Of a stretch of DNA of 64,000 nt, positions 1 to 64,000 are shown in pieces. Below the pieces are notes generated by a model. That model had not been told where the DNA came from. It made no database searches and worked only from the letters and a program-made list of their open reading frames with translations. How positions within the stretch are numbered: position 1 is the stretch's first letter; every line of letters starts with the position of its first letter. This stretch comes from Macrostomum hystrix. Lineage: Eukaryota > Animalia > Platyhelminthes. Location of the stretch: the NCBI GenBank assembly GCA_950097015.1, contig CATNEN010000029.1, forward strand, positions 1,736,001-1,800,000. The letters run 5' to 3'. Both the position numbers and the translations under genes were made by a program.

Positions 1-405
1 AGACACTGGAACCATGAGATACTGCAACCATGAAACACTGGAACCATGAAACACTGGAACCATGAGGCACTGGAACCATTAGACACTGGAACCATGAGAC
101 ACTGGAAACATGAGATACTGGAACCATGAGACACTGTAACCATTAGACACTGGAACCATGAGACACTGTAACCATTAGACACTGGAACCATGAGACACTG
201 TAACCATTAGAACTGGAACCATGAGACACTGTAACCATTAGACACTGGAGAGATCAGAGACGGGAGTGCTGTGATTGGAGAGTACATTCGAGAGATGAGA
301 CATGGGATTAAGAGGCAAGCAAGAAATCAGATAGGGTAGAGAATGTGTTGAAAGGAGCTCCGAGGGCCGCATCTGGTCCAGTTGCCAGAGATTTGACAAC
401 CCATG
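1..405 (+). mobile_element. Right part of a degenerate hAT (Charlie/SPIN-like) MITE containing a 16-bp minisatellite (AGACACTGGAACCATG, 1-248)
   Basis: GAGCTCCGAGGGCCGCATCTGGTCC at ~355-380 is nearly identical to the right end of the intact MITE at 32638-33408; a decayed TIR (GATTTGACAACCCATG) ends at ~405. Confidence 0.7.
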
Positions 406-444
406 TCTAATGGTGCCCCAAAAAGAGCAAAGCAGCCCTCGCAC

Positions 445-1202
445 CTTCTGAGATTGCCGGCCAAGGCGCTGTCGGCTTCAGGCACACCCAGCTGCAGGCC
501 AATCCGATGCCAGTGCCGGGCATAGGCAGCCAATTGCGGGCTGTCCGGGCCCTCATTGTCAATGCAGCGAATGCCAAAGAGGCGTCTGTGCAGCAAGGCG
601 TAAGCAACAAATGCAGTCTGCACTGTGCGCATATCATCTGTGTTAAACACTGGGACGCCAACCACTGAGTTAGCCGCGTGAGTGTGCGCTCGACGAACAG
701 CAATACTGGACTGGCCAGCCTGACAGGCGGCGTTTGCCGGATCTCCCAAATGCCAGGCGATCACGTGACGTGCGGTGGAAACGTAGCGACGCAGCGCTTT
801 AATTGGCTGATCGGATCGGCCCGTTGCTGCCAGAACAGAAGACAGCGGAGCGAGCGATAAGCCAGTCATGAGGGAGAACAGTAGAGCGGCCATGCAGGAG
901 GCAAAGTTATCCGCCAGTAAGTGAGTCGCTGCGCGTTGGTCGGCCTCAGATAGTTGACTTAGCTCTGGGATTTTAGTAGGCTTGCCGTCTTCCGTCGAAG
1001 TGCTGAGTTGCCGAGCTTCATCAAATGGATTCTTATGGACATTATTACCTTCTGCTGAAGTGCTAGGTTGCCGAGCTTCATCAAATGGATTATCATGGAC
1101 ATTATTACCTTCCGTTGAAGTGCTACGTTGCCGAGCTTCATCAAAGGGATTCTCATGGACATTGTTGCCTTCCGTTGAAGTACTCTGTTGTCGAGGAAAC
1201 AT
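445..1202 (-). CDS. First coding exon of an MPAB/Lcp (DUF2236, ER-bound/rubber oxygenase catalytic domain) family protein; the gene continues left of the window
   Basis: aaaATG at 1202. Motifs TGRS..KALRRYVSTARHVIAWH, VRRAH, DDMRTVQTAF and HWHRIGLQLGV follow the pattern I recognise from animal DUF2236 proteins. Donor AAG|GTGCGA at 445/444. Confidence 0.75.
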
Positions 1203-1455
1203 TTTATATTAAGCGAAAGACATTTTTTTTAATACCGAGTAACAGCAATTTTGTTAATGCTTTTTAACGTTTTATTTCAATCGCAGTAGCGTCAATGATG
1301 CGGAAGAGCGAATGCACGTTTAACTGAAAAGCAGACGAGAAAACTTTATTATTATATTATTCCACATCACTAGCAAATGAGGATTTAAATTATGATCTAC
1401 TATTATTATGATTTTTTACTAGCCTATAAGCGAAGATGCAAAACGGAAGCTATAA

Positions 1456-1597
1456 CAATGTTCGCGAATCACGGGGTGAGCTAGCAGATATGCGCACGCT
1501 AGATCACACGTTAAATACGCGGAGATTATTCTACCTGCCATTTTCTCTGTCAATCACTTTATTTATAATTACAGTGTGACAGCAAGTGGGCAGGTGG
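1456..1597 (-). ncRNA. Box H/ACA snoRNA, diverged paralog (copy C)
   Basis: Hairpin CCTGCC/GGCAGG + CTGTCA/TGACAG; H box AGAATA (1527-1532); hairpin CGCG + GTGA.CTAGC/GCTAG.TCAC; ACA at 1459-1461. Both boxes lie 14-15 nt from the pocket tops, and pocket sequences are identical to copies A and B. Confidence 0.8.
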
Positions 1598-2764
1598 TTA
1601 TTCTATCGACCCCACACTCTAATTATAAGTACAAGATCAAACCAAATGTAACAGAAACCGATAAAAACGTATCCTTTTCATTGGAAAATGACTTCTAATT
1701 AATTTTTGAGCAGAAGATCCGAAAAATGCTTTTTTACTAATAAACCAACCTTTTTTGCTTACAAAACAACAAACAGGAAATAATGAAACACTTTACTTAG
1801 CAACTAAATCTTAAAAGTTTTAAGTTTATCGTGCTTGCAGTGTTTTTCAGAGAAACTTTCAGCTACGTGTATTTAGGATTAGCAAAATAAATATTAGTCA
1901 AGCCGGATGTACATGAACTATTGCGGAAATGAAGCTAACGCTCTATAGGTATCGAGTCTTAGCAGTATAAACAACAAAAAGCGAATTGCAATTTCAACGA
2001 CTAATCATACACAGTACAGAACCTACTATCTCCATAAGTGGAATGACCCTAATCATAAAGTGAATTAAAAATAAAGATAAAAATACAACTAATAGAAAAA
2101 TCTGTCAGCTAAAATGAACAGATAAAACAATACAAAAATTCCAGCTATCAAATGTTGAGTTCAAAGAATGTGTGCGACTTAATTGATTGGTTTCAATCAA
2201 CGTCACACAGAGTAGCACTAGTGTAGCAACGAGATAGTAAGTTAAATTCATCTTTAATTCATTTAAACGAAAGAGAGACAAAAAACTGACAAAGAAAGAA
2301 GTAAACAACGAAGCAGGGGTAGGTGAAAGCAAACATGTACAAGCTGGTATGTAGTAAATAATATGCAGAGGACACAACAACGCGTTATATATTGCCTCAT
2401 CGGGAGAGTCATTTTAGGTTTGTTAGAGATGATAAAAAGTCTGTAAACTAAAGAACAAACATGCTTTAAACTGTAAAGCAACAAACTAGCAAATAAGCGG
2501 TTATAAAGCAGATAGTTAAAAACAAGAACAATATGCGGCAGGCAAAATAACAAATTAGAAATGATAATTAAATCAGACCATTGGCAAAATGACTTGGCAG
2601 AGGTATCAGTATTTAATAACTACAAGCTAATAACAGGGTTAAGATTCTACAGAAAACTCTAAATAAGGAAATGATTGTCCAAGAAGCCTGCGGACTTTCT
2701 ACTTCAGTTAGAAATAAGAATGATGTCAACTGATTGATAATACAATTACGTTTTATATTTCTAT

Positions 2765-5700
2765 CTATCTTTTTCTGCGAGTAGACTTCTGAAATTTCCG
2801 CTGCGGATTAAATATATTTTCGCCGGCCTGTGGTTGAAGCAGTGGCTGTTGTGTGGTGAATGAAAAAGTAGGAATCGTCTGCTGTGGCTGCGGCTGACCA
2901 GTGAATGCAAAGCTGGGAGCCGCCGGCGGTTGTAACTGTGCCGGCGGCTGAGCTGGCATGCCAAAGCTAGGCGCAGATGGCTGCTGCGTTTGCTGGTGAG
3001 TGGAAAAGCTAAAGCTTGGCATTGCCTGTTGCTTACTTAAAAAGCCAAAGCTTGGCGCACCCGGTGTCTGTTGAGTTGACAGGCCAAAGCTTGGTGCACC
3101 TGATGTCTGTTGGGTTGACAGGCCAAAGCTTGGTGCACCCGATGTCTTTTGGGTTGACAGGCCAAAGCTTGGTGCACCCGATGTCTGTTGGGTTGACAGG
3201 CCAAAGCTTGGCGCACCCGGTGTCTGTTGAGTTGACAGGCCAAAGCTTGGTGCACCCGATGTCTGTTGGGTTGACAGGCCAAAGCTTGGTGCACCCGATG
3301 TCTGTTGGGTTGACAGGCCAAAGCTTGGTGCACCCGATGTCTGTTGGGTTGACAGGCCAAAGCTTGGTGCACCCGATGTCTGTTGGGTTGACAGGCCAAA
3401 GCTTGGTGCACCCGATGTCTGTTGGGTCGACAGGCCAAAGCTTGGTGCACCCGATGTCTGTTGGGTTGACAGGCCAAAGCTTGGTGCACCCAGAGTCTGT
3501 TGGGTTGACAGGCCAAAGCTTGGTGGACCCAGAGTCTGTTGGGTTGACAGGCCAAAGCTTGGTGCACCCAGAGTCTGTTGGGTTGACAGGCCAAAGCTTG
3601 GCACACCAGATGGCTGAGGCTTCTGTTGGTTTGCAAGGCCAAAGTTTGGCCCAGCAGATGGTTGAGACTGCTGTTGGTTTGACAGGCCAAAGCTTGGCCC
3701 AGCAGATGAGTGAGACTGCTGCTGTTGCTGGTTAAAAGCAAAGTTAATGCCTGAAAGAGATTGCGGTTGTTGGTCTAAGAAAGACGAACCAGCAGCCGAA
3801 GAAGTTTGCTGCGGACGGTTTTCAGACGAACCGGTAGAAAAGAGACTTGTTGGAGCAGTCGTTTGCTGCTGCTGACCTGAAAAAGAGAAACTGGTTGTTG
3901 CTGCTGCTTTAGCGCCCAATGAGACAAGAGAGCCTGGTGCGGATGGCACTTTACTGTCTGAGTTCAACAGCTGCGACTGCTGCTGCACCTGTTGGCCAAC
4001 ACGGCTAAAAAGAGAGCCGGAGCCGGCTGAAGCGGAACTTTTCTCTGAAGTTTGAACCATAGGCATGAAAGAGAAGGCAGCAGCAGTCTTCTGTTGCTGG
4101 GCTGGCTGTTGATTTTGCTGTTGCGAGCTCTGTTTGGATTGCGATTGTGTCTGACCGGAGCTAAAACTAAAAAGACCAAAACCACCTGATGAGGACGCTG
4201 ATGCAGTGGAAGCTACGTTTGTTTGAGACGGTGTTATGTTAGCGACAGTCGATACTACCGGTGCTTGAGTGAGACCGGAGCCGAATGGCTGATTAACAGT
4301 GGATGAAGTAGTCGCAGCGGAAGACGAGGGAACTGATTGCGTTGTAGCCGTGTGAGCCGCCGTAGTCTGTTTAAACAAGGTAGCACCAAAGAGCACAGCC
4401 CCGGCTGGGGTTCCGCTGGCGGAGGTGACATGTGGAGCGTCAGACTGGTTGAACAGGCTCCCACCACTGGCTGGCGTAGAGCTAGTTGACGAGATAGTCG
4501 GGCCGCCACCAAAGCCACCAAATGTAAACGATGATTTACTTCCGGAGATTGCTGATTCGGGCACGGAAGGTGCAGCAGAGGCGGCAGTCGTTGTTGCTGC
4601 TAATAAAGAGGGTTCAGTAACCATCGTACCAGCTTTGAAGTTAAACAGGGAAGCTACAGTGGCGGGTGTTTGACTAGTCAGATCAGGCGGTGGTGTTGGT
4701 TTTTCACTATGAGAGCCGCTATTGGCAGTGGCAGCGGTGGCGCCCACGCCGGAGGAGTTGTTGCCGACGCCTTGAAATTTGAAACCACCAAGATTTGTCT
4801 CACTGGTACTGGCTGCCGACTGGAACAGCGACGGCAAATGAGGGCTTCCTGACTGCGCAGTTGTGGTTGTACTAACGGCACTAGCCGAGGAAGCAGTTAC
4901 CATGCTAGCTGAGGCACTAACAGAGAGCGATGAGGCGCTCGTCACTGAGCTAGGCGGCTGGATGCTTGGGAAAGCTGAGAAACCAGCCAGAGAGGAGCCA
5001 ATAGTTTGCGGTGGCTGCGTCAATTTCGCCTGACCACTAGTAGTAAAATAATTTGCCGACTTTTCAATGGCAGCAGATGACTGAGTGAAAGAGGGCAATG
5101 AAAATGCTGGACCATCTTTTGCTAGGTTTGATAGGCCGTCTGCGAAAGACTTTGCTGCCTGGCTGAGTGTTGTGGGCACGGGGATTTGCTTAACGGGAGC
5201 GGCCGATGCAGTCGAAGATGCAGGTTTGGACACAGGTGAATTCAATAAAGTTTGGCCAAAAAATGAAGGAAGTGGAGCAGCTGCAGCATTTGAAGAAGGC
5301 CCTGTTTTAGTGGTCGCCGTAGGGGCTGCTAGCGACTGCAAGCTCACAGACGGCGTTGATTGCCCAGTAGGCAGAGAAGCTGATACTGGTGCTGTTGTCG
5401 GCTGGTTGGTGGCAGGTTTCGGAGGAGTTGCTGTTGACACGGAACTGCCCGTTGTTAAAGCGGCCGCTGGAGGCTGCTGGAGAAGCGAAATTAGCGGCGC
5501 GGTGGAAGCAGCCGAGCCTATTTTAGGTGTTGAGAGGGCAGGCGCTGGAGCCAGTGCAGTCGAGGAAGCGGCGCAGGTGGAGACAGAGGCTGTCTGTGCT
5601 ATGTTGCTCAGCAGTCGCCTGATGCGATCGCGTCGAGTCTCTCGGACCTGGCGCTCGCGTTGGCGCGCCTGCCGCTGAGCCACAAGACGGGACGTAGGGC

Positions 5701-6931
5701 TCTCTGCCTGGGCTGTTGCCATGCCAGTCAGAGACGTGTCATTTAGCAGGCGCCTGTACTGCTGCTGCCTCTCAGAGCGTTCTAGACTGGCTACTAGGGC
5801 TGTGACGGTCATTCTGGGCCGCTGCGGCGACTGACGGGGCGAAGTTAATGAACGTGACGCCGAAGGCGGTCTTACCACCGAATGATTTTGTAATGGGGTA
5901 GGCGACGAAGAAAGTGACATTACCGATGGGCCTTCGTTAAGCGCATTCACAGAGGCAATATGGTTATTAGCGGCTTCGCTTGGTATTGACGCAGCTGGCT
6001 GAGATTGCGACACGGAAATGTCAGTTTGGCAGGACTCGGATCGGCTGCTAACGCGAATTGCACCTGCGTTGCTTAAGATGGACGACACAGGCAGCAGGCC
6101 GGCAGAAGGCGAAATTGACATAAGGCTTGGCGATTGCTGCTCCACAGGTGTCACTATCGCCAATGGCATTGCCAGCTGATGACGCGGTGTAGGAGGACCT
6201 GTCTTAGCGTTGTCAGGCAGTACCTCGCTCAGCGACGTCGCTTTAAATGTTTCATCGCTAAACCGACGCCGCTTAGAATCTCGACGACGCTTGTGATTTT
6301 TTAGGTGATCTGGAGTCGGCGGATCCGACGACGCAGCCACTCCGCTGTCTACACCAGCAGACTCATTGTCGCTACAGTCAAGATCGACATCGGCGTCGTC
6401 GCTGAGCAGTTCGCCGGCATTAGCTGTGACGGCTTCGGCAGTTGATTCGGCCGGAGTCGTCGCGGAAGAAGGCGACGAAGAAGTCATTTGTGAGGCGCTA
6501 CGCTTGCGCGATTCGAGGATGCGCAGGCCGCGCAAGACGCTTTCGCGTTCGTCTAAATCGCGCGCTAAAGCGAAATTGGCGCCAGTAAACGCGGAGGCAC
6601 CGCTGCTACTGGCGCTAGAAGGCAAAAGTTGGCGACGGCGGTGGTCAAACGTGCCGGGCGCCTGTCGGACAGTCAGTACTGATGATGCAAGCGGGGGTGG
6701 CGGCGGCGGTGGTGGCAGAAGCCTCCGTTGCTGAAGCTCGTCGTTATAATTATTATTGGACATTGGACTGCCGACGGGCGCTGGTGGAACGAGTAAGCGT
6801 ACGCCGCTGCCGCCATTGGAACTGGTAGGTATCCCCGGCACACCGGGAGATGCCCCGGCCAATGCTGCAGCGGCAGCCGCATCGGCTGACCGCTTCGAGA
6901 AGCTGTAGTAGCCTTTAGCGTGACGGCGCAG
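2765..6931 (-). CDS. POM121/Nup153-like FG-repeat nucleoporin, one large exon
   Basis: Open frame from the acceptor at 6932 to TAG at 2765. Ser/Thr/Gln-rich with many FG/FSF/SFG motifs; basic NLS-like segments (RKRS, KRRRDSKRRRF); basic C-terminus RKFQKSTRRKR. No RanBP2 zinc fingers and no TM helix are visible. Confidence 0.8.
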   Translation of the reverse strand: MRRHAKGYYSFSKRSADAAAAAALAGASPGVPGIPTSSNGGSGVRLLVPPAPVGSPMSNNNYNDELQQRRLLPPPPPPPPLASSVLTVRQAPGTFDHRRRQLLPSSASSSGASAFTGANFALARDLDERESVLRGLRILESRKRSASQMTSSSPSSATTPAESTAEAVTANAGELLSDDADVDLDCSDNESAGVDSGVAASSDPPTPDHLKNHKRRRDSKRRRFSDETFKATSLSEVLPDNAKTGPPTPRHQLAMPLAIVTPVEQQSPSLMSISPSAGLLPVSSILSNAGAIRVSSRSESCQTDISVSQSQPAASIPSEAANNHIASVNALNEGPSVMSLSSSPTPLQNHSVVRPPSASRSLTSPRQSPQRPRMTVTALVASLERSERQQQYRRLLNDTSLTGMATAQAESPTSRLVAQRQARQRERQVRETRRDRIRRLLSNIAQTASVSTCAASSTALAPAPALSTPKIGSAASTAPLISLLQQPPAAALTTGSSVSTATPPKPATNQPTTAPVSASLPTGQSTPSVSLQSLAAPTATTKTGPSSNAAAAPLPSFFGQTLLNSPVSKPASSTASAAPVKQIPVPTTLSQAAKSFADGLSNLAKDGPAFSLPSFTQSSAAIEKSANYFTTSGQAKLTQPPQTIGSSLAGFSAFPSIQPPSSVTSASSLSVSASASMVTASSASAVSTTTTAQSGSPHLPSLFQSAASTSETNLGGFKFQGVGNNSSGVGATAATANSGSHSEKPTPPPDLTSQTPATVASLFNFKAGTMVTEPSLLAATTTAASAAPSVPESAISGSKSSFTFGGFGGGPTISSTSSTPASGGSLFNQSDAPHVTSASGTPAGAVLFGATLFKQTTAAHTATTQSVPSSSAATTSSTVNQPFGSGLTQAPVVSTVANITPSQTNVASTASASSSGGFGLFSFSSGQTQSQSKQSSQQQNQQPAQQQKTAAAFSFMPMVQTSEKSSASAGSGSLFSRVGQQVQQQSQLLNSDSKVPSAPGSLVSLGAKAAATTSFSFSGQQQQTTAPTSLFSTGSSENRPQQTSSAAGSSFLDQQPQSLSGINFAFNQQQQQSHSSAGPSFGLSNQQQSQPSAGPNFGLANQQKPQPSGVPSFGLSTQQTLGAPSFGLSTQQTLGPPSFGLSTQQTLGAPSFGLSTQQTSGAPSFGLSTQQTSGAPSFGLSTQQTSGAPSFGLSTQQTSGAPSFGLSTQQTSGAPSFGLSTQQTSGAPSFGLSTQQTPGAPSFGLSTQQTSGAPSFGLSTQKTSGAPSFGLSTQQTSGAPSFGLSTQQTPGAPSFGFLSKQQAMPSFSFSTHQQTQQPSAPSFGMPAQPPAQLQPPAAPSFAFTGQPQPQQTIPTFSFTTQQPLLQPQAGENIFNPQRKFQKSTRRKR
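3040..3700 (-). repeat. Coding 39-bp tandem repeat (PSFGLSTQQTSGA, ~14-17 units) forming the FG domain
   Basis: Unit GACAGGCCAAAGCTTGGTGCACCCGATGTCTGTTGGGTT on the + strand. Confidence 0.95.
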
Positions 6932-7157
6932 CTGAAATTAATAAAAAAAGTTTTTAAGTAGGCGAGAGGAATTTTTCTCCAGATCCGAACACAGACTGAA
7001 TGCAACAACTATAAGGCTAAAAAAAGACAAAAGACAACGAAAGGGGCACATGATCCACAGATGTGCACCGCAGTTTCAATCCAATGCCCTAGTTGTTAAG
7101 AACAAACAGGCAACAGGCAAAGTGGCAATGAAGACTAGCCACTATTCCTGGTCAAAA

Positions 7158-7163
7158 TTTATT
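7158..7163 (-). terminator. Likely RPS3 polyadenylation signal AATAAA
   Basis: TTTATT on the + strand, ~125 nt downstream of the RPS3 stop, followed by U/GU-rich sequence. Confidence 0.6.
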
Positions 7164-7288
7164 TTATCTCATGCCTTCTCGACGCTTTTAATGCACGCGC
7201 ATCTGCTTACGCCAGAACTGGCAACTAAACAAAAGCGATTCAATGTTCGCGTCGCATCCCAATCCGAATAGTTAGAATATGATCAAAT

Positions 7289-8411
7289 CTAGGCCGGCGC
7301 CGTGATTTCAGCCTGCGGCTTCTGCTGCTTATTCTCCGAATATGGCTGCGCCGGCACCGTCTGCTCCTTAGGATCGGCGATGGTCACGTGATCGGGTAGC
7401 GGCTTCCTCGAGGGGCCACCACCGGCGGGGGCCTCCCAGTTCTGCATGATCTTCACCTGGATGCCGAGCACGCCCTGACGCAGCTGGACGTGTCGCACGG
7501 CCCGATCGATAAAGCGAATCGACGGCTCACCGCTGTGGATCATGAAGCCTTCGGTGAACTTCATCGATTTGGCGCGCTGGCCACGCAGCTTGCCGCTGAC
7601 GATGACTTCGGCGCCCTTGGCGCCAGACTCGATGATGAATCGCAAGACGCCGTAGCAGGCGCGACGGACAGCGAGGCCACCGAGCAGCTTGTAGCGCAGA
7701 GACTCGGCCTGGAAGGTGGCGCGTTCGAAAAAAATTTTAGATAGCGGCTGAATAGGATTACAGGATGATTAACAGCTGATTACGGGATGATTAACAGATG
7801 ATTACAGGATGAAAAATAGCTGATAACAGGATGACTGACAACTGATTACAGGATGACTGACAACTGATTACAGGATGACAAATAGCTGATTAAAGGATGA
7901 CTGACAACTGATTACAGGATTACTGATAGCTGATTACAAGATGACTGACAGCTGATTACAGGACGAACGATAACTGACTTCAGAATGGAATAGAGTAAGA
8001 GAGTTCTCTGTTTATTACAGGATGGAAGGGCAAGTGAGAGAGCTCTGTCAAAGTGAAAAAACCACTTAAAAGCAATGCGAAAAATTTTTACCGACTTACC
8101 TGAGCAACGGCGGACAGTCCGCGATTGGCCATCTTCTCAGCGTAGATCTCAATCTGGCCATCCTCGAAGCCGAATCGTTTTTGAAGCACGGCGGTGAGCT
8201 CGCGCACCTTGCGGCCCTTCTCGCCAAGCACACTCTGCGTGCGGGTGGCCAGCACAATCACCTCGATCTTGGCCGGGGTGACGCGCAGCTCGATGCCAGA
8301 GTAGCCATCTTCGGCCAGTTCGCGCTTGAGGAATTCGTCTAGCTCGGCGCGGAAGACGCCATTCGCTACAAATGCGCGCTTCTTGCTAGTTACAGCATTT
8401 TTAGTTGCCAT
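7289..8411 (-). CDS. RPS3: 40S ribosomal protein S3 (uS3), 243 aa; exons 8411-8100 and 7708-7289
   Basis: [31 protein letters not shown]...RGLSAVAQ|[24 protein letters not shown]; canonical GT-AG phase-0 intron 8099-7709. Confidence 0.98.
7756..7978. repeat. ~22-23 bp minisatellite in the RPS3 intron
   Basis: GCTGATTACAGGATGACTGACAA units, ~10 copies. Confidence 0.85.
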
Positions 8412-8485
8412 GGTGCTACTGGTGCGGCTGCGGAATTAGAAGCGAAATTGAGAAATATTGAGTCATCTTACTACTACAACATTAA

Positions 8486-8647
8486 AACTGTCTGTGTGTC
8501 ACGGGGTGAAATCAGGATAGGAGCAAAGTTTATTTGAACACTGATTCACACGTTAAACACACTATACAGATGCTCTACCTGTTAAAATCTCTGAAATCAG
8601 CTCTGCAAGCTGTAATATGCTTAGCTGGTTCAGCAAGTGAACAGGCA
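8486..8647 (-). ncRNA. Box H/ACA snoRNA (copy A)
   Basis: Hairpin 1 CCTGTT/AACAGG + CTGAA/TTCAG; H box AGAGCA (8571-8576); hairpin 2 GTGTGT/ACACAC + GTGAATCAG/CTGATTTCAC; ACA at 8489-8491; 14-15 nt pocket-to-box spacing. Confidence 0.8.
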
Positions 8648-8713
8648 TCTAAATCATAAAATATAAATATTAAACTTGATTGATAGGCTAGAAGCAGCTC
8701 TTTTGTCAGTTGC

Positions 8714-8875
8714 TTTTGTCTGTGTGTCACGGGGTGAAATCAGGATAAGAGCAAACTTAATTTGAACACTGATTCACACGTTAAACACACAGTACAGATG
8801 CTCTACCTGTTAAAATCTCTGAAATCAGCTCTATAAGCTATAATATGCTTAGCTGGTTCAGCAAGTGAACAGGCA
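8714..8875 (-). ncRNA. Box H/ACA snoRNA (copy B, tandem duplicate of A)
   Basis: Nearly identical to copy A, with differences only in the apical regions and hinge; H box 8799-8804, ACA 8717-8719. Confidence 0.8.
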
Positions 8876-8934
8876 TCTAAATTATAAATAAGTAAAACAC
8901 TAAATACAACAGAAAAATATAATCTAATGGGCAT

Positions 8935-9297
8935 TATAATAATAATAATTGCAGGAGAACTGCGGGCAGTGGTACATCATTTAGTTACACTTGACCTGCA
9001 GCCAGTGAGGAGGCAATTCTGCCCATTTTGCCAACTCCTGAGCACACAAGCACACAGATACTCTACGCAGGCATAAGCTCACACAGGTGTGTACATCTGC
9101 CCTGACTTTCTCATTGTCAGGCAGTGTACATTTCACTGTGCCTTGGAGGTTGGCCCTCAAGGGCGTAAATTGCATGACAAGCCCCCAAGCCTTCTCTCCG
9201 CGGCTGGACCCTAAATAAATGTGGCCTCACTGTGGAATCAAACTTAGTGACCATGGTGCGAGAGGCAAACACAATAACCGCTCTGCCACTGACCCTC
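8935..9297 (-). mobile_element. tRNA-derived SINE, family 1
   Basis: Reverse complement aligns with 18647-18955 (A box TGGCAGAGCGG, degenerate B box, internal CCTGAC/GTCAGG hairpin); (ATT)n tail. Confidence 0.75.
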
Positions 9298-9493
9298 TAT
9301 ATGAAAATGTTTGTAAGACTAAAAAAATACAAACAAATACTATATAATCCAATTAATAACTTTTAATAACTTCTTATGCGATAATTATACTCAGTTATAA
9401 AAACTAAGTCTATAGTTGCTTTATTTGTGTTTGTGATAAGATACTAATATATTGCTATTATGTCAAGTTGCCATTTTGATATGGACACTGGCT

Positions 9494-10157
9494 CCCATAG
9501 TCCAGATCATGTAGTGCATGCCAGAATTTTCTGGCGTGCGTTTTTTTAATTTGGAGTGCAGTGGCATGCAAACAGAAAAATTGGCATGTAATAGTAGGGG
9601 CTCTGCATGGCATGGTGTGCGGGTGTGTTACTGGTGTGAAAGAACATTATAGATTACATGACATTTTGTGTTCATGTTTGCATTACCTGTATCCTTTTAA
9701 TTTGAAATTTTGCTTTTTTTACTATTGCTTTTAATGTTCTTACAAATTGTAAAAAATTGTTGTAACAATTTTTTTCTTTTGCACTTTATCTTTTTAATAT
9801 TTGCTTTGCTGTAATGCTTTTTTTCATTTTTAAATTTGAACAAATTGCTTAGGAATTGGTCTATAGGCATAGCTTTAGGTAGGAGTGTTTGGATATATAT
9901 GGATATCCGTATTAATATGGTTAGGTATTGATGTACATATATAGACATGTATAGGTATCAATGTTATTTGGGAAGGGTATTAGCAAAATTAAAAATGAAA
10001 CCCAAATCCAAATTAGAATCAATCTCTAATTAATGGGGTTTACATCAATTAATCATGTGTATTTTTGGCGTGCAGTAGAAGTTTTGTGGATTGCTTCTGC
10101 TTGCTATTAGTATGCAAAAAATTTCTGGAGTGCACCCAGCATGATCCAGACTATAGG
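9494..10157. mobile_element. Putative MITE with ~40-bp imperfect TIRs and a 6-bp flanking direct repeat
   Basis: Left CCCATAGTCCAGATCATG..TGCATGCCAGAATTTT versus right-end reverse complement CCTATAGTCTGGATCATG..TGCACTCCAGAAATTT; CTGGCT at 9488-9493 and 10158-10163. Confidence 0.65.
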
Positions 10158-12148
10158 CTGGCTTTTACAAAAAAGCCTTACAGTAAAATCTGACCTTTGC
10201 CTAAGATCAAAAAAGGCAAGGACATGTATACAAATTACAAGCTTACTGTTTAGGCAATGCTTAGAATCCAAAATTGTAAGATGTGTACAATGCCAACATC
10301 AAGGAGATAATCAAATTATATAGGCCTAGCTATATTTGATTTTTTCTCCATCAAAGATGCAATAAAAATCTAACAAGTAATCAAAGTTGTCAAAGGCTAA
10401 TATCATTATTATTATTACACATAATAATAGGTAATAGGCCCTAGGTAATATAATTAATAACAATTATGTTATTATTACTATTATCTAGCTAACATATTAA
10501 GCAACTCTGGCTACTATACCCCTATGACTATGACTGTTACGAGGTACGCAGGCCCTATAACACTATTGGCAATAGCATAGAGCAATGTTTGTGTTTTGCC
10601 TTAGTTCATAAGCCTACCAGGCTAAATCAATATCTTAGACTATATTTTCTTATTCCTGGATATTAATATCAATAGGCCTAGGCAATAGTCAAGACTCAAG
10701 ATCACGCTTTGAGCATACTAGAAGCAAACCTATCTAAGAAAAATACAAAAAAAAGTTTAAGCTTTTAAGGAACTTCAAAAATGTCTAATAGGCACTGGTC
10801 TTGTACGTCAGTTTAGAAGAATTTCATTTGTGCTCTAGTAGTTGGGCCTAAACTTAAACTGATGATTTGGTGCACAACACATTGATACACTAGTTGTCCT
10901 GATGTGTTCTGGAAATTTCCCATGTACACAACATGATTCTGAGTGTTGGGCCTAGGCTACTACTAGAAGGACAATGTTAATGATTTTTTTGATTGTCGAA
11001 CTTGGAATTTTAGACAGGCATATAATAGTTTTTCTTTTTAGTATACATGAAATTTAGTTATCACATAAAACCTTTATCACATAATTGGTGTTAAAACTAC
11101 AATGTCAAAAAAAGCTCTTAAAGCTGTCATTAATGGTAGCTTGTAAAATGTAGTCATAAATGTCATGTGTTCTATTACATTAATTAAGGCTTAAGCCTTT
11201 GTTTAAGCATTGTTTAACTCATTCTTCGAGATTAAGTAACCACAAAAGTAATAGTGTACACTTATTAGGATATACGAAAATACAATCCATCAATCACTTT
11301 ACTATAGCCAAAATATATTTGTAATTTTTTAAGTGTTTATTCGCTTGAAAAGAATCGGTAAAGTCACTCAAAAAGTCTGCGTGCAGAATTAATCTGTGCG
11401 AGAAAGTCGTGACTTAGGCCACATTAGACAAGTTAGTAACTAATTCCGTGAAAAAATTAAAATAAAACAACGCTTTAAATTAGCAAGTGCTTTATTGGCA
11501 TTTAGAAATTTTTGCGCTAAAAGCAGCGTAATATATATTTTAAATCTAAATTTCTAGTAAAAAAGCTTAATGCATAAAAAATTTTTATTACAATTGGCCA
11601 CGCAATTTCGCAGCAAGGACCACTACTAGAAGATATTCTAGAACTTGCACTTTTATTCTAGAAGAACTTCTTCTAGTGATCCTTAGTTCGCAGTTAGTAA
11701 TAAATTTACGAAGTACCACGCACTATAAGAAGAATACTTCTTCGCTTTAGTTATTCTCTCGATCAAGTCTTCTGATCTTCGTACTAACGATACGATGACT
11801 AATCTATTTTTCGCGAAAATGCTGACATGTTCTCAAAGAAGGTAACGGCAGAATTTTTGCAACAGTTCTAAAAAATTGATTATATTTTTCACGATATTTT
11901 TGTGACAAAAAAACATGGCTTAAAACATGTGCAAAAGTATACTTTGAGTATGACTATTTCTAATGGTATTCAAATAACCAAATAAGACTTTATCATTACT
12001 TGAAATTATTTTTTTTCTTATTATTCACGTCAGAATTTGCAAACAGCAACATGTGTACTTATGTATATTTGCTTCGCATGATTATCTGGCGTACCTGCGT
12101 ATTTTAAGCAAACGAGACCAGTTTAAAATTATTTAGCCAGCACTGGTG

Positions 12149-12644
12149 CTACTGACAGTGCGCAATGTTCTGACTGAGAAGTAGACGGTATGGCAGACGA
12201 TGCATTTTTGGAATGTGTACAGGATTGGACTGTCCCGCAGAAGACGATCCCGCAGAAGACGCACACACGACAAAAGGCAGCTCAATGTTTGCACCCGCGT
12301 CTATTGAAACAGACGAAGAGTCGTCGCTGTCACTTGACGAAAGGATTGCATTTGCTGCCTCTGTAGTTGTCGGTTTACGCTTGCATGCCTACTGGCTGCT
12401 GAACACATTTGCCACAGTATTGACAGTAGGACAAATCTGGATTGGATCCATCCCGACGTAACCGGATGATCTTCCATTACAGTCTTCACCTTGATTTCAT
12501 ACGAAGCCGTCCATTGCGGGTCGTCGAACCTCTGGTATAGTGCTCCAATCAAAACTCGAAACGAAGTCTGAATGATTTGCAATAAAGTGCCTTACAACAT
12601 TCTTCTTTCGAAATCGACGCTTTGCAGACTGGGCACGTATCCAT
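12149..12644 (-). pseudogene. Decayed ORF with an N-terminal C2H2/BED-like zinc finger (pseudogene or transposon relic)
   Basis: gaaATG, then MDTCPVCKASISK / frameshift / KNVVRHFIANH, then a protein-like frame with two in-frame stops. Confidence 0.35.
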
Positions 12645-13971
12645 TTCGATGGTTATTATTTAATTTCGCTGTTGCAGACTGCTTACAGACTGCCTATAAC
12701 AGAAGAAATTTTACACCGATTTGTAAGCGAGCACGCTCGGCTTCTGACTCAAAGTACTATCGTGACCCGTACGACCGTTTAATCACTTAAACTATCATTC
12801 AAGGTTTGTCTATGGTGAAATAGCATAACATCAAACTCACAATAAATTTAAAGTTGCTATATTGTCTACTAATAGTAGAGTAGGTAGTTTCGAACAGAAT
12901 ATGAGCATAAACACGAAAAAAAATTTGATTTCAGCTGATTTATGTCCACTATTTCTATCTGTATGTTGAGAAAGCACTGCTGTACTTATGCAACATTACT
13001 TGAGACAACTACCTTAGATCAAACATCATCAAACAACCTTAAAAGAGTATATTCACAAAAGTACTTGAAGACTGCATGGTATATTGATAAATGATTAATA
13101 TTAGTATTTGTTAGGCAAGTGTTACACGCGCCGGATCCGCACGATGGCGTTACAAAACAATTGGCAACAAATGAAGTAAAAGATCGCGTGGCCCACTACA
13201 CAAAATATTGGATATTTTATCGTATTAATTTACTTATTGCTGCCTTCATAGAAGCCTCCTCCAGGTATGCCAGATCCGTTGGCAGCTTCGGTGCGTCCAG
13301 GAGGTCGTCTGACGCGACTGGCGGACGTTGGTGTGTTAGCCGCCAAATTAAAATCAGGATAAGAAGCCGAAGCCAGCTGCGTTGGGCCAATACGAAACTG
13401 CTGCAGACCCATAGCCGCAATGTAGACGTCGGTTAATGACAAGCTTGCATGAGTCGTTTCCGCTGTCAAAATTCGCATTTTGTGTTTTAAATGATAGGGA
13501 TTTTATTTATAAGATATTTTCGATAGTAACCCTGCTAATATTAACTAGCCAACTATTACGGAATCTAACAGAGATATTTTTACTTTTTACTGCGTTTTAA
13601 ACGTTACGCCGATAGCGCGCAAATTTAACAAGTAATATTTTAAACTTCTTAAATAAAATCGGAAGTTATAATAATATATCATTATGTCAGCAACGCTCAG
13701 GAAGTTGCAGACACCATAGTTATAAATTTAAGGGTTCATTAAGACGGGATTAACATATAGGAGAAAGTAACTTCTCTGGATAGCTGGTTGCAACACTTTC
13801 TTTTCGGTTTTCTAAGAGCTCTGGTCCAAGATTTCTTTAAGTGTGAGCTAATTGTCTTTGATAAATAAATAAATATCTCTTTTATATTTTTACAGGCTTC
13901 GATAAGACATAAGACCTAATTCTTATGGTTCGTGCATAAATAGCTGAATCCGGCAGATTGCTGCCTTTGTC

Positions 13972-16900
13972 ATGGGGTGTTTCAGTGGAAAAAAGAATAT
14001 CACTGAAAAGCCTGACCAATCAAAAAATATTGAGAAAAAACTCGAAAAAGAAAGAAAAGATTACAAATCAACGCATAGGCTTCTTTTGTTAGGTATGGCA
14101 TACCTTGAATATTTAATATTCTACATGTTCATATTTAGTTAAATAAAGCACTTAGTGAATTCTTTCGTTCCTAGTTCATAAAAAATAATTACTTGTAACA
14201 AACAATATGTGATTAAGTTGCTCAATAATTCTAATAAAATTATGGCTATAATTTATTCTTACATAGATAACCAAGCATTTCTGTTAGTTTTGCTTTCATA
14301 CTAGTTAATTTGTTTGTATTCAGGATTGTGCTTTGGACACTTTAGTTAGGAAAATTAGGTTAGTAACAAGCCACAATTATATATTTTGCTTTTGCAAACT
14401 GTCTATTCAAAATCCAATAAAGTAAACAGGATACTATATATTTTTAGGTTTATTGCTTGGTTAATTTGCATATAGATATTTATTAATCAATAAATTTAAA
14501 TAAACTCTGACTTTTAGAACATTTATCTATATATATAAAAGTGAAAACTCTGTCTGTGTGTGTGCAACCTTTTGTCTTTATAGATGCCGAAACCGCTCAA
14601 CCAAATCGCACCAAACTTTGCACATACCTAAAACCACCTACGCTGAGTGCAATAGGCTACTCAAATTCCCGAAAAATCATTTCCTTCCTGCTCAAAAGTG
14701 CAAAAAACTGCTCAAAAATCGTCAAAAAATCACTCAATATAGTGTATACTTCTAATACTTAGTATGCCTATCTAGGTACTATTTATAAGTAAATTTACTT
14801 TACTTAAATTACTTTACATAGCTATTTAAATATGTAGCTATTAAAATACATATTTTCTCTTTACCTAGAAATGTCCTCAAGCAGCAGTTTTGTTGTATGT
14901 TTGTGTATACTAGCTTAATAATATAACATATAATATATAAGGATATATATACCATAGAAGCTAGTATTCAAGCTACTTTTCATAAATACAAAGTAAAAGC
15001 TATCTATTTTTTTAGTTTAAATTAGTTTTTTTAAACTAACAAAGAGAAAAAGTTAATATTTTTCTTGCAATCAAGAACACATTGGCAACAAAACCACATC
15101 TTTTTATTTCTATAGCCTTATATTGATTCTTAGTATATTGTATATGCTGACTAAATCATAAAATTTTGAGCTATAAACTGGCTAGAAGCTAGCTAAGATT
15201 AAAAAACTGTTAATTTCCCTTAAGAATTCATTTTAACATCATTAGTCAAACCCTTCTAAAGTCAGTTTTAATACCAAACCAGACAATAATGTTTAATATA
15301 AAATGTAAAAACTAATTTTCAAAAAGTGCTACATATTTGAGAATGACAAAAATATTCAATATTTGGTTTTTTAGAAAACATATACAACTTTGTATGCTTG
15401 AATTTTAGGTTACCCAATTGCTTGCTAGTTTTTTACTTAGTATGATTGGGTAACCATACTACAATTTGGATTATTTTTAATCAAATGTTAAAAAAAATCC
15501 ATTCAGTACTTTTCATACCCACCTAACCACAGTAAAATTGTTGTTCTTTACTTGAGTTTTGTGTCTTATTTTGTAAAGCAAATTTGTAGCTAAACGTAAA
15601 TAATTTTCTTGCTGTTTTACTAATTATAAAATCTGTCAAAATTCTAAGCTGAAAAGTACTATTTAGCTAAGTTGTTAAAACATGACCAGAACTCATGCTT
15701 GTTTGAGCTGGAGCTACTTTAAGCATAAAAATATTCATGTCAATGTACTGTTTTTTAGCATGTCTTGAAAAGCTTCAAATGGATGATAACTCTTTTTATT
15801 GATAAGATTTTACCTAATATAGAATTTATATCTAAAGAGACTAAATATCTACACTACACCAAGTTATTTCTAGAATTAAGAATAATTGCTTTATCTATGT
15901 TGATGTAAACGACTTTCACATTTTAAATCATCTATTTTGAATTTTGTTTGATCCATATTACTTTTATTTTGACATATTAGGTGCTGGAGAGTCAGGCAAG
16001 AGTACCATTGTTAAACAGATGCGCATTCTGCACATCAATGGCTTCAGTCCTGAGTAAGTAAAAGTAGCCAGTACACATAGCTATTAATTAGAGAAAAAGA
16101 TATGGAAATAATGAGATTTGTAAGAACTTAAGACTGCTTCTCATAGCTATTGTGGATTCAAGTTAATTTAACCAGATATTCAGAATTGACACAAATGAGA
16201 TAATTGCATTCTAAATAAACAGAGAAAAACGCCAGAAGATTATGGACATTAAGAAGAACATCCGGGATGCGATCCTATCTATTACCGGCGCCATGGGCAA
16301 TATTAGTCCGCCGGTCGTGCTGGAGCACCACGACTACGAGGAGTACATCAATTATTTGCAAAACGAAGCGCCCAGACCAGATTTCGATTATCCGCCGGAG
16401 TTCTTTCAATACACTATCAAACTCTGGAACGACGCCGGTGTTCGAGCCTCGTTTGAACGGTCCAACGAGTATCAGCTGATTGATTGTGCTAAATAGTGAG
16501 CAGCTCACGATTTTTCTATTTAATTGGAGGTGTTAGAGGGCCACATGGCCACATTTAGCTGATTCACACCAACATTGCATCAGCATAACTAATGACCGAA
16601 CAATATGACCCAGGTATAACTAATGACCGAACAATATGACCCAGGCATAACTAATGACCGAACAATATGACCCAGGCATAACTAATGACCGAACAATATG
16701 ACCCAGGCATAACTAATGACCGAAAAATATGACCCAGGTATAACTAATGACGAACAATATGAACCAGGCATAACTTATGACCGAACAATATGACCCAGGT
16801 ATAACTAATGACGAACAATATGACCCAAGCATAACTAATGACCGAACAATATGACCCAGGTATTCGTAATAACATAACAATATGACCCAGGTGTTAGTAA

Positions 16901-19900
16901 TGACCGAAATATATGACCCGGGTATAACTAATGACGAACAATATGACCCAGGTGTTAGTAATGACGAACAATATGACCCAGGTATAACTAATGACCGAAC
17001 AATATGACCCAGGTATAACTAATGACCGAACAATATGACCCAGGTATAACTAATGACCGAACAATATGACCCAGGCATAACTAATGACCGAACAATATGA
17101 CCCAGGTATAACTTATGACCGAACAATATGACCCAGGTATAACTAATGACGAACAATATGAACCAGGCATAACTAATGACCGAACAATATGGCTTAGAAA
17201 TCTTGATGACACAAGTTGATGATTGAGCACTTTAAGTTATTATTGTAGGGAAATGATATGTGCATTCATTACCTTATACTCTTATTTAAGTTTTACTAGT
17301 AAATTTGCGCTTCACGCGTTCCTTAGAGATTTTCTCAAAATATCCTATTTTTCTGCTCGAATCAGCCATTTTTACCTTTTTACTTATCAAAGCCAGCTTA
17401 TCAGCTTGCTCGCTTGTCCAAATTCTCCTATCCCTACCTTGCCCACCTGCCTACTCCTGTTATTATAGTTTTATTATTGATTAAAAACGAAGGCTGGTCA
17501 TTTCTGCTAAATCGAGATCTCAAAACGGCTGTCCTAATTATTACCTGGGAACACCTAATCAACCTAATCAGTTTATTTAGGCTGACAAAAAGCGGACACT
17601 TTTGGACAGTCTAGCTGACAGTCGCAGGCGAGCTGCCGCGTACTCATATTTTTGTTCCTCTTTTGTACAAAATATTCTTCATCCCAGTTCGATTTCACAA
17701 GCAGCTCCTGTGTCAGATGGCGCGAGCGCCAGAGGCACTGTGGGGGAGGGCCGGCTAGGTGGCTGGGTGACAGGATTTAGTCTTCGCGAATTCTCCCTTT
17801 CTTTCTCTCTCTCTCATTCTCTAGTTTTTCTCCCCAGTCTCGGGTGTCGAAGACTTCGCCCCAGGGCAATTCTTTCACGAGTGGGAGTGAGGGGGAGGGA
17901 TGCACCGTCTGAAGCATCTAGAAGGGCAAGAGCCTCGCTATTCTCCCCAACCGACTTTCTTCCACACCAGCCCGCCTCCTCCCATCGTATCTGACGGCAG
18001 TCTCGCCCTCTCGCCGGCTTTGACGCGATGCGCGCAGTTTAGAAATCTGGCCGTTGTACGGTGTGTTACAGCCTGTCTGGCGTTACCATCCTCACCCGCT
18101 GCCCCTGATGCCTCCCCGCCAGTCATTTCTCCCCGCGCTCTCCGTGTGCCTCATCTAACAGGCTTAAGCCGGCCCCCCTCCCGTTCCCTGTCCCCTCTGC
18201 CCACCCCACCTTGTGCTGGATCTTCTCTAGTCCGCTTCCTCCTTCTACTCCTTACCTAATGTCCCGCCGGGCCTTGCTTTTTCTGTCCGCGGACTTCTAG
18301 GAATGGGGTTATAAAGAATTGGACCGCTATTAAGCCTTTCCACTCTGGCCCTGTTGGGATTTTGCTCTAGCGGCCCCGATTGGGTGCGTGGTCCCAGTCT
18401 TCCCTATCACACACTTTCTCCCTCACAATACGCACGCGCACACCTTTTGTCGATTCTACGGCGATCCGCCTTATGTGTGTTTGTGTGCGCTGACACCTAG
18501 GATCTCCATTTTTGGCTCATTTTCTGCCATTAAGCCTAACAAGACGCCATTTTTTCGCCTCGTCCTTATTTGTTTTCTTAGCATTGGTATCTGTAGTTTT
18601 GACTAGAGAGAGTCAAAGAAAACAGCACGAATTAATGCTCTTTTGTGAGGGTGTATGGCAGAGCGGTCTAACGTGTTGGCCTCCCCACAAAGGTTCCTGA
18701 GTTCGATTCCGCGGCGAGGCCACATTCGTTTGCGGTGCAGCTGCGCAGAGAAGGCTTGAGGGCTTGTCGTGCAATTTAAGCCGTTGAGGGCCAACCTCCA
18801 AGGCACAGTCAGAGTGTACACTGCCTGACGATGAGAAAGTCAGGGCGGATGTACACACCTGTGTGAGCGTGTGCCTGCGTACAGTATCTGTGTGCGTGTG
18901 TGCTCAAGAGTCAGCGGAATTGGCAGAATTGCCTCGTCACATGTGCAGCCAGCTATTCTATGTGTGTGCCTGAGATTCGAACTCCCGACCTTTCGGTCAG
19001 AATTCAGTTAGAAAGTTCTAATCACTGGGCAGTGATTAGGACTAGGAGCGGATTAGGACTGCCTATTTTTTTCCTAGTGCTAAAGCCGGCCGACTATCAG
19101 TCCGAGGAGGTGTGCAAGCACGATATGGGATTGGGAGGACTCTTAAATGGCTAACTAATCCCATTTGTACTTTTTTGCGCGGTTGTGAATAAGCACGCGC
19201 ACACTATTCTCTCTCTCCAGTCTAAATACTTTGTCCAGCCTTTATTCTTTCAGTTCACGCCTCCTAGCCATGTGTATAGCCTTATATACTATCTACCAAA
19301 CTCATATTAGTTGTATGTCTATTATCATTCTTATATATTGGGTCACGACTTGAAAGTCGGCGGTTCGATTCCCGATTCAACGGGAACAATTTGCGTCCTT
19401 TAGCAATACACTTCACTCGGCATTGCTTCAGTTCACCCAGCTGTTAAATGTGTACCAGCGTTTGCTGGAGATATTCAGGGTGGGTTTGGCGCCCCCCCAG
19501 TCCATGGACATTTGGACTAACAGGACTAATTTGTAATTATCTAACTTATTGCTATAAGAGATCTAACAGAAAACTCATCTAAAAGTCCTCAATAAATCGG
19601 TTGACTTTAGTGCGATTCAAATTATTCTATTAACTTTCACTACGCTGTTAAATCATAGTTTTTCTTTTTACTTAGCTTCAAAATATACTAGTTTTTGTTT
19701 TACTTTTAATTTCTATTGGTTTTCATTTAGTTTAGAATTGGTTTCCAGTTGCAAACTTTCACGCCATTCAGTTTGGCCTTCTTTTCTTTGCATTCTCTTG
19801 CTATTAATTCTCGGGAGAAAATTTAATCAAGCTTTCACAGGCTTTGCTTAACTACTAAGTCACTATGTTAGCCGCGCTGCTAGCCCTCCAAATCATTTGC

Positions 19901-22900
19901 ATGCCGGCCCAGCAATGAGACGCAGGCTCTCATTTTTCTTCTTCAAATCTTCATTCTCATTCGTATTCTTTGTCCTCTTTGTCCCCTTGGTAATTTGAGA
20001 ATCTGTCGGTGTTGTTCGAGCGAAAAAAAATTGCTGCCATACCCTTCAACCTGTACGCCCGAAGAAAGTGCATACCATAATATTGACTTTGGCTTGCTCG
20101 GATAGGAATTTTATTGTTCCAATTGGGATTTGGTTGTTCCTATTAGGATTTGATTGTTCGGATTGGGATTTGACTGTTCGGATTGGGATTTGACTGTTCG
20201 GATTGGGATTTGACTGTTCGGATTGGGATTTGATTGTTCCAATCGGGATTTGATTGTTTCAATTAGGATTTGACTGTTTGGATTGGGATTTGATTGTTTC
20301 AATTAGGATTTGACTGTTTGGATTGGGATTTGATTGTTTCAATTAGGATTTGACTGTTTGGATTGGGATTTGATTGTTTCAATTAGGATTTGACTGTTCG
20401 GATTGGGATTTGATTGTTCCAATCGGGATTTGATTGTTTCAATTAGGATTTGACTGTTTGGATTGGGATTTGATTGTTTCAATTAGGATTTGACTGTTCG
20501 GATTGGGATTTGATTGTTCCAATCGGGATTTGATTGTTTCAATTAGGATTTGACTGTTTGGATTGGGATTTGATTGTTTCAATTAGGATTTGACTGTTCG
20601 GATTGGGATTTGATTGTTCCAATCGGGATTTGATTGTTTCAATTAGGATTTGACTGTTTGGATTGGGATTTGATTGTTTCAATTGGGATTTGATTGTTTC
20701 AATTAGGATTTGATTGTTTCAATTAGGATTTGACTGTTTGGATTGGGATTTGACTGTTTGGATTGGGATTTGATTGTTTCAATTAGGATTTGACTGTTTG
20801 GATTGGGATTTGACTGTTCGGATTGGTATTCGACCTGGAATAGGTTAATGCAATGCTTTGTTCTGTTCACATTTTAGCTTTCTAGACAAGGCGGAGGAAG
20901 TAAGCCGCGCCGACTACGAGCCCTCTGAGCAGGACATTCTGCGCTGTCGTGTCCTCACTTCTGGCATCTTTGAAACGAAATTCTGCGTCGATAAAGTGCA
21001 ATTTCACATGTTCGACGTTGGCGGCCAGCGCGAGGAGCGACGCAAATGGATCCAGTGCTTCAACGATGTGACGGCTATCATCTTTGTGACTGCTTCCTCC
21101 TCCTACAACATGGTGCTGCGCGAGGACCCGTCCCAGAATAGGCTGAAGGAGAGCCTGGAACTTTTCCAGTCGATTTGGACCAACAGGTGAGCGACAGTTA
21201 GATGGACTTGGTACAGGACGCTTCTACTGCGGGTATTAAAGATAAGGATAATGACATGTTAAATATAAGGATAATGACATATTAAATATAAGGATAAGGA
21301 CAGATTAAATATAAGGATAATGACAGATTAAATATAAGGATAAGGACAGATTAAATATAAGGATAAGGACAGATTAAATATAAGGATGATGACATATTAA
21401 ATATAAGGATAAGGACAGATTAAATATAAGGATAATGACAGATTAAATATAAGGATAAGGACAGATTAAATATAAGGATAATGACAAATTAAATATAAGG
21501 ATAATGACAAATTAAAGATAAGGATAATGACAAATTAAATATAATGATAATGACATATTAAAGATAAGGATAATGACATATTAAAGATAAGGATAAGGAC
21601 AGATTAAATATAAGGATAATGACATATTAAAGATAAGGATAATGACAGATTAAAGATAAGGATAATGACAGATTAAATATAAGGATAAGGACAGATTAAA
21701 TATAAGGATAATGACAGATTAAAGATAAGGATAATGACAGATTAAATATAAATGATAAAATCACAGAATTGAAATAGTGATAGTAGCAGACTAGCTATGG
21801 TGACAATGGCGGACTAAAATTGTTGTTAACGTGAGATAATGTGAAGTACATATTAAGAATATTAAGGTAATGTGCAGCAGTGTTTGCTTTTATTTCTGGA
21901 TTTGAACTGTTGAACTGTCAGCGATTGGAACTGTTTTTTGTCATATTGGACTTAAAATACATAAGTGATAAAAATAGAGAGAATACTATTGAACGGCCTC
22001 AGAATATAGAAGGGCAGAATAGACAATCTGATAATAGAAGGCGACTGCTACTGCTGCAACTGAATTATTGTCCATCATTGTGTATCTTTCTTTATATACC
22101 TATATTACATTGTTGTGGCATATACTCGTAGTTCCTTTAATAATGTGTGGCAGAGCAGGAGACCAGGCTGAGTAGCATGGGGAGCTCTTCATTGTGTCTT
22201 TTCCACGGCTGATGAAAGGTGGAGGATCGGACAGCCCCTTCAGCCTTCCCTCCCTCCACATCCTTCTCACACCTCTCTGCTTTTTTTCGCCTGCCAAATT
22301 CCCGCTATATAGCGCAGATTGACATTTATAATAGTAAAATATTGTAGAAGAATTGTAAAAAACGATAACATACGAGTACATACTGAAGGTGAGCAACGAT
22401 AAATTATGTCGAAAATTAATTTTGTAAGCTTTACGAGTACATGCCGACTATTGACATTGCAATAGCGCAAGATTCGTAAAATAAATTTCATTATTTAGAT
22501 TATAAAAAAGCGCATGTTGCTAAGGAAGCAAAGGTTTGCTACTCTCGAATATTTTTGTATCTGTCCCGGTTGCATCTAAAAAGAGAACCGATTTCGTATT
22601 CTACCTCTGGCACTTTGGACAGATCCTGCGTTCGTGTTCTGCTCTTGGTCTGGCTGTTCTGTGTGTCTCGCAGACTAACTTGTGGTTACTTAGTGAAATG
22701 CAGCAATCGCCTGTCCATGCTTTGGCAGAGATACCCTTTCCAAATTGTTATTTTCCGGAGAATGCTAAGATTTAAAAGTTGAATAGAAATGGCTTTTTTA
22801 ATCCACTGTCTCCAATATGTTTTAGTCGCCCTTGTCAAATTACTTGTCTGACCGCGAGCCTATGTTAGCTAATACTGGTACCAATTCTATATTGTGTCTC

Positions 22901-25900
22901 TGTTCAAAGGACAAAAAAGTTGCGTTCTCTCTTGGCTGAGATTCGAACTCCGGCTGTCTTGCGGCTAAAACGTCATTAGAAGCACTAAAAGAGTTTATTT
23001 CGTTAGTATATTATATATATACTCTCTTTTCATTAGTCTTCACCGAGAGTGCTAAAGCTGAGAAAGGACTACTGAGATAGCGTGTCTACTAGAGAATAGA
23101 AATTGAGAAGAGAGCCGTCAGAATATATTTATATATAGTAGGATGTTGATACAGGATGGATGGCATGAGGAAGGAGGGGAGTAACGAGGACTACTAAGCC
23201 TCGGATTGAAGATGAGAGAGAAGGAAATTCATTTATATCCGATCCCTTAGTTCACTTCTTTTGCCTTCTCTCTCTCTCTCTCTCAGCCCCTGGTCTGTCT
23301 TTGCATATGCACTCCCTGCTACCGCAGCCGCCCAGTGTATGAGTATCGTCATATTCTCCATCAGATCTTCTGCCGCTGCTGCAGATACGCATTCATCCTT
23401 CTCACCAACAGCCAGACTGCTGAGTCCAATCCAGTAGTATCTCCTATTGTCAGATAAAATGCTCTGTTTCGGTAAAATATCTGTTCCGCTGTTGTCACTG
23501 GCACATCAATCGGTGACAGTAGACACTGAGCACACACTCACACAGATATCTTACACAGGCGCACACACAGGTGTAAATTCAAAGCTAGATAAAAGTTTGT
23601 CATTGTCAGACAGTGCACACTTTCACTGTTTTAAGGGGGCTTGCGGGGGTAAATTGCATGACTAGTCCCCAAGCTTTCTCTCTTTCTCAGAGCGGAATCG
23701 AACTCAGGTTCTTTGGTGCGAGAGGCAAACGCGTTAGCAAACAGTAGAAATACGACGCTGTTTTTCCATGGGCTTCACGATAGCTCCCAAACGGAATAAC
23801 CAATTTTCCTGAAAGTCCACCATATAGATCAAAATTTCAAAGCCTTCCGATGTCATCATCGTCGAGATATTCAGCGATTCTTGTCGAAGACCCTGGTGAT
23901 GAGGACAACAAACATTGCTCTGTAGAAACCTGTACGATGAATCCATATTGGTTTAATAATCTGAGTCCATCAGTCGTAGGAACCTTTGTACTCAGCATCC
24001 CAGGCACGAGGGTCCTCTTCATCGCCGTCTGGAGCATCGGCCGCGACCGTCAAGACCCTTATAAAAAGCTGTCTTCGAGATGAAGGGGACCCTGACAACT
24101 GGGATGCTGAACAAAAAGTTCCCAACGACTTATTGGCATAGTTTGTGGTGCCGACATAGTTCCATGATATAATTTTGGGAGCAGAAAAATTATGCCTATG
24201 TTGGTGGTTTTTGCCACCCGACCCCTCTTATCTTACTTAAATTCTTACTTCTATTCAAATTGACAACAAAATATTTCAGATACCTGCGAACCATATCCGT
24301 GATCCTATTCCTAAACAAGCAAGATCTGCTAGCTGAGAAAATCTTAGCCGGCAAATCTAGGCTGGAGACCTACTTTCACGAATTCAAGGATTATAATTTG
24401 CCGTCGGAAGGCGGTGAGTCTATGATTTGTTATAATTTTATTTCTTTTATTTAATAAGTGATACTAATACCTATCGATTAGTGCACTTAAAACAGTTGTT
24501 ATATGCCTAAGGGTAGCAAATTTCTAATAAGTTGACTCTCGTTTATTGGCGCAGGCTATGGTCGTTCGTCTCTATGCGACTTGACCAGTTAGGAAGTTAA
24601 TTAGCAGTAGCCAACCTACTCACTGAGCCAATCCTATGTCATATTATTTGTCTCAACTAAAGCTATACATTAGTATTGTTTTGCGCTGGTCCGACCTTGC
24701 ACTCCAATGGGCGGCAGTCATATGAAGCATGAATAATTTAGTCTCTCTCCATGCTTCCATGTCCACCTATCTATTCTCTCTACTTTTTTAAAAAGGCATT
24801 GTATATAAAAAAAACTGCCTAGTTGCAGAAGACAGTCTAGTGTGGCTCAAGACTTTATTGTTACTATGCATTTTTATGTGATTTCTTTGAACACGCACAG
24901 TTTAAGAATGCTAAAAAATGCCCAACCTGCACCTGTGTCTAATGAGCAATGACTTATTAGCTCCCTGTCCTGGTCTATTTTCACTGGTCATTGCCCCCTG
25001 TCCTGGTCTATTTTCACTGGTCATTAGCCCCCTGTCCTGGTCTATTTTCACTAGTCATTAGCCCCCTGCCCTGGTCTATGTTGACTGGTCATAATCTCCC
25101 TGTCCTGGTCTATGTCGACTGGTTATTAGCTCCCTGTCCTGGTCTATGTTGACTGGTCATTAGCTCCCTGTCCTGGTCTATGTTGACTGGTCATTAGCTC
25201 CCTGTCCTGGTCTATGTTGACTGGTTATTAGCTCCCTGTCCTGGTCTATGTTGACTGGTTATTAGCTCCCTGTCCTGGTCTATGTTGACTGGTCATTAGC
25301 TCCCTGTCCTGGTCTATGTTGACTGGTTATTAGCTCCCTGTCCTGGTCTATGTTGACTGGTCATTAGCTCCCTGTCCTGGTCTATGTTGACTGGTTATTA
25401 GCTCCCTGTCCTGGTCTATGTTGACTGGTCATTAGCTCCCTGTCCTGGTCTATGTTGACTGGTCATTAGCTCCCTGTCCTGGTCTATGTTGACTGGTCAT
25501 TAGCTCCCTGTCCTGGTCTATGTTGACTAGGCAACTATCGATGGTTTGATGGACCAGGGTATTGGAGGCAACTATCAATGGTTTGATGGACCAGGGGATT
25601 GGAGGCAACTATCAATGGTTTGATGGACCAGGGGATTGGAGGCAACTATCAATGGTTTGATGGACCAGGGTATTGGAGGCAACTATCGATGGTTTGATGG
25701 ACCAGGGTATTGGAGGCAACTATCGATGGTTTGATGGACCAGGGTATTGGAGGCAACTATCGATGGTTTGATGGACCAGGGTATTGGAGGCAACTATGGA
25801 TGGTGATTGTGATGTCCTGATCTATGTTGACCGGTCATTAGCTCTCTGAACCTACCGTGGTTTTACAGTAAGCGAATTAACAATGACTCAAAAAAGAGTT

Positions 25901-27350
25901 ATCGGACCTAAATTTCAGTGAGCAATCCCGATTCAGAAGACTTAGAGGTACTGCGAGCGAAGTACTTTATCAGGGATCAGTTTTTGGTAAGTTTTAGATT
26001 TTTTTATATTTTTCTTACTTGCATATCCTGTCATTTGAAGCTTCTTTTGAAAAAATTAATCCTTTTTGCTTTTTCTGTTAGTAGTGTCATCTCAAAAAAT
26101 CGCAATAGTTTTTTGCATCTTTTGAAAAATTTTGGGGTAGAGACCTTGAGAAAACTGCCACCTGAGGGGTAGAGACCTTGAGAAAACTGCCACCTGAGGG
26201 GTAGAGACCTTGAGAAAACTGCCACCTGAGGGGTAGAGACCTTGAGAAAACTGCCACGTGAGGGGTAGAGACCTTGAGAAAACTGCCACCTGAGGGGTAG
26301 AGACCTTGAGAAAAGTGCCACCTGAGGGGTAGAGACCTTGAGAAAACTGCCACCTGAGAGGTAGAGACCTTGAGAAAACTGCCACCTGAGGGGTAGAGAC
26401 CTTGAGAAAACTGCCACGTGAGGGGTAGAGACCTTGAGAAAACTGCCACCTGAGGGGTAGAGACCTTGAGAAAACTGCCACCTGAGAGGTAGAGACCTTG
26501 AGAAAACTGCCACCTGAGGGGTAGAGACCTTGAGAAAACTGCCACCTGAGGGGTAGAGACCTTGAGAAAACTGCCACCTGAGGGGTAGAGACCTTGAAAA
26601 AAGTGCCACCTGAGGGGTAGAGACCTTGAGAAAACTGCCACCTGAGGGGTAGAGACCTTGAGAAAACTGCCACGTGAGGGGTAGAGACCTTGAGAAAACT
26701 GCCACCTGAGGGGTAGAGACCTTGAGAAAAGTGCCACCTGAGGGGTAGAGACCTTGAGAAAACTGCCACCTGAGGGGTAGAGACCTTGAGAAAACTGCCA
26801 CCTGAGAGGTAGAGACCTTGAGAAAACTGCCACCTGAGGGGTAGAGACCTTGAAAAAAGTGCCACCTGAGGGGTAGAGACCTTGAGAAAACTGCCACCTG
26901 AGGGGTAGAGACCTTGAGAAAACTGCCACCTGAGAGGTAGAGACCTTGAGAAAACTGCCACCTGAGGGGTAGAGACCTTGAGAAAACTGCCACGTGAGGG
27001 GTAGAGACCTTGAGAAAACTGCCACCTGAGGGGTAGAGACCTTGAGAAAACTGCCACCTGAGAGGTAGAGACCTTGAGAAAACTGCCACCTGAGGGGTAG
27101 AGACCTTGAGAAAACTGCCACCTGAGGGGTAGAGACCTTGAGAAAACTGCCACCTGAGGGGTATACGTTTGCTAATTCATAACTGCAGAAAATCAGCACG
27201 GTCAGTCCAGCCAATCAGCGCAACGCCAGCCAGCACTATTGTTATCCGCACTTCACCTGCGCTGTGGACACCGAGAATATTCGCCGAGTGTTTAAAGACT
27301 GTCGCGACATCATCCAACGGATGCACCTGCGGCAGTACGAGCTGCTTTAA
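13972..27350 (+). CDS. GNAS: G protein alpha-s subunit, 379 aa; exons 13972-14092, 15981-16053, 16223-16495, 20878-21186, 24280-24413, 25919-25986, 27189-27350
   Basis: MGC N-terminus, [39 protein letters not shown] and C-terminal [11 protein letters not shown]; all introns GT-AG with consistent phases. Confidence 0.97.
14526..14775 (+). mobile_element. Non-autonomous Helitron-like fragment
   Basis: A|TCTATATATATATAAAA start, a GTCTGTGTGTG microsatellite and a GAAACCGCTCAACCAAATCGCACCAAACTTTG block resemble invertebrate Helitron-N elements; the 3' hairpin/CTAG end is unclear. Confidence 0.45.
16583..17191. repeat. 31-bp minisatellite, GNAS intron 3
   Basis: ATAACTAATGACCGAACAATATGACCCAGGY, ~19 copies. 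Confidence 0.95.
18647..18955 (+). mobile_element. tRNA-derived SINE, family 1 (best-preserved copy)
   Basis: A box TGGCAGAGCGG, B box GAGTTCGATTCC, then a body shared with the copies at 8935, 23490 and 54055. Confidence 0.8.
18965..19035 (-). mobile_element. Isolated tRNA-like SINE head
   Basis: The minus strand reads TGCCCAGTGATTAGA...GGTCGGGAGTTCGAATCTC (A/B-box-like). Confidence 0.5.
19355..19525 (+). mobile_element. tRNA-derived SINE, family 2, with a CORE/Nin-like central domain
   Basis: B box GGTTCGATTCCC, then GTCCTTTAGCAATACACTT...GCTTCAGTTCACCCAGCTGTTAAATGTGTACCAGC; the 3' part recurs inverted at ~61380. Confidence 0.6.
20103..20830. repeat. 20-bp minisatellite, GNAS intron 3
   Basis: GGATTGGGATTTGACTGTTC / CAATTAGGATTTGATTGTTT variants, ~36 copies. 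Confidence 0.95.
21235..21757. repeat. 23-bp minisatellite, GNAS intron 4
   Basis: CAGATTAAATATAAGGATAATGA, ~22 copies. Confidence 0.95.
23490..23745 (-). mobile_element. Degenerate SINE family 1 copy
   Basis: GTAAATTGCATGAC..CCCCAAGC and CGGAATCGAACTCAGG..GGTGCGAGAGGCAAAC blocks are shared with 8935-9297. Confidence 0.6.
24955..25528. repeat. 34-bp minisatellite, GNAS intron 5
   Basis: CATTAGCTCCCTGTCCTGGTCTATGTTGACTGGT, ~17 copies; resumes briefly at 25815-25845. Confidence 0.95.
25530..25803. repeat. 37-bp minisatellite nested within the 34-bp array
   Basis: GGCAACTATCGATGGTTTGATGGACCAGGGTATTGGA, ~7 copies; same family as 27676-29995. Confidence 0.95.
26135..27162. repeat. 32-bp highly homogeneous minisatellite filling GNAS intron 6
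   Basis: GGGGTAGAGACCTTGAGAAAACTGCCACCTGA, ~32 copies. Confidence 0.97.
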
Positions 27351-27624
27351 TCCTGCTCCATTTGCCTATGCCCCCCTACTTCCAAGATCCACCAACAGAG
27401 AGGATTGCTGATCGGATAACCTGGATGCAGGCTGCAGAACTATATGCATCGCTCAAGGCTGCGTCTATTTGCTATGCTATCATCACGCACTAACTGCTGC
27501 TATTTGGTCAGTTTTTTCCTATTCAGTCACTGTTTTGATAGGCCTTTTTTCATTGTTTCTCAGAATCTCGACGTTTTTTGTATCGCACTTACGGCTAGTC
27601 TAATTTTTTTAATCTCAATTTTCT

Positions 27625-27630
27625 AATAAA
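27625..27630 (+). terminator. Likely GNAS polyadenylation signal
   Basis: AATAAA ~275 nt after the stop, just before the 37-bp array. Confidence 0.55.
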
Positions 27631-27675
27631 AAAGCAATCAAATTAATTATCATGCCCTTAAGGACCAGTAAATGG

Positions 27676-29995
27676 GCAAACTATCGATGTTGAAGGACCA
27701 GGGGATTGGAGGCAACTATCAATGGTGAAGGACAGGGAATTTAAGGGCAACTATCGATGGTGAAGGACCAGGGGATTGGAGGCAACTATCAATGGTGAAG
27801 GACAGGGAATTTAAGGGCAACTATCGATGGTGAAGGACCAGGGGATTGGAGGCAACAATCGATGATTTGATGGACCAGGGGATTGGAGGCAACTATCGAT
27901 GATTTGATGGACCAGGGGATTGGAGGCAACTATCGATGATTTGATGGACCAGGGGATTGGTGGCAACTATCGATGGTTTGATGGACCAGGGGATTGGAGC
28001 CAACAAACGATGGTGAAGGACCAGGGGATTGGAGGCAACTATGGATGGTTTGATGGACCAGGGGATTGGAGGCAACTATGGATGGTTTGATGGACCAGGG
28101 GATTGGAGGCAACTATGGATGGTTTGATGGACCAGGGGATTGGAGGCAACTATGGATGGTTTGATGGACCAGGGGATTGGAGGCAACTATGGATGGTTTG
28201 ATGGACCAGGGGATTGGAGGCAACAATCGATGGTGAAGGACCAGGGGATTGGAGGCAACTATGGATGGTTTGATGGACCAGGGGATTGGAGGCAACTATG
28301 GATGGTTTGATGGACCAGGGGATTGGAGGCAACTATGGATGGTTTGATGGACCAGGGGATTGGAGGCAACTATGGATGGTTTGATGGACCAGGGGATTGG
28401 AGGCAACAATCGATGGTGAAGGACCAGGGGATTGGAGGCAACTATGGATGGTTTGATGGACCAGGGGATTGGAGGCAACTATGGATGGTTTGATGGACCA
28501 GGGGATTGGAGGCAACTATGGATGGTTTGATGGACCAGGGGATTGGAGGCAACTATGGATGGTTTGATGGACCAGGGGATTGGAGGCAACTATGGATGGT
28601 TTGATGGACCAGGGGATTGGAGCCAACAATCGATGGTGAAGGACCAGGGGATTGGAGGCAACTATGGATGGTTTGATGGACCAGGGGATTGGAGGCAACT
28701 ATGGATGGTTTGATGGACCAGGGGATTGGAGGCAACTATGGATGGTTTGATGGACCAGGGGATTGGAGGCAACTATGGATGGTTTGATGGACCAGGGGAT
28801 TGGAGGCAACTATGGATGGTTTGATGGACCAGGGGATTGGAGCCAACAATCGATGGTGAAGGACCAGGGGATTGGAGGCAACTATGGATGGTTTGATGGA
28901 CCAGGGGATTGGAGGCAACTATGGATGGTTTGATGGACCAGGGGATTGGAGGCAACTATGGATGGTTTGATGGACCAGGGGATTGGAGCCAACAATCGAT
29001 GGTGAAGGACCAGGGGATTGGAGGCAACTATGGATGGTTTGATGGACCAGGGGATTGGAGGCAACTATGGATGGTTTGATGGACCAGGGGATTGGAGGCA
29101 ACTATGGATGGTTTGATGGACCAGGGGATTGGAGGCAACTATGGATGGTTTGATGGACCAGGGGATTGGAGGCAACTATGGATGGTTTGATGGACCAGGG
29201 GATTGGAGGCAACAATCGATGGTGAAGGACCAGGGGATTGGAGGCAACTATGGATGGTTTGATGGACCAGGGGATTGGAGGCAACTATGGATGGTTTGAT
29301 GGACCAGGGGATTGGAGGCAACTATGGATGGTGAAGGACCAGGGGATTGGAGGCAACTATGGATGGTGATGGACCAGGGATTGGGGGCAACTATGGATGA
29401 TTTGATGGACCAGGGGATTGGAGGCAACTATGGATGGTGAAGGACCAGGGGATTGGGGGCAACTATCGATGATTTGATGGACCAGGGGATTGGAGGCAAC
29501 TATGGATGGTGAAGGACCAGGGGATTGGAGGCAACTATGGATGATTTGATGGACCAGGGGATTGGAGGCAACTATGGATGATTTGATGGACCAGGGGATT
29601 GGAGGCAACTATCGATGATTTGATGGACCAGGGGATTGGAGGCAACTATGGATGGTGATGGACCAGGGATTGGGGGCAACTAAGGATGGTGATGGACCAG
29701 GGATTGGGGGCAACTATGGATGGTGATGGACCAGGGATTGGGGGCAACTATGGATGGTGATGGACCAGGGATTGGGGGCAACTATGGATGGTGATGGACC
29801 AGGGGATTGGAGGCAACTATGGATGGTGATAGACCAGGGATTGGGGGCAACTATGGATGGTGATGGACCAGGGATTGGGGGCAACTATGGATGGTGATGG
29901 ACCAGGGATTGGGGGCAACTATGGATGGTGATGGACCAGGGATTGGGGGCAACTATGGATGGTGATGGACTAGGGATTGGGGGCAACTATCGATG
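27676..29995. repeat. 37-bp minisatellite with higher-order structure
   Basis: GGCAACTATGGATGGTTTGATGGACCAGGGGATTGGA, ~62 copies, with a periodic 35-bp variant. Confidence 0.97.
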
Positions 29996-30596
29996 GCCTA
30001 AGAGACCAGAAAAATGAATCGTGACTCACAGTTGTAATATGTCTAAAGCCTATACATTTTAACATGCCCATTGACTCTATCTTAACTGCTTGTGTGTGTT
30101 TCTCTAGTCAATAATTTATGCAGCAAATAGGCCCTATTTTGTTTAATGACTTTTCTGTTAAATAATCATTTTTATAGTCTGTTTTAAGAAGAGCACTGTG
30201 TTTTGTGCTTTTTTATGAACTGTTGATCTGTTATTATTTTATATTTAATTTTTTTTATTCTGTGTTTGTCTTGTTTTTATAATGACATTGTTTTCTGCCT
30301 AATCTGACGGGTTTAAGCATTGTTTAAATTAAAGATAGTCAATAAATCAGTAGTGAAATATAGTGCAATATTTAATCAGTAATTGGCCTCTATTATTTTA
30401 TTTTGTGAGATTTTTTTAACTCACTTTTTTTACACTGATCATGCCTCATAACTTTTTGTTGGATAGATTGTGCATAATTTTAGTTAATTGTTTTGATACA
30501 ATTTTGCTTGTAATAACTGTTAGTAAAACTTTTACAGTTAACTCTCTGTTTCACTATCTTCATTTAGTGGTCTGGCCTGCTCTGCTGATTGTTAGA

Positions 30597-31822
30597 GAGA
30601 GGTAGAGCGAGAGAAGGGAGGTTGAGACTGAGAGGTTGTGAGAGAAGGGAGGTTGAGACTGAGAGGTTGTGAGAGAAGGGAGGTTGAGACTGAGAGGTTG
30701 TGAGAGAAGGGAGGTTGAGACTGAGAGGTTGTGAGAGAAGGGAGGTTGAGACTGAGAGGTTGTGAGAGAAGTAAGGTCGAGACTGAGAGGTTGTGAGAGA
30801 AGTAAGGTCGAGACTGAGAGGTTGTGAGAGAAGGGAGGTCGAGACTGAGAGGTTGTGAGAGAAGGGAGGTCGAGACTGAGAGGTTGTGAGAGAAGGGAGG
30901 TTGAGACTGAGAGGTTGTGAGAGAAGGGAGGTTGAGACTGAGAGGTTGTGAGAGAAGGGAGTTCCAGGTAAAAATTCGAGATTAAGAGGTTAAGAGAGAG
31001 AGTTAGAGAGAGAAGGAAGGTCGAGACTGAGAGGTTGTGAGAGAAGGAAGGTCGAGACTGAGAGGTTGTGAGAGAAGGGAGGTTGAGACTGAGAGGTTGT
31101 GAGAGAAGGGAGGTTGAGACTGAGAGGTTGTGAGAGAAGGAAGTTCGAGATTAAGAGGTTAAGAGAGAGAGAGTTAGAGAGAGAAGGAAGGTCGAGACTG
31201 AGAGGTTGTGAGAGAAGGGAGGTTGAGACTGAGAGGTTGTGAGAGAAGGGAGGTTGAGACTGAGAGGTAGAGCGAGAGAAGGAAGGTCGAGACTGAGAGG
31301 TTGTGAGAGAAGGGAGGTTGAGACTGAGAGGTTGTGAGAGAAGGGAGGTTGAGACTGAGAGGTTGTGAGAGAAGGGAGTTCCAGGTAAAAATTCGAGATT
31401 AAGAGGTTAAGAGAGAGAGTTAGAGAGAGAAGGAAGGTCGAGACTGAGAGGTTGTGAGAGAAGGAAGGTCGAGACTGAGAGGTTGTGAGAGAAGGAAGGT
31501 CGAGACTGAGAGGTTGTGAGAGAAGGGACGTTGAGACTGAGAGGTTGTGAGAGAAGGGAGGTTGAGACTGAGAGGTTGTGAGAGAAGGAGGTCGAGACTG
31601 AGAGGTTAAGAGAGAGAGAGTTAGAGAGAGAAGGAAGGTCGAGACTGAGAGGTTGTGAGAGAAGGAAGGTTGAGACTGAGAGGTTGTGAGAGAAGGAGGT
31701 CGAGACTGAGAGGTTGTGAGAGAAGGGAGGTTGAGACTGAGAGGTTGTGAGAGAAGGAGGTCGAGACTGAGAGGTTAAGAGAGAGAGAGTTAGAGAGAGA
31801 AGGAAGGTCAAGACTGAGAGGT
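30597..31822. repeat. 31-bp purine-rich minisatellite
   Basis: GTTGAGACTGAGAGGTTGTGAGAGAAGGGAG; the interrupting block GTTCCAGGTAAAAATTCGAG occurs twice (~30960 and ~31378). Confidence 0.95.
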
Positions 31823-32637
31823 AGAGGTAGAAGGTAGTGTGAGAGTGAGGGTGAGAGATAAGCTACCTGACTTATGAACTCGTAATAGAGTGAGGGAGAC
31901 TATAGATTTATTGGGATCATCCGTTTTCTATAAGCCTCTACCCCCCCCTCTTCTCCGGCAGGGAATCGAACTCGTGTCCTTTAGCACACAAAAACTGATA
32001 GAAAACGAGAGTAGCTATTTTCAAGCAGTTTCAACGTTCTCCTGACTGTTGTTAAACGTTATATATAATCATGTATTTTAGTTAAATAGAGTATTATAAA
32101 CAAATATAAAGTCTAGAAAGTAGCAGTTTTAGTTTAAGAGCGCTAGTTTTTTGTAGCGTGATTTGACTGTTAATTGGCATTGCTATGGACCTATGAATCT
32201 CGTTCGCCAGCTTACGGGTTTATTTGAACCCACTATGTTCAGTGTGCAAAACTTTCCATCTAGCTTCTACATGGAAATTAACGTATAAATTAATCGTGGA
32301 TAGCGATAATGAGAATACAAATTGATTTGCGGAGGTCACAAAAGTTATTGTTTTTCTCACTTATGCCTCTGTCCCTATTTCTCGCTAGTGTTTGTGCACA
32401 CTGCACGGCGAAACGGATGTTTCTGCACAGATCAATGATTCGACGCTATTCAAATACAAAGGATACTCAAAATTTGCTTTCTTCTCTTGCAGATGCTTCA
32501 TTCTTATTGGCCTCTTTTACCTAACCCAGATTTTTGGCTTCTTCAAATTGTATAGTCTACGAAACAGGAATAGTGTATGAAGACAGACGGATCTTAAAGA
32601 TTGACTTTATTTATTGGGGAATCCAATCTGTGTAGAG

Positions 32638-33408
32638 CAGGGGTAGGCAAACTTATTTGCTGGCGGGCCAAAGAGAGAACCTAAAAGACGACAGCGGGCC
32701 GCATTGACTGTATAAATATGAGATAGGGGAGAGATTAGACACGGGAGAAATTAGACTCGGGAGCGATGAGACACGGGAGCGATGAGACACGGGAGAGATT
32801 AGACACGGGAGAAATTAGACACGGGAGCGATGAGACACGGGAGCGATGAGACACGGGAGCGATGAGACACGGGAGAGATTAGACACGGGAGAAATTAGAC
32901 ACGGGAGCGATGAGACACGGGAGCGATGAGACACGGGAGAGATTAGACACGGGAGAAATTAGACACGGGAGAAATTGGACACGGGAGCGATGAGACACGG
33001 GAGAGATTAGGCACGGGAGAGATGAGACACGGGAGAGATGAGACACGGGAGAGATGAGACACGGGAGAGATGAGACACGGGAGAGATGAGACACGGGAGA
33101 GATTAGGCACGGGAGAGATGAGACACGGGAGAGATAAGACACGGGAGAGATGAGACACGGGAGAGATTAGAGACGGGAGAGATTAGATACGAGAGCGATG
33201 AGACACGGGAGAGATAAGACAGGGAAGAGATAAGACAGGGAAATTATTAGACATGGGAGAGCTGAGACACGGGAGAAATTAGACACGGGAGAGATTAGAC
33301 ACGGGAGAGATGAAACAGGACACTGTAGATGTCAGAAAGGTCAACGGGCCGGATTTGAGAGCTTCGAGGGCCGCATCTGGCCCGCGGGCCGGAGTTTGCC
33401 GACCCCTG
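32638..33408 (+). mobile_element. hAT (Charlie/SPIN-like) MITE with an internal 16-bp minisatellite
   Basis: TIRs CAGGGGTAGGCAAACT / AGTTTGCCGACCCCTG (15/16); 8-bp TSD GTGTAGAG / ATGTAGAG; subterminal GGCCCGCGGGCC; AGACACGGGAGAGATG array at 32718-33320. Confidence 0.92.
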
Positions 33409-33416
33409 ATGTAGAG

Positions 33417-33740
33417 TATGGGATTGGGGAATCCCTATTTGTTGATTATATTGTTAGCGAATCCCAATGAGTACAGTATATGATTGGGGAATCCCCATAT
33501 GTACAGTAAATGATTGGGGAATCCCTATTTGTGTACAGTGTAGGATTAGTGAATCCCCTGTGTGCAGCATGTTATTAGGAAATCCCCTATGTGTACAGAA
33601 TATTATCAGGGAATCCCCTACGTGCACAGCATATTATTAGGGAATACCTATGTGTACAGTATTTTGGGGGATTTCCTAAGTATACAGTCCAATTGAGAAG
33701 TCCCTTATGTGTACAGCCCTTTTTTGGGAATCCCTAATGG
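33417..33740. repeat. Degenerate ~38-bp tandem repeat
   Basis: Recurring GGGAATCCC...TGTACAGT; a related unit lies immediately left of the MITE. Confidence 0.7.
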
Positions 33741-33886
33741 GTAATGCCCCCTGTAAACAATAGATGCACTGTTGTACACAATGCAGCTCCATTACCTGAT
33801 TTCAGCAGCCCGCGCTACACTCAGGTTGCCTCACCGACTCAAGCTGAACAATAGCGCCAGCTGCTATTATTAGCCCAGCCAGCGCA

Positions 33887-36800
33887 ATGCGGCCAGTCCG
33901 CTGGAACTGGCAGCGCCTGATCCGCCTGGCCGTGGGCCTCGCGGTCGGCCTCGGACTAGTCGGCTGGCTGGCCTACGGCCTGCTGCGCACGGATGCGGAC
34001 TCCGACACTGTCAGGCGCTACCTGGCCGGCTACAATCGCGAAGGCCTGGGCCAGGACGCCTACCATTTCCCAGAGCAGGCTGTTGGCGCGCGGCGAAATC
34101 GTCCGCCACCGCCGCCGTTGCCGCGCCCTACGTCGGCAACAACGCGACAACCGACTCCGTGGCGACGGCGTGGCCCGGCTCCGACTAGGCGCTACGGCGT
34201 CTTGAAACCCATCAATCGACCCCGGCCGCCGGGCACCACGCCCGGCCTCATCTCTGACCGTATCAAACACGGCAATGGCCTATTCCATCCTATTGAAATT
34301 GTACCTAGCATTGGTGGCGCCGGTGCTAATTTATCGGCCAATGACGGTCGCTCCGGCAGCCTGTTTGACTGGGCCAAGCTGGCGTTTGGAAACTCTGGCG
34401 ACGTCATTCGTTCGGTTCCGCTGACGCCTGGCGTCCCGCTGTCCGCCGCGACTGTGCCACCGCTTAGCAACGGCCTGATTGGTCACAGGCCGTTTATTGA
34501 GCGGCATCTGTTTGTTGACGGCGTCTTTTTGGCATCTGGCTCGCGCTTTCGTGTGCCCCAGCTGGCTTACCGCAATATCAGCCTGGTGTCCCTGCCCACA
34601 GACGGTCGGATTCGTCATCGACTGGAGTTTGTGGCGCCGTTCGGCCAGCTGCTGCAGACTGTGGCTACAACTGACAGCGTGGTAGAGCAACGGGTTAGTC
34701 GTCTGAGTTAGATTTTTTGGATTTTAGCTTAGTTTCCCATGTTTCATTGTCTGATTTTATAGTTTGATAGCTGGGCAGTCTGACCAATCAGCTGGGCAGT
34801 CTGACCAATCAGCTGGGCAGTCTTTCTAATCAGCTGGACAGTCTGACTAATCAGCTAGGCATTCTGAATAATAGCTGGACAGTCTGACTAATCAGCTGAA
34901 CAGTCTGACCAATCAGCTGGACAGTCTGACTAATCAGCTAGGCATTCTGAATAATAGCTGGACAGTCTGACTAATCAGCTGAACAGTCTGACCAATCAGC
35001 TGGACAGTCTGACTAATCAGCTGGACAGTCTGACTAATCAGCTGGACAGTCTGACCAATCAGGTACATAGTCTGACTAATCAGCTGGACAGTCTGACCAA
35101 TCAGGTACATAGTCTGACTAATCAGCTGGACAGTCTGACTAATCAGCTGGACAGTCTGACTAATCAGCTGGACAGTCTGACTAATCAGGTACATAGTCTG
35201 ACTAATCAGCTGGACAGTCTGACCAATCAGGTACATAGTCTGACTAATCAGCTGGACAGTCTGACTAATCAGCTGGACAGTCTGACCAATCAGGTACATA
35301 GTCTGACTAATCAGCTGGACAGTCTGACCAATCAGGTACATAGTCTGACTAATCAGCTGGACAGTCTGGCTAATCAGCTGGACAGTCTGACTAATCAGCT
35401 GGACAGTCTGACCAATCAGGTACATAGTCTGACTAATCAGCTAGGTATTCTGAATAATAGCTGGACAGTCTGACTAATCAGCTGGACAGTCTGACCAATC
35501 AGGTACATAGTCTGACCAATCAGGTACATAGTCTGACCAATCAGGTACATAGTCTGACTAATCAGCTGGACAGTCTGACTAATCAGCTGGACAGTCTGAC
35601 TAATCAGCTGGACAGTCTGACCAATCAGGTACATAGTCTGATCAATCAGGTACATAGTCTGACCAATCAGGTACATAGTCTGACTAATCAGCTGGACAGT
35701 CTGACTAATCAGCTGGACAGTCTGACTAATCAGCTGGACAGTCTGACCAATCAGGTACATAGTCTGACCAATCAGGTACATAGTCTGACCAATTAGGTAC
35801 ATAGTCTGACTAATCAGGTACATAGTCTGACCAGTCAGGTACATAGTCTGACCAATCAGGTACATAGTCTGACCAATCAGGTACATAGTCTGACCAATCA
35901 GCTGGACAGTCTGACCAATCAGCAGTTTTGTGTCCGGTCTATCCGCAGATCTACGCACACGCTCTGCTGCCAACGGTGCTGGTTCACGAGGTGGACATTC
36001 TGCGCCGGCTGGGCCAGGTGGACTTGTCCACCGGCTTCACCGTCACGTTTGAACGAGAATGGCCGATGCCAGATGGTGTGGACGTTACTCAGCTGACGCT
36101 GCACAATGAGTCACTGCGCCGGCGACTGGGCTACAATGTCCGGGTGTTGCAGATTGCTACTCCGGTGAGGCCTTGAGATAATCTAACCTGATTAACTAGA
36201 TCAGTCTGGCGTTATCAGAAATTTAGCTTTTAGTTCGTATAAATATTTCAGATTCAATAAAAATGAGGCTATTTTCTTAGCGGCGATATGAAAATTGTGG
36301 CGACTTATAAAAAAACTATGCTTGATTCTAGGGAACAGTAACGCAATTATTCGGACTAGTACGTATTCTGAATGAGGCTATTTTCTTAGCGGCGATATGA
36401 AAATTGTAGCGTCTTATAAAAAAACGATGCTTGATTAGTAACGCAACAGTAACGCAATTATTCGAACTAGTACGTATTAGTATTCTGAATGATACTATTT
36501 TCTTAGAAATAAACTTTTTCTTGGAAAAAAAGCTTTTCTCTCTTGGGCAGAGACCAACTTCTAAGAAATTTTCGCTCTTTTACACTTTTCTGTTGTCCGT
36601 CTGCAACTGCTCTCTCACTGAAACACTTCGACAAACAAATGCAGGGTTTCTCCTCCAGACTTGGCGCCAGAGTCTTCGTAGTCTACGACCAGCTGCCGCG
36701 CGACCTGGAGACGCCGCGCGGCAAGCACCGACTGCGCGCCACCTTCCTCCAGTCTAGCGCCCCCAGTCTGGGCGACGCCCTGGCTGGCTACCTAGCGGCC

Positions 36801-38843
36801 AGGTAAATCGACTTGCTCAGCGGAAGTATCGAAAAAAATTATTTATTGCATGACAGAGAGACAGGCAAAGTGGCAGTTATGTTGATTTAAAGGGAGGCAG
36901 ATAGGTAGAGTGACAGAAGTATAGTGACAGAAGTAGAGTGACAGAGAAGTAGAGTGACAGAGAATTAGAGTGACAGGGAAGTAGAGTGACAGAAGTAGAG
37001 TGACAAAGGTAGCGTGACAAAAGTAGAGTAACAGAAAGAGAGGTAAAGTGACAGACTGACAGATAGTCTTAATGAGATGTAAATTAGAAGTCAGGGAGGT
37101 TCATGTATGTACTTAAAGAACCAGAAATTTTCTAATTTATGATTCTTGCTTCAGCTGTGCTTTTAACGCGCATGCTAACCTTTAATGATTGTTTCCAGAC
37201 GCCTCATGAAATCACCTCCAGTCGGCGGCGGCAGCGGCGTCGGCTTCAGCGATCGACTAGGCGAGGCCCACATGTCGGCCTGGCGCGCAGTTTGGCAGGA
37301 CTCAGCCCTGCTGGCCGAGGACAGCCCCGGTGCCGGTGGCAGCCAATTTGGTCGTCGCCTGCTGGCGGCTCAGCAGCAGCTGCTGGCCAGCCTGCCGCTC
37401 TACCGGCGCCTCATGCCGCTGCCGATTCTGCGCTCCGGCCGGCTGCCGCCCTACACAGGCCTGGCCTTCAACGGCCTCCTGGATGAGACTGCCCGAGTCA
37501 CCTATGACCAGGATCTGTGGTCGTCCACCTATCTAGCCCTGACTGCGCCCGACATGTCTGCCGAACTGCTAGCTAGTCGAGCTGTACAGCTGCCCGCAGC
37601 TCTGGCCAGAGCTAACCGCACCGGCTGGTCCGGGGCTCGATTCTGTCCGGAGCCGCGGCTATCGACCGGCGCCACCAGGTGTCACGCCAAGCCGTCGCAT
37701 TCGGATTATCTGCGAGATGATCACGTGACTGGCGATGTGGCCATCGGCGCAGCGGCCTACCTGCTGGCCAGCGGGCAGCGAGCCGGTCGGCTAGCGAGCC
37801 TAGGTCGGACCATTGTGCTGGAGGCCGCTCGATACTACGCGAGTCGGACAGTCGGCACCAATCTACTGCCAGCTGACGCTGTTGTCAAGGATCGGCGGCG
37901 CAGATTTGTCGGTACCGCGTTTTTAGTTGGCGTCGCCAAGCGAGCTCTCGCCCTACCCGACCTAATCGGCGCTGGCGATGCCAACGTCACCGCCCATCTG
38001 GCCAGGCTGGGACGCCGGCTGCGACTGCCGGAGCAAAGAAGCAGCGACGACGTGGACGGCGGTGTGTTCTATCCGGATCTGGCGCCAACCCCCGGCGGAG
38101 TTCGCTTCGGTCCGGCCATGCTGCCCCACCCGGTCGGCCTGGCGCTGACAAGGGACGCCCTGCAGCGCAACCTGCTGGCCTACGCTGGCGCCCTCCTAGC
38201 AGGCGGCGGCCCCGATCCGCCCGTGCCGCTGCTGGCCGCCAGCGCCATCGCCTGGATGCGGCTCGGCCAGCCAAAGCGAGCCTGGTCTGCTCTGCGCGCC
38301 GCCCTGCCGCACTGCAGCGGCCCGGCTGGCTGCACCCAGCTGGCCACCGGCGGCCTGTCGCCAGCGCCGCACAATGCCGCTCCGCTGCTAAGCGCCGTTC
38401 TATTCGGCTACGCTGGAGTTCGCGTGCCCGCACCCGGCGGCCTCGTGCTGGGACCCTGCAGCCTGCCGCCAGGCGTTGAACGCCTCCGCCTGCTGGGCCT
38501 GCACTTTCACGGCCATCGGCTGGCTGTTGAGCTGGCCGACGGTGGCCTGACTGTCCGGCTAGCTGGCTGGTCGGCCGGCCGGACAAGCGAATTGTCCGCG
38601 GTGACCTCCGCTGATGACAGCTCGACGCCGACGCCGCTGCGCAAAATCGGCGACTCGGGGAAAATCGCCTGCGACTCGGAGATGCGCATTGTTGCTACGC
38701 CCGCCTCTGCCGGTGCGGCAGGCGCTTCAGCCGACGATCCCGACGCAACCGCGGCTGCCGAAGGCCTCGCCGAAGTTGCTGATGTCGCGTTCGGGGATTT
38801 GTTCGCGTCTGATCTGCTGGCGGGCGAGAGTGAGATGCCGTAA
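33887..38843 (+). CDS. Type-II membrane GH65 / PGGHG (ATHL1)-like protein, ~941 aa; exons 33887-34693, 35949-36164, 36645-36802, 37199-38843
   Basis: N-terminal TM (LAVGLAVGLGLVGWLAYGLL). Motifs PPLSNGLIG..LFVDGVF, VEQRIYAH, YDQDLW, GWSGARF, HVTGDVA, RNLLAY and AVLFGYAGVR are colinear with PGGHG as I recall it; phases are consistent. Confidence 0.85.
34770..35922. repeat. 21-bp minisatellite filling intron 1 of the GH65-like gene
   Basis: AGTCTGACTAATCAGCTGGAC / AGTCTGACCAATCAGGTACAT, ~55 copies. Confidence 0.95.
36262..36510. repeat. ~109-bp tandem duplication (2 copies plus a partial)
   Basis: AATGAGGCTATTTTCTTAGCGGCGATATGAAAATTGT at 36262 and 36371. Confidence 0.8.
36905..37050. repeat. 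14-16 bp repeat in intron 3 of the GH65-like gene
   Basis: AGAAGTAGAGTGAC units. Confidence 0.8.
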
Positions 38844-40369
38844 CTCTGCAGGATTCTTTATTATTGGGATCTTGCGGCGGAATTCAGGATTTAAAAATCT
38901 TCTTTAGCTTTCAAATCCTATTTGGGAAACGGGATAGGTTTGGGATCCGAAAGTAGATTTCAAATAATTTTTCCCGGGGTATTCGGGAATAAAATCTAAA
39001 GTTGGTATCAATGGTCCTTATAATCCCATTTATGATACTAATTATCCCAGTTTGGGATTTGAGGACTCAGTGTCAGTTTGGGATTTAGGATACTAATTAT
39101 CCCAGTTTAGGATTTAAGGACTCAGTAGTCAGTTTGGGATTTAGGATCTAATAGTAATCCCGATTTGGGATTGGAGAACTTAATATGATTCAGTGATTTC
39201 AGTTATTGATCCCATTTCGAGGTTCAGGATTTGTAGATTATCATTGTTTACGTGACACAAAACGTAACAGTAAAGTGACAAAAAAATCTTCCAAAATGCT
39301 GCATTTTGAATAATGATTTGTAGCATAAATGCAGCTTATTTGAAAGTCCATTTTGTGTACAGTATATTATTATTGTTTTCATTATCCAGCAATACTGTCA
39401 GCTTTTTTTCAATTCTAAATTGTCTAAATTCTTAACGCTTAATCATTATCTGCTTTTATAATTTTTATAAGCCTAAAATTACTGATCATTCATTCCAGTG
39501 CTTACTTATGATAGCATTTTCATTGCTTTTGCTAGCAAATTGTTTAGCAAATCTATTGTTAAAACATGTTAGTGATTTTTTCCAGCTAAAACATAGGGAT
39601 GTTTCTTTGGGTGATTCCAATTGGAATCTGCGGTGTTTCCAGAAAAATAAACAGCCGAACGCTGGAAACAGACCAATCGGATGATTCCATGCTTAGAATC
39701 TACCCAACTGGGCGTTTTCTCGGTGCTTCTTGGTGGCGAAATGGAATCACCCAAAGAATCCTCCAGTTCGGAAGATTCCATGTTCAGAGGAATCGCCCGT
39801 AAATAATTCTCTTGTTGTCCCATGGGCCACTGGTTCGGGTGATTTTTCGGCGGTTTCCGCACAATTTACGGTTACATCGGCTGCTTCCTGGGTGGTTTCT
39901 TTAACTCTTGCGAGATAGGGGGGATTTTGGTAGATTCCACTCCTATTTTGCACAAAAACCCGCCGAAGAAGCAGCCGAATGTTTTACAGGGTTAACAGAT
40001 ATTCAATTTCTAAAATTACTTATTCATCTTCAAAATAATAGTCCATTTTGTGCCTTTGTATAGCCAAACGAATATATTAGCGTTAGATGAAACAGACTGT
40101 CCTGTTCCTGTCTGTAGAAACGATATAAATGGCTTCATTCTCTCATTGAATTGCAACAATTATAAGCAATAATTAACTTGACTTTTACGCCTTCAAGAAC
40201 CGTTATTTTAGCTTCTTTTAATGACTTCGTTTTTTACTTGCTATTCACTGGCAGTACTACTTGAGCTAGTCAAGGCAGTAGTAAGCTACACATTTTTAAT
40301 TGGCTACTGAATACACTAATTTGAGATTGACAGCAGATGAGAAGAGAGCAGGGTAGGCGGTGAGAATGC

Positions 40370-40757
40370 GATGCCAGCTGACAAAATAAAAGGTGAGTAT
40401 GAGATGCCAGCTGATGAGATTAATGGTGAGTATGAGATGCCAGCTGATGAGATTAAAGGTTAGTATGAGATGACAGCTGATGAGATTAAAGGTGAGTATG
40501 AGATGCCAGCTGATGGGAATAAAGGTGAGTATGAGATGCCAGCTGATGAGATTAAAGGTGAGTATGAGATGCCAGCTGATGAGATTAAAAGTGAGTATGA
40601 GATGCCAGCTGATGGGAATAAAGGTGAGTATGAGATGCCAGCTGATGAGATTAAAGGTGAGTATGAGATGCCAGCTGATGAGATTAAAAGTGAGTATGAG
40701 ATGCCAGCTGATGAGATTAAAGGTGAGTATGAGATGCCAGCTGATGAGATTAAAGTT
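40370..40757. repeat. 33-bp minisatellite
   Basis: GGTGAGTATGAGATGCCAGCTGATGAGATTAAA, ~11 copies. Confidence 0.95.
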
Positions 40758-40996
40758 AGATAGTTAGAGATTTGTTTGTTCGGTGCCTTTCGAAATAATT
40801 AATATCGGCTAACAATGCTCTTTTAAAGTCACCAAATAAAATAAAATGTGAGGTGTGATTATAGAGAATCAGCTCAGATTTAAACTAGGTGTACATGAAC
40901 TCAAGTGTGAGCACAATTTCTATTCTTCTCAGAAAATGTAGGATTTCATTAAGCTCAGTATAATATTGTTTCTTAAGTGATTAGTAACTGAAACAG

Positions 40997-41630
40997 GTAG
41001 GTTTCATTCAGGCGACAGCAGTTGGTTTCATTTAGGTGACAGCAGTTAGTTTCATTCAGGCGACAGCAGTTGGTTTCATTCAGGTGACAGCAGTTGGTTT
41101 CATTCAGGTGACAGCAGTTGGTTTCATTCAGGTGACAGCAGTTGGTTTCATTCAGGTGACAGCAGTTGGTTTATTTAAGGCGACAGCAGTTGGTTTCATT
41201 CAGGTGACAGCAGTTGGTTTCATTCAGGTGACAGCAGTTGGTTTCATTCAGGTGACAGCAGTTGGTTTCATTCAGGTGACAGCAGTTGGTTTCATTCAGG
41301 TGACAGCAGTTGGTTTCATTCAGGCGACAGCAGTTGGTTTCATTCAGGTGACAGCAGTTGGTTTCATTCAGGTGACAGCAGTTGGTTTCATTCAGGCGAC
41401 AGCAGTTGGTTTCATTCAGGTGACAGCAGTTGGTTTCATTCAGGTGACAGCAGTTGGTTTCATTCAGGTGACAGCAGTTGGTTTCATTCAGGTGACAGCA
41501 GTTGGTTTCATTCAGGTGACAGCAGTTGGTTTCATTCAGGTGACAGCAGTTGGTTTCATTCAGGTGACAGCAGTTGTTTTTCATTCAGGTGACAGCAGTT
41601 GGTTTTATTCAGGTGACAGCAGTTGGTTTT
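40997..41630. repeat. 24-bp minisatellite
   Basis: GACAGCAGTTGGTTTCATTCAGGT, ~26 copies. Confidence 0.95.
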
Positions 41631-42239
41631 AGTTGATCTCCGAAATAAAAATTCGGTAAATGCAACATACTACTGCCAGAATCATGCTTTAGAGTAGTGT
41701 GAAGGAAATATTTTCGTTCAAAAATAATCAGAAATGTCTGCTCAAATAAAGATTTTGAGAGCGTATTGGTTTGTTCAACCCACACTTTTGTCAGTTTTAT
41801 CCGAATTTTATCAGAGAACAAAAGGTAATTAACTGTCCAGTTTTGTATGCAATCTCTCTCTGTTTGGTCAACTGCTGGTTGGCTCGCGCACGCCAGCTAC
41901 ACATGGGGATCAGACAAGTGGCACTGTTGCACTTTGCATCGCAGCAGTATTTTGTGGATTCAATTGAGATTTTCAGATTTTCAGATTTTCTACTTTATGG
42001 CCATTTTAGATTTTCTTTGTGTGTGTGCGTTAGAAAACCTGCTCAAACATTCCTACTCGAATCAAATCTCCATTAGCGACTTCATTTCTCCTAGTAGGAG
42101 TTTGCTAAAAACTATTGACTAAATTTGCTGCTTTCACAATCCAATTTAAATGCACTGAATAAATCAGAGACATGCGTTAAAAAACATTGTGTTAATGAGG
42201 GTCATCAGATTGATATGGGATTTCTGGTGATTAAGTGGG

Positions 42240-44080
42240 ATTTCCACTTGAATATTGCGAGGGATTTCCAATAAATATTGTGCGGGATTTCCAATAAAAA
42301 CTGTGGGATTTCCAATAAATATTGTGTGGGATTTCCAATAAAAACTGTGCGGGATTTCCAATAAATATTGTGTGGGATTTCCAATAAAAACTGTGCGGGA
42401 TTTCCAATAAATATTGCGTGGGATTTCCAATAAATACTGTGTGGGATTTCCATTAAATATTGCGTGGGATTTCCAATAAAAACTGTGTGGGATTTCCAAT
42501 AAATATTGTGCGAGATTTCCAATAAATATTGCGTGGAATTTCCAATCAATATGGTGTGTTATTTTCAATTGAAATATTGTGTGAGATTTCCAATGAATGT
42601 TGTGTGGGATTTCCAATGAATATTGTGTGGGATTTCCAATAAATATTGCGTGGGATTTCCAATAAATATTGCGTGGGATTTCCAATTAAATATTACGTGG
42701 GATTTCCAATGAATATTGTGTGGGATTTCCAATAAATATTACGTGGGATTTCCAATGAATGTTGCGTGGGATTTCCAATAAATATTGCGTGGGATGATAT
42801 GTTCAACAATGAATGTTGTGTGGGATTTCCAATTGAATGTTGTGTGGGATTTCCATTAAGTATTTTATGGGATTTCCAATAAATATTGTGTGGGATTTCC
42901 AATTGAATGTTGTGTGGGATTTCCAATTGATTGTTGTGTGGTATATCCATTAAGTATTATATGGGATTTCCAATGAATATTGTGTGGGATTTCCAATTGA
43001 ATATTGTGTGGGATTTCCATTTGAATGTTGTGTGGGATTTCCAATTGAATATTGTGTGGGATTTCCAATTGAATATTGTGTGGGATTTTCAATGAATGTT
43101 GTGTGGGATTTCCAGTAAATATTGTGTGGGATTTCCAATTGAATGTTGTGTGGGATTTCCATTAAGTAATAAATGGGATTTCCAATGAATGTTGTGTGGG
43201 ATTTCCAATTGAATGTTGTGTGGTATATCCATTAAGTACTATATGGGATTTCCAATGAATGTTGTGTGGGATTTCCAATGAATGTTGTGTGGGATTTCCA
43301 ATGAATGTTGTGTGGGATTTCCAATGAATGTTGTGTGGGATTTCCAATGAATGTTGTGTGGGATTTCCAATGAATGTTGTGTGGGATTTCCAATTGAATG
43401 TTGTGTGGTATATCCATTAAGTATTATATGGGATTTCCAATGAATATTGTGTGGGATTTCCAATTGAATATTGTGTGGGATTTCCATTTGAATGTTGTGT
43501 GGGATTTCCAATTGAATATTTAGTGGGATTTCTAATTGAATGTTGTGTGGGATTTCCAATTGAATATTGTGTGGGATTTCCAATTGAATATTGTGTGGGA
43601 TTTTCAATGAATGTTGTGTGGGATTTCCAGTAAATATTGTGTGGGATTTCCAATTGAATGTTGTCTGGGATATCCATTATGTATTATATGGGATTTCCAA
43701 TGAATGTTGTGTGGGATTTCCAATTGAATGTTGTGTGGTATATCCATTAAGTATTATATGGGATTTCCAATGAATATTGTGTGGGATTTCCAATTGAATA
43801 TTGTGTGGGATTTCCATTTGAATGTTGTGTGGGATTTCCAATTGAATATTTAGTGGGATTTCTAATTGAATGTTGTGTGGGATTTCCAATTGAATATTGT
43901 GTGGGATTTCCAATTGAATATTGTGTGGGATTTTCAATGAATGTTGTGTGGGATTTCCAGTAAATATTGTGTGGGATTTCCAATTGAATGTTGTGTGGGA
44001 TTTCCATTAAGTATTATATGGGATTTCCAATGAATGTTGTGTGGGATATCCATTAAGTATTCTATGGGATTTCCAATAAA
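42240..44080. repeat. 23-24 bp minisatellite with a 330-bp secondary duplication
   Basis: TGTGGGATTTCCAATGAATGTTG; identical predicted ORFs start at 43417 and 43747. Confidence 0.95.
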
Positions 44081-45427
44081 TATAACTAACAAGTTGGTCA
44101 GAAGCATGTTATTTCTGATCATCATGTTATGAATTCTTGGTTACAAACATTGTTATTAATTTGAAAACATTTTTTCACCTCAAATTTTTCTGAAAATGAA
44201 CCATCATTGAGTGGCTTATAGTTGCAAATCTATTTTTTTCATTTTTTTATGTCTGCAATCAAAAGAAATATCATTTTTTAAAGCACTGACATCGTGTGTG
44301 TCCTAATACGGTATCGATTCCCGCAAGTTTCTGACGCTGTGGAAATCGTGCATTATTTCGCTTCAACGTGTGTGTTCCTCTATCACATTGATGTGTTTGC
44401 TGCCAATATATAATGTCGCGAAGTGTTTGTGGTCTAAAAAAATTTGTTCCATATTTTGTTCAAGCCTATGCTCAAACTTTGTCCAATTTTTTTTTACTTT
44501 TACACAACCAAACGGGTGGTGTTCGGCGGCCCAGACAGGCTGGCGCCAATTGTCAAACTTGTACAATATAAACCTTCAACTAATCGTGTGGGTTCGGGTT
44601 AGAGAATGGATGGCTATACCCAGCTAGATAGCGAGCAGAACAAGCATGTCACAGTTGTTAAGAAGCGAAAGCGTTGTCCACTTTAAAATAGAAGAAATAG
44701 ACAGGCAGGCAGGCAGTGAGTGAGTGAGAGATCAGTGAGTGTGTGCATTACACCGCCGCTCAAGAACTGCTCAAATATTGCTGCTGTATGTTTGGCAAGC
44801 ATGTATATAAAAGTCTCCAAATATTCATTCTATTAGGTTTCAAAGATGCTGCAAGTCCCCGATAAACACTGTGTGGTAGGCTCACCCGCGAGACTTGACT
44901 GACAACAGCAGGCGGGTTATTCTCTTTTTATAGCGGAGTGACTGATGGGTCATTAGATGTCATGTGTGTGCGCGTGTGTTTTGAGTGGGCGGTTTAGTAG
45001 CTTTGATTTTCAAGCTTTAGTGATTGCTCACCTGTGCTACTACTCCGCAACAGACTCTCTGTGTTGCTTTTACGCTCGTAGTTTCCTATATTTTTTATTA
45101 GTTTTGGACCCTCGTGACCGGCTCTTTGTTCATTGTTTAGCAACTGAATCTGCAGCTGTCTTTGTTAGTTCATTCTCAGTATCTATTTCATTTATCACTC
45201 CTGCTGCAGCAAGTTTGTTTGTTGCTGAGGGGCAGAATATTATTACTCTTTTTTGACACATTCTTCTTAATCTGCGCGCCTGGACAACTGAAAGCAAATT
45301 GTTTGCGACCCCTAATTTAGCGAAAAAGCAAGCTCGTTCATTAGATTTTCAACTCACTTAAAGAACAAGCCAAAATAGCTATTTTTTAACAGACACAGAT
45401 GCGACACACACAAGACGAGTAACAAGA

Positions 45428-46520
45428 CGTGAGACAGGAGAGATGAGAAACGAGAGAGATGAGAAAGGGGAGAAATGAGACAGGGTAATAATAATAATAA
45501 TATTAATGAGACAGGGGAGAGATGAGACAAGGAGAGATGAGACAGGGAGAGATGAGACAGTGGAGAGATTAGTCAGGGGAGAGATGAGACAGGAGAGAGA
45601 TGAGACAGGAGAGAGATGAGACAGGGGAGAGATGAGACAGGAGAGAGATAAGACAGTAGAGAGATGAGACAGGGGAGAGATGAGACAAGGGAGAGATGAG
45701 ACAGGGGAGAGATAAGTCAGGGGAGAGATGAGACAGGAGAGAGATGAGACAGGAGAGAGATGAGACAGGGAAGAGATGAGACAGGGGAGAGATGAGACAG
45801 GGGAGAGATAAGTCAGGGGAGAGATGAGACAGGAGAGAGATGAGACAAGGGAGAGATGAGACAGGGAGAGATGAGACAGAGGAGAGATGAGACAGGGGAG
45901 AGATAAGTCAGGGGAGAGATGAGACAGGAGAGAGATGAGACAGGGTAGAGATGAGACAGGGGAGAGGTGAGACAGGAGAGAGATAAGTCAGGGGAGAGAT
46001 GAGACAGGAGAGAGATGAGACAGGAGAGAGATGAGACAGGGGAGAGATGAGACAGGGGAGAGATGAGACAGGGGAGAGATAAGTCAGGGGAGAGATGAGA
46101 CAGGAGAGAGATGAGACAGGGGAGAGATGAGACAGGGGAGAGGTGAGACAAGGGAGAGATGAGACAGGGGAGAGATAAGACAGGAGAGAGATGAGACAGG
46201 GGAGAGATGAGACAGGGGAGAGATGAGACAAGGGAGAGATGAGACAGGGGAGAGATAAGTCAGGGGAGAGATGAGACAGGAGAGAGATGAGACAGGGTAG
46301 AGATGAGACAGGGTAGAGATGAGACAGGGTAGAGATGAGACAGGGTAGAGATGAGACAGGGAGAGATAAGTTCATGGGAGAGATCAGACAGGAGAGAGAT
46401 GACACAGGGGAGAGATAAGTCAGGGGAGAGATAAGTCAGGGGAGAGATAAGTCAGGGGAGAGATAAGTCAGGGGAATATGAGACAGGGGAGAGATCAGAC
46501 AGGAGAGAGGTGAGACAGGT
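45428..46520. repeat. 16-17 bp minisatellite, same family as the MITE-internal array
   Basis: GAGACAGGGGAGAGAT units. Confidence 0.93.
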
Positions 46521-46839
46521 AGAACAACTAGCAAAATATAGACCGAATTGATTCGCTGATGTAATTAAAACTGGCCTTAAAAAAGTTGGACACTTTTATA
46601 GCGTCAGAGCTTCCTTTTTCCGAACTCTGCAGAAACAGAAAGATTTAGAGGCTGCCACGGTTCTCTTCTGAAAGCAGATGGTTGCAACCTAGCGCCCACA
46701 ATTTTGTTCATCTGTAACCAGTCGGCACTTGACATTGGGCATTGAAGCGGCTGCAATGTTGAGCTCGAAGTGGGCATTTATTACTGACTTGTCCCACCGA
46801 CTCAAACCACTTGATTGTTAATTTCGCAAAATTGGAGCA

Positions 46840-48760
46840 CTGGTAACGGCAAATACAGTATTGCAATCTGAGGTAGTCAGCAGTCTTCGGCAATAAATCA
46901 TTGGACTGTAATAATTGTTGGCCTCGCAGTTCTGTCACCCTTCATTTTTATTCAACTTGCAGTCGAGTTGGATGCTTGAGCATTTATAGTAGCTCAAAAA
47001 TATTTTTGCTTGGCTTGACCCAACGGGGGAGCGAAATTAACTTGTACTTGCTCCGGTTTTAGGAAACAGATGACCCGACTCAACAGTTTTATCCACTTCG
47101 AGTTCATATCGGCAATTTCGGCAGCAACCTGTTGGTCAACTAATTTGCCTCTCCTTGAATCTGATAATGAGCTTACTGGTTGCTATGAAGTTCTCATGCA
47201 CAATGAGGCTTTCTTGAGTTGACAGTTCAGCTATTTTTGTCATGCCGAAATTACAATATTCACAGTGGGCACGCTTCGCCTACTCTGACTCCACTGGCTA
47301 CTCTGCCTCCACTGTCTACTCTGCCTCCACTGGCTACTCTGCCTCCACTGGCTACTCTGCCTCCACTGGCTACTCTGCCTCCACTGGCTACTCTGCCTCC
47401 ACTGGCTACTCTGCCTCCACTGGCTACTCTGCCTCCACTGGCTACTCTGCCTCCACTGTCTACTCTGCCTCCACTGGCTACTCTGCCTCCACTGTCTACT
47501 CTGCCTCCACTGTCTACTCTGCCTCCACTGTCTACTCTGCCCCCACTCGCTACTCTGCCTCCATTGTCTACTCTGCCTCCACTGTCTACTCTGCCTCCAC
47601 TGTCTACTCTGCCCCCACTGTCTACTCTGCCCCCACTCGCTACTCTGCCTCCATTGTCTACTCTGCCTCCACTGTCTACTCTGCCCCCACTGGCTACTCT
47701 GCCTCCACTGTCTACTCTGCCCCCACTGGCTACTCTGCCTCCACTGGCTACTCTGCCTCCACTGTCTACTCTGCCTCCACTGGCTACTCTGCCCCCACTG
47801 GCTACTCTGCCTCCACTGGCTACTCTGCCTCCACTGGCTACTCTGCCTCCACTGTCTACTCTGCCTCCACTGTCTACTCTGCCTCCACTGTCTACTCTGC
47901 CCCCACTGGCTACTCTGCCTCCACTGTCTACTCTGCCTCCACTGTCTACTCTGCCCCCACTGGCTACTCTGCCTCCACTGTCTACTCTGCCTCCACTGTC
48001 TACTCTGCCCCCACTGGCTACTCTGCCTCCACTGTCTACTCTGCCTCCACTGGCTACTCTGCCTCCACTGTCTACTCTGCCTCCACTGTCTACTCTGCCT
48101 CCACTGTCTACTCTGCCCCCACTCGCTACTCTGCCTCCATTGTCTACTCTGCCTCCACTGTCTACTCTGCCTCCACTGTCTACTCTGCCCCCACTGTCTA
48201 CTCTGCCCCCACTCGCTACTCTGCCTCCACTGTCTACTCTGCCTCCACTGTCTACTCTGCCCCCACTGGCTACTCTGCCTCCACTGTCTACTCTGCCCCC
48301 ACTGGCTACTCTGCCTCCACTGGCTACTCTGCCTCCACTGTCTACTCTGCCTCCACTGGCTACTCTGCCCCCACTGGCTACTCTGCCCCCACTGGCTACT
48401 CTGCCTCCACTGTCTACTCTGCCTCCACTGGCTACTCTGCCCCCACTGGCTACTCTGCCTCCACTGTCTACTCTGCCTCCACTGTCTACTCTGCCTCCAC
48501 TGTCTACTCTGCCTCCACTGTCTACTCTGCCTCCACTGTCTACTCTGCCCCCACTGGCTACTCTGCCCCCACTGGCTACTCTGCCTCCACTAGCTACTCT
48601 GCCTCCACTGCTACTCTGCCTCCACTGCTACTCTGCCTCCACTAGCTACTCTGCCCCCACTGGCTACTCTACTCCACTGGTGAATCGGCGATCGAATTAA
48701 CAAAAACAAACTCGGTTGAAATGGATTTTTGTCGAATGAACAAATTTTGCTGTCTAAAAC
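46840..48760 (-). mobile_element. Decayed hAT transposase relic (BED-like finger and DUF4371-like segment) split by the 18-bp array
   Basis: Minus-strand fragments in shifting frames: TEFVFVNSIADSPV..AKRAHCEYC, QVAAEIADMNSKWIKLLSRVICFL, KNIFELL*ML, NNYYSPMI. Confidence 0.45.
47281..48680. repeat. 18-bp minisatellite
   Basis: TACTCTGCCTCCACTGGC/GTC, ~77 copies. Confidence 0.97.
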
Positions 48761-49100
48761 TGTCACAAGAATATCGCGCTGAAGTAATAGATTTATTTAA
48801 CGATTTTTTCACTTCACTTTCCGATATGTGCACGAATACAAACCAATGAACACACAATACGATTATATATTTATGTATATGTATATATAAATCCATAACA
48901 TTTAGGGCTGATAAAACATTTAGAACGAGCTACATATTTGACGAAATATATGCGAGCCAACTAGACTAAACTAATCTTTTAGTTAAGAAATTTATAACTG
49001 CATTTATACAGCACGGCATTGCATGCCATTGGTGATGGGGGTCTAATTTAGATGCAGAGATTGAAGCAAAGGATTTAAATTGCACTGTGATGCGAAAGAG

Positions 49101-49605
49101 TCCGGGGTGTGAGAGTCTGGGGTGTGAGAGTCTGGGGTGTGAGAGTCTGTGGTGTGAGAGTCTGGGGTGTGAATGTCTGGGGTGTGAATGTCTGGGGTGT
49201 GAGAGTCTGGGGTGTGAGAGTCTGGGGTGTGAGAGTCTGGGGTGTGAGAGTCTGGGGTGTGAGAGTCTGTGGTGTGAGAGTCTGGGGTGTGAGAGTCTAA
49301 AGTGTGAGAGTCTGGGGTGTGAATGTCTGGGGTGTGAGAGTCTGGGGTGTGAGAGTCTGGGGTGTGAGAGTCTGGGGTGTGAGAGTCTGGGGTGTGAGAG
49401 TCTGGGGTGTGAGAGTCTGGGGTGTGAGAGTCTGTGGTGTGAGAGTCTGGGGTGTGAGAGTCTAAAGTGTGAGAGTCTGGAGTGTGAATGTCTGGGTGTG
49501 AGAGTCTAGGGTGTGAGAGTCTGGGGTGTGAATGTCTGGGGTGTGAGAGTCTAGGGTGTGAGAGTCTGGGGTGTGAGAGTCTGAGCTGTGAGAGTCGGGT
49601 GTGAG
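49101..49605. repeat. 15-bp minisatellite
   Basis: GAGAGTCTGGGGTGT, ~33 copies. Confidence 0.95.
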
Positions 49606-50006
49606 AATTATTGGTTTGGACTTCACTTGATATGGGGATATTTAATGGAGGGGACGTACATTTTAAGCAGAGAATTATTAACAACGGAAGAAAAAGCAAC
49701 ACATTTAAGCAGAAAATATTAAGAAAAAGCTCATGTTTCGCTTTGAGTGCGAGGGAGTAGGGTGCGAACAGTTTCGACATTGATTCATGCAGACAACAGA
49801 AAATGAAATTGGGTCAGATTGCCGCACTACAGTCACACGATGAAGTCCTGATTCGCACTCGATGAACTGATAGTTTGGGAATAAAACATATTTTTTTCCT
49901 TATCGTCCATCGCGAGAACAGATTTTGAACACCCAGACTCTGAGAACAATCAAAGCGTCGATAAAAAACGAATAAACATGTGTCCTCTTATGTCATCTGA
50001 TTCGCA

Positions 50007-53000
50007 TCACAGCTCTGCTGGGCTCAATGAGGCGCCAGAGGAGGCCACGGCAGCTGGCAGCGGCATATGAGACAGCGGCTGCGGCTGCGGCTGTGGCTGC
50101 GGCTGCAGCGGTGGCAGCAGCGGATGCGGCGGCTTTGCCGACGAGGCCGCAGCGGCGGCGGCGGCAGCGGCGGCTGCAGCAGCAGCAGCGGCGGCTGGCG
50201 CGAAGAATCCGGAGTAGGGCCCCGCAGCGCCTGAGCAGATTGGCTGGCCGACAAACGTCGAGAACATCGGGTGGTAGGGGAACGGCAGCGGCAAGCTGCG
50301 GGGTGGCTGCTGATGCTGCTGATGCTGCTGTTGCTGATGCTGTGTCAGTGGTGGCGGCGGTGGACACGACATGGACAAGAACGGGTCTCCGCCACCGGCT
50401 GCGGCTGCGGCGGCTGCTGCAGCGAACAGCGGGAAGCCGTGACCGACGGACGGCAAGGACACCGGCGGACCACCGGCCTCTGCGGCCAGGTAGGGCCGGA
50501 ACAATGCGCCCGGACTGCCCAACATCGGGCCGTAGCCGCCGCCGCCTCCGACGACTCCTCGCTCCTTATTGCGACCATTGCCACCGCCTCCGTTGCCCTT
50601 CTTTGATGCTGAGCGGCGCCCCTCGGACGCCGCAGAGGGGTCTCTCGGCTGGGCGGCCTCCTTTATGGGGATGCTCGGGTTGCTAAGGACTCGCTCGATG
50701 GCCTTGACAACGTCGCCGTGGCAGGCGGCCAGCACAGACTGCAGGGTGTCAATCTTGACTGTGGGGAACACCCGGCTGAGCATGCCCAGACCTTGAGCCG
50801 CCACGGCCGCCTTGTCTTCGTCAACCTGCTCGACTTGGTCGTCATGATCGTCGTCGGCTTGGTTGACCTCCTCGGAGCCAGTTGAGGAGCGCTTTCGTTT
50901 CGGCGGGCTGCCAAGCTGATGACGCCGCTTCTGATGAGGCTGCTGATGCTGGCTCGGGTCATTATCGCCGGAAAAGTCTGCGAATGTTAGACAAAGTTCA
51001 TTCTATAACTAATGATGCGTGCTTGATGATAAAAAACATTCAACAGGTGTTTTGAATAGCTATAGCAGGCATGCGTGTGGCTGCGAATTCGATATCTGAT
51101 AATGACCACTCCGTGGCTATTGAACCTTTCGGAGTACAGTTACGATCCAGTAATTCTATAAGCCATCCTTCAGTGTTTAGTCAATACCCCATCCAGGTCT
51201 ATAATGGGCTAAGAAATGATTTGATGAAGTCTGCGCGAATTAAAGAACAAAAACAAGTGGAAGACTGGCGGAGAAATCCCTGGGATGAAATCCCTGGCAT
51301 CGGCCGGCACTTGACACTTCATAGCCACTTCACAGACACACCCCCTGCAGCTATCTCCTCTTCTTCCCATCCACTTTTCCATGCTTTTCTGTACCGCGCA
51401 ACAAAAACAAAGTCGATAGATAGAGATAGAGCCCTCGAGAACTGTTGATCGCAAAAAACTTGAATCAGTGCCTGAAAAACGCATAAACACAGCCCCCCCT
51501 TGTGAAAGTGGAGGGGTTGGTTCGGAATTTCACTTGATTTTGTCTATCTTCTTTAGCAAATTTCTTTGATGTAATCGGAGGCTGGCATTTTCGATTGCTT
51601 CAAGACTTGCTCCCCCCCTCAATAATTCAATGCCCGAGAAAGCGAAAGGAAACAAATATTTCCCTGCATGGAAACAACAGTGGCTGGATTTTATTCAAAG
51701 AATTTTTTCATGATTTTTCTTTTTTCATTGACTGCATGGGATGGAACTGGCAGACCTACTAACACGACTGTTAGCCAGGGGCGGTCGTGCTTGACGGATA
51801 AGTGGCGACGAGTGAATTGTTTTATGGCATTTGCTTTTGCTTTTTAAAAGCTGCTTCAAATCATTGCGGACAGATCTGTGTTCCACCCTGAAGTTTGTCG
51901 CTCGCCAAATAGTTTTTTTCAGTTGGCCTCCATTTCAAGAGCTGAGTCTGCCCCCCGACTCAGAAGTGGCCACTTAACTGCCAGACCCATATATCGGAAG
52001 AAGATAATTTTTTCCAAATCTGTGCTCCTCTCGTCAACTTATCCCAATTTTCCCCTTGTCGCATAATCCTCCGTGATACTTGAGTTCAACCATCGCCTTC
52101 CGCAGCAGCAGGATTCGAAATAATCATCAAGGGGATTCAAATCTATTTGACCACCTGGCAGAAAATCGGCGGTTCGGAGTCAAATCTGGAGAAGACGTTA
52201 ATCCCAATATCCTCTTGTCAGCCACCCAGCCAATCCCGTCATTTCATTGGCTCCTGAATCGACCGAAGCAAAAAGACTTCTCGCGAAGGATTCGATTTCA
52301 TGTAGATGAGATTTCTCTGACACGTAAAGGTGTGAAGAGGCAGATTTGGAGTTGAGAAGGCCTCATTATCCACTGAGACACAGCCATCTATACACTGCAG
52401 TGATTTTAACAGCAGCCAAATGTTTGTAAAGTTAACTGAGATTTCTTGAAATTTAAACTGGCCAACAGTGCCTTGTACGTTATCTTGCATTTTTTAAAGA
52501 TGCAGGCTAAAGACATTGACAGGCAGTCGGAGTCTGTCACGGGGCTGAAGCCAGGTGACGGTATTTTCATCGCGATTAGACGCGCACACAACGGGGCCTT
52601 TCATTTAGAAAGAAATTAGAGATGCTTTTTAGTTTGACTTTCCCAGACATGCAGCCAAGATTCTGTCCAATGGGCCCCACCCCACTCCCTACACACGCTT
52701 GGCAAATAGACCCGAAACTCAAATGAGCGTCTCGTAATAAGGAAAAAAATAAATCTACAATTGATTCCAACTCATTGTCACCGAGAGCCAAGCAGCCGTT
52801 TGTTATCTCTTGCTTTTAGAAGAACAAGAAGAAACTCATGGCCAGTGTAGAGCAGTGAGTAACTAGGCTCAGGATTTACTCTGGTGTAGTCTTACCCAAC
52901 AGAAGTTAAAGAGGAATTTAAATAGTCACTATCGGGACAAAACAATGGGCCACTTTATGACAAAGCTTTAAACGCACATAGTCTACCTGGCCCTAGCACA

Positions 53001-55546
53001 TGCACGCTACTGTGTTTGTCTAGTATCAGGTATCGAAAGCTATTTCGCTATTTAGTATGGGACCATTTTCTAGCTCGAAATTTGAAAGCGGAGCATAAAC
53101 GGAAATACAAATATTGTTGGATGGAAAACTCCGGTCGCTATAGTCTGTCAGTATTAAATTAGGCTTGATCATTTTAGCTATTACAAGAGGTGCTGTGCAA
53201 CTCCTTCTAGTTGGACACGCGCGAGACACACACCGTGCTAGAGGCCCATTGTGAGACTACCACTGTTTGCCAAACTTACAAGTCTCCAGCAGGATTTACA
53301 CGACTGTTAAAAATGCACAGGGGGGTCGTGTTTATATAGGCAGTTGTGTTTGCAGATGTGCCTAAATTGTGAATTGTAAAAAATTGAAATCTGAGCACAC
53401 GATATACACAGTCAGTCAAATTATTGAGCAATTTTTAATTCAAGATATTCATCTTGAGTAGCCTATTATCTTGCCATTTTTTAAACTCTTAAGTCTTTCC
53501 TGTTGGTATAGATAAATTGATTTGACCCACTCATAGCAACCGCTTGGCAACCAGCAAAAAAGCAAAGTTGACAAACAGACAGACAGGCTCTTAGTGCCAT
53601 TCTTTAAACAAAATAGGGCATCTTCACAACCAATTTATTTAATTTTGCTATTGTTTATTTAACCAAATGGACGAAGCGGCGGACATTGGAAATGAAATTC
53701 TGGGACCAAGCGTGGTGACTATTGTGCAACTATTTTTCACTTTGCCCCTGTTGCTATATAATCCTGTGTGTTTGGCAATACAACGTGCTTCTAAGTCGCT
53801 TGTGATCAAATTTTATTTGCTTCTGTGAGCTGTCTTATAAAGCAAACTCCAACCATATGTGCTGCTGTAAACAGCTCTTATTCCAATTATTTCCTTTAAT
53901 CTTCAAACACTTTTTTTAAAGCCTAAGCAAATTATCAAGTAAGCTAATTGATAATAACCGATTAAAAGTCAATACTAATATATTATGAATGGATAATAAG
54001 GGGTTGAAAATTAATAATTTCCATATCTAATGGATTACTATCAATAACTAATTGACATTTGTCTCACGCACCGAGGTCCCTGAGCTCGATTCCGCGGCGA
54101 GGCCACATTCATTTGGGGCGCAGTCGCGGAGAGAAGGCTTGGGGACTTGTCCTGCGAGGCCCCCAAATGAGAGTGTACACTGCCTGACGATGAGAAAGTA
54201 CGTTACGTGCCTGCGTACGTTATCTGTGTGCGTGGTGTGCTCAGGAGTCAGCGAAATGGGCAGAATTGCCTCCAAATCTAGTGTCACCAAATGATGTGCC
54301 ATTGCATGCAGCCCCCGTGCAGTCATTATTTATTATTCATAGCTAATGGATAATATTCGATAGATAAATTTTAAACTAGCCAGAAAAACTTCTCACCTCC
54401 AGCATCAACACCGCCATCAGAGGCTCCGGCACCGCTCAGTCCCGCCGACGAAGCCGCAGCGGGTCCAGACTTGGCCGCAGTCGCCGCCTCGATCACCGGC
54501 TGCGTGTCCGGGTGCGGGTGCTCCGTGTTGATCTGCAGCAGGCCGCCAGGGCCGTACAGCAGGCCGAGCTCCCTAGCCTCCTGCTCCTCCTGGGCCTGCT
54601 GACGCCGCAAGGCCACCTGGGCGGCCATGACGCGCTGCCGCTCGGAGATCAGGGTGCACTTTGTACACATGCAGTCCTTCCAGCGGCAGTAGCGCTTGTG
54701 ACCTGGTGTTTGGTGGGTGGTGGCGAATTTGGTTGGTTGTTGTGAGATGAGACAGGGGACAGACGAAGCTGAGCAGTGATGAGACAGGGGAGAGATAAGA
54801 CAGGGGAGGGATAATACACGGGAGAGATGAGACTTGGGAGCGATGAGGCTCGAGAGAGGTAAGACAGGAGAGAGATGATACAGGGGAGAGATGAGACAGG
54901 GGAGAGATGAGACAGGGAGAGATGAGACAGGGGAGAGATGAGTCAGGGGAGAGATGAGTAAGGGTAGAGATGAGACAGGGAGAGATGAGTCAGGGGAGAG
55001 ATGAGACACTGAAGAGATGAGACAGGGAGAGATGAGACAGGGAGAGATGAGACAGGGAGAGATGAGACAGGGGAGAGATGAGTCAGGGGAGAGATGAGTC
55101 AGGGGAGAGATGAGACAGGGAGAGATGAGACAGGGAGAGATGAGACAGGGAGAGATGAGACAGGGAGAGATGAGACAGGGGAGAGATGAGACAGGGGAGA
55201 GATGAGACAAGGGAGAGATGAGACAAGGGAGAGATGAGACAGGGGAGAGATGAGACAGGGGAGAGATGAGACACGGGAGAGAGCTTGAAAAGGCCGGATT
55301 GGTGAGTTTTCCTAGTCGATCACCAACTCCCCAGTTACAAAGGAGCAGCTCACCTTTCAAAGCGGATACAACCCCGTGATTGCGACACCTGGCACATTTC
55401 GGCGTCCTCGGATAGCGATCCGAGGCCCGCAGAAACAGCGGGTGAGACGAGTAGCCGCCGCCGCCGCCGTAGCCGACCCCGACCTCGGACGAGTCCATCA
55501 AGGCGGGGTCCATCTCAGGCGGAGTTTCCGGATTTCCGATGGACAT
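50007..55546 (-). CDS. DMRTA2: DM-domain transcription factor of the DMRTA2/DMRT5/Dmrt99B class, 489 aa; exons 55546-55354, 54702-54397, 50977-50007
   Basis: [21 protein letters not shown]|[50 protein letters not shown]; DMA domain [29 protein letters not shown]; phase-1 GT-AG introns; CTAAC branch point before exon 3. Confidence 0.92.
54055..54340 (+). mobile_element. SINE family 1 copy in DMRT intron 2
   Basis: CCTGAGCTCGATTCCGCGGCGAGGCCACATTC...GAGTGTACACTGCCTGACGATGAGAAAGT matches the 18647 copy; (ATT)n tail. Confidence 0.8.
54745..55305 (+). repeat. 16-17 bp minisatellite in DMRT intron 1, with a MITE-like right flank
   Basis: GAGACAGGGAGAGAT units followed by GAGAGCTTGAAAAGGCCGGATTGG, similar to the MITE segment GAGAGCTTCGAGGGCCGCATCTGG. 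Confidence 0.85.
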
Positions 55547-55939
55547 TTTATTCTAGATTGCTTGTCGCTGCGTGAGTCTAGGCCTGAATATCTGTCTGTC
55601 AATCTCATCAACTATCTTGGCAATTTATAAGCGCTGCGGTCACTCTTCTGGGGTGGGTGCGAAAGGAGTGATGAATTTTCGGCTCACAGCCTGTTTAGCG
55701 GGCCGGCGCTCATTGGACGAAGCACATCAGGAGATTGTGAAAAAACCAGCGGGTTTGGGGTGGCTAGAATCATCTCTCTGTGTTGCAGCGAAGCGGACAA
55801 GCGCCTCTGTCATTCGCCAATTTTTTTGTTTCATCAACCTCCGTTGGATGGCACAATCTGCCAAATTTGTTTTTATTAAACTAGCTACTATCACAGTAGG
55901 CTGTATAGAAAGTTCATTTGATTGCACACAATTCTACAC

Positions 55940-57905
55940 AGTCCATTCCACATCCAATAGACACTCTATCAGAGTCCATCCCACATCCAATGCACACTCT
56001 ATCAAAGTCCATCCCACATCCAATAGACACTCTATCAGAGTTCATCCCACATCCAATGCACACTCTATCAGAGTTCATCCCACATCCAATAGACACTCTA
56101 TCAGAGTCCATCCCACATCCAATGCACACTCTATCAGAGTCCATCCCACATCCAATAGACACTCTATCACAGTCCATCCCACATCCAATGCACACTCTAT
56201 CAGAGTCCATCCCACATCCAATAGACACTCTATCACAGTTCATCCCACATCCAATAGACACTCTATCACTGTCCATCCCACATCCAATAGACACTCTATC
56301 ACAGTCCATCCCACATCCAATAGACACTCTATCAGAGTCCATCCCACATCCAATAGACACTCTATCACAGTCCATCCCACATCCAATAGACACTCTATCA
56401 CAGTTCATCCCACATCCAATAGACACTCTATCAGAGTCCATCCCACATCCAATGCACACTCTATCAGAGTCCATCCCACATCGAATAGACACTCTATCAG
56501 AGTCCATCCCACATCCAATAGACACTCTATCAGAGTCCATCCCACATCCAATAGACACTCTATCAGAGTCCATCCCACATCCAATAGACACAGTCCATCC
56601 CACATCCAATAGACACTCTATCACAGTCCATCCCACATCCAATAGACACTCTATCAGAGTCCATCCCACATCCAATAGACACTCTATCAGAGTCCATCCC
56701 ACATCCAATAGACACTCTATCAGAGTCCATCCCACATCCAATAGACACTCTATCAGAGTCCATCCCACATCCAATAGACACTCTATCAGAGTCCATCCCA
56801 CATCCAATGCACACTCTATCAGAGTCCATCCCACATCGAATAGACACTCTATCAGAGTCCATCCCACATCCAATAGACACTCTATCACAGTTCATCCCAC
56901 ATCCAATAGACACTCTATCAGAGTCCATCCCACATCCAATGCACACGCTATCACAGTTCATCCCACATCCAATAGACACTCTATCACTGTCCATCCCACA
57001 TCCAATAGACACTCTATCACAGTCCATCCCACATCCAATAGACACTCTATCAGAGTCCATCCCACAAGTAACAGACACTCTACCAGAGTCCATCCCACAT
57101 CCAATAGACACTCTATCAGAGTCCATCCCACATCCAATAGACACTCTATCACAGTCCATCCCACATCCAATAGACACTCTATCACAGTTCATCCCACATC
57201 CAATAGACACTCTATCAGAGTCCATCCCACATCCAATGCATACTCTATCACAGTTCATCCCACATCCAATAGACACTCTATCAGAGTCCATCCCACATCC
57301 AATAGACACTCTATCAGAGTCCATCCCACATCCAATGCACACTCTATCAGAGTCCATCCCACATCCAATAGACACTCTATCACAGTTCATCCCACATCCA
57401 ATAGACACTCTATCACAGTCCATCCCACATCCAATAGACACTCTATCAGAGTCCATCCCACATCCAATGCATACTCTATCACAGTTCATCCCACATCCAA
57501 TAGACACTCTATCAGAGTCCATCCCACATCCAATAGACACTCTATCAGAGTCCATCCCACATCCAATGCACACTCTATCACAGTTCATCCCACATCCAAT
57601 AGACACTCTATCACTGTCCATCCCACATCCAATAGACACTCTATCAGAGTCCATCCCACATCCAATAGACACTCTATCACAGTCCATCCCACATCCAATA
57701 GACACTCTATCAGAGTCCATCCCACAAGTAACAGACACTCTACCAGAGTCCATCCCACATCCAATAGACACTCTATCAGAGTCCATCCCACATCCAATAG
57801 ACACTCTATCACAGTCCATCCCACATCCAATAGACACTCTATCAGAGTCCATCCCACATCCAATAGACACTCTATCAGAGTCCATCCCACATCCAATCCA
57901 CACTC
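55940..57905. repeat. 33-bp minisatellite upstream of DMRT
   Basis: CATCCCACATCCAATAGACACTCTATCAGAGTC, ~60 copies; one internal deletion near 56590. Confidence 0.97.
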
Positions 57906-57966
57906 CATCACAATTTTAGTTGCATTTGGGTTCATGTGACCTTGTTTGTCCCCTATGTATGTCGGT

Positions 57967-58357
57967 TATGGATTGCATTACCGGTAAACCGGTTTACCGG
58001 TTTATGGTACACTTTTTATTAGGCTTCAAAAGTTGAAATTCGAGCAATGAATAGTGCAAATATTTCACCATTTCATGGCATGGATTCAAGTAAGTTTGAG
58101 GTGTTTCTTTACACCGCAGCTTTAGTTGCCCGTGGTCGCCAGGGGCTAGCGGAATGGGCGGCAACGCCTCCCCGCTGCATCCGTAGGATGCCCCCTGCAG
58201 CTAAGTCAAGTAAGTCAGGAGGTGTAGATTTTTCAACTGCAGCTTGAGCTTCATCAATTAAAGTATAGCAATACTGTTTACCGGTAATTACCGGTAAATA
58301 AAAGAGATATGATCGAATTACCGGTAATGAGATGAGGACCGGTAATTGCAAACCCTA
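57967..58357. mobile_element. hAT MITE (TAGGG-type termini)
   Basis: Left TATGGATTGCATTACCGGT versus right-end reverse complement TAGGGTTTGCAATTACCGGT; perfect 8-bp TSD ATGTCGGT at 57959-57966 and 58358-58365; many subterminal ACCGGT. Confidence 0.9.
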
Positions 58358-58794
58358 ATGTCGGTGCGTTAAAAACTCCTCACTGGAACAAAGGTGACAC
58401 TTTGTTAATAAAAATATTACGCTTTAGCTTACTTATCCCGTCAACTACTTGAAGTAGTGCTGAGTTACTATTTAGAATTTGAATCGAAACTTCCAATTGA
58501 ATTGATTAATTTTAGGTGACAATTTTCCATTTTGCAATAAGGTCAAGAATAGCCGTAATTTTTCATCCTAACCCGATTGATTGACAGGTGAGCGCCTGAT
58601 CTTGCGAGTCACCTGACTGATTGGCACCGGAATTAAGTAATATTAGTAATTACTCTTTCATGAGCTTTCAGGTCCAAGTCATGGGAGCAATCGGTTCAGA
58701 CCATTTCTGCCATCTATCAGGATCTGACAGTCACTTCCTTTGCCGATCCTTTACAAATCAAATTTTGCTCCATCAAATTTTTTACTTGAATTCA

Positions 58795-59765
58795 AGTCAG
58801 AATCGAAGCAAGAGCTGAATCAGAATCGAAGCAAGAGCTGAATCAGAATCGAAGCAAGAGCTGAATCAGAATCGAAGCAAGAGCTGAATCAGAATCGAAG
58901 CAAGAGCTGAGTCAGAATCGAAGCAAGAGCTGAGTCAGAATCGAAGCAAGAGCTGAATCAGAATCGAAGCAAGAGCTGAATCAGAATCGAAGCAAGAGCT
59001 GAATCAGAATCGAAGCAAGAGCTGAATCAGAATCGAAGCAAGAGCTGAGTCAGAATTGAAGCAAGAGCTGAGTCAGAATTGAAGCAAGAGCTGAATCAGA
59101 ATCGAAGCAAGAGCTGAGTCAGAATTGAAGCAAGAGCTGAGTCAGAATCGAAGCAAGAGCTGAATCAGAATCGAAGCAAGAACTGAATCAGAATCGAAGC
59201 AAGAGCTGAATCAGAATTGAAGCAAGAGCTGAGTCAGAATCGAAGCAAGAGCTGAGTCAGAATTGAAGCAAGAGCTGAGTCAGAATCGAAGCAAGAGCTG
59301 AATCAGAATCGAAGCAAGAGCTGAGTCAGAATTGAAGCAAGAGCTGAGTCAGAATCGAAGCAAGAGCTGAATCAGAATCGAAGCAAGAACTGAATCAGAA
59401 TCGAAGCAAGAGCTGAATCAGAATTGAAGCAAGAGCTGAGTCAGAATCGAAGCAAGAGCTGAATCAGAATCGAAGCAAGAGCTGAGTCAGAATTGAAGCA
59501 AGAGCTGAGTCAGAATCGAAGCAAGAGCTGAATCAGAATCGAAGCAAGAACTGAATCAGAATCGAAGCAAGAGCTGAATCAGAATCGAAGCAAGAACTGA
59601 ATCAGAATCGAAGCAAGAACTGAATCAGAATCGAAGCAAGAGCTGAATCAGAATCGAAGCAAGAGCTGAATCAGAATCGAAGCAAGAGCTGAATCAGAAT
59701 CGAAGCAAGAACTGAGTCAGAATCGAAGCAAGAGCTGAGTCAGAATCGAAGCAAGAACTGAATCA
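58795..59765. repeat. 23-bp minisatellite
   Basis: GAATCAGAATCGAAGCAAGAGCT, ~42 copies. Confidence 0.97.
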
Positions 59766-59976
59766 GTTTCCCACTTCTAACAACTTCAAATTAGTGATAA
59801 GTGTTTGTCGGTACGAATTAACGACAAAGCGATTGGAAAAATACATTTTCATTGTTGATTACAAGCAGAAGCTAATTTGGAGCAAGCCAGAAATGCATAG
59901 AGGACTGGTTTTTATCAAGGGGTTGCATAAGTTGTAGATTTTTAACTTGGCCATAATTGGTCGCCGTTGAAAGAAC

Positions 59977-60860
59977 TTCTGTACCAACTGGAACTAGCTA
60001 GGTACTTCTGTGCCAACTGGAACTAGCTAGGTACTTCTGTACCAACTGGAACTAGCTAGGTACTTCTGTACCAACTGGAACTAGCTAGGTACTTCTGTGC
60101 CAACTGGAACTAGCTAGGTACTTCTGTACCAACTGGAACTAGCTAGGTACTTCTGTACCAACTGGAACTAGCTAGGTACTTCTGTACCAACTGGAACTAG
60201 CTAGGTACTTCTGTACCAACTGGAACTAGCTTGGTACGAGTACTTCTGTACCAACTGGAACTAGCTTGGTACTTCTGTACCAACTGGAACTAGCTTGGTA
60301 CTTCTGTACCAACTGGAACTAACTAGGTACTTCTGTACCAACTGGAACTAGCTAGGTACTTCTGTACCAACTGGAACTAGCTTGGTACTTCTGTACCATC
60401 TGGAACTAGCTTGGTACTTCTGTACCAACTGGAACTAGCTTGGTACTTCTGTACCAACTGGAACTAGCTTGGTACTTCTGTACCAACTGGAACTAGCTTG
60501 GTACTTCTGTACCAACTGGAAATAGCTAGGTACTTCTGTACCAACTGGAACTAGCTTGGTACGAGTACTTCTGTACCAACTGGAACTAGCTTGGTACTTC
60601 TGTACCAACTGGAACTAGCTTGGTACTTCTGTACCAACTGGAACTAGTTTGGTACGAGTACTTCTGTACCAACTGGAACTAGCTTGGTACTTCTGTACCA
60701 ACTGGAACTAGCTAGGTACTTCTGTACCAACTGGAACTAGCTTGGTACTTCTGTACCAACTGGAACTAGCTTGGTACTTCTGTACCAACTGGAACTAGCT
60801 TGGTACTTCTGTACCAACTGGAACTAGCTAGGTACTTCTGTACCAACTGGAACAAGCTAG
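59977..60860. repeat. 29-bp minisatellite
   Basis: GGTACTTCTGTACCAACTGGAACTAGCTW, ~30 copies. Confidence 0.97.
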
Positions 60861-60934
60861 CTGTCGGGACACCCACTGACACACACCATGGGGTGAGCCA
60901 GAGCTAGTGTCAGTCAAGTCAACACGCGAAGGCA

Positions 60935-61200
60935 GATCCCCGGAAGTGGGGAGTCGTACTTACGCAAAAACTGCCAGGTATAGATGGGGTTAGGGATAAA
61001 TTGGTTTGAAAGGGCGGGGCTGCGCAGGGGCGGATGGTGGGAGAATGAGTAGCGGGTAGTTAGTTATGGGAAAAATTAATTTATTAGCAGCAATTTAAGG
61101 GTCGCTTGGAGCAGGGAGGGTTGGACCCGGACTCCAATTAATAATTTCATTTTGCTTCATCTCCGCGTCTTTTGAGCCGTCACTAACCCACTTCCGGGTT
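60935..61200. promoter_or_regulatory. Possible promoter region of the ankyrin gene
   Basis: ETS-type CCGGAAGTG at 60940 and its inverse at 61189; GC box GGGCGGGGC at ~61012; 600-850 nt upstream of the ATG. Confidence 0.3.
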
Positions 61201-61379
61201 TTTTATTTTTCGACAGATCGACTGAAGAAGCATTTAATTATAGATCTGTATTGTAGTATTTTTTGGTTGTACTGTTGTACTAATTTACTTATAATTAACA
61301 ATTGATTACACCTGCCCATTGCAGCCGACAGCACAGCCGCAGCTATTGCGCGGCGCATCTGAAGGCTGCGTACGGCTGT

Positions 61380-61500
61380 TCAGTCCATGGACTGGGGTAG
61401 ACGCCACACCCAACCTTCAATTATCCAGGTAGTGCTTGTGCAGCTGGCTCAAGAACTCAAGAATCGAACTCCCGACCGTCGAGTAATAGTAGTGCTTGCT
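61380..61500 (-). mobile_element. SINE family 2 fragment
   Basis: The reverse complement GGTTGGGTGTGGCGTCTACCCCAGTCCATGGAC matches 19480-19510; B-box-like GAATCGAACTCCCGACC at ~61463. Confidence 0.5.
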
Positions 61501-61793
61501 CTGTGTTAAAGCGGAAATAGCATATTTAAACACAACTAAATTCACACCGATGCCACCTGAGACGCGTTCTGAAAATAATTAGCTAATTGGCGATGTGGTC
61601 AGAGGACGGACTGAAACGGTTGGGCAGGCGCCACCGGCCACTCAGAGTCCGCAGAGGGTGACTGGGCGGATCTAGCGGGAGATGCGGCTCTCCCAATAAA
61701 TTAGTCATCACAGTCGAATCAAAGTGCCCCCCCCCAATAATTTTTAAATATCTCCCCTTTTTGCATCCTGACATGACAAGATTCGCATAACCA

Positions 61794-63706
61794 ATGGCTT
61801 CTCAATTCTCGTACGAGTCGGAGCCGACGCGTGCGCCAACGCCAGGCCAACGCAGTCGCTGCGCCTCAGTGTCCAACCTGGCCGATCGAGAGCACCTGGA
61901 TACCAGCAGGCCTCTGTTTGCCCAGTTGCGAAGGGGCGCCGCTTTGCCGGAGGAACTGCACACCAGGGGCGGCTGGTCGCTGACAACCGAGCCGCGTTTG
62001 GCCGGCCTCATGACAGCCATCATCGAGGACAGCTACAACAGGATGCCCGACTTCCTGCCGCTGCTCAGGGAGCTGGCTGGCCGCCTGTCAGGATTTCAGG
62101 TAGCTCTGCTGCAGCTTCCAGGTAGCTCAGCTGCAGCTTCCAGATTCTCAGCTGAAGCTTCCAGATTCTCAGCTGAAGCTTCCAGATTCTCAGCTGCAGC
62201 TTCCAGATTCTCAGCTGTAGCTTCCAGATTCTCAGCTGTAGCTTCCAGATTCTCAGCTGTAGCTTTCAGATTCTCAGCTGTAGCTTCCAGATTCTCAGCT
62301 GTAGCTTCCAGATTCTCAGCTGAAGCTTCCAGATTCTCAGCTGCAGCTTCCAGATTCTCAGCTGTAGCTTCCAGATTCTCAGCTGTAGCTTCCAGATTCT
62401 CAGCTGTAGCTTTCAGATTCTCAGCTGCAGCTTCCAGATTCTCAGCTGTAGCTTCCAGATTCTCAGCTGCAGCTTCCAGATTCTCAGCTGTAGCTTCCAG
62501 ATTCTTAGCTGAAGCTTCCAGATTCTCAGCTGCAGCTTCCAGATTCTCAGCTTCTAATTTACCTGAAGCATTCAATTTATCACCTGAAGCCGCTAGTTTC
62601 TCACCGACCGCTGTTGCCAAATTATTTGTCAGATCGAGCTGACAACCCGGTCTGGCGTGAAGATCGCCTGCCGCTCCCTGTTCGTCGGCCACCTGCTTTG
62701 CCTGTGCGCCAGTCCCAGGGTTCTGCAGCTACTCCAGTCCAGCTCGGGTGTTCTCTCGCCGTCTCTGTTCGCCAAGAAGGTCAACCTCACCATCGACTTC
62801 GCGCCGGAGTGTCGCCTGCCAGCTGACTCGGTGTTCGCGCCGGAGCAGCGCCGATTAGCCTGGCGGGGCGTGCCCAGCTTCTTCATGCCAGTTCTGCGGG
62901 ACAGCTTCGACGCACTCGACTGGCTGCTACGGCGCGGCTACATCCGCAAACTGGCCGACACGGACGATGACGGCCGGAACATCATTCACGCCTGCATCGA
63001 GCTGGAGAGCCCCTTCGTGCTGGCCAGCCTTCTAGCCAAGACCAACGACGCCTCGCTGCAGACTCTCCTGCGTCAGGCCGAGAAGACCGTCGCCCGCCAG
63101 ACACCGCTGCTCAAGGCCTGCTCAGCCAGCAGCGCAGCCATGCTTTTCGTCCTACTCCGCGGCCTGCCGTCGGCCTTCCTAACCGGCGGCGAACTCGATG
63201 CTTCGGGCGTCTCCGAGAGCCTCTTGTGCGCCGTGATCTCGCACGTCAAGGATCCGGCGGTAGCTGGCGACCTAGTCGACTTTCTACTGCGTCGGGGCGC
63301 CGTTCCCGACGCCGCCTACTTTGACAAGCGCTGCTGCCTGGACGTGGCCATCGCCAGTGAGCACTTCAGCGGCTCCGATCTCTGCTGCCTGGTTCAACGC
63401 CTGGTGTCGGCCGGAGCTCGCGTCAATCTTGGCGTAATGATCACCTGCCTGAGCTGCGGCTTCCGCACTGACCAGGAGATCCTGGAAATCGCCTGCGAAC
63501 TGCTGGCGGCCGCCGGGACGGAGGCCCTGTGCGACGCCCACCAGAGCGAACTGCGGGAACTGGGCGAGGAGAGCCTGGACATGGGCTCCAATGTGGTGGT
63601 ACAGATGCTACGAAATCCGCAGGTGTCACCGGCCACAGTGCGCACCTTGCTAAAGCATTTCGGCCGCCACATCAACATTTCAGCCGTTTTCCCCACCGTG
63701 CCTCAG
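61794..63706 (+). CDS. Ankyrin-repeat-containing protein, 5' part; exons 61794-62099 and 62633-63706; continues beyond the window
   Basis: ccaATG; phase-0 GT-AG intron 62100-62632; degenerate ANK motifs DDDGRNIIHACIE, RQTPLLKAC, LVDFLLRRGA, LVSAGARVN; donor CAG|GTGAGA at 63706/63707. Confidence 0.75.
62108..62552. repeat. 21-bp minisatellite in ankyrin gene intron 1
   Basis: GCTTCCAGATTCTCAGCTGTA, ~21 copies. Confidence 0.95.
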
Positions 63707-63769
63707 GTGAGATAATTGTGCAACTTCAGGCTATTGAAAACTTCAGGCAAGAAGAGAACTTCAGAAAAT

Positions 63770-64000
63770 GGGATAACTTCAGAAAATGAGAAAATTTAGC
63801 TAATTTCTGAAGTGACTTCTGAAGTAACTTCAGGAAATGGGAACACTTCAGGAAATGGGAACACTTCAGGAAATGGGAAAACTTCAGGAAAGGGGAAAAC
63901 TTCAGAAAATGGGAAAACTTCAGGAAATGGGAAAACTTCAGAAAATGGGAAAACTTCAGAAAATGGGAAAACTTCAGGAAATTAGGAAAAAATCAGGTAA
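63770..64000. repeat. 18-19 bp minisatellite in ankyrin gene intron 2
   Basis: CTTCAGGAAATGGGAAAA units. Confidence 0.85.

What the first reader, a model, noticed from the sequence alone, without database searches (positions are those of the whole stretch)
445..8900. Candidate trans-spliced operon RPS3 - nucleoporin - oxygenase, with paralogous H/ACA snoRNAs ahead of two of its cistrons
Seen: three same-strand genes in 8 kb. Strong splice acceptors precede each coding start (8428, 6932, 1324) and I found no matching upstream exon for any of them. One snoRNA family lies just upstream of two of the acceptors (ACA boxes ~60 and ~130 nt away). Established: flatworms use spliced-leader trans-splicing, and trans-splicing resolves operons. 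Inference: this is a polycistronic unit whose outrons or intercistronic spacers release guide snoRNAs, coupling a ribosomal protein, an rRNA-modification guide and a nuclear pore protein.
Basis: partly seen in the sequence, partly recalled or inferred. Interest (0 to 1): 0.85.

Follow-up and report, generated by a model that had tools for sequence, protein, structure and literature searches.

The report
Trans-spliced RPS3 gene pair with snoRNAs
In this Macrostomum flatworm, the ribosomal protein S3 gene and the FG-repeat gene behind it both receive the spliced leader and have stayed neighbours through an old duplication, so they are probably a two-gene operon of a kind already known in this genus, with a real but ordinary family of guide RNAs lying just upstream of two of the genes.

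Summary
Three minus-strand genes lie in 8 kb: RPS3, a 1,388-codon FG-repeat gene and a DUF2236/MpaB-like gene. A real H/ACA snoRNA family has three copies. Two sit in tandem with their ACA box 61 nt before the RPS3 acceptor. One sits 135 nt before the predicted gene 3 acceptor.

RNA contigs from four public runs carry the Macrostomum spliced leader joined at 8427 (RPS3, 4 of 4 runs) and at 6931 (FG gene). No cis-spliced 5' exon appears. The FG gene has no genomic ATG at its conserved N-terminus, so the leader's AUG must start it.

The RPS3-to-FG-gene adjacency, with a 340-390 nt spacer where no satellite is inserted, is kept in two ancient paralogous loci of this genome and in four M. lignano loci. 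That supports a dicistronic operon.

Co-transcription was not seen. No contig bridges the spacer, and RPS3 contigs are about 60-90 times deeper. Its spacer is 1.44 kb, and one M. lignano model gives it a cis 5' exon.

The snoRNAs show compensatory changes and are the only conserved non-coding DNA in the locus. Hairpin 1 fits 18S U303. Their expression and release from the outron are inferred.

Operons and trans-splicing are already published for this genus. Interest is moderate.

The parts
8711..8878 (-). H/ACA snoRNA copy A, the upstream member of the tandem pair
   Evidence: Covariance model gives 162 bits. It is 95% identical to copy B, and the two are 228 nt apart.
8483..8650 (-). H/ACA snoRNA copy B. 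H box AGAGCA; ACA at 8491-8489, 61 nt before the RPS3 acceptor.
   Evidence: Model gives 158 bits. It folds as hairpin-hinge-hairpin-tail with z = -2.8. Hairpin 1 pocket fits 18S U303.
8428..8429 (-). AG of the RPS3 trans-splice acceptor; the exon starts at 8427
   Evidence: Contigs of X5, X6, X7 and X1 end here. They run on into ATGCAATAAATTGAGTCTTC(GCAG), the reverse complement of the SL 3' part.
8100..8427 (-). RPS3 exon 1 (ATG at 8411; KH domain)
   Evidence: Pfam KH_2, E = 1.4e-13. Contig pieces cover 8099-8428.
7709..8099 (-). RPS3 intron, GT..AG, 391 nt, holding a 22-nt tandem array
   Evidence: A joint skipping 391 nt is seen in all 4 runs. The repeat is family D3.
7074..7708 (-). RPS3 exon 2 with its 3' UTR. 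Stop at 7291-7289, AATAAA at 7163-7158. Contigs end at 7154, 7107 or 7074.
   Evidence: Pfam Ribosomal_S3_C, E = 1.1e-23. Contig pieces.
6933..7073 (-). Part of the RPS3-to-FG-gene spacer that no RNA contig covers
   Evidence: The depth figures are fully accounted for by the flanking contigs, so nothing lies here.
6932..6933 (-). AG of the FG gene's trans-splice acceptor; the exon starts at 6931
   Evidence: The X6 loose end ATGCAATAAATTGAGTCTTCGCA is at 6932. The X5, X6 and X7 contigs ending at 6932 each carry 22-23 extra letters.
2765..6931 (-). FG-repeat, nucleoporin-like ORF. It is open from the first base after the acceptor (CTG), with a TAA 9 nt upstream and no ATG until codon 57. It holds 17 copies of a 13-residue PSFGLSTQQTSGA unit at about 3040-3700.
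   Evidence: Translation. 24 FG dipeptides. The N-terminus GYYSFSKRSA is invariant in four paralogues/orthologues.
1453..1599 (-). H/ACA snoRNA copy C. H box AGAAUA; ACA at 1461-1459, 135 nt before the predicted gene 3 acceptor.
   Evidence: Model gives 140 bits. Fold z = -3.6. It is conserved in M. lignano at the same place.
1324..1325 (-). Predicted acceptor of gene 3 (ttttcag); not tested with reads
   Evidence: It is the only YTNCAG within 1.1 kb upstream of the ATG.
446..1323 (-). Gene 3 exon 1 (ATG 1202): three NPF-containing 20-residue repeats, then a DUF2236/MpaB-like domain. The gene continues in L005, about 9688-9219.
   Evidence: Pfam MPAB_Lcp_cat scores 24.4 bits against a cut-off of 23. 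The M. lignano orthologue is 73% identical and named a DUF2236 protein.

Best explanation
Shown:
- RPS3 and the FG-repeat gene behind it are both matured by spliced-leader trans-splicing.
- The H/ACA snoRNA copies are evolutionarily constrained guide RNAs. Hairpin 1 is fitted to pseudouridylate 18S U303.

Inferred from the sequence:
- The FG gene has no start codon of its own at its conserved N-terminus, so it uses the AUG at the 3' end of the leader.

Inferred, most likely:
- The two genes are one transcription unit, started upstream of RPS3. It is resolved by cleavage and polyadenylation about 20 nt after the AATAAA at 7163-7158, then addition of the leader 140-220 nt further on at 6931.
- This makes it a dicistronic operon of the type already described in M. 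lignano.

Inferred for the snoRNAs:
- Copies A and B lie in the RNA that trans-splicing removes from the RPS3 precursor (the outron).
- They are released from it by trimming, as intronic snoRNAs are released from introns.
- Copy C is released in the same way from RNA upstream of gene 3.

Whether gene 3 is a third cistron is open, at about one chance in three.
For: Trans-splicing and the missing ATG:
- One search shows SL-joined contigs at 8428 in 4 of 4 runs and at 6932. The RPS3 intron joint proves the runs are RNA. No other joint exists, so there is no cis 5' exon. RPS3 contigs of three runs run 50-85 nt past the AATAAA.
- the exact published M. lignano SL is present in more than 100 copies in this genome.
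- the ORF is open from the acceptor. GYYSFSKRSA is invariant. The first codon after the acceptor is CTG here, TTG in the second locus of this genome, TTG in M. lignano type II and ATG in M. lignano type I.

Conserved adjacency:
- the same-strand RPS3-to-FG-gene adjacency is kept in six loci. The stop-to-acceptor spacer is 337-393 nt, or 927 nt where a satellite is inserted.
- The FG paralogues are only 30-34% identical, so the duplication is old.
- the published operon criterion is a repeat-adjusted spacer under 1 kb with the downstream gene SL-spliced.

snoRNAs:
- 92.7% of cells pair, against 29-44% when partners are slid. Nine pairs have changes on both sides.
- The H box and ACA are conserved, and the pocket-to-box distance is 14 nt.
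- ten Watson-Crick pairs fit around 18S U303. Only 8 of 2,000 shuffled guides do as well.
- the snoRNA is the only non-coding segment of the locus still alignable between the two species.
- other snoRNAs next door sit in ordinary introns, so splicing-linked release is the local habit.
Against: - No contig lies on 6933-7073, so read-through is not seen.
- RPS3 contigs are about 60-90 times deeper than FG-gene contigs (the tool warns that depth is a poor measure). This fits a separate weak promoter as well as it fits an operon.
- About 30% of M. lignano genes are SL-spliced but only about 15% lie in operons.
- No RNA covers 8429-8924 even though RPS3 is deep, so neither the outron nor the snoRNAs are seen. 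The libraries are probably poly(A)-selected.
- The RPS3 transcription start is unknown and could lie downstream of the snoRNAs.
- In C. elegans many snoRNAs, even intronic ones, have their own start sites.
- In M. lignano the RPS3-upstream copy has decayed to a relic, so that position is dispensable.
Confidence: 0.58

Rival explanations
1. These are neighbouring but independent transcription units. Each gene has its own promoter and a short outron and is trans-spliced as a single-gene RNA. The adjacency is conserved only because segmental or whole-genome duplication and speciation copy neighbours together.
For: - No bridging contig exists, and contig depth differs 60-90-fold.
- Most SL-spliced genes in M. 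lignano are not in operons.
- Flanking genes such as Sina and the proteasome alpha subunit are also syntenic between the two type II M. lignano contigs. Synteny alone is therefore weak evidence.
Against: - Between the RPS3 poly(A) signal and the acceptor there are only 140-220 nt. Apart from the poly(A)-signal region, this stretch is unalignable between species, which leaves little room for a conserved promoter.
- Both genes are kept adjacent in both ancient paralogous loci, although the FG proteins diverged to about 30% identity.
- The spacing fits the published operon mode.
Confidence: 0.3
2. The snoRNAs are independent genes, or a tandem snoRNA array with its own promoter, that happen to lie upstream of protein genes. 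They are not products of the outron.
For: - Copies occur as tandem arrays: period 228 nt here and 419 nt in M. lignano. Self-contained units would look like this.
- C. elegans snoRNAs often have their own start sites.
- No outron RNA is seen.
Against: - All intact copies in both species lie on the strand of the downstream gene. The acceptor-proximal copy of each array ends 60-180 nt before an acceptor.
- Nothing upstream of the copies is conserved.
- The four C/D snoRNA-like elements read next door lie in ordinary introns, and two earlier scan notes for this genome, not checked here, also report intron-hosted snoRNAs.
Confidence: 0.25
3. Gene 3 is not part of the unit. It has its own promoter and a cis-spliced 5' exon, and copy C lies upstream of that promoter or in its first intron.
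For: - The M. lignano model P0003 begins with an exon (MTFKNVTCKQ) spliced onto the very acceptor that corresponds to 1324. That exon lies between the snoRNA and the acceptor.
- Here a GTAAAA donor-like site sits at 1419.
- The spacer is 1.44 kb here and 4.4 kb in M. lignano.
- Gene 3 is absent from type II loci.
Against: - P0003 may be an ab initio model with a 34-nt intron; the NCBI models start at the ATG.
- The acceptor matches the trans-splice motif TTTCAG.
- Much of the M. lignano spacer is satellite and inserted repeat.
Confidence: 0.4

Closest known systems
SL trans-spliced operons of Macrostomum lignano (Wudarski 2017 and Grudniewska 2018, analysed in PMC8629364) and of C. elegans
   Same: Same 35-nt leader and same acceptor motif. 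The genes are on one strand with a short spacer, and the downstream mRNA carries the leader.
   Different: This pair is not individually described in the papers I could read. Co-transcription is not shown here. There is a single leader type, so nothing like the nematode SL2 marks the downstream cistron.
Flatworm spliced-leader 3'-terminal AUG used as the initiator (known from schistosome work; recalled from memory, not read here)
   Same: The leader ends in AUG and joins in frame to an ORF that lacks its own ATG.
   Different: Here the dependence is conserved in three of four gene lineages. In the fourth, M. lignano type I, a genomic ATG directly follows the acceptor.
Intron-hosted snoRNAs of ribosomal protein genes (for example vertebrate RPS3 hosting SNORD15; from memory)
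   Same: A guide RNA for rRNA sits on the sense strand of a ribosomal protein gene, in RNA that splicing removes, tens of nucleotides before the 3' splice site.
   Different: The host segment is an outron removed by trans-splicing, not a cis intron. Two copies in tandem would need a cut between them.
snoRNA clusters inside polycistronic, trans-spliced units of kinetoplastids (from memory)
   Same: snoRNAs lie between or ahead of trans-spliced protein genes on the same strand and are processed from long precursors.
   Different: That is a different eukaryotic lineage in which all genes are polycistronic. Here it is a metazoan with ordinary promoters and mostly intronic snoRNAs.
Yeast snR49, guide for 18S pseudouridine 302 (PMC5699541)
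   Same: It is a box H/ACA guide aimed at a U in the same 5'-domain stretch of 18S. The predicted site here is U303.
   Different: No sequence or Rfam similarity was found. Homology of the two sites was judged from memory of the yeast sequence and was not aligned here.

Membership tests
SL trans-spliced operon | Downstream gene's mRNA begins with the spliced leader at a 3' splice acceptor | tested here: met
   SL loose ends at 6932 on FG-gene contigs of X5, X6 and X7.
SL trans-spliced operon | Same strand, with an intercistronic distance under 1 kb after repeat adjustment (the criterion of PMC8629364) | tested here: met
   RPS3 stop to acceptor is 356 nt; mRNA 3' ends to acceptor are 140-220 nt. 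For the FG gene to gene 3 the distance is 1,440 nt, so it is not met without repeat adjustment.
SL trans-spliced operon | One primary transcript spans both cistrons | tested here: inconclusive
   No contig lies on 6933-7073 in four assembled RNA runs. Contigs drop rare pre-mRNA.
SL trans-spliced operon | No independent promoter or start site for the downstream gene | not testable with these tools
   This needs CAGE or GRO-cap data.
SL trans-spliced operon | Third cistron (gene 3) carries the leader | not tested
An M. lignano model shows a cis 5' exon.
Box H/ACA snoRNA | Hairpin-hinge-hairpin-tail fold supported by covariation | tested here: met
   92.7% paired, nine pairs changed on both sides, and 0 of 500 shuffles reach the covariation score.
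Box H/ACA snoRNA | H box (ANANNA) in the hinge and ACA near the 3' end | tested here: met
   AGAGCA, AGAAUA and AGACUA follow stem 1. ACA is invariant. The mature 3' end was not mapped.
Box H/ACA snoRNA | Pocket top lies 14-16 nt from the H or ACA box | tested here: met
   Counted on the sequence: 14 nt in both hairpins.
Box H/ACA snoRNA | Two-part complementarity flanking a U in rRNA or snRNA | tested here: met
   Hairpin 1 fits 18S U303 with 6+4 Watson-Crick pairs, 6+3 in the other lineages. Only 8 of 2,000 shuffled guides match as well. Hairpin 2 has no target in 18S, 5.8S, 28S, U1, U2, U4, U5, U6 or SL RNA.
Box H/ACA snoRNA | Stable small RNA of about 140-170 nt | tested here: inconclusive
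   Depth is 0 over 8429-8924 in four assembled, probably poly(A)-selected runs.
Any Rfam snoRNA family | Score at or above the gathering threshold | tested here: not met
   No match at gathering. Only a chance-level C/D hit at E = 1.2.
FG nucleoporin | Long disordered region with repeated FG motifs | tested here: met
   24 FG, 17 of them SFG in a 13-residue repeat. Paralogues have 39-46 FG, mostly FGQS.
FG nucleoporin | Homology to a named nucleoporin family | tested here: not met
   Pfam gives none. Word-based search gives none. A profile of four N-terminal domains against 1.84 billion proteins finds one hit only. Atlas scores are 0.77 or lower: Nup1, Nup60, POM121-like, mucin.
MpaB/DUF2236 oxygenase-like (PF09995) | Pfam score above the gathering threshold | tested here: met
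   24.4 bits against 23, which is marginal. The orthologue is named a DUF2236 protein.

The most novel reading that the evidence does not exclude
Trans-splicing doubles as a route for making snoRNAs in an animal. On this reading, H/ACA snoRNPs assemble on the outron of RPS3 and on the spacer ahead of gene 3. They are freed when the spliced leader is added. Output of an 18S pseudouridylation guide would then be tied to transcription of a ribosomal protein operon. The arrangement would predate the split of two Macrostomum species.
Probability: 0.4. Interest if true: 0.55.

Novelty: new variant of a known kind. Interest (0 to 1): 0.38.

Why it matters
- It gives a concrete, conserved and very highly expressed test locus for how flatworm operons are resolved. 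M. lignano can be made transgenic, so the locus can be manipulated.
- It gives a clear natural case in which an essential-looking ORF depends on the leader's AUG.
- It raises a testable idea: outrons can host snoRNAs just as introns do.
- None of this overturns current views. Trans-splicing, operons and intron-type snoRNA hosting are all established.

Tried and rejected
- Rfam at gathering and at E up to 5 found no family for the snoRNAs and none in L015 or L005.
- The Rfam SSU family search of the own genome failed twice with a machine error. I located the rDNA with a primer-like pattern instead.
- The hairpin 2 target search on rRNAs, five snRNAs and SL RNA gave nothing convincing.
- For the FG gene, the word-based homologue search of residues 1-480 found nothing. 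The profile search found one protein. PDB gave only a low-complexity hit to lysostaphin. Atlas scores were low. The name 'nucleoporin' is therefore kept only as 'nucleoporin-like'.
- I hoped the M. lignano locus tags would encode transcription units. They number paralogues instead.
- A 13-nt word shared by the two type I spacers is at chance level: 11 of 100 shuffles match. The spacers are otherwise unalignable.
- Literature searches for snoRNAs in outrons or intercistronic spacers found no description in the papers checked.
- The spliced RPS3 protein was never joined. Its exons were searched separately by reference.
Full report
**What is there**

The window is G000:C29:1736001-1800000 of a 220-Mb Macrostomum genome. 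The published 35-nt M. lignano spliced leader (PMC8629364) occurs exactly in more than 100 places. The gene 3 orthologue in M. lignano is only 73% identical, so this is a congener, not M. lignano itself.

On the minus strand lie three genes:
- RPS3: ATG 8411; exon 1 ends at 8100; a 391-nt GT..AG intron holding a 22-nt satellite; exon 2 from 7708; stop at 7291-7289.
- A 1,388-codon ORF at 6931-2765. It is rich in S, A, T, P and Q, with 24 FG dipeptides, 17 of them in a 13-residue PSFGLSTQQTSGA array.
- A gene starting at ATG 1202. Its exon 1 carries three NPF-containing repeats and a marginal MPAB_Lcp_cat/DUF2236 match. It continues beyond the window.
- No ORF of 110 codons or more lies upstream on either strand between about 9000 and 17600, so RPS3 heads the cluster.

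**Trans-splicing**

- All four runs are RNA: each has the RPS3 intron joint, which skips 391 nt.
- In all four, the RPS3 contig stops at 8428 and continues with ATGCAATAAATTGAGTCTTC(GCAG). This is the reverse complement of ...CTGCGAAGACTCAATTTATTGCAT. The last G of the leader coincides with the G of the acceptor.
- The FG-gene contigs of X5, X6 and X7 stop at 6932 with 22-23 extra letters. Where printed, these are the same leader.
- No other joint touches either gene, so no cis 5' exon is assembled.

**The leader supplies the start codon**

- The FG ORF is open from the first base after the acceptor (cag|CTG CGC CGT...).
- A TAA lies 9 nt upstream, and there is no ATG until codon 57.
- The residues encoded right after the acceptor, R-x-x-A-x-GYYSFSKRSA, are invariant in four gene lineages.
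- The first codon after the acceptor differs among lineages:

| Lineage | First codon |
|---|---|
| This locus | CTG |
| Second locus of this genome | TTG |
| M. lignano type II | TTG |
| M. lignano type I | ATG |

The leader ends in ATG and joins in frame. Translation from the leader's AUG is the simplest reading.

**Operon or neighbours?**

For the operon:
- The RPS3 mRNA contigs end at 7154, 7107 or 7074. That is 4-84 nt past the AATAAA at 7163-7158 and leaves only 140-220 nt to the acceptor.
- The published M. lignano criterion is a repeat-adjusted spacer under 1 kb with an SL-spliced downstream gene. The main mode is near 100 nt.
- The pair is kept, on the same strand and in the same order, in six loci:
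  - this locus;
  - a second locus on C38, with a 337-nt spacer;
  - two M. lignano type I contigs, with a 393-nt spacer;
  - two M. lignano type II contigs, with a 927-nt spacer of which about 700 nt is satellite.
- Type I and type II FG proteins are only 30-34% identical. The duplication is therefore old and predates the species split.

Against the operon:
- The depth figures show that nothing lies on 6933-7073.
- RPS3 contigs are 60-90 times deeper than FG-gene contigs (the tool warns against ranking by depth).
- Most SL-spliced genes of M. lignano are not in operons.

I rate a dicistronic RPS3-to-FG-gene operon at roughly 0.6-0.65.

**Gene 3**

- The acceptor at 1324 fits the motif and is the only such site within 1.1 kb of the ATG.
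- It could not be tested with reads.
- The spacer from the FG stop is 1,440 nt here and 4.4 kb in M. lignano, where it contains satellite, an inserted element and the snoRNA array.
- Type II loci have a proteasome alpha gene there instead.
- One M. lignano protein model, P0003, starts with an exon that lies between the snoRNA and this acceptor and is cis-spliced to it.

Gene 3 as a third cistron is possible but unproven, at about one chance in three.

**The snoRNAs**

- Copies A and B are 95% alike and 228 nt apart. Copy C is about 70% alike.
- All three fold as hairpin-hinge-hairpin-tail, with z-scores of -2.8 and -3.6.
- They have an H box (AGAGCA or AGAAUA), an invariant ACA, and 14 nt from each pocket top to its box.
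- A covariance model finds only these three copies in the genome (this is a lower bound).
- In M. lignano it finds two or three tandem copies at the same place upstream of gene 3. It also finds a 17-bit relic of the 5' hairpin upstream of RPS3. The relic shares the A/B-type upper stem (GAGCCAGCU).
- Both positions were therefore occupied before the species split. The RPS3-side copy later decayed in M. lignano and was duplicated here.
- On seven distinct sequences, 92.7% of cells pair, against 29-44% when partners are slid. Nine pairs changed on both sides.
- The pocket strands are invariant while the stems covary.
- Between the species, the snoRNA is the only non-coding part of the locus that still aligns, apart from a dispersed repeat.

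Targets:
- The hairpin 1 pocket (5' CACUUG, 3' AGA...) fits ...UCU-U-N-CAAGUG at 18S U303.
- It makes 10 Watson-Crick pairs in A and B and 9 in the other lineages.
- It is the only such site in 18S, 5.8S and 28S. Only 8 of 2,000 shuffled guides reach as good a site.
- Yeast has a snR49-guided pseudouridine at 18S 302 (PMC5699541). That it is the same site is my recollection of the yeast sequence; it was not aligned here.
- Hairpin 2, equally conserved, has no convincing target in the rRNAs, U1, U2, U4, U5, U6 or SL RNA.

**How the snoRNAs are made**

This part is inferred.
- Every intact copy in both species lies on the strand of the downstream gene. The acceptor-proximal copy of each array ends 60-180 nt before an acceptor.
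- The four C/D snoRNA-like elements just after the gene 3 stop lie in ordinary introns. Two earlier scan notes for this genome, not checked here, also report intron-hosted snoRNAs.
- Release from the excised outron is therefore the economical reading.
- But the RPS3 start site is unknown, and no RNA covers 8429-8924.
- C. elegans snoRNAs often have their own starts.

**Comparison and novelty**

- Operons, the leader and its prevalence are published for M. lignano. Use of the leader's AUG is known from flatworms (from memory).
- Hosting of snoRNAs by ribosomal protein genes, and by polycistronic trans-spliced units in kinetoplastids, is also known (from memory).
- The possibly new element is an animal outron acting as a snoRNA host. 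I found no description of that in the papers checked.
- 'Nucleoporin' remains a label based on composition.

**Verdict**

The finding is a new variant of a known kind and of moderate interest.

Noticed in passing
L011 (G000:C15:9600-19200), minus strand: SL exon 131-165, U1 468-630, 28S 2647-6403, 5.8S 6767-6920, 18S 7643-9455: The SL RNA gene and a U1 snRNA gene lie inside the 11.6-kb rDNA repeat unit, in the spacer upstream of 18S. The same spacing recurs on contigs C15, C17 and C42.
   Followed up: partly
L005 8100-9220 (G000:C29, just left of the window), minus strand: Right after the gene 3 stop codon come four short GT..AG introns. Each holds a C/D-box snoRNA-like element (TGATGA ... CTGA), separated by tiny non-coding exons. 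This is either a snoRNA-hosting 3' UTR or a separate non-coding host gene. Rfam gives no match.
   Followed up: partly
L015 (G000:C38:7172001-7182000): This is the second RPS3-to-FG-gene locus of the genome. RPS3 there has more introns, filled with satellites. The FG paralogue has 46 FG motifs of FGQS type. No copy of the H/ACA family is present.
   Followed up: partly
window 8925-9318: A dispersed repeat with a tRNA-like start. ARAGORN finds no tRNA. It attracts many RNA contigs, 95-99% alike, at summed depth above 2,000. Pieces of it recur in the M. lignano loci, including inside the RPS3 intron.
   Followed up: no
window 1020-1195, minus strand: The N-terminus of gene 3 holds three 20-residue repeats, each with an NPF motif (...GNNVH-NPFDEARQ...). 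Pfam NPF is below threshold at 20.3 bits against 27.6. They are absent from the M. lignano orthologue.
   Followed up: no
window 1-240 with L005 9700-10000; window 7734-8019; L012 13450-14170: Introns and intercistronic spacers of this locus are repeatedly filled with short-period satellites of 16, 22 and about 40 nt. These inflate distances without disturbing the genes.
   Followed up: no
L010 6900-7750 and 7862-7972: In M. lignano, the decayed relic of the RPS3-side snoRNA lies next to a long opposite-strand ORF that looks like an inserted mobile element. It may have disrupted that copy.
   Followed up: no

Follow-up and report, generated by a model that had tools for sequence, protein, structure and literature searches.

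A probable box H/ACA snoRNA family with two paralog lineages in the flatworm genus Macrostomum

Canonical eukaryotic box H/ACA snoRNAs are guides bound by dyskerin/Cbf5, built as hairpin, H box, hairpin and ACA, with two pockets that each lie 14 nt from a box. The Macrostomum family described here resembles them in this layout, in size (142-177 nt), in having stems that covary around fixed guide strands, and in its placement in non-coding DNA directly upstream of the splice acceptor of a housekeeping gene. It differs in matching no Rfam family, in having one pocket without an rRNA or snRNA target, and in a host segment that is possibly an outron instead of a cis-intron. (Outrons are the 5' segments of pre-mRNAs that are discarded by spliced-leader trans-splicing.) A second system for comparison is trypanosomatid SLA1, likewise an H/ACA guide in an organism with spliced-leader trans-splicing. 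SLA1, however, pseudouridylates the SL RNA, and an SLA1-like role was rejected here, as neither pocket is complementary to the M. hystrix SL RNA gene. A full-text literature search returned no paper devoted to Macrostomum snoRNAs.

The window, meaning the whole 64-kb stretch of Macrostomum hystrix DNA that was analysed, positions 1736001-1800000 of contig C29, contains three copies of the element, called A, B and C. Copy C is very probably a functional box H/ACA snoRNA gene and one of two ancient paralog lineages in a Macrostomum-specific family, judging from sequence comparison within and between species. This adds to the flatworms a well-supported, unannotated H/ACA snoRNA family, of an ordinary kind within a well-known class. 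The parts of copy C, from the predicted 5' end of the RNA, are as follows.

1456-1597, minus strand: copy C, whole predicted H/ACA snoRNA, 142 nt (129.9 bits with covariance model R1)
1589-1594, minus strand: hairpin 1 lower stem, 5' arm CCTGCC (partner GGCAGG at 1534-1539)
1583-1588, minus strand: pocket 1, 5' strand CACTTG, invariant in every copy as well as the M. lignano relic
1577-1582, minus strand: hairpin 1 upper stem, 5' arm CTGTCA (partner TGACAG at 1547-1552)
1540-1546, minus strand: pocket 1, 3' strand AGAAAAT, with conservation limited to AGA
1527-1532, minus strand: H box AGAATA (ANANNA), with the top of pocket 1 lying 14 nt upstream
1514-1521, minus strand: hairpin 2 lower stem, 5' arm CGCGTATT (partner GATTCGCG at 1463-1470)
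1508-1513, minus strand: pocket 2, 5' strand TAACGT, invariant
1498-1507, minus strand: hairpin 2 upper stem, 5' arm GTGATCTAGC (partner GCTAGCTCAC at 1476-1485)
1471-1475, minus strand: pocket 2, 3' strand CCCGT, invariant, with the pocket top 14 nt from ACA
1459-1461, minus strand: ACA box, followed by TTG (3 nt) to the predicted 3' end

Read on the minus strand, copy C thus runs from hairpin 1 through the H box and hairpin 2 to ACA and the last 3 nt; the hairpins are joined by a single-stranded hinge that carries the ANANNA H box, and the stems of hairpin 2 include CGCG/CGCG (lower) and CTAGC/GCTAG (upper). In every intact copy ACA falls 1-2 nt past the lower stem, and 3 nt then remain to the predicted end (A, B, C and the intact M. 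lignano copies). The distance from pocket top to box is 14 nt for both pockets of copy C, against a range of 14-16 nt for the class, and by our own count on the sequences pocket 2 is also 14 nt from ACA in A/B and in M. lignano. The H box itself varies within its pattern (AGAATA in C, AGAGCA in A/B, AGACTA in M. lignano, all ANANNA). Folded alone, copy C gives the two hairpins at -41.7 kcal/mol (z = -3.9), a stability that none of 200 shuffled sequences reaches, and copy A gives the same fold.

The other two copies stand in tandem, about 7 kb from copy C.

8486-8648, minus strand: copy A, 163 nt
8714-8876, minus strand: copy B, 163 nt, 93% identical to copy A

Copies A and B have 11 differences, which are confined to apical loops, linker and tail and spare the stems, pockets and boxes; the probability that 11 differences would all miss the roughly 88 constrained bases is about 1e-4. 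A preliminary description had presented copy C as a diverged third copy. The third copy and its distance of some 7 kb from A and B are confirmed, but C is no stray: it is a paralog with conserved orthologs, being 78% identical to the M. lignano copies and only 53% identical to A and B. The matched stem changes listed in that description do recur when A/B and C are aligned on the minus strand, with CCTGTT/AACAGG becoming CCTGCC/GGCAGG and CTGAA/TTCAG becoming CTGTCA/TGACAG in hairpin 1, and with GTGTG/CACAC becoming CGCG/CGCG and ATCAG/CTGAT becoming CTAGC/GCTAG in hairpin 2. In exact register these amount to 2 or 3 double-changed pairs per stem, with a register shift of one position in 2 of the stems. 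The strands said to be conserved, CACTTG, AGA, TTTAACGTGTGA and TCACCCCGTGA, are kept, as are the H box pattern and ACA; the neighboring GTGA/TCAC, in contrast, is helix and not pocket strand. Its A-U pair is replaced by G-C in M. lignano (GTGG/CCAC), and since such a swap marks the segment as helix, pocket 2 consists only of TAACGT / CCCGT.

Covariation was assessed on five sequences, A, B, C and two M. lignano copies, which represent three independent lineages only. The RNAalifold consensus has 35 pairs, of which 10 show changes on both sides. Paired cells make up 91.4% over the consensus pairs, and the covariation score is 0.32 against a shuffle mean of 0.205; not one of 500 shuffles reaches either value. 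Controls in which the partner strand is slid out of register are 29-44% paired and score 0.05-0.14. Individual stems display the pattern well. In the lower stem of hairpin 1, two pairs that are U-A in A/B are C-G in C and M. lignano, and the upper stem of the same hairpin has double changes in 3 pairs. In the lower stem of hairpin 2 one pair is G-C, G-U and A-U in the three lineages. Several pairs of the consensus follow the classic path from G-C (A/B) through G-U (M. lignano) to A-U (C). Selection on RNA structure, as proposed from the stems of the window alone, is therefore borne out by the matched changes in the five-sequence set. The family reads as a clean small example of RNA-level selection (stems covary, guide strands are frozen, loops drift), and the predicted RNA has all the sequence-level hallmarks of a box H/ACA snoRNA, compensatory substitution among them. 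As for the strand, 18 of the paired cells are G-U on the minus-strand reading and would be A-C mismatches on the plus strand; these cells, together with the positions of the boxes, identify the RNA strand as minus. All three flanking genes are also encoded on the minus strand.

Rfam was scanned with the whole 64-kb window, with positions 1-12000 and, under lax filters, with the individual copies; no family reached the gathering score. The best H/ACA match, SNORA71 on copy A, scores 16.8 bits where the cut-off is 60, and copy C has no H/ACA match at E values up to 10. Such a covariance scan had been suggested as a check on the H/ACA reading; it names no family for the copies, SNORA73/U17 included. 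The family is either lineage-specific or diverged beyond recognition.

The locus is conserved in Macrostomum lignano. Contig L013 (NIVC01001130.1) has, on one strand, RPS3, a 1127-aa FG-repeat protein and an MpaB-like gene in the same order as in M. hystrix; both L013 and a second contig, L044, share this order and carry C-type copies (58-65 bits with R1), and L044 has three of them at a spacing of 419 nt.

L013:16216-16392 and L013:17390-17566: M. lignano C-type copies just upstream of the MpaB-like gene, 177 nt, 65 bits (R1)
L044:8782-8958 and L044:9201-9377: altered M. lignano copies, in which ATA replaces ACA and a C-to-A substitution disrupts one pair of an upper stem
L013:7864-7969 and L044:520-625: A/B-type relic upstream of M. 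lignano RPS3, 106 nt, 23.5 bits for the L013 relic

Because of the loss of ACA and the stem-breaking change, two of the L044 copies look inactive, and they are probably dead duplicates. When the M. hystrix and M. lignano loci are compared by blastn, nothing but the snoRNA aligns in the stretch from the FG-repeat gene to the MpaB-like gene. The higher identity of copy C to the M. lignano copies (78%, against 53% to A/B) makes it the orthologous conserved lineage, and places the split between A/B and C before the split between the species. The relic points the same way for the other lineage. By eye, 20 of 21 bases match copy A over TTCACTTGCTGA-CCAGCTA; the first 20 or so bases of hairpin 1 are kept, while the H box and hairpin 2 are lost. 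The relics of L013 and L044 occupy the same position and differ at only two bases. The common ancestor therefore had an RPS3-linked paralog, which has since decayed in M. lignano. The fates of the paralogs differ between the species: M. hystrix keeps both lineages, and M. lignano has lost the RPS3-linked one and amplified the C type. (Between the two C-type copies of L013 lies a terminal-inverted-repeat element some 780 bp long, L013:16600-17385.)

If expressed as predicted, the minus-strand RNA would form the series hairpin, H box, hairpin, ACA and would be expected to assemble with dyskerin, Nop10, Nhp2 and Gar1, its two internal loops serving as pseudouridylation pockets. Candidate targets were sought among RNAs taken from the organism's own genome: 18S, 28S and the spacers of the rDNA, U1, U2, U4, U5, U6 and the SL RNA gene. 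The rDNA units of M. hystrix each include an SL RNA gene and a U1 snRNA gene, just downstream of 28S and on the same strand, an arrangement that repeats about every 11.6 kb on contigs C15, C17 and C42. One unit on contig C15 is laid out as follows.

9725-9755: SL RNA
10067-10229: U1
12246-16002: 28S
17242-19054: 18S

Pocket 1 (CACUUG / AGA) most plausibly guides 18S U303 (AUCU-UU-CAAGUG), with which it can form 9-10 bp, divided into arms of 6 bp and 3-4 bp. This uridine is the top pocket 1 match for all three guide variants; 6-22% of shuffled guides match as well, so the pairing can be proposed only tentatively. Fly U301, in GAUCU-U-U-CAAAUG, the target that gives Drosophila snoRNA:Psi18S-301 its name, would be the homolog of M. 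hystrix U303 (AUCU-U-U-CAAGUG) and serves as a lead only; full-text literature searches for that snoRNA name found nothing. The yeast 18S site Psi302 (snR49) was also considered as an equivalent and dropped, as it presumably lies about 13 nt upstream of the U303 counterpart, at M. hystrix U290. The fly Psi-seq paper has 228 sites in 18S, too many for a fly site to be diagnostic for U303.

The eight copies known from the two species all have the same pocket 2, which presents a concrete substrate-hunting problem. Among 18S, 5.8S, 28S, ITS, 5' ETS, U1, U2, U4, U5, U6 and SL RNA, no canonical target scores above the expectation from shuffled guides; the best match, 18S U365 with 5+3 bp, is below the shuffled-guide mean. 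A genome-wide pattern search for the ideal pocket 2 site gives 0 exact matches. Allowing one mismatch gives 24 single-copy sites, of which 20 were scanned with Rfam and none belongs to a known family. In 28S, the 3' strand of the pocket has a perfect 7-nt match (2862-2868) and the 5' strand a 9-bp match (2880-2888); the two are 11 nt apart, an arrangement that is non-canonical.

Every copy shares the strand of the genes and lies about 60-400 nt upstream of the next gene start or acceptor-like AG, the C type upstream of an MpaB/DUF2236-like gene and the A/B type upstream of RPS3.

327-1202, minus strand: MpaB-like ORF downstream of copy C, ATG at 1202, with a weak MpaB/DUF2236 domain
1324-1325, minus strand: AG of a polypyrimidine acceptor-like site (cttttcag), presumably used, 131 nt past copy C and before the MpaB-like ORF
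8428-8429, minus strand: acceptor-like AG, 57 nt downstream of the 3' end of copy A, preceding the RPS3 ATG at 8409-8411

In the protein collection the MpaB-like ORF has a single relative, BOX15_Mlig022926g1 of M. lignano (72% identity). (Its N-terminus consists in part of three 60-nt, or 20-aa, repeats with NPF-like motifs at 989-1195. At the RPS3 gene, a 22-nt tandem repeat at 7734-8019 separates two blocks that align with M. lignano, and is probably intronic.) The RNA is probably processed out of an intron or outron of its host pre-mRNA, ahead of an acceptor for 3' splicing or trans-splicing; the alternative is a promoter of its own. The flanks of the copies have no common motif beyond AT-richness, and the repeat unit of A/B extends only about 12 nt upstream of the RNA, which together argue weakly against a dedicated promoter. 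Acceptor-like sites 57 nt past copy A and 131 nt past copy C make release from an outron or a 5' intron plausible. A bolder proposal is that both lineages are released from outrons or operon spacers rather than cis-introns and that pocket 2 guides a substrate outside rRNA, snRNA and SL RNA; taken together we hold this to be possible but rather doubtful. Should it be true, a trans-splicing animal would be making snoRNAs from outrons, a biogenesis route that is undescribed (a full-text literature search, judged by title and abstract, gave no paper about an outron-hosted snoRNA), and host segments that are outrons would make this a locus that links snoRNA production to trans-splicing.

An element that folds this well invites two explanations in which it has no role as a stable RNA. 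A transposon of the foldback or miniature type, or a DNA palindrome that has survived by chance, would account for the good folding of copy C on both strands (the plus strand has z = -5.0) and might be suspected from the terminal-inverted-repeat element between two of the M. lignano copies. The preliminary description had itself named a high-copy foldback family as the finding that would overturn it. The M. hystrix assembly comprises 220,453,370 bases in 42 contigs (PMC10468722). A BLAST search of this 220-Mb genome with copy A as query matched only A and B; a genome search with covariance model R1, built from copies A, B and C, matched only A, B and C among the best 150 first-look candidates that it scored, a depth at which very diverged copies could be missed. 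Three copies among these candidates rule out a high-copy foldback transposon. With syntenic positions across species inside otherwise unalignable DNA, G-U pairs that favor one strand, and conserved boxes, an origin as mobile or chance palindromic DNA is extremely improbable. Somewhat less remote, and still very unlikely, is a structured cis-element of the host pre-mRNA, one that regulates, for example, the use of a trans-splice acceptor. The constant location of the copies shortly upstream of a gene start or acceptor-like AG, on the coding strand, is what such an element would show. It would, however, have no use for H and ACA boxes, for their exact spacing or for invariant loop strands. Tandem arrays of 2-3 copies are easier to explain by gene dosage than by a signal in cis, and the element is carried by two unrelated genes.

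The rival with the most in its favor keeps the RNA within the H/ACA class, but not as a guide of rRNA pseudouridylation: it would be an orphan, a guide for mRNA or ncRNA, or a chaperone like snR30/U17 that binds pre-rRNA by its invariant loop strands. An invariant pocket 2 with no canonical rRNA, snRNA or SL RNA target among those tested agrees with this, as do a pocket 1 target that is not significant alone and the two 28S matches 11 nt apart. Those matches, however, lie in what is by our own reading an apparently variable region, and have a chance probability of roughly 0.06. Both pockets follow the 14-nt rule of modification guides, and there is no Rfam match to SNORA73/U17 or any other H/ACA family. 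We regard this rival as unlikely, and a modification guide with pocket 1 directed at 18S is the preferred reading of the family.

The window has several other features. A 16-nt tandem repeat occupies its start (1-260). Inverted repeats of about 125 nt, 84-90% complementary, are found 9.4 kb apart at 9005-9258 and 18686-18940; the first arm partly matches scattered sites of the M. lignano locus, so these are probably the ends of a mobile element. A weak U8-like match at 10805-10943 on the plus strand (22.4 bits, E 1.6) includes UGAUGAUU, a C-box-like motif, and a terminal CUGA, and may represent a C/D box snoRNA.

Follow-up and report, generated by a model that had tools for sequence, protein, structure and literature searches.

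The messenger RNA of an FG-repeat, nucleoporin-like protein of Macrostomum hystrix is trans-spliced: within the 64,000-nucleotide stretch of DNA analysed here (the window), the 3′ end of the Macrostomum spliced leader is joined to the minus strand at an acceptor ending at position 6932, and the AUG that closes the leader stands in frame with the long open reading frame that follows. From codon usage in frame 0, the two out-of-frame AUGs that come before the first in-frame genomic ATG, the weak context of that ATG and flatworm precedent, we infer that the leader AUG is probably the main start codon of the protein. The features concerned are collected in Table 1; all coordinates are those of the window and, unless otherwise stated, are read on the minus strand.

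Table 1 Features of the trans-spliced gene and of the neighbouring RPS3 gene
Feature	Coordinates	Strand	Evidence
Trans-splice acceptor, U-rich tract plus CAG, TTTTTTTATTAATTTCAG	6932–6949	−	Leader attached after G6932 in cDNA contigs
56 ATG-free codons, LRRHAKGYYSFSKRSADAAAAAALAGASPGVPGIPTSSNGGSGVRLLVPPAPVGSP, in frame with the leader AUG	6764–6931	−	Translation, codon score
First genomic in-frame ATG, weak context agtccaATGtc	6761–6763	−	Sequence
First out-of-frame ATG, +1 frame; stop of this frame at 6675–6673	6880–6882	−	Sequence
Second out-of-frame ATG, same +1 frame as the ATG at 6882	6814–6816	−	Sequence
Single coding exon of the FG-repeat, nucleoporin-like protein	2765–6931	−	Open reading frame; X7 contig unbroken over 4000–6932
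RPS3 3′ UTR as seen in cDNA contigs, AATAAA at 7163–7158	7074–7288	−	Sequence, contigs
Spacer/outron from RPS3 mRNA to acceptor; U-rich tract at about 7017–7044, unused TAGs ending at 7017 and 7009	6933–7073	−	Contig-free
RPS3 5′ end, acceptor CAG ending at 8428, same leader	8409–8441	−	Contig ends in X7, X8, X1 and X2

The RNA evidence comes from 4 of 10 public runs matching the locus (X7, X8, X1 and X2), compared over positions 4000–9000. All four were used as assembled contigs, which favour dominant paths and are uninformative on rare isoforms, transcript ends and expression levels. The runs represent cDNA, since the RPS3 intron (7708–8098) is skipped in all of them, with 7707 joined to 8099. 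The junction at 6932 is carried by contigs from two runs of a single study. One of these, 3,384 nt long (X7, record 9), continues for 23 non-genomic letters beyond 6932, and the other (X8, record 17) covers 6390–6932 and has 22 non-genomic letters beyond. The extra letters of the X8 contig are ATGCAATAAATTGAGTCTTCGC on the plus strand, or GCGAAGACTCAATTTATTGCAT in the sense of the mRNA, with G6932 next; together with G6932 they read …GCGAAGACTCAATTTATTGCATG/CTGCGC, the slash marking the junction, that is, …TTGCATG/CTGCGC in the mRNA. G6932 agrees with the genomic AG as well as with the last letter of the leader. The junction of leader, ATG and CTGCGCCGTCACGCT that the original prediction had proposed as its check is thus present in both contigs.

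The non-genomic letters are the 3′ end of the published 35-nt spliced leader of M. lignano, CGGTCTCTTACTGCGAAGACTCAATTTATTGCATG (PMC8629364, Ustyantsev & Berezikov 2021). Over its 3′ 25 nt the leader does not differ between the present species and M. lignano, and the acceptor at 6932 matches the [T/C]TNCAG motif of M. lignano trans-splice sites (PMC8629364). The 5′ end of RPS3 bears the same leader letters, up to 24 of them, in all four runs, which belong to two studies. At both genes the leader ends in AUG; at 6932 the unaligned …TTGCAT and G6932 together equal the published …TTGCATG.

A cis exon, one of the findings that had been named as contradicting this arrangement, was rejected for the dominant form: no joint of such an exon to 6932 was seen within 4000–9000 in the contigs of the four runs, no contig of these runs lies on 6933–7073, and no copy of the leader was found in the 64-kb window with up to three mismatches allowed. 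An Rfam search of the whole window gave no matches. It is extremely improbable that the predominant transcript carries an upstream exon joined in cis or is spliced at a different acceptor, with the leader-bearing contigs representing a minor form or an assembly artefact. Such a form could be hidden by the survival of only dominant paths in contigs, the junction comes from one study only, and acceptor-like TAGs are present upstream in the spacer. Against it stand not only the missing joint and the contig-free spacer but also the position of the junction, exactly at a canonical AG that an artefact would miss, and the identity of the foreign letters, which are those of a known leader found on RPS3 too. 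A leader remnant of 22–23 nt is, by our reasoning, what would be expected from a k-mer assembler for a sequence common to thousands of mRNAs.

The acceptor and the ATGs around the start of the gene lie, base for base, where the original prediction had placed them. Directly after the acceptor, from 6931, the frame opens in phase 0 with CTG CGC CGT CAC GCT…, translating to LRRHAKGYYSFSKR…, and runs for exactly 56 codons before the first in-frame ATG; both out-of-frame ATGs, at 6882 and 6816, come ahead of it. The main frame is stop-free over 6931–2768, its stop codon being at 2767–2765, and a TAA at 6940–6938 closes it upstream of the acceptor. With this TAA on one side and the next in-frame ATG 56 codons downstream on the other, no genomic ATG can give the same N-terminus. 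The frame of the two intervening ATGs stays open past 6763. An open frame across the 56 codons is by itself weak evidence of coding, because a stretch of 168 nt remains stop-free in 27% of mononucleotide shuffles and the +1 frame is stop-free too.

In the mature mRNA no AUG precedes that of the leader, which is in frame 0, leads stop-free into the main open reading frame and gives MLRRHAK…. In the proposed course of events, the pre-mRNA would be processed by spliced-leader trans-splicing at the acceptor ending at 6932, the mature mRNA would read …UUGCAUG/CUG CGC CGU…, and scanning ribosomes would most likely begin at the leader AUG to make a protein of 1,389 amino acids starting MLRRHAKGYYSFSKR…. 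Since translation most likely starts there, the 56 ATG-free codons would be coding sequence and not 5′ UTR. The proposal that the leader AUG followed by CTG CGC forms the true N-terminus of the protein is therefore observed as far as the joining of the leader and the frame of its AUG are concerned, and is probable for the use of that AUG as the start.

Codon usage supports this assignment. A codon log-likelihood, for which the first 600 gene-body codons and RPS3 (its two exons joined) served as the training set, gave the 56 codons a score of +9.0 in frame 0; the other two frames scored −8.1 and −22.2. Non-coding control windows reached at most −7.7 in the spacer plus 3′ UTR and at most 0.3 in the RPS3 intron. 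The score of the extension is just under that of the lowest in-frame control window, 10.1 (mean of the controls 19.1, s.d. 3.7).

These values bear on the reading in which leaky scanning carries ribosomes past the AUG of a leader joined at 6932 and translation starts only at the ATG at 6763, the 56 codons being a long 5′ UTR that is open by chance. We regard this as unlikely. The context of the leader AUG on this mRNA is weak (U at −3, C at +4), as leaky scanning would have it, the frequency of open frames among the shuffles and the open +1 frame suit a chance opening, the extension scores below every gene-body control window, and word and HMMER searches returned no orthologue that would show conservation of the segment. 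Ribosomes would nevertheless have to pass three AUGs to reach a codon whose own context is poor (C at −3, T at +4, by contrast with CACCATGG at the RPS3 start). Re-initiation at 6763 after the ATGs at 6882 and 6816 is impossible, because their +1 frame ends only downstream of 6763, and the codon score is positive in frame 0 only and exceeds all non-coding controls.

RPS3, which carries the same leader and uses its own downstream ATG, might seem to favour a start at 6763. There the leader AUG opens a mini-ORF of four codons, ATG CCG CAC CAG TAG, whose stop (8418–8416) falls 4 nt ahead of the strong start of the gene at 8411, and it is plainly not the productive start. The leader AUG can thus be bypassed or followed by re-initiation, judging from this gene. 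The FG-repeat gene differs in that no such stop, placed right before a strong start, follows the leader AUG. The window therefore holds a contrast between a non-productive leader AUG on RPS3 and a probably productive one on the FG-repeat gene.

A further reading has both starts in use, the leader AUG giving a long form whose N-terminal segment is basic and 6763 giving a short one. Some leaky scanning is plausible given that all four AUGs are weak in context, and the basic first 18 residues might act as a separable piece for targeting or membrane binding. Most of the leaked ribosomes should, however, be caught at the two out-of-frame AUGs in between, and we consider dual use highly unlikely. 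With the leader AUG as the preferred start, the first 18 residues have a net charge of +4 and a moderate helical hydrophobic moment (0.54). Their assignment as a targeting or membrane-binding piece is speculation. A more far-reaching version, in which translation of the protein depends strictly on trans-splicing, the gene having lost its own start codon behind RPS3, and in which the 56-residue extension is a functional basic amphipathic signal (directing the protein, for instance, to membranes or the nuclear envelope), possibly beside a shorter form from 6763, is distinctly unlikely as a whole.

No relatives with which to compare the 56-residue extension were found in word searches of the whole protein with region 1–420 and of the N-terminal 170 amino acids, or in a HMMER search with residues 1–480. 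All searches used the window sequence without the leader, and leader-joined models served only for AUG contexts and residue properties. The HMMER search gave no relatives of the N-terminal 480 amino acids (window 5492–6931) at E ≤ 0.001 among 1.84 billion representative proteins, and this part of the protein appears to be lineage-specific or fast-evolving.

The coding exon comprises 1,388 genomic codons and a stop. The protein is rich in Ser (18%), Ala (12%), Thr (10%), Pro (10%) and Gln (10%), with no Trp and three Cys, and contains 24 FG dipeptides, 17 of them as PSFG, mostly within residues 800–1330 (about the C-terminal 40%), a low-complexity region of disordered type. A Pfam search with the whole protein found nothing; with the C-terminal 300 amino acids, Nucleoporin_FG scored 24.1 bits (E = 6.9e-5), below the cut-off of 32.2, so that no curated nucleoporin family in Pfam was matched at threshold. 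The clusters suggested by a protein-language-model atlas were POM121-like (0.88), Nucleoporin_FG (0.82) and Nup153 (0.76), values that serve as leads only. The name nucleoporin, as originally given to the gene, draws its support from the 24 FG repeats, the sub-threshold Pfam match and the atlas leads; on sequence grounds, the evidence reaches as far as an FG-repeat, nucleoporin-like protein. With FG nucleoporins of the POM121/Nup153 type it shares a C-terminal half rich in Ser, Thr, Gln and Pro that holds the FG repeats, and a basic C-terminal tail. It lacks RanBP2-type zinc fingers, any POM121 or Nup153 Pfam domain and a clear transmembrane helix, and differs from them also in its Pfam score and in its N-terminal region without relatives. 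The tail itself ends in …NIFNPQRKFQKSTRRKR (window 2768–2830), and may resemble the tails, likewise basic, at the C-termini of Nup153 and POM121 in vertebrates.

The stretch between RPS3 and the acceptor had been described as about 230 nt reaching back to the RPS3 AATAAA, with a U-rich tract and without a usable exon. The AATAAA, the U-rich tract and the lack of an exon hold, and the contig-free part is shorter, at 141 nt. RPS3 contigs end at 7074 (X7 and X8), 7086 (X2) and 7154 (X1), all but the last of these ends lying 72–89 nt past the AATAAA, and no canonical AATAAA was found near 7074–7100; contigs cannot fix transcript ends, the 3′ end of RPS3 included. Joining of the leader at 7017 would give a short reading frame ending before 6932, and neither of the TAGs at 7017 and 7009 is used in the contigs.

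Several contigs of X8 and X1 are RPS3-like, with 3–7 differences over 40–84 nt, at 7415–7498, 7530–7579 and 8211–8250. One, in X8, has a depth of 853, similar to that of the main RPS3 contig. A second expressed RPS3 copy, an allele or a different organism present in the sample may be the source of these contigs. Two sediment metatranscriptome runs (X5 and X6) contain 7–8% of the sampled words of 5600–8500, probably from the RPS3 part.

RPS3 and the FG-repeat gene have some features of an operon, being on the same strand, separated by a spacer of 141 nt, under the 1-kb criterion applied in M. lignano (PMC8629364), and with a trans-spliced downstream gene. In M. lignano the spacers between trans-spliced genes peak at roughly 100 bp (PMC8629364), a mode to which the present spacer is near. 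The pair differs from the M. lignano operons in belonging to another species and in that the upstream gene, RPS3, is itself trans-spliced; no polycistronic precursor is seen in the contigs, which cannot show its absence. The arrangement fits a downstream cistron that requires trans-splicing, and we infer that the two genes may share one transcript. A need of the downstream cistron for trans-splicing would explain why the loss of a genomic ATG is tolerated.

The use of a leader AUG has ample precedent in flatworms. In the accounts of Cheng et al. (2006) given in PMC12582326, PMC9851317 and PMC3510090, every flatworm leader reported has AUG at its 3′ end, this AUG works as an initiator in vivo, over 40 schistosome cDNAs need it, and its use has been conserved across the neodermatans. 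mRNAs whose initiator Met is supplied by the leader have been termed slORFs (PMC9851317; Cheng, Cohen, Ndegwa & Davis 2006, J Biol Chem 281:733). High conservation with the M. lignano leader is reported for those of M. hystrix and M. cliftonense, whose final ATG has been described as a translation start codon (Wiberg et al. 2023, PMC10468722). The mRNA described here shares with those of Cheng et al. (2006) the AUG-ending leader, the canonical acceptor, the in-frame position of the AUG and the lack of a genomic ATG at the start of the open reading frame. It differs from them in that the argument for needing the leader AUG comes from scanning logic and codon usage and not from a conserved orthologous N-terminus, and in that its host is a free-living macrostomid, for which the literature found holds only a passing remark on the leader ATG (PMC10468722). 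The next in-frame ATG here comes after 56 codons, whereas in Echinococcus an alternative one is often found no more than about 5 codons away (PMC3510090).

The mechanism is already known from Cheng et al. (2006), as those accounts present it; knowledge of trans-splicing is unchanged, and the gene is a further example of a known flatworm habit. Its gene model is corrected, since an annotator that requires an ATG in the genome would drop 57 residues or call the gene 5′-incomplete. The case also documents, for a genus of free-living flatworms, a leader AUG that is hard to dispense with, because 56 codons and two out-of-frame AUGs separate it from the next in-frame ATG.
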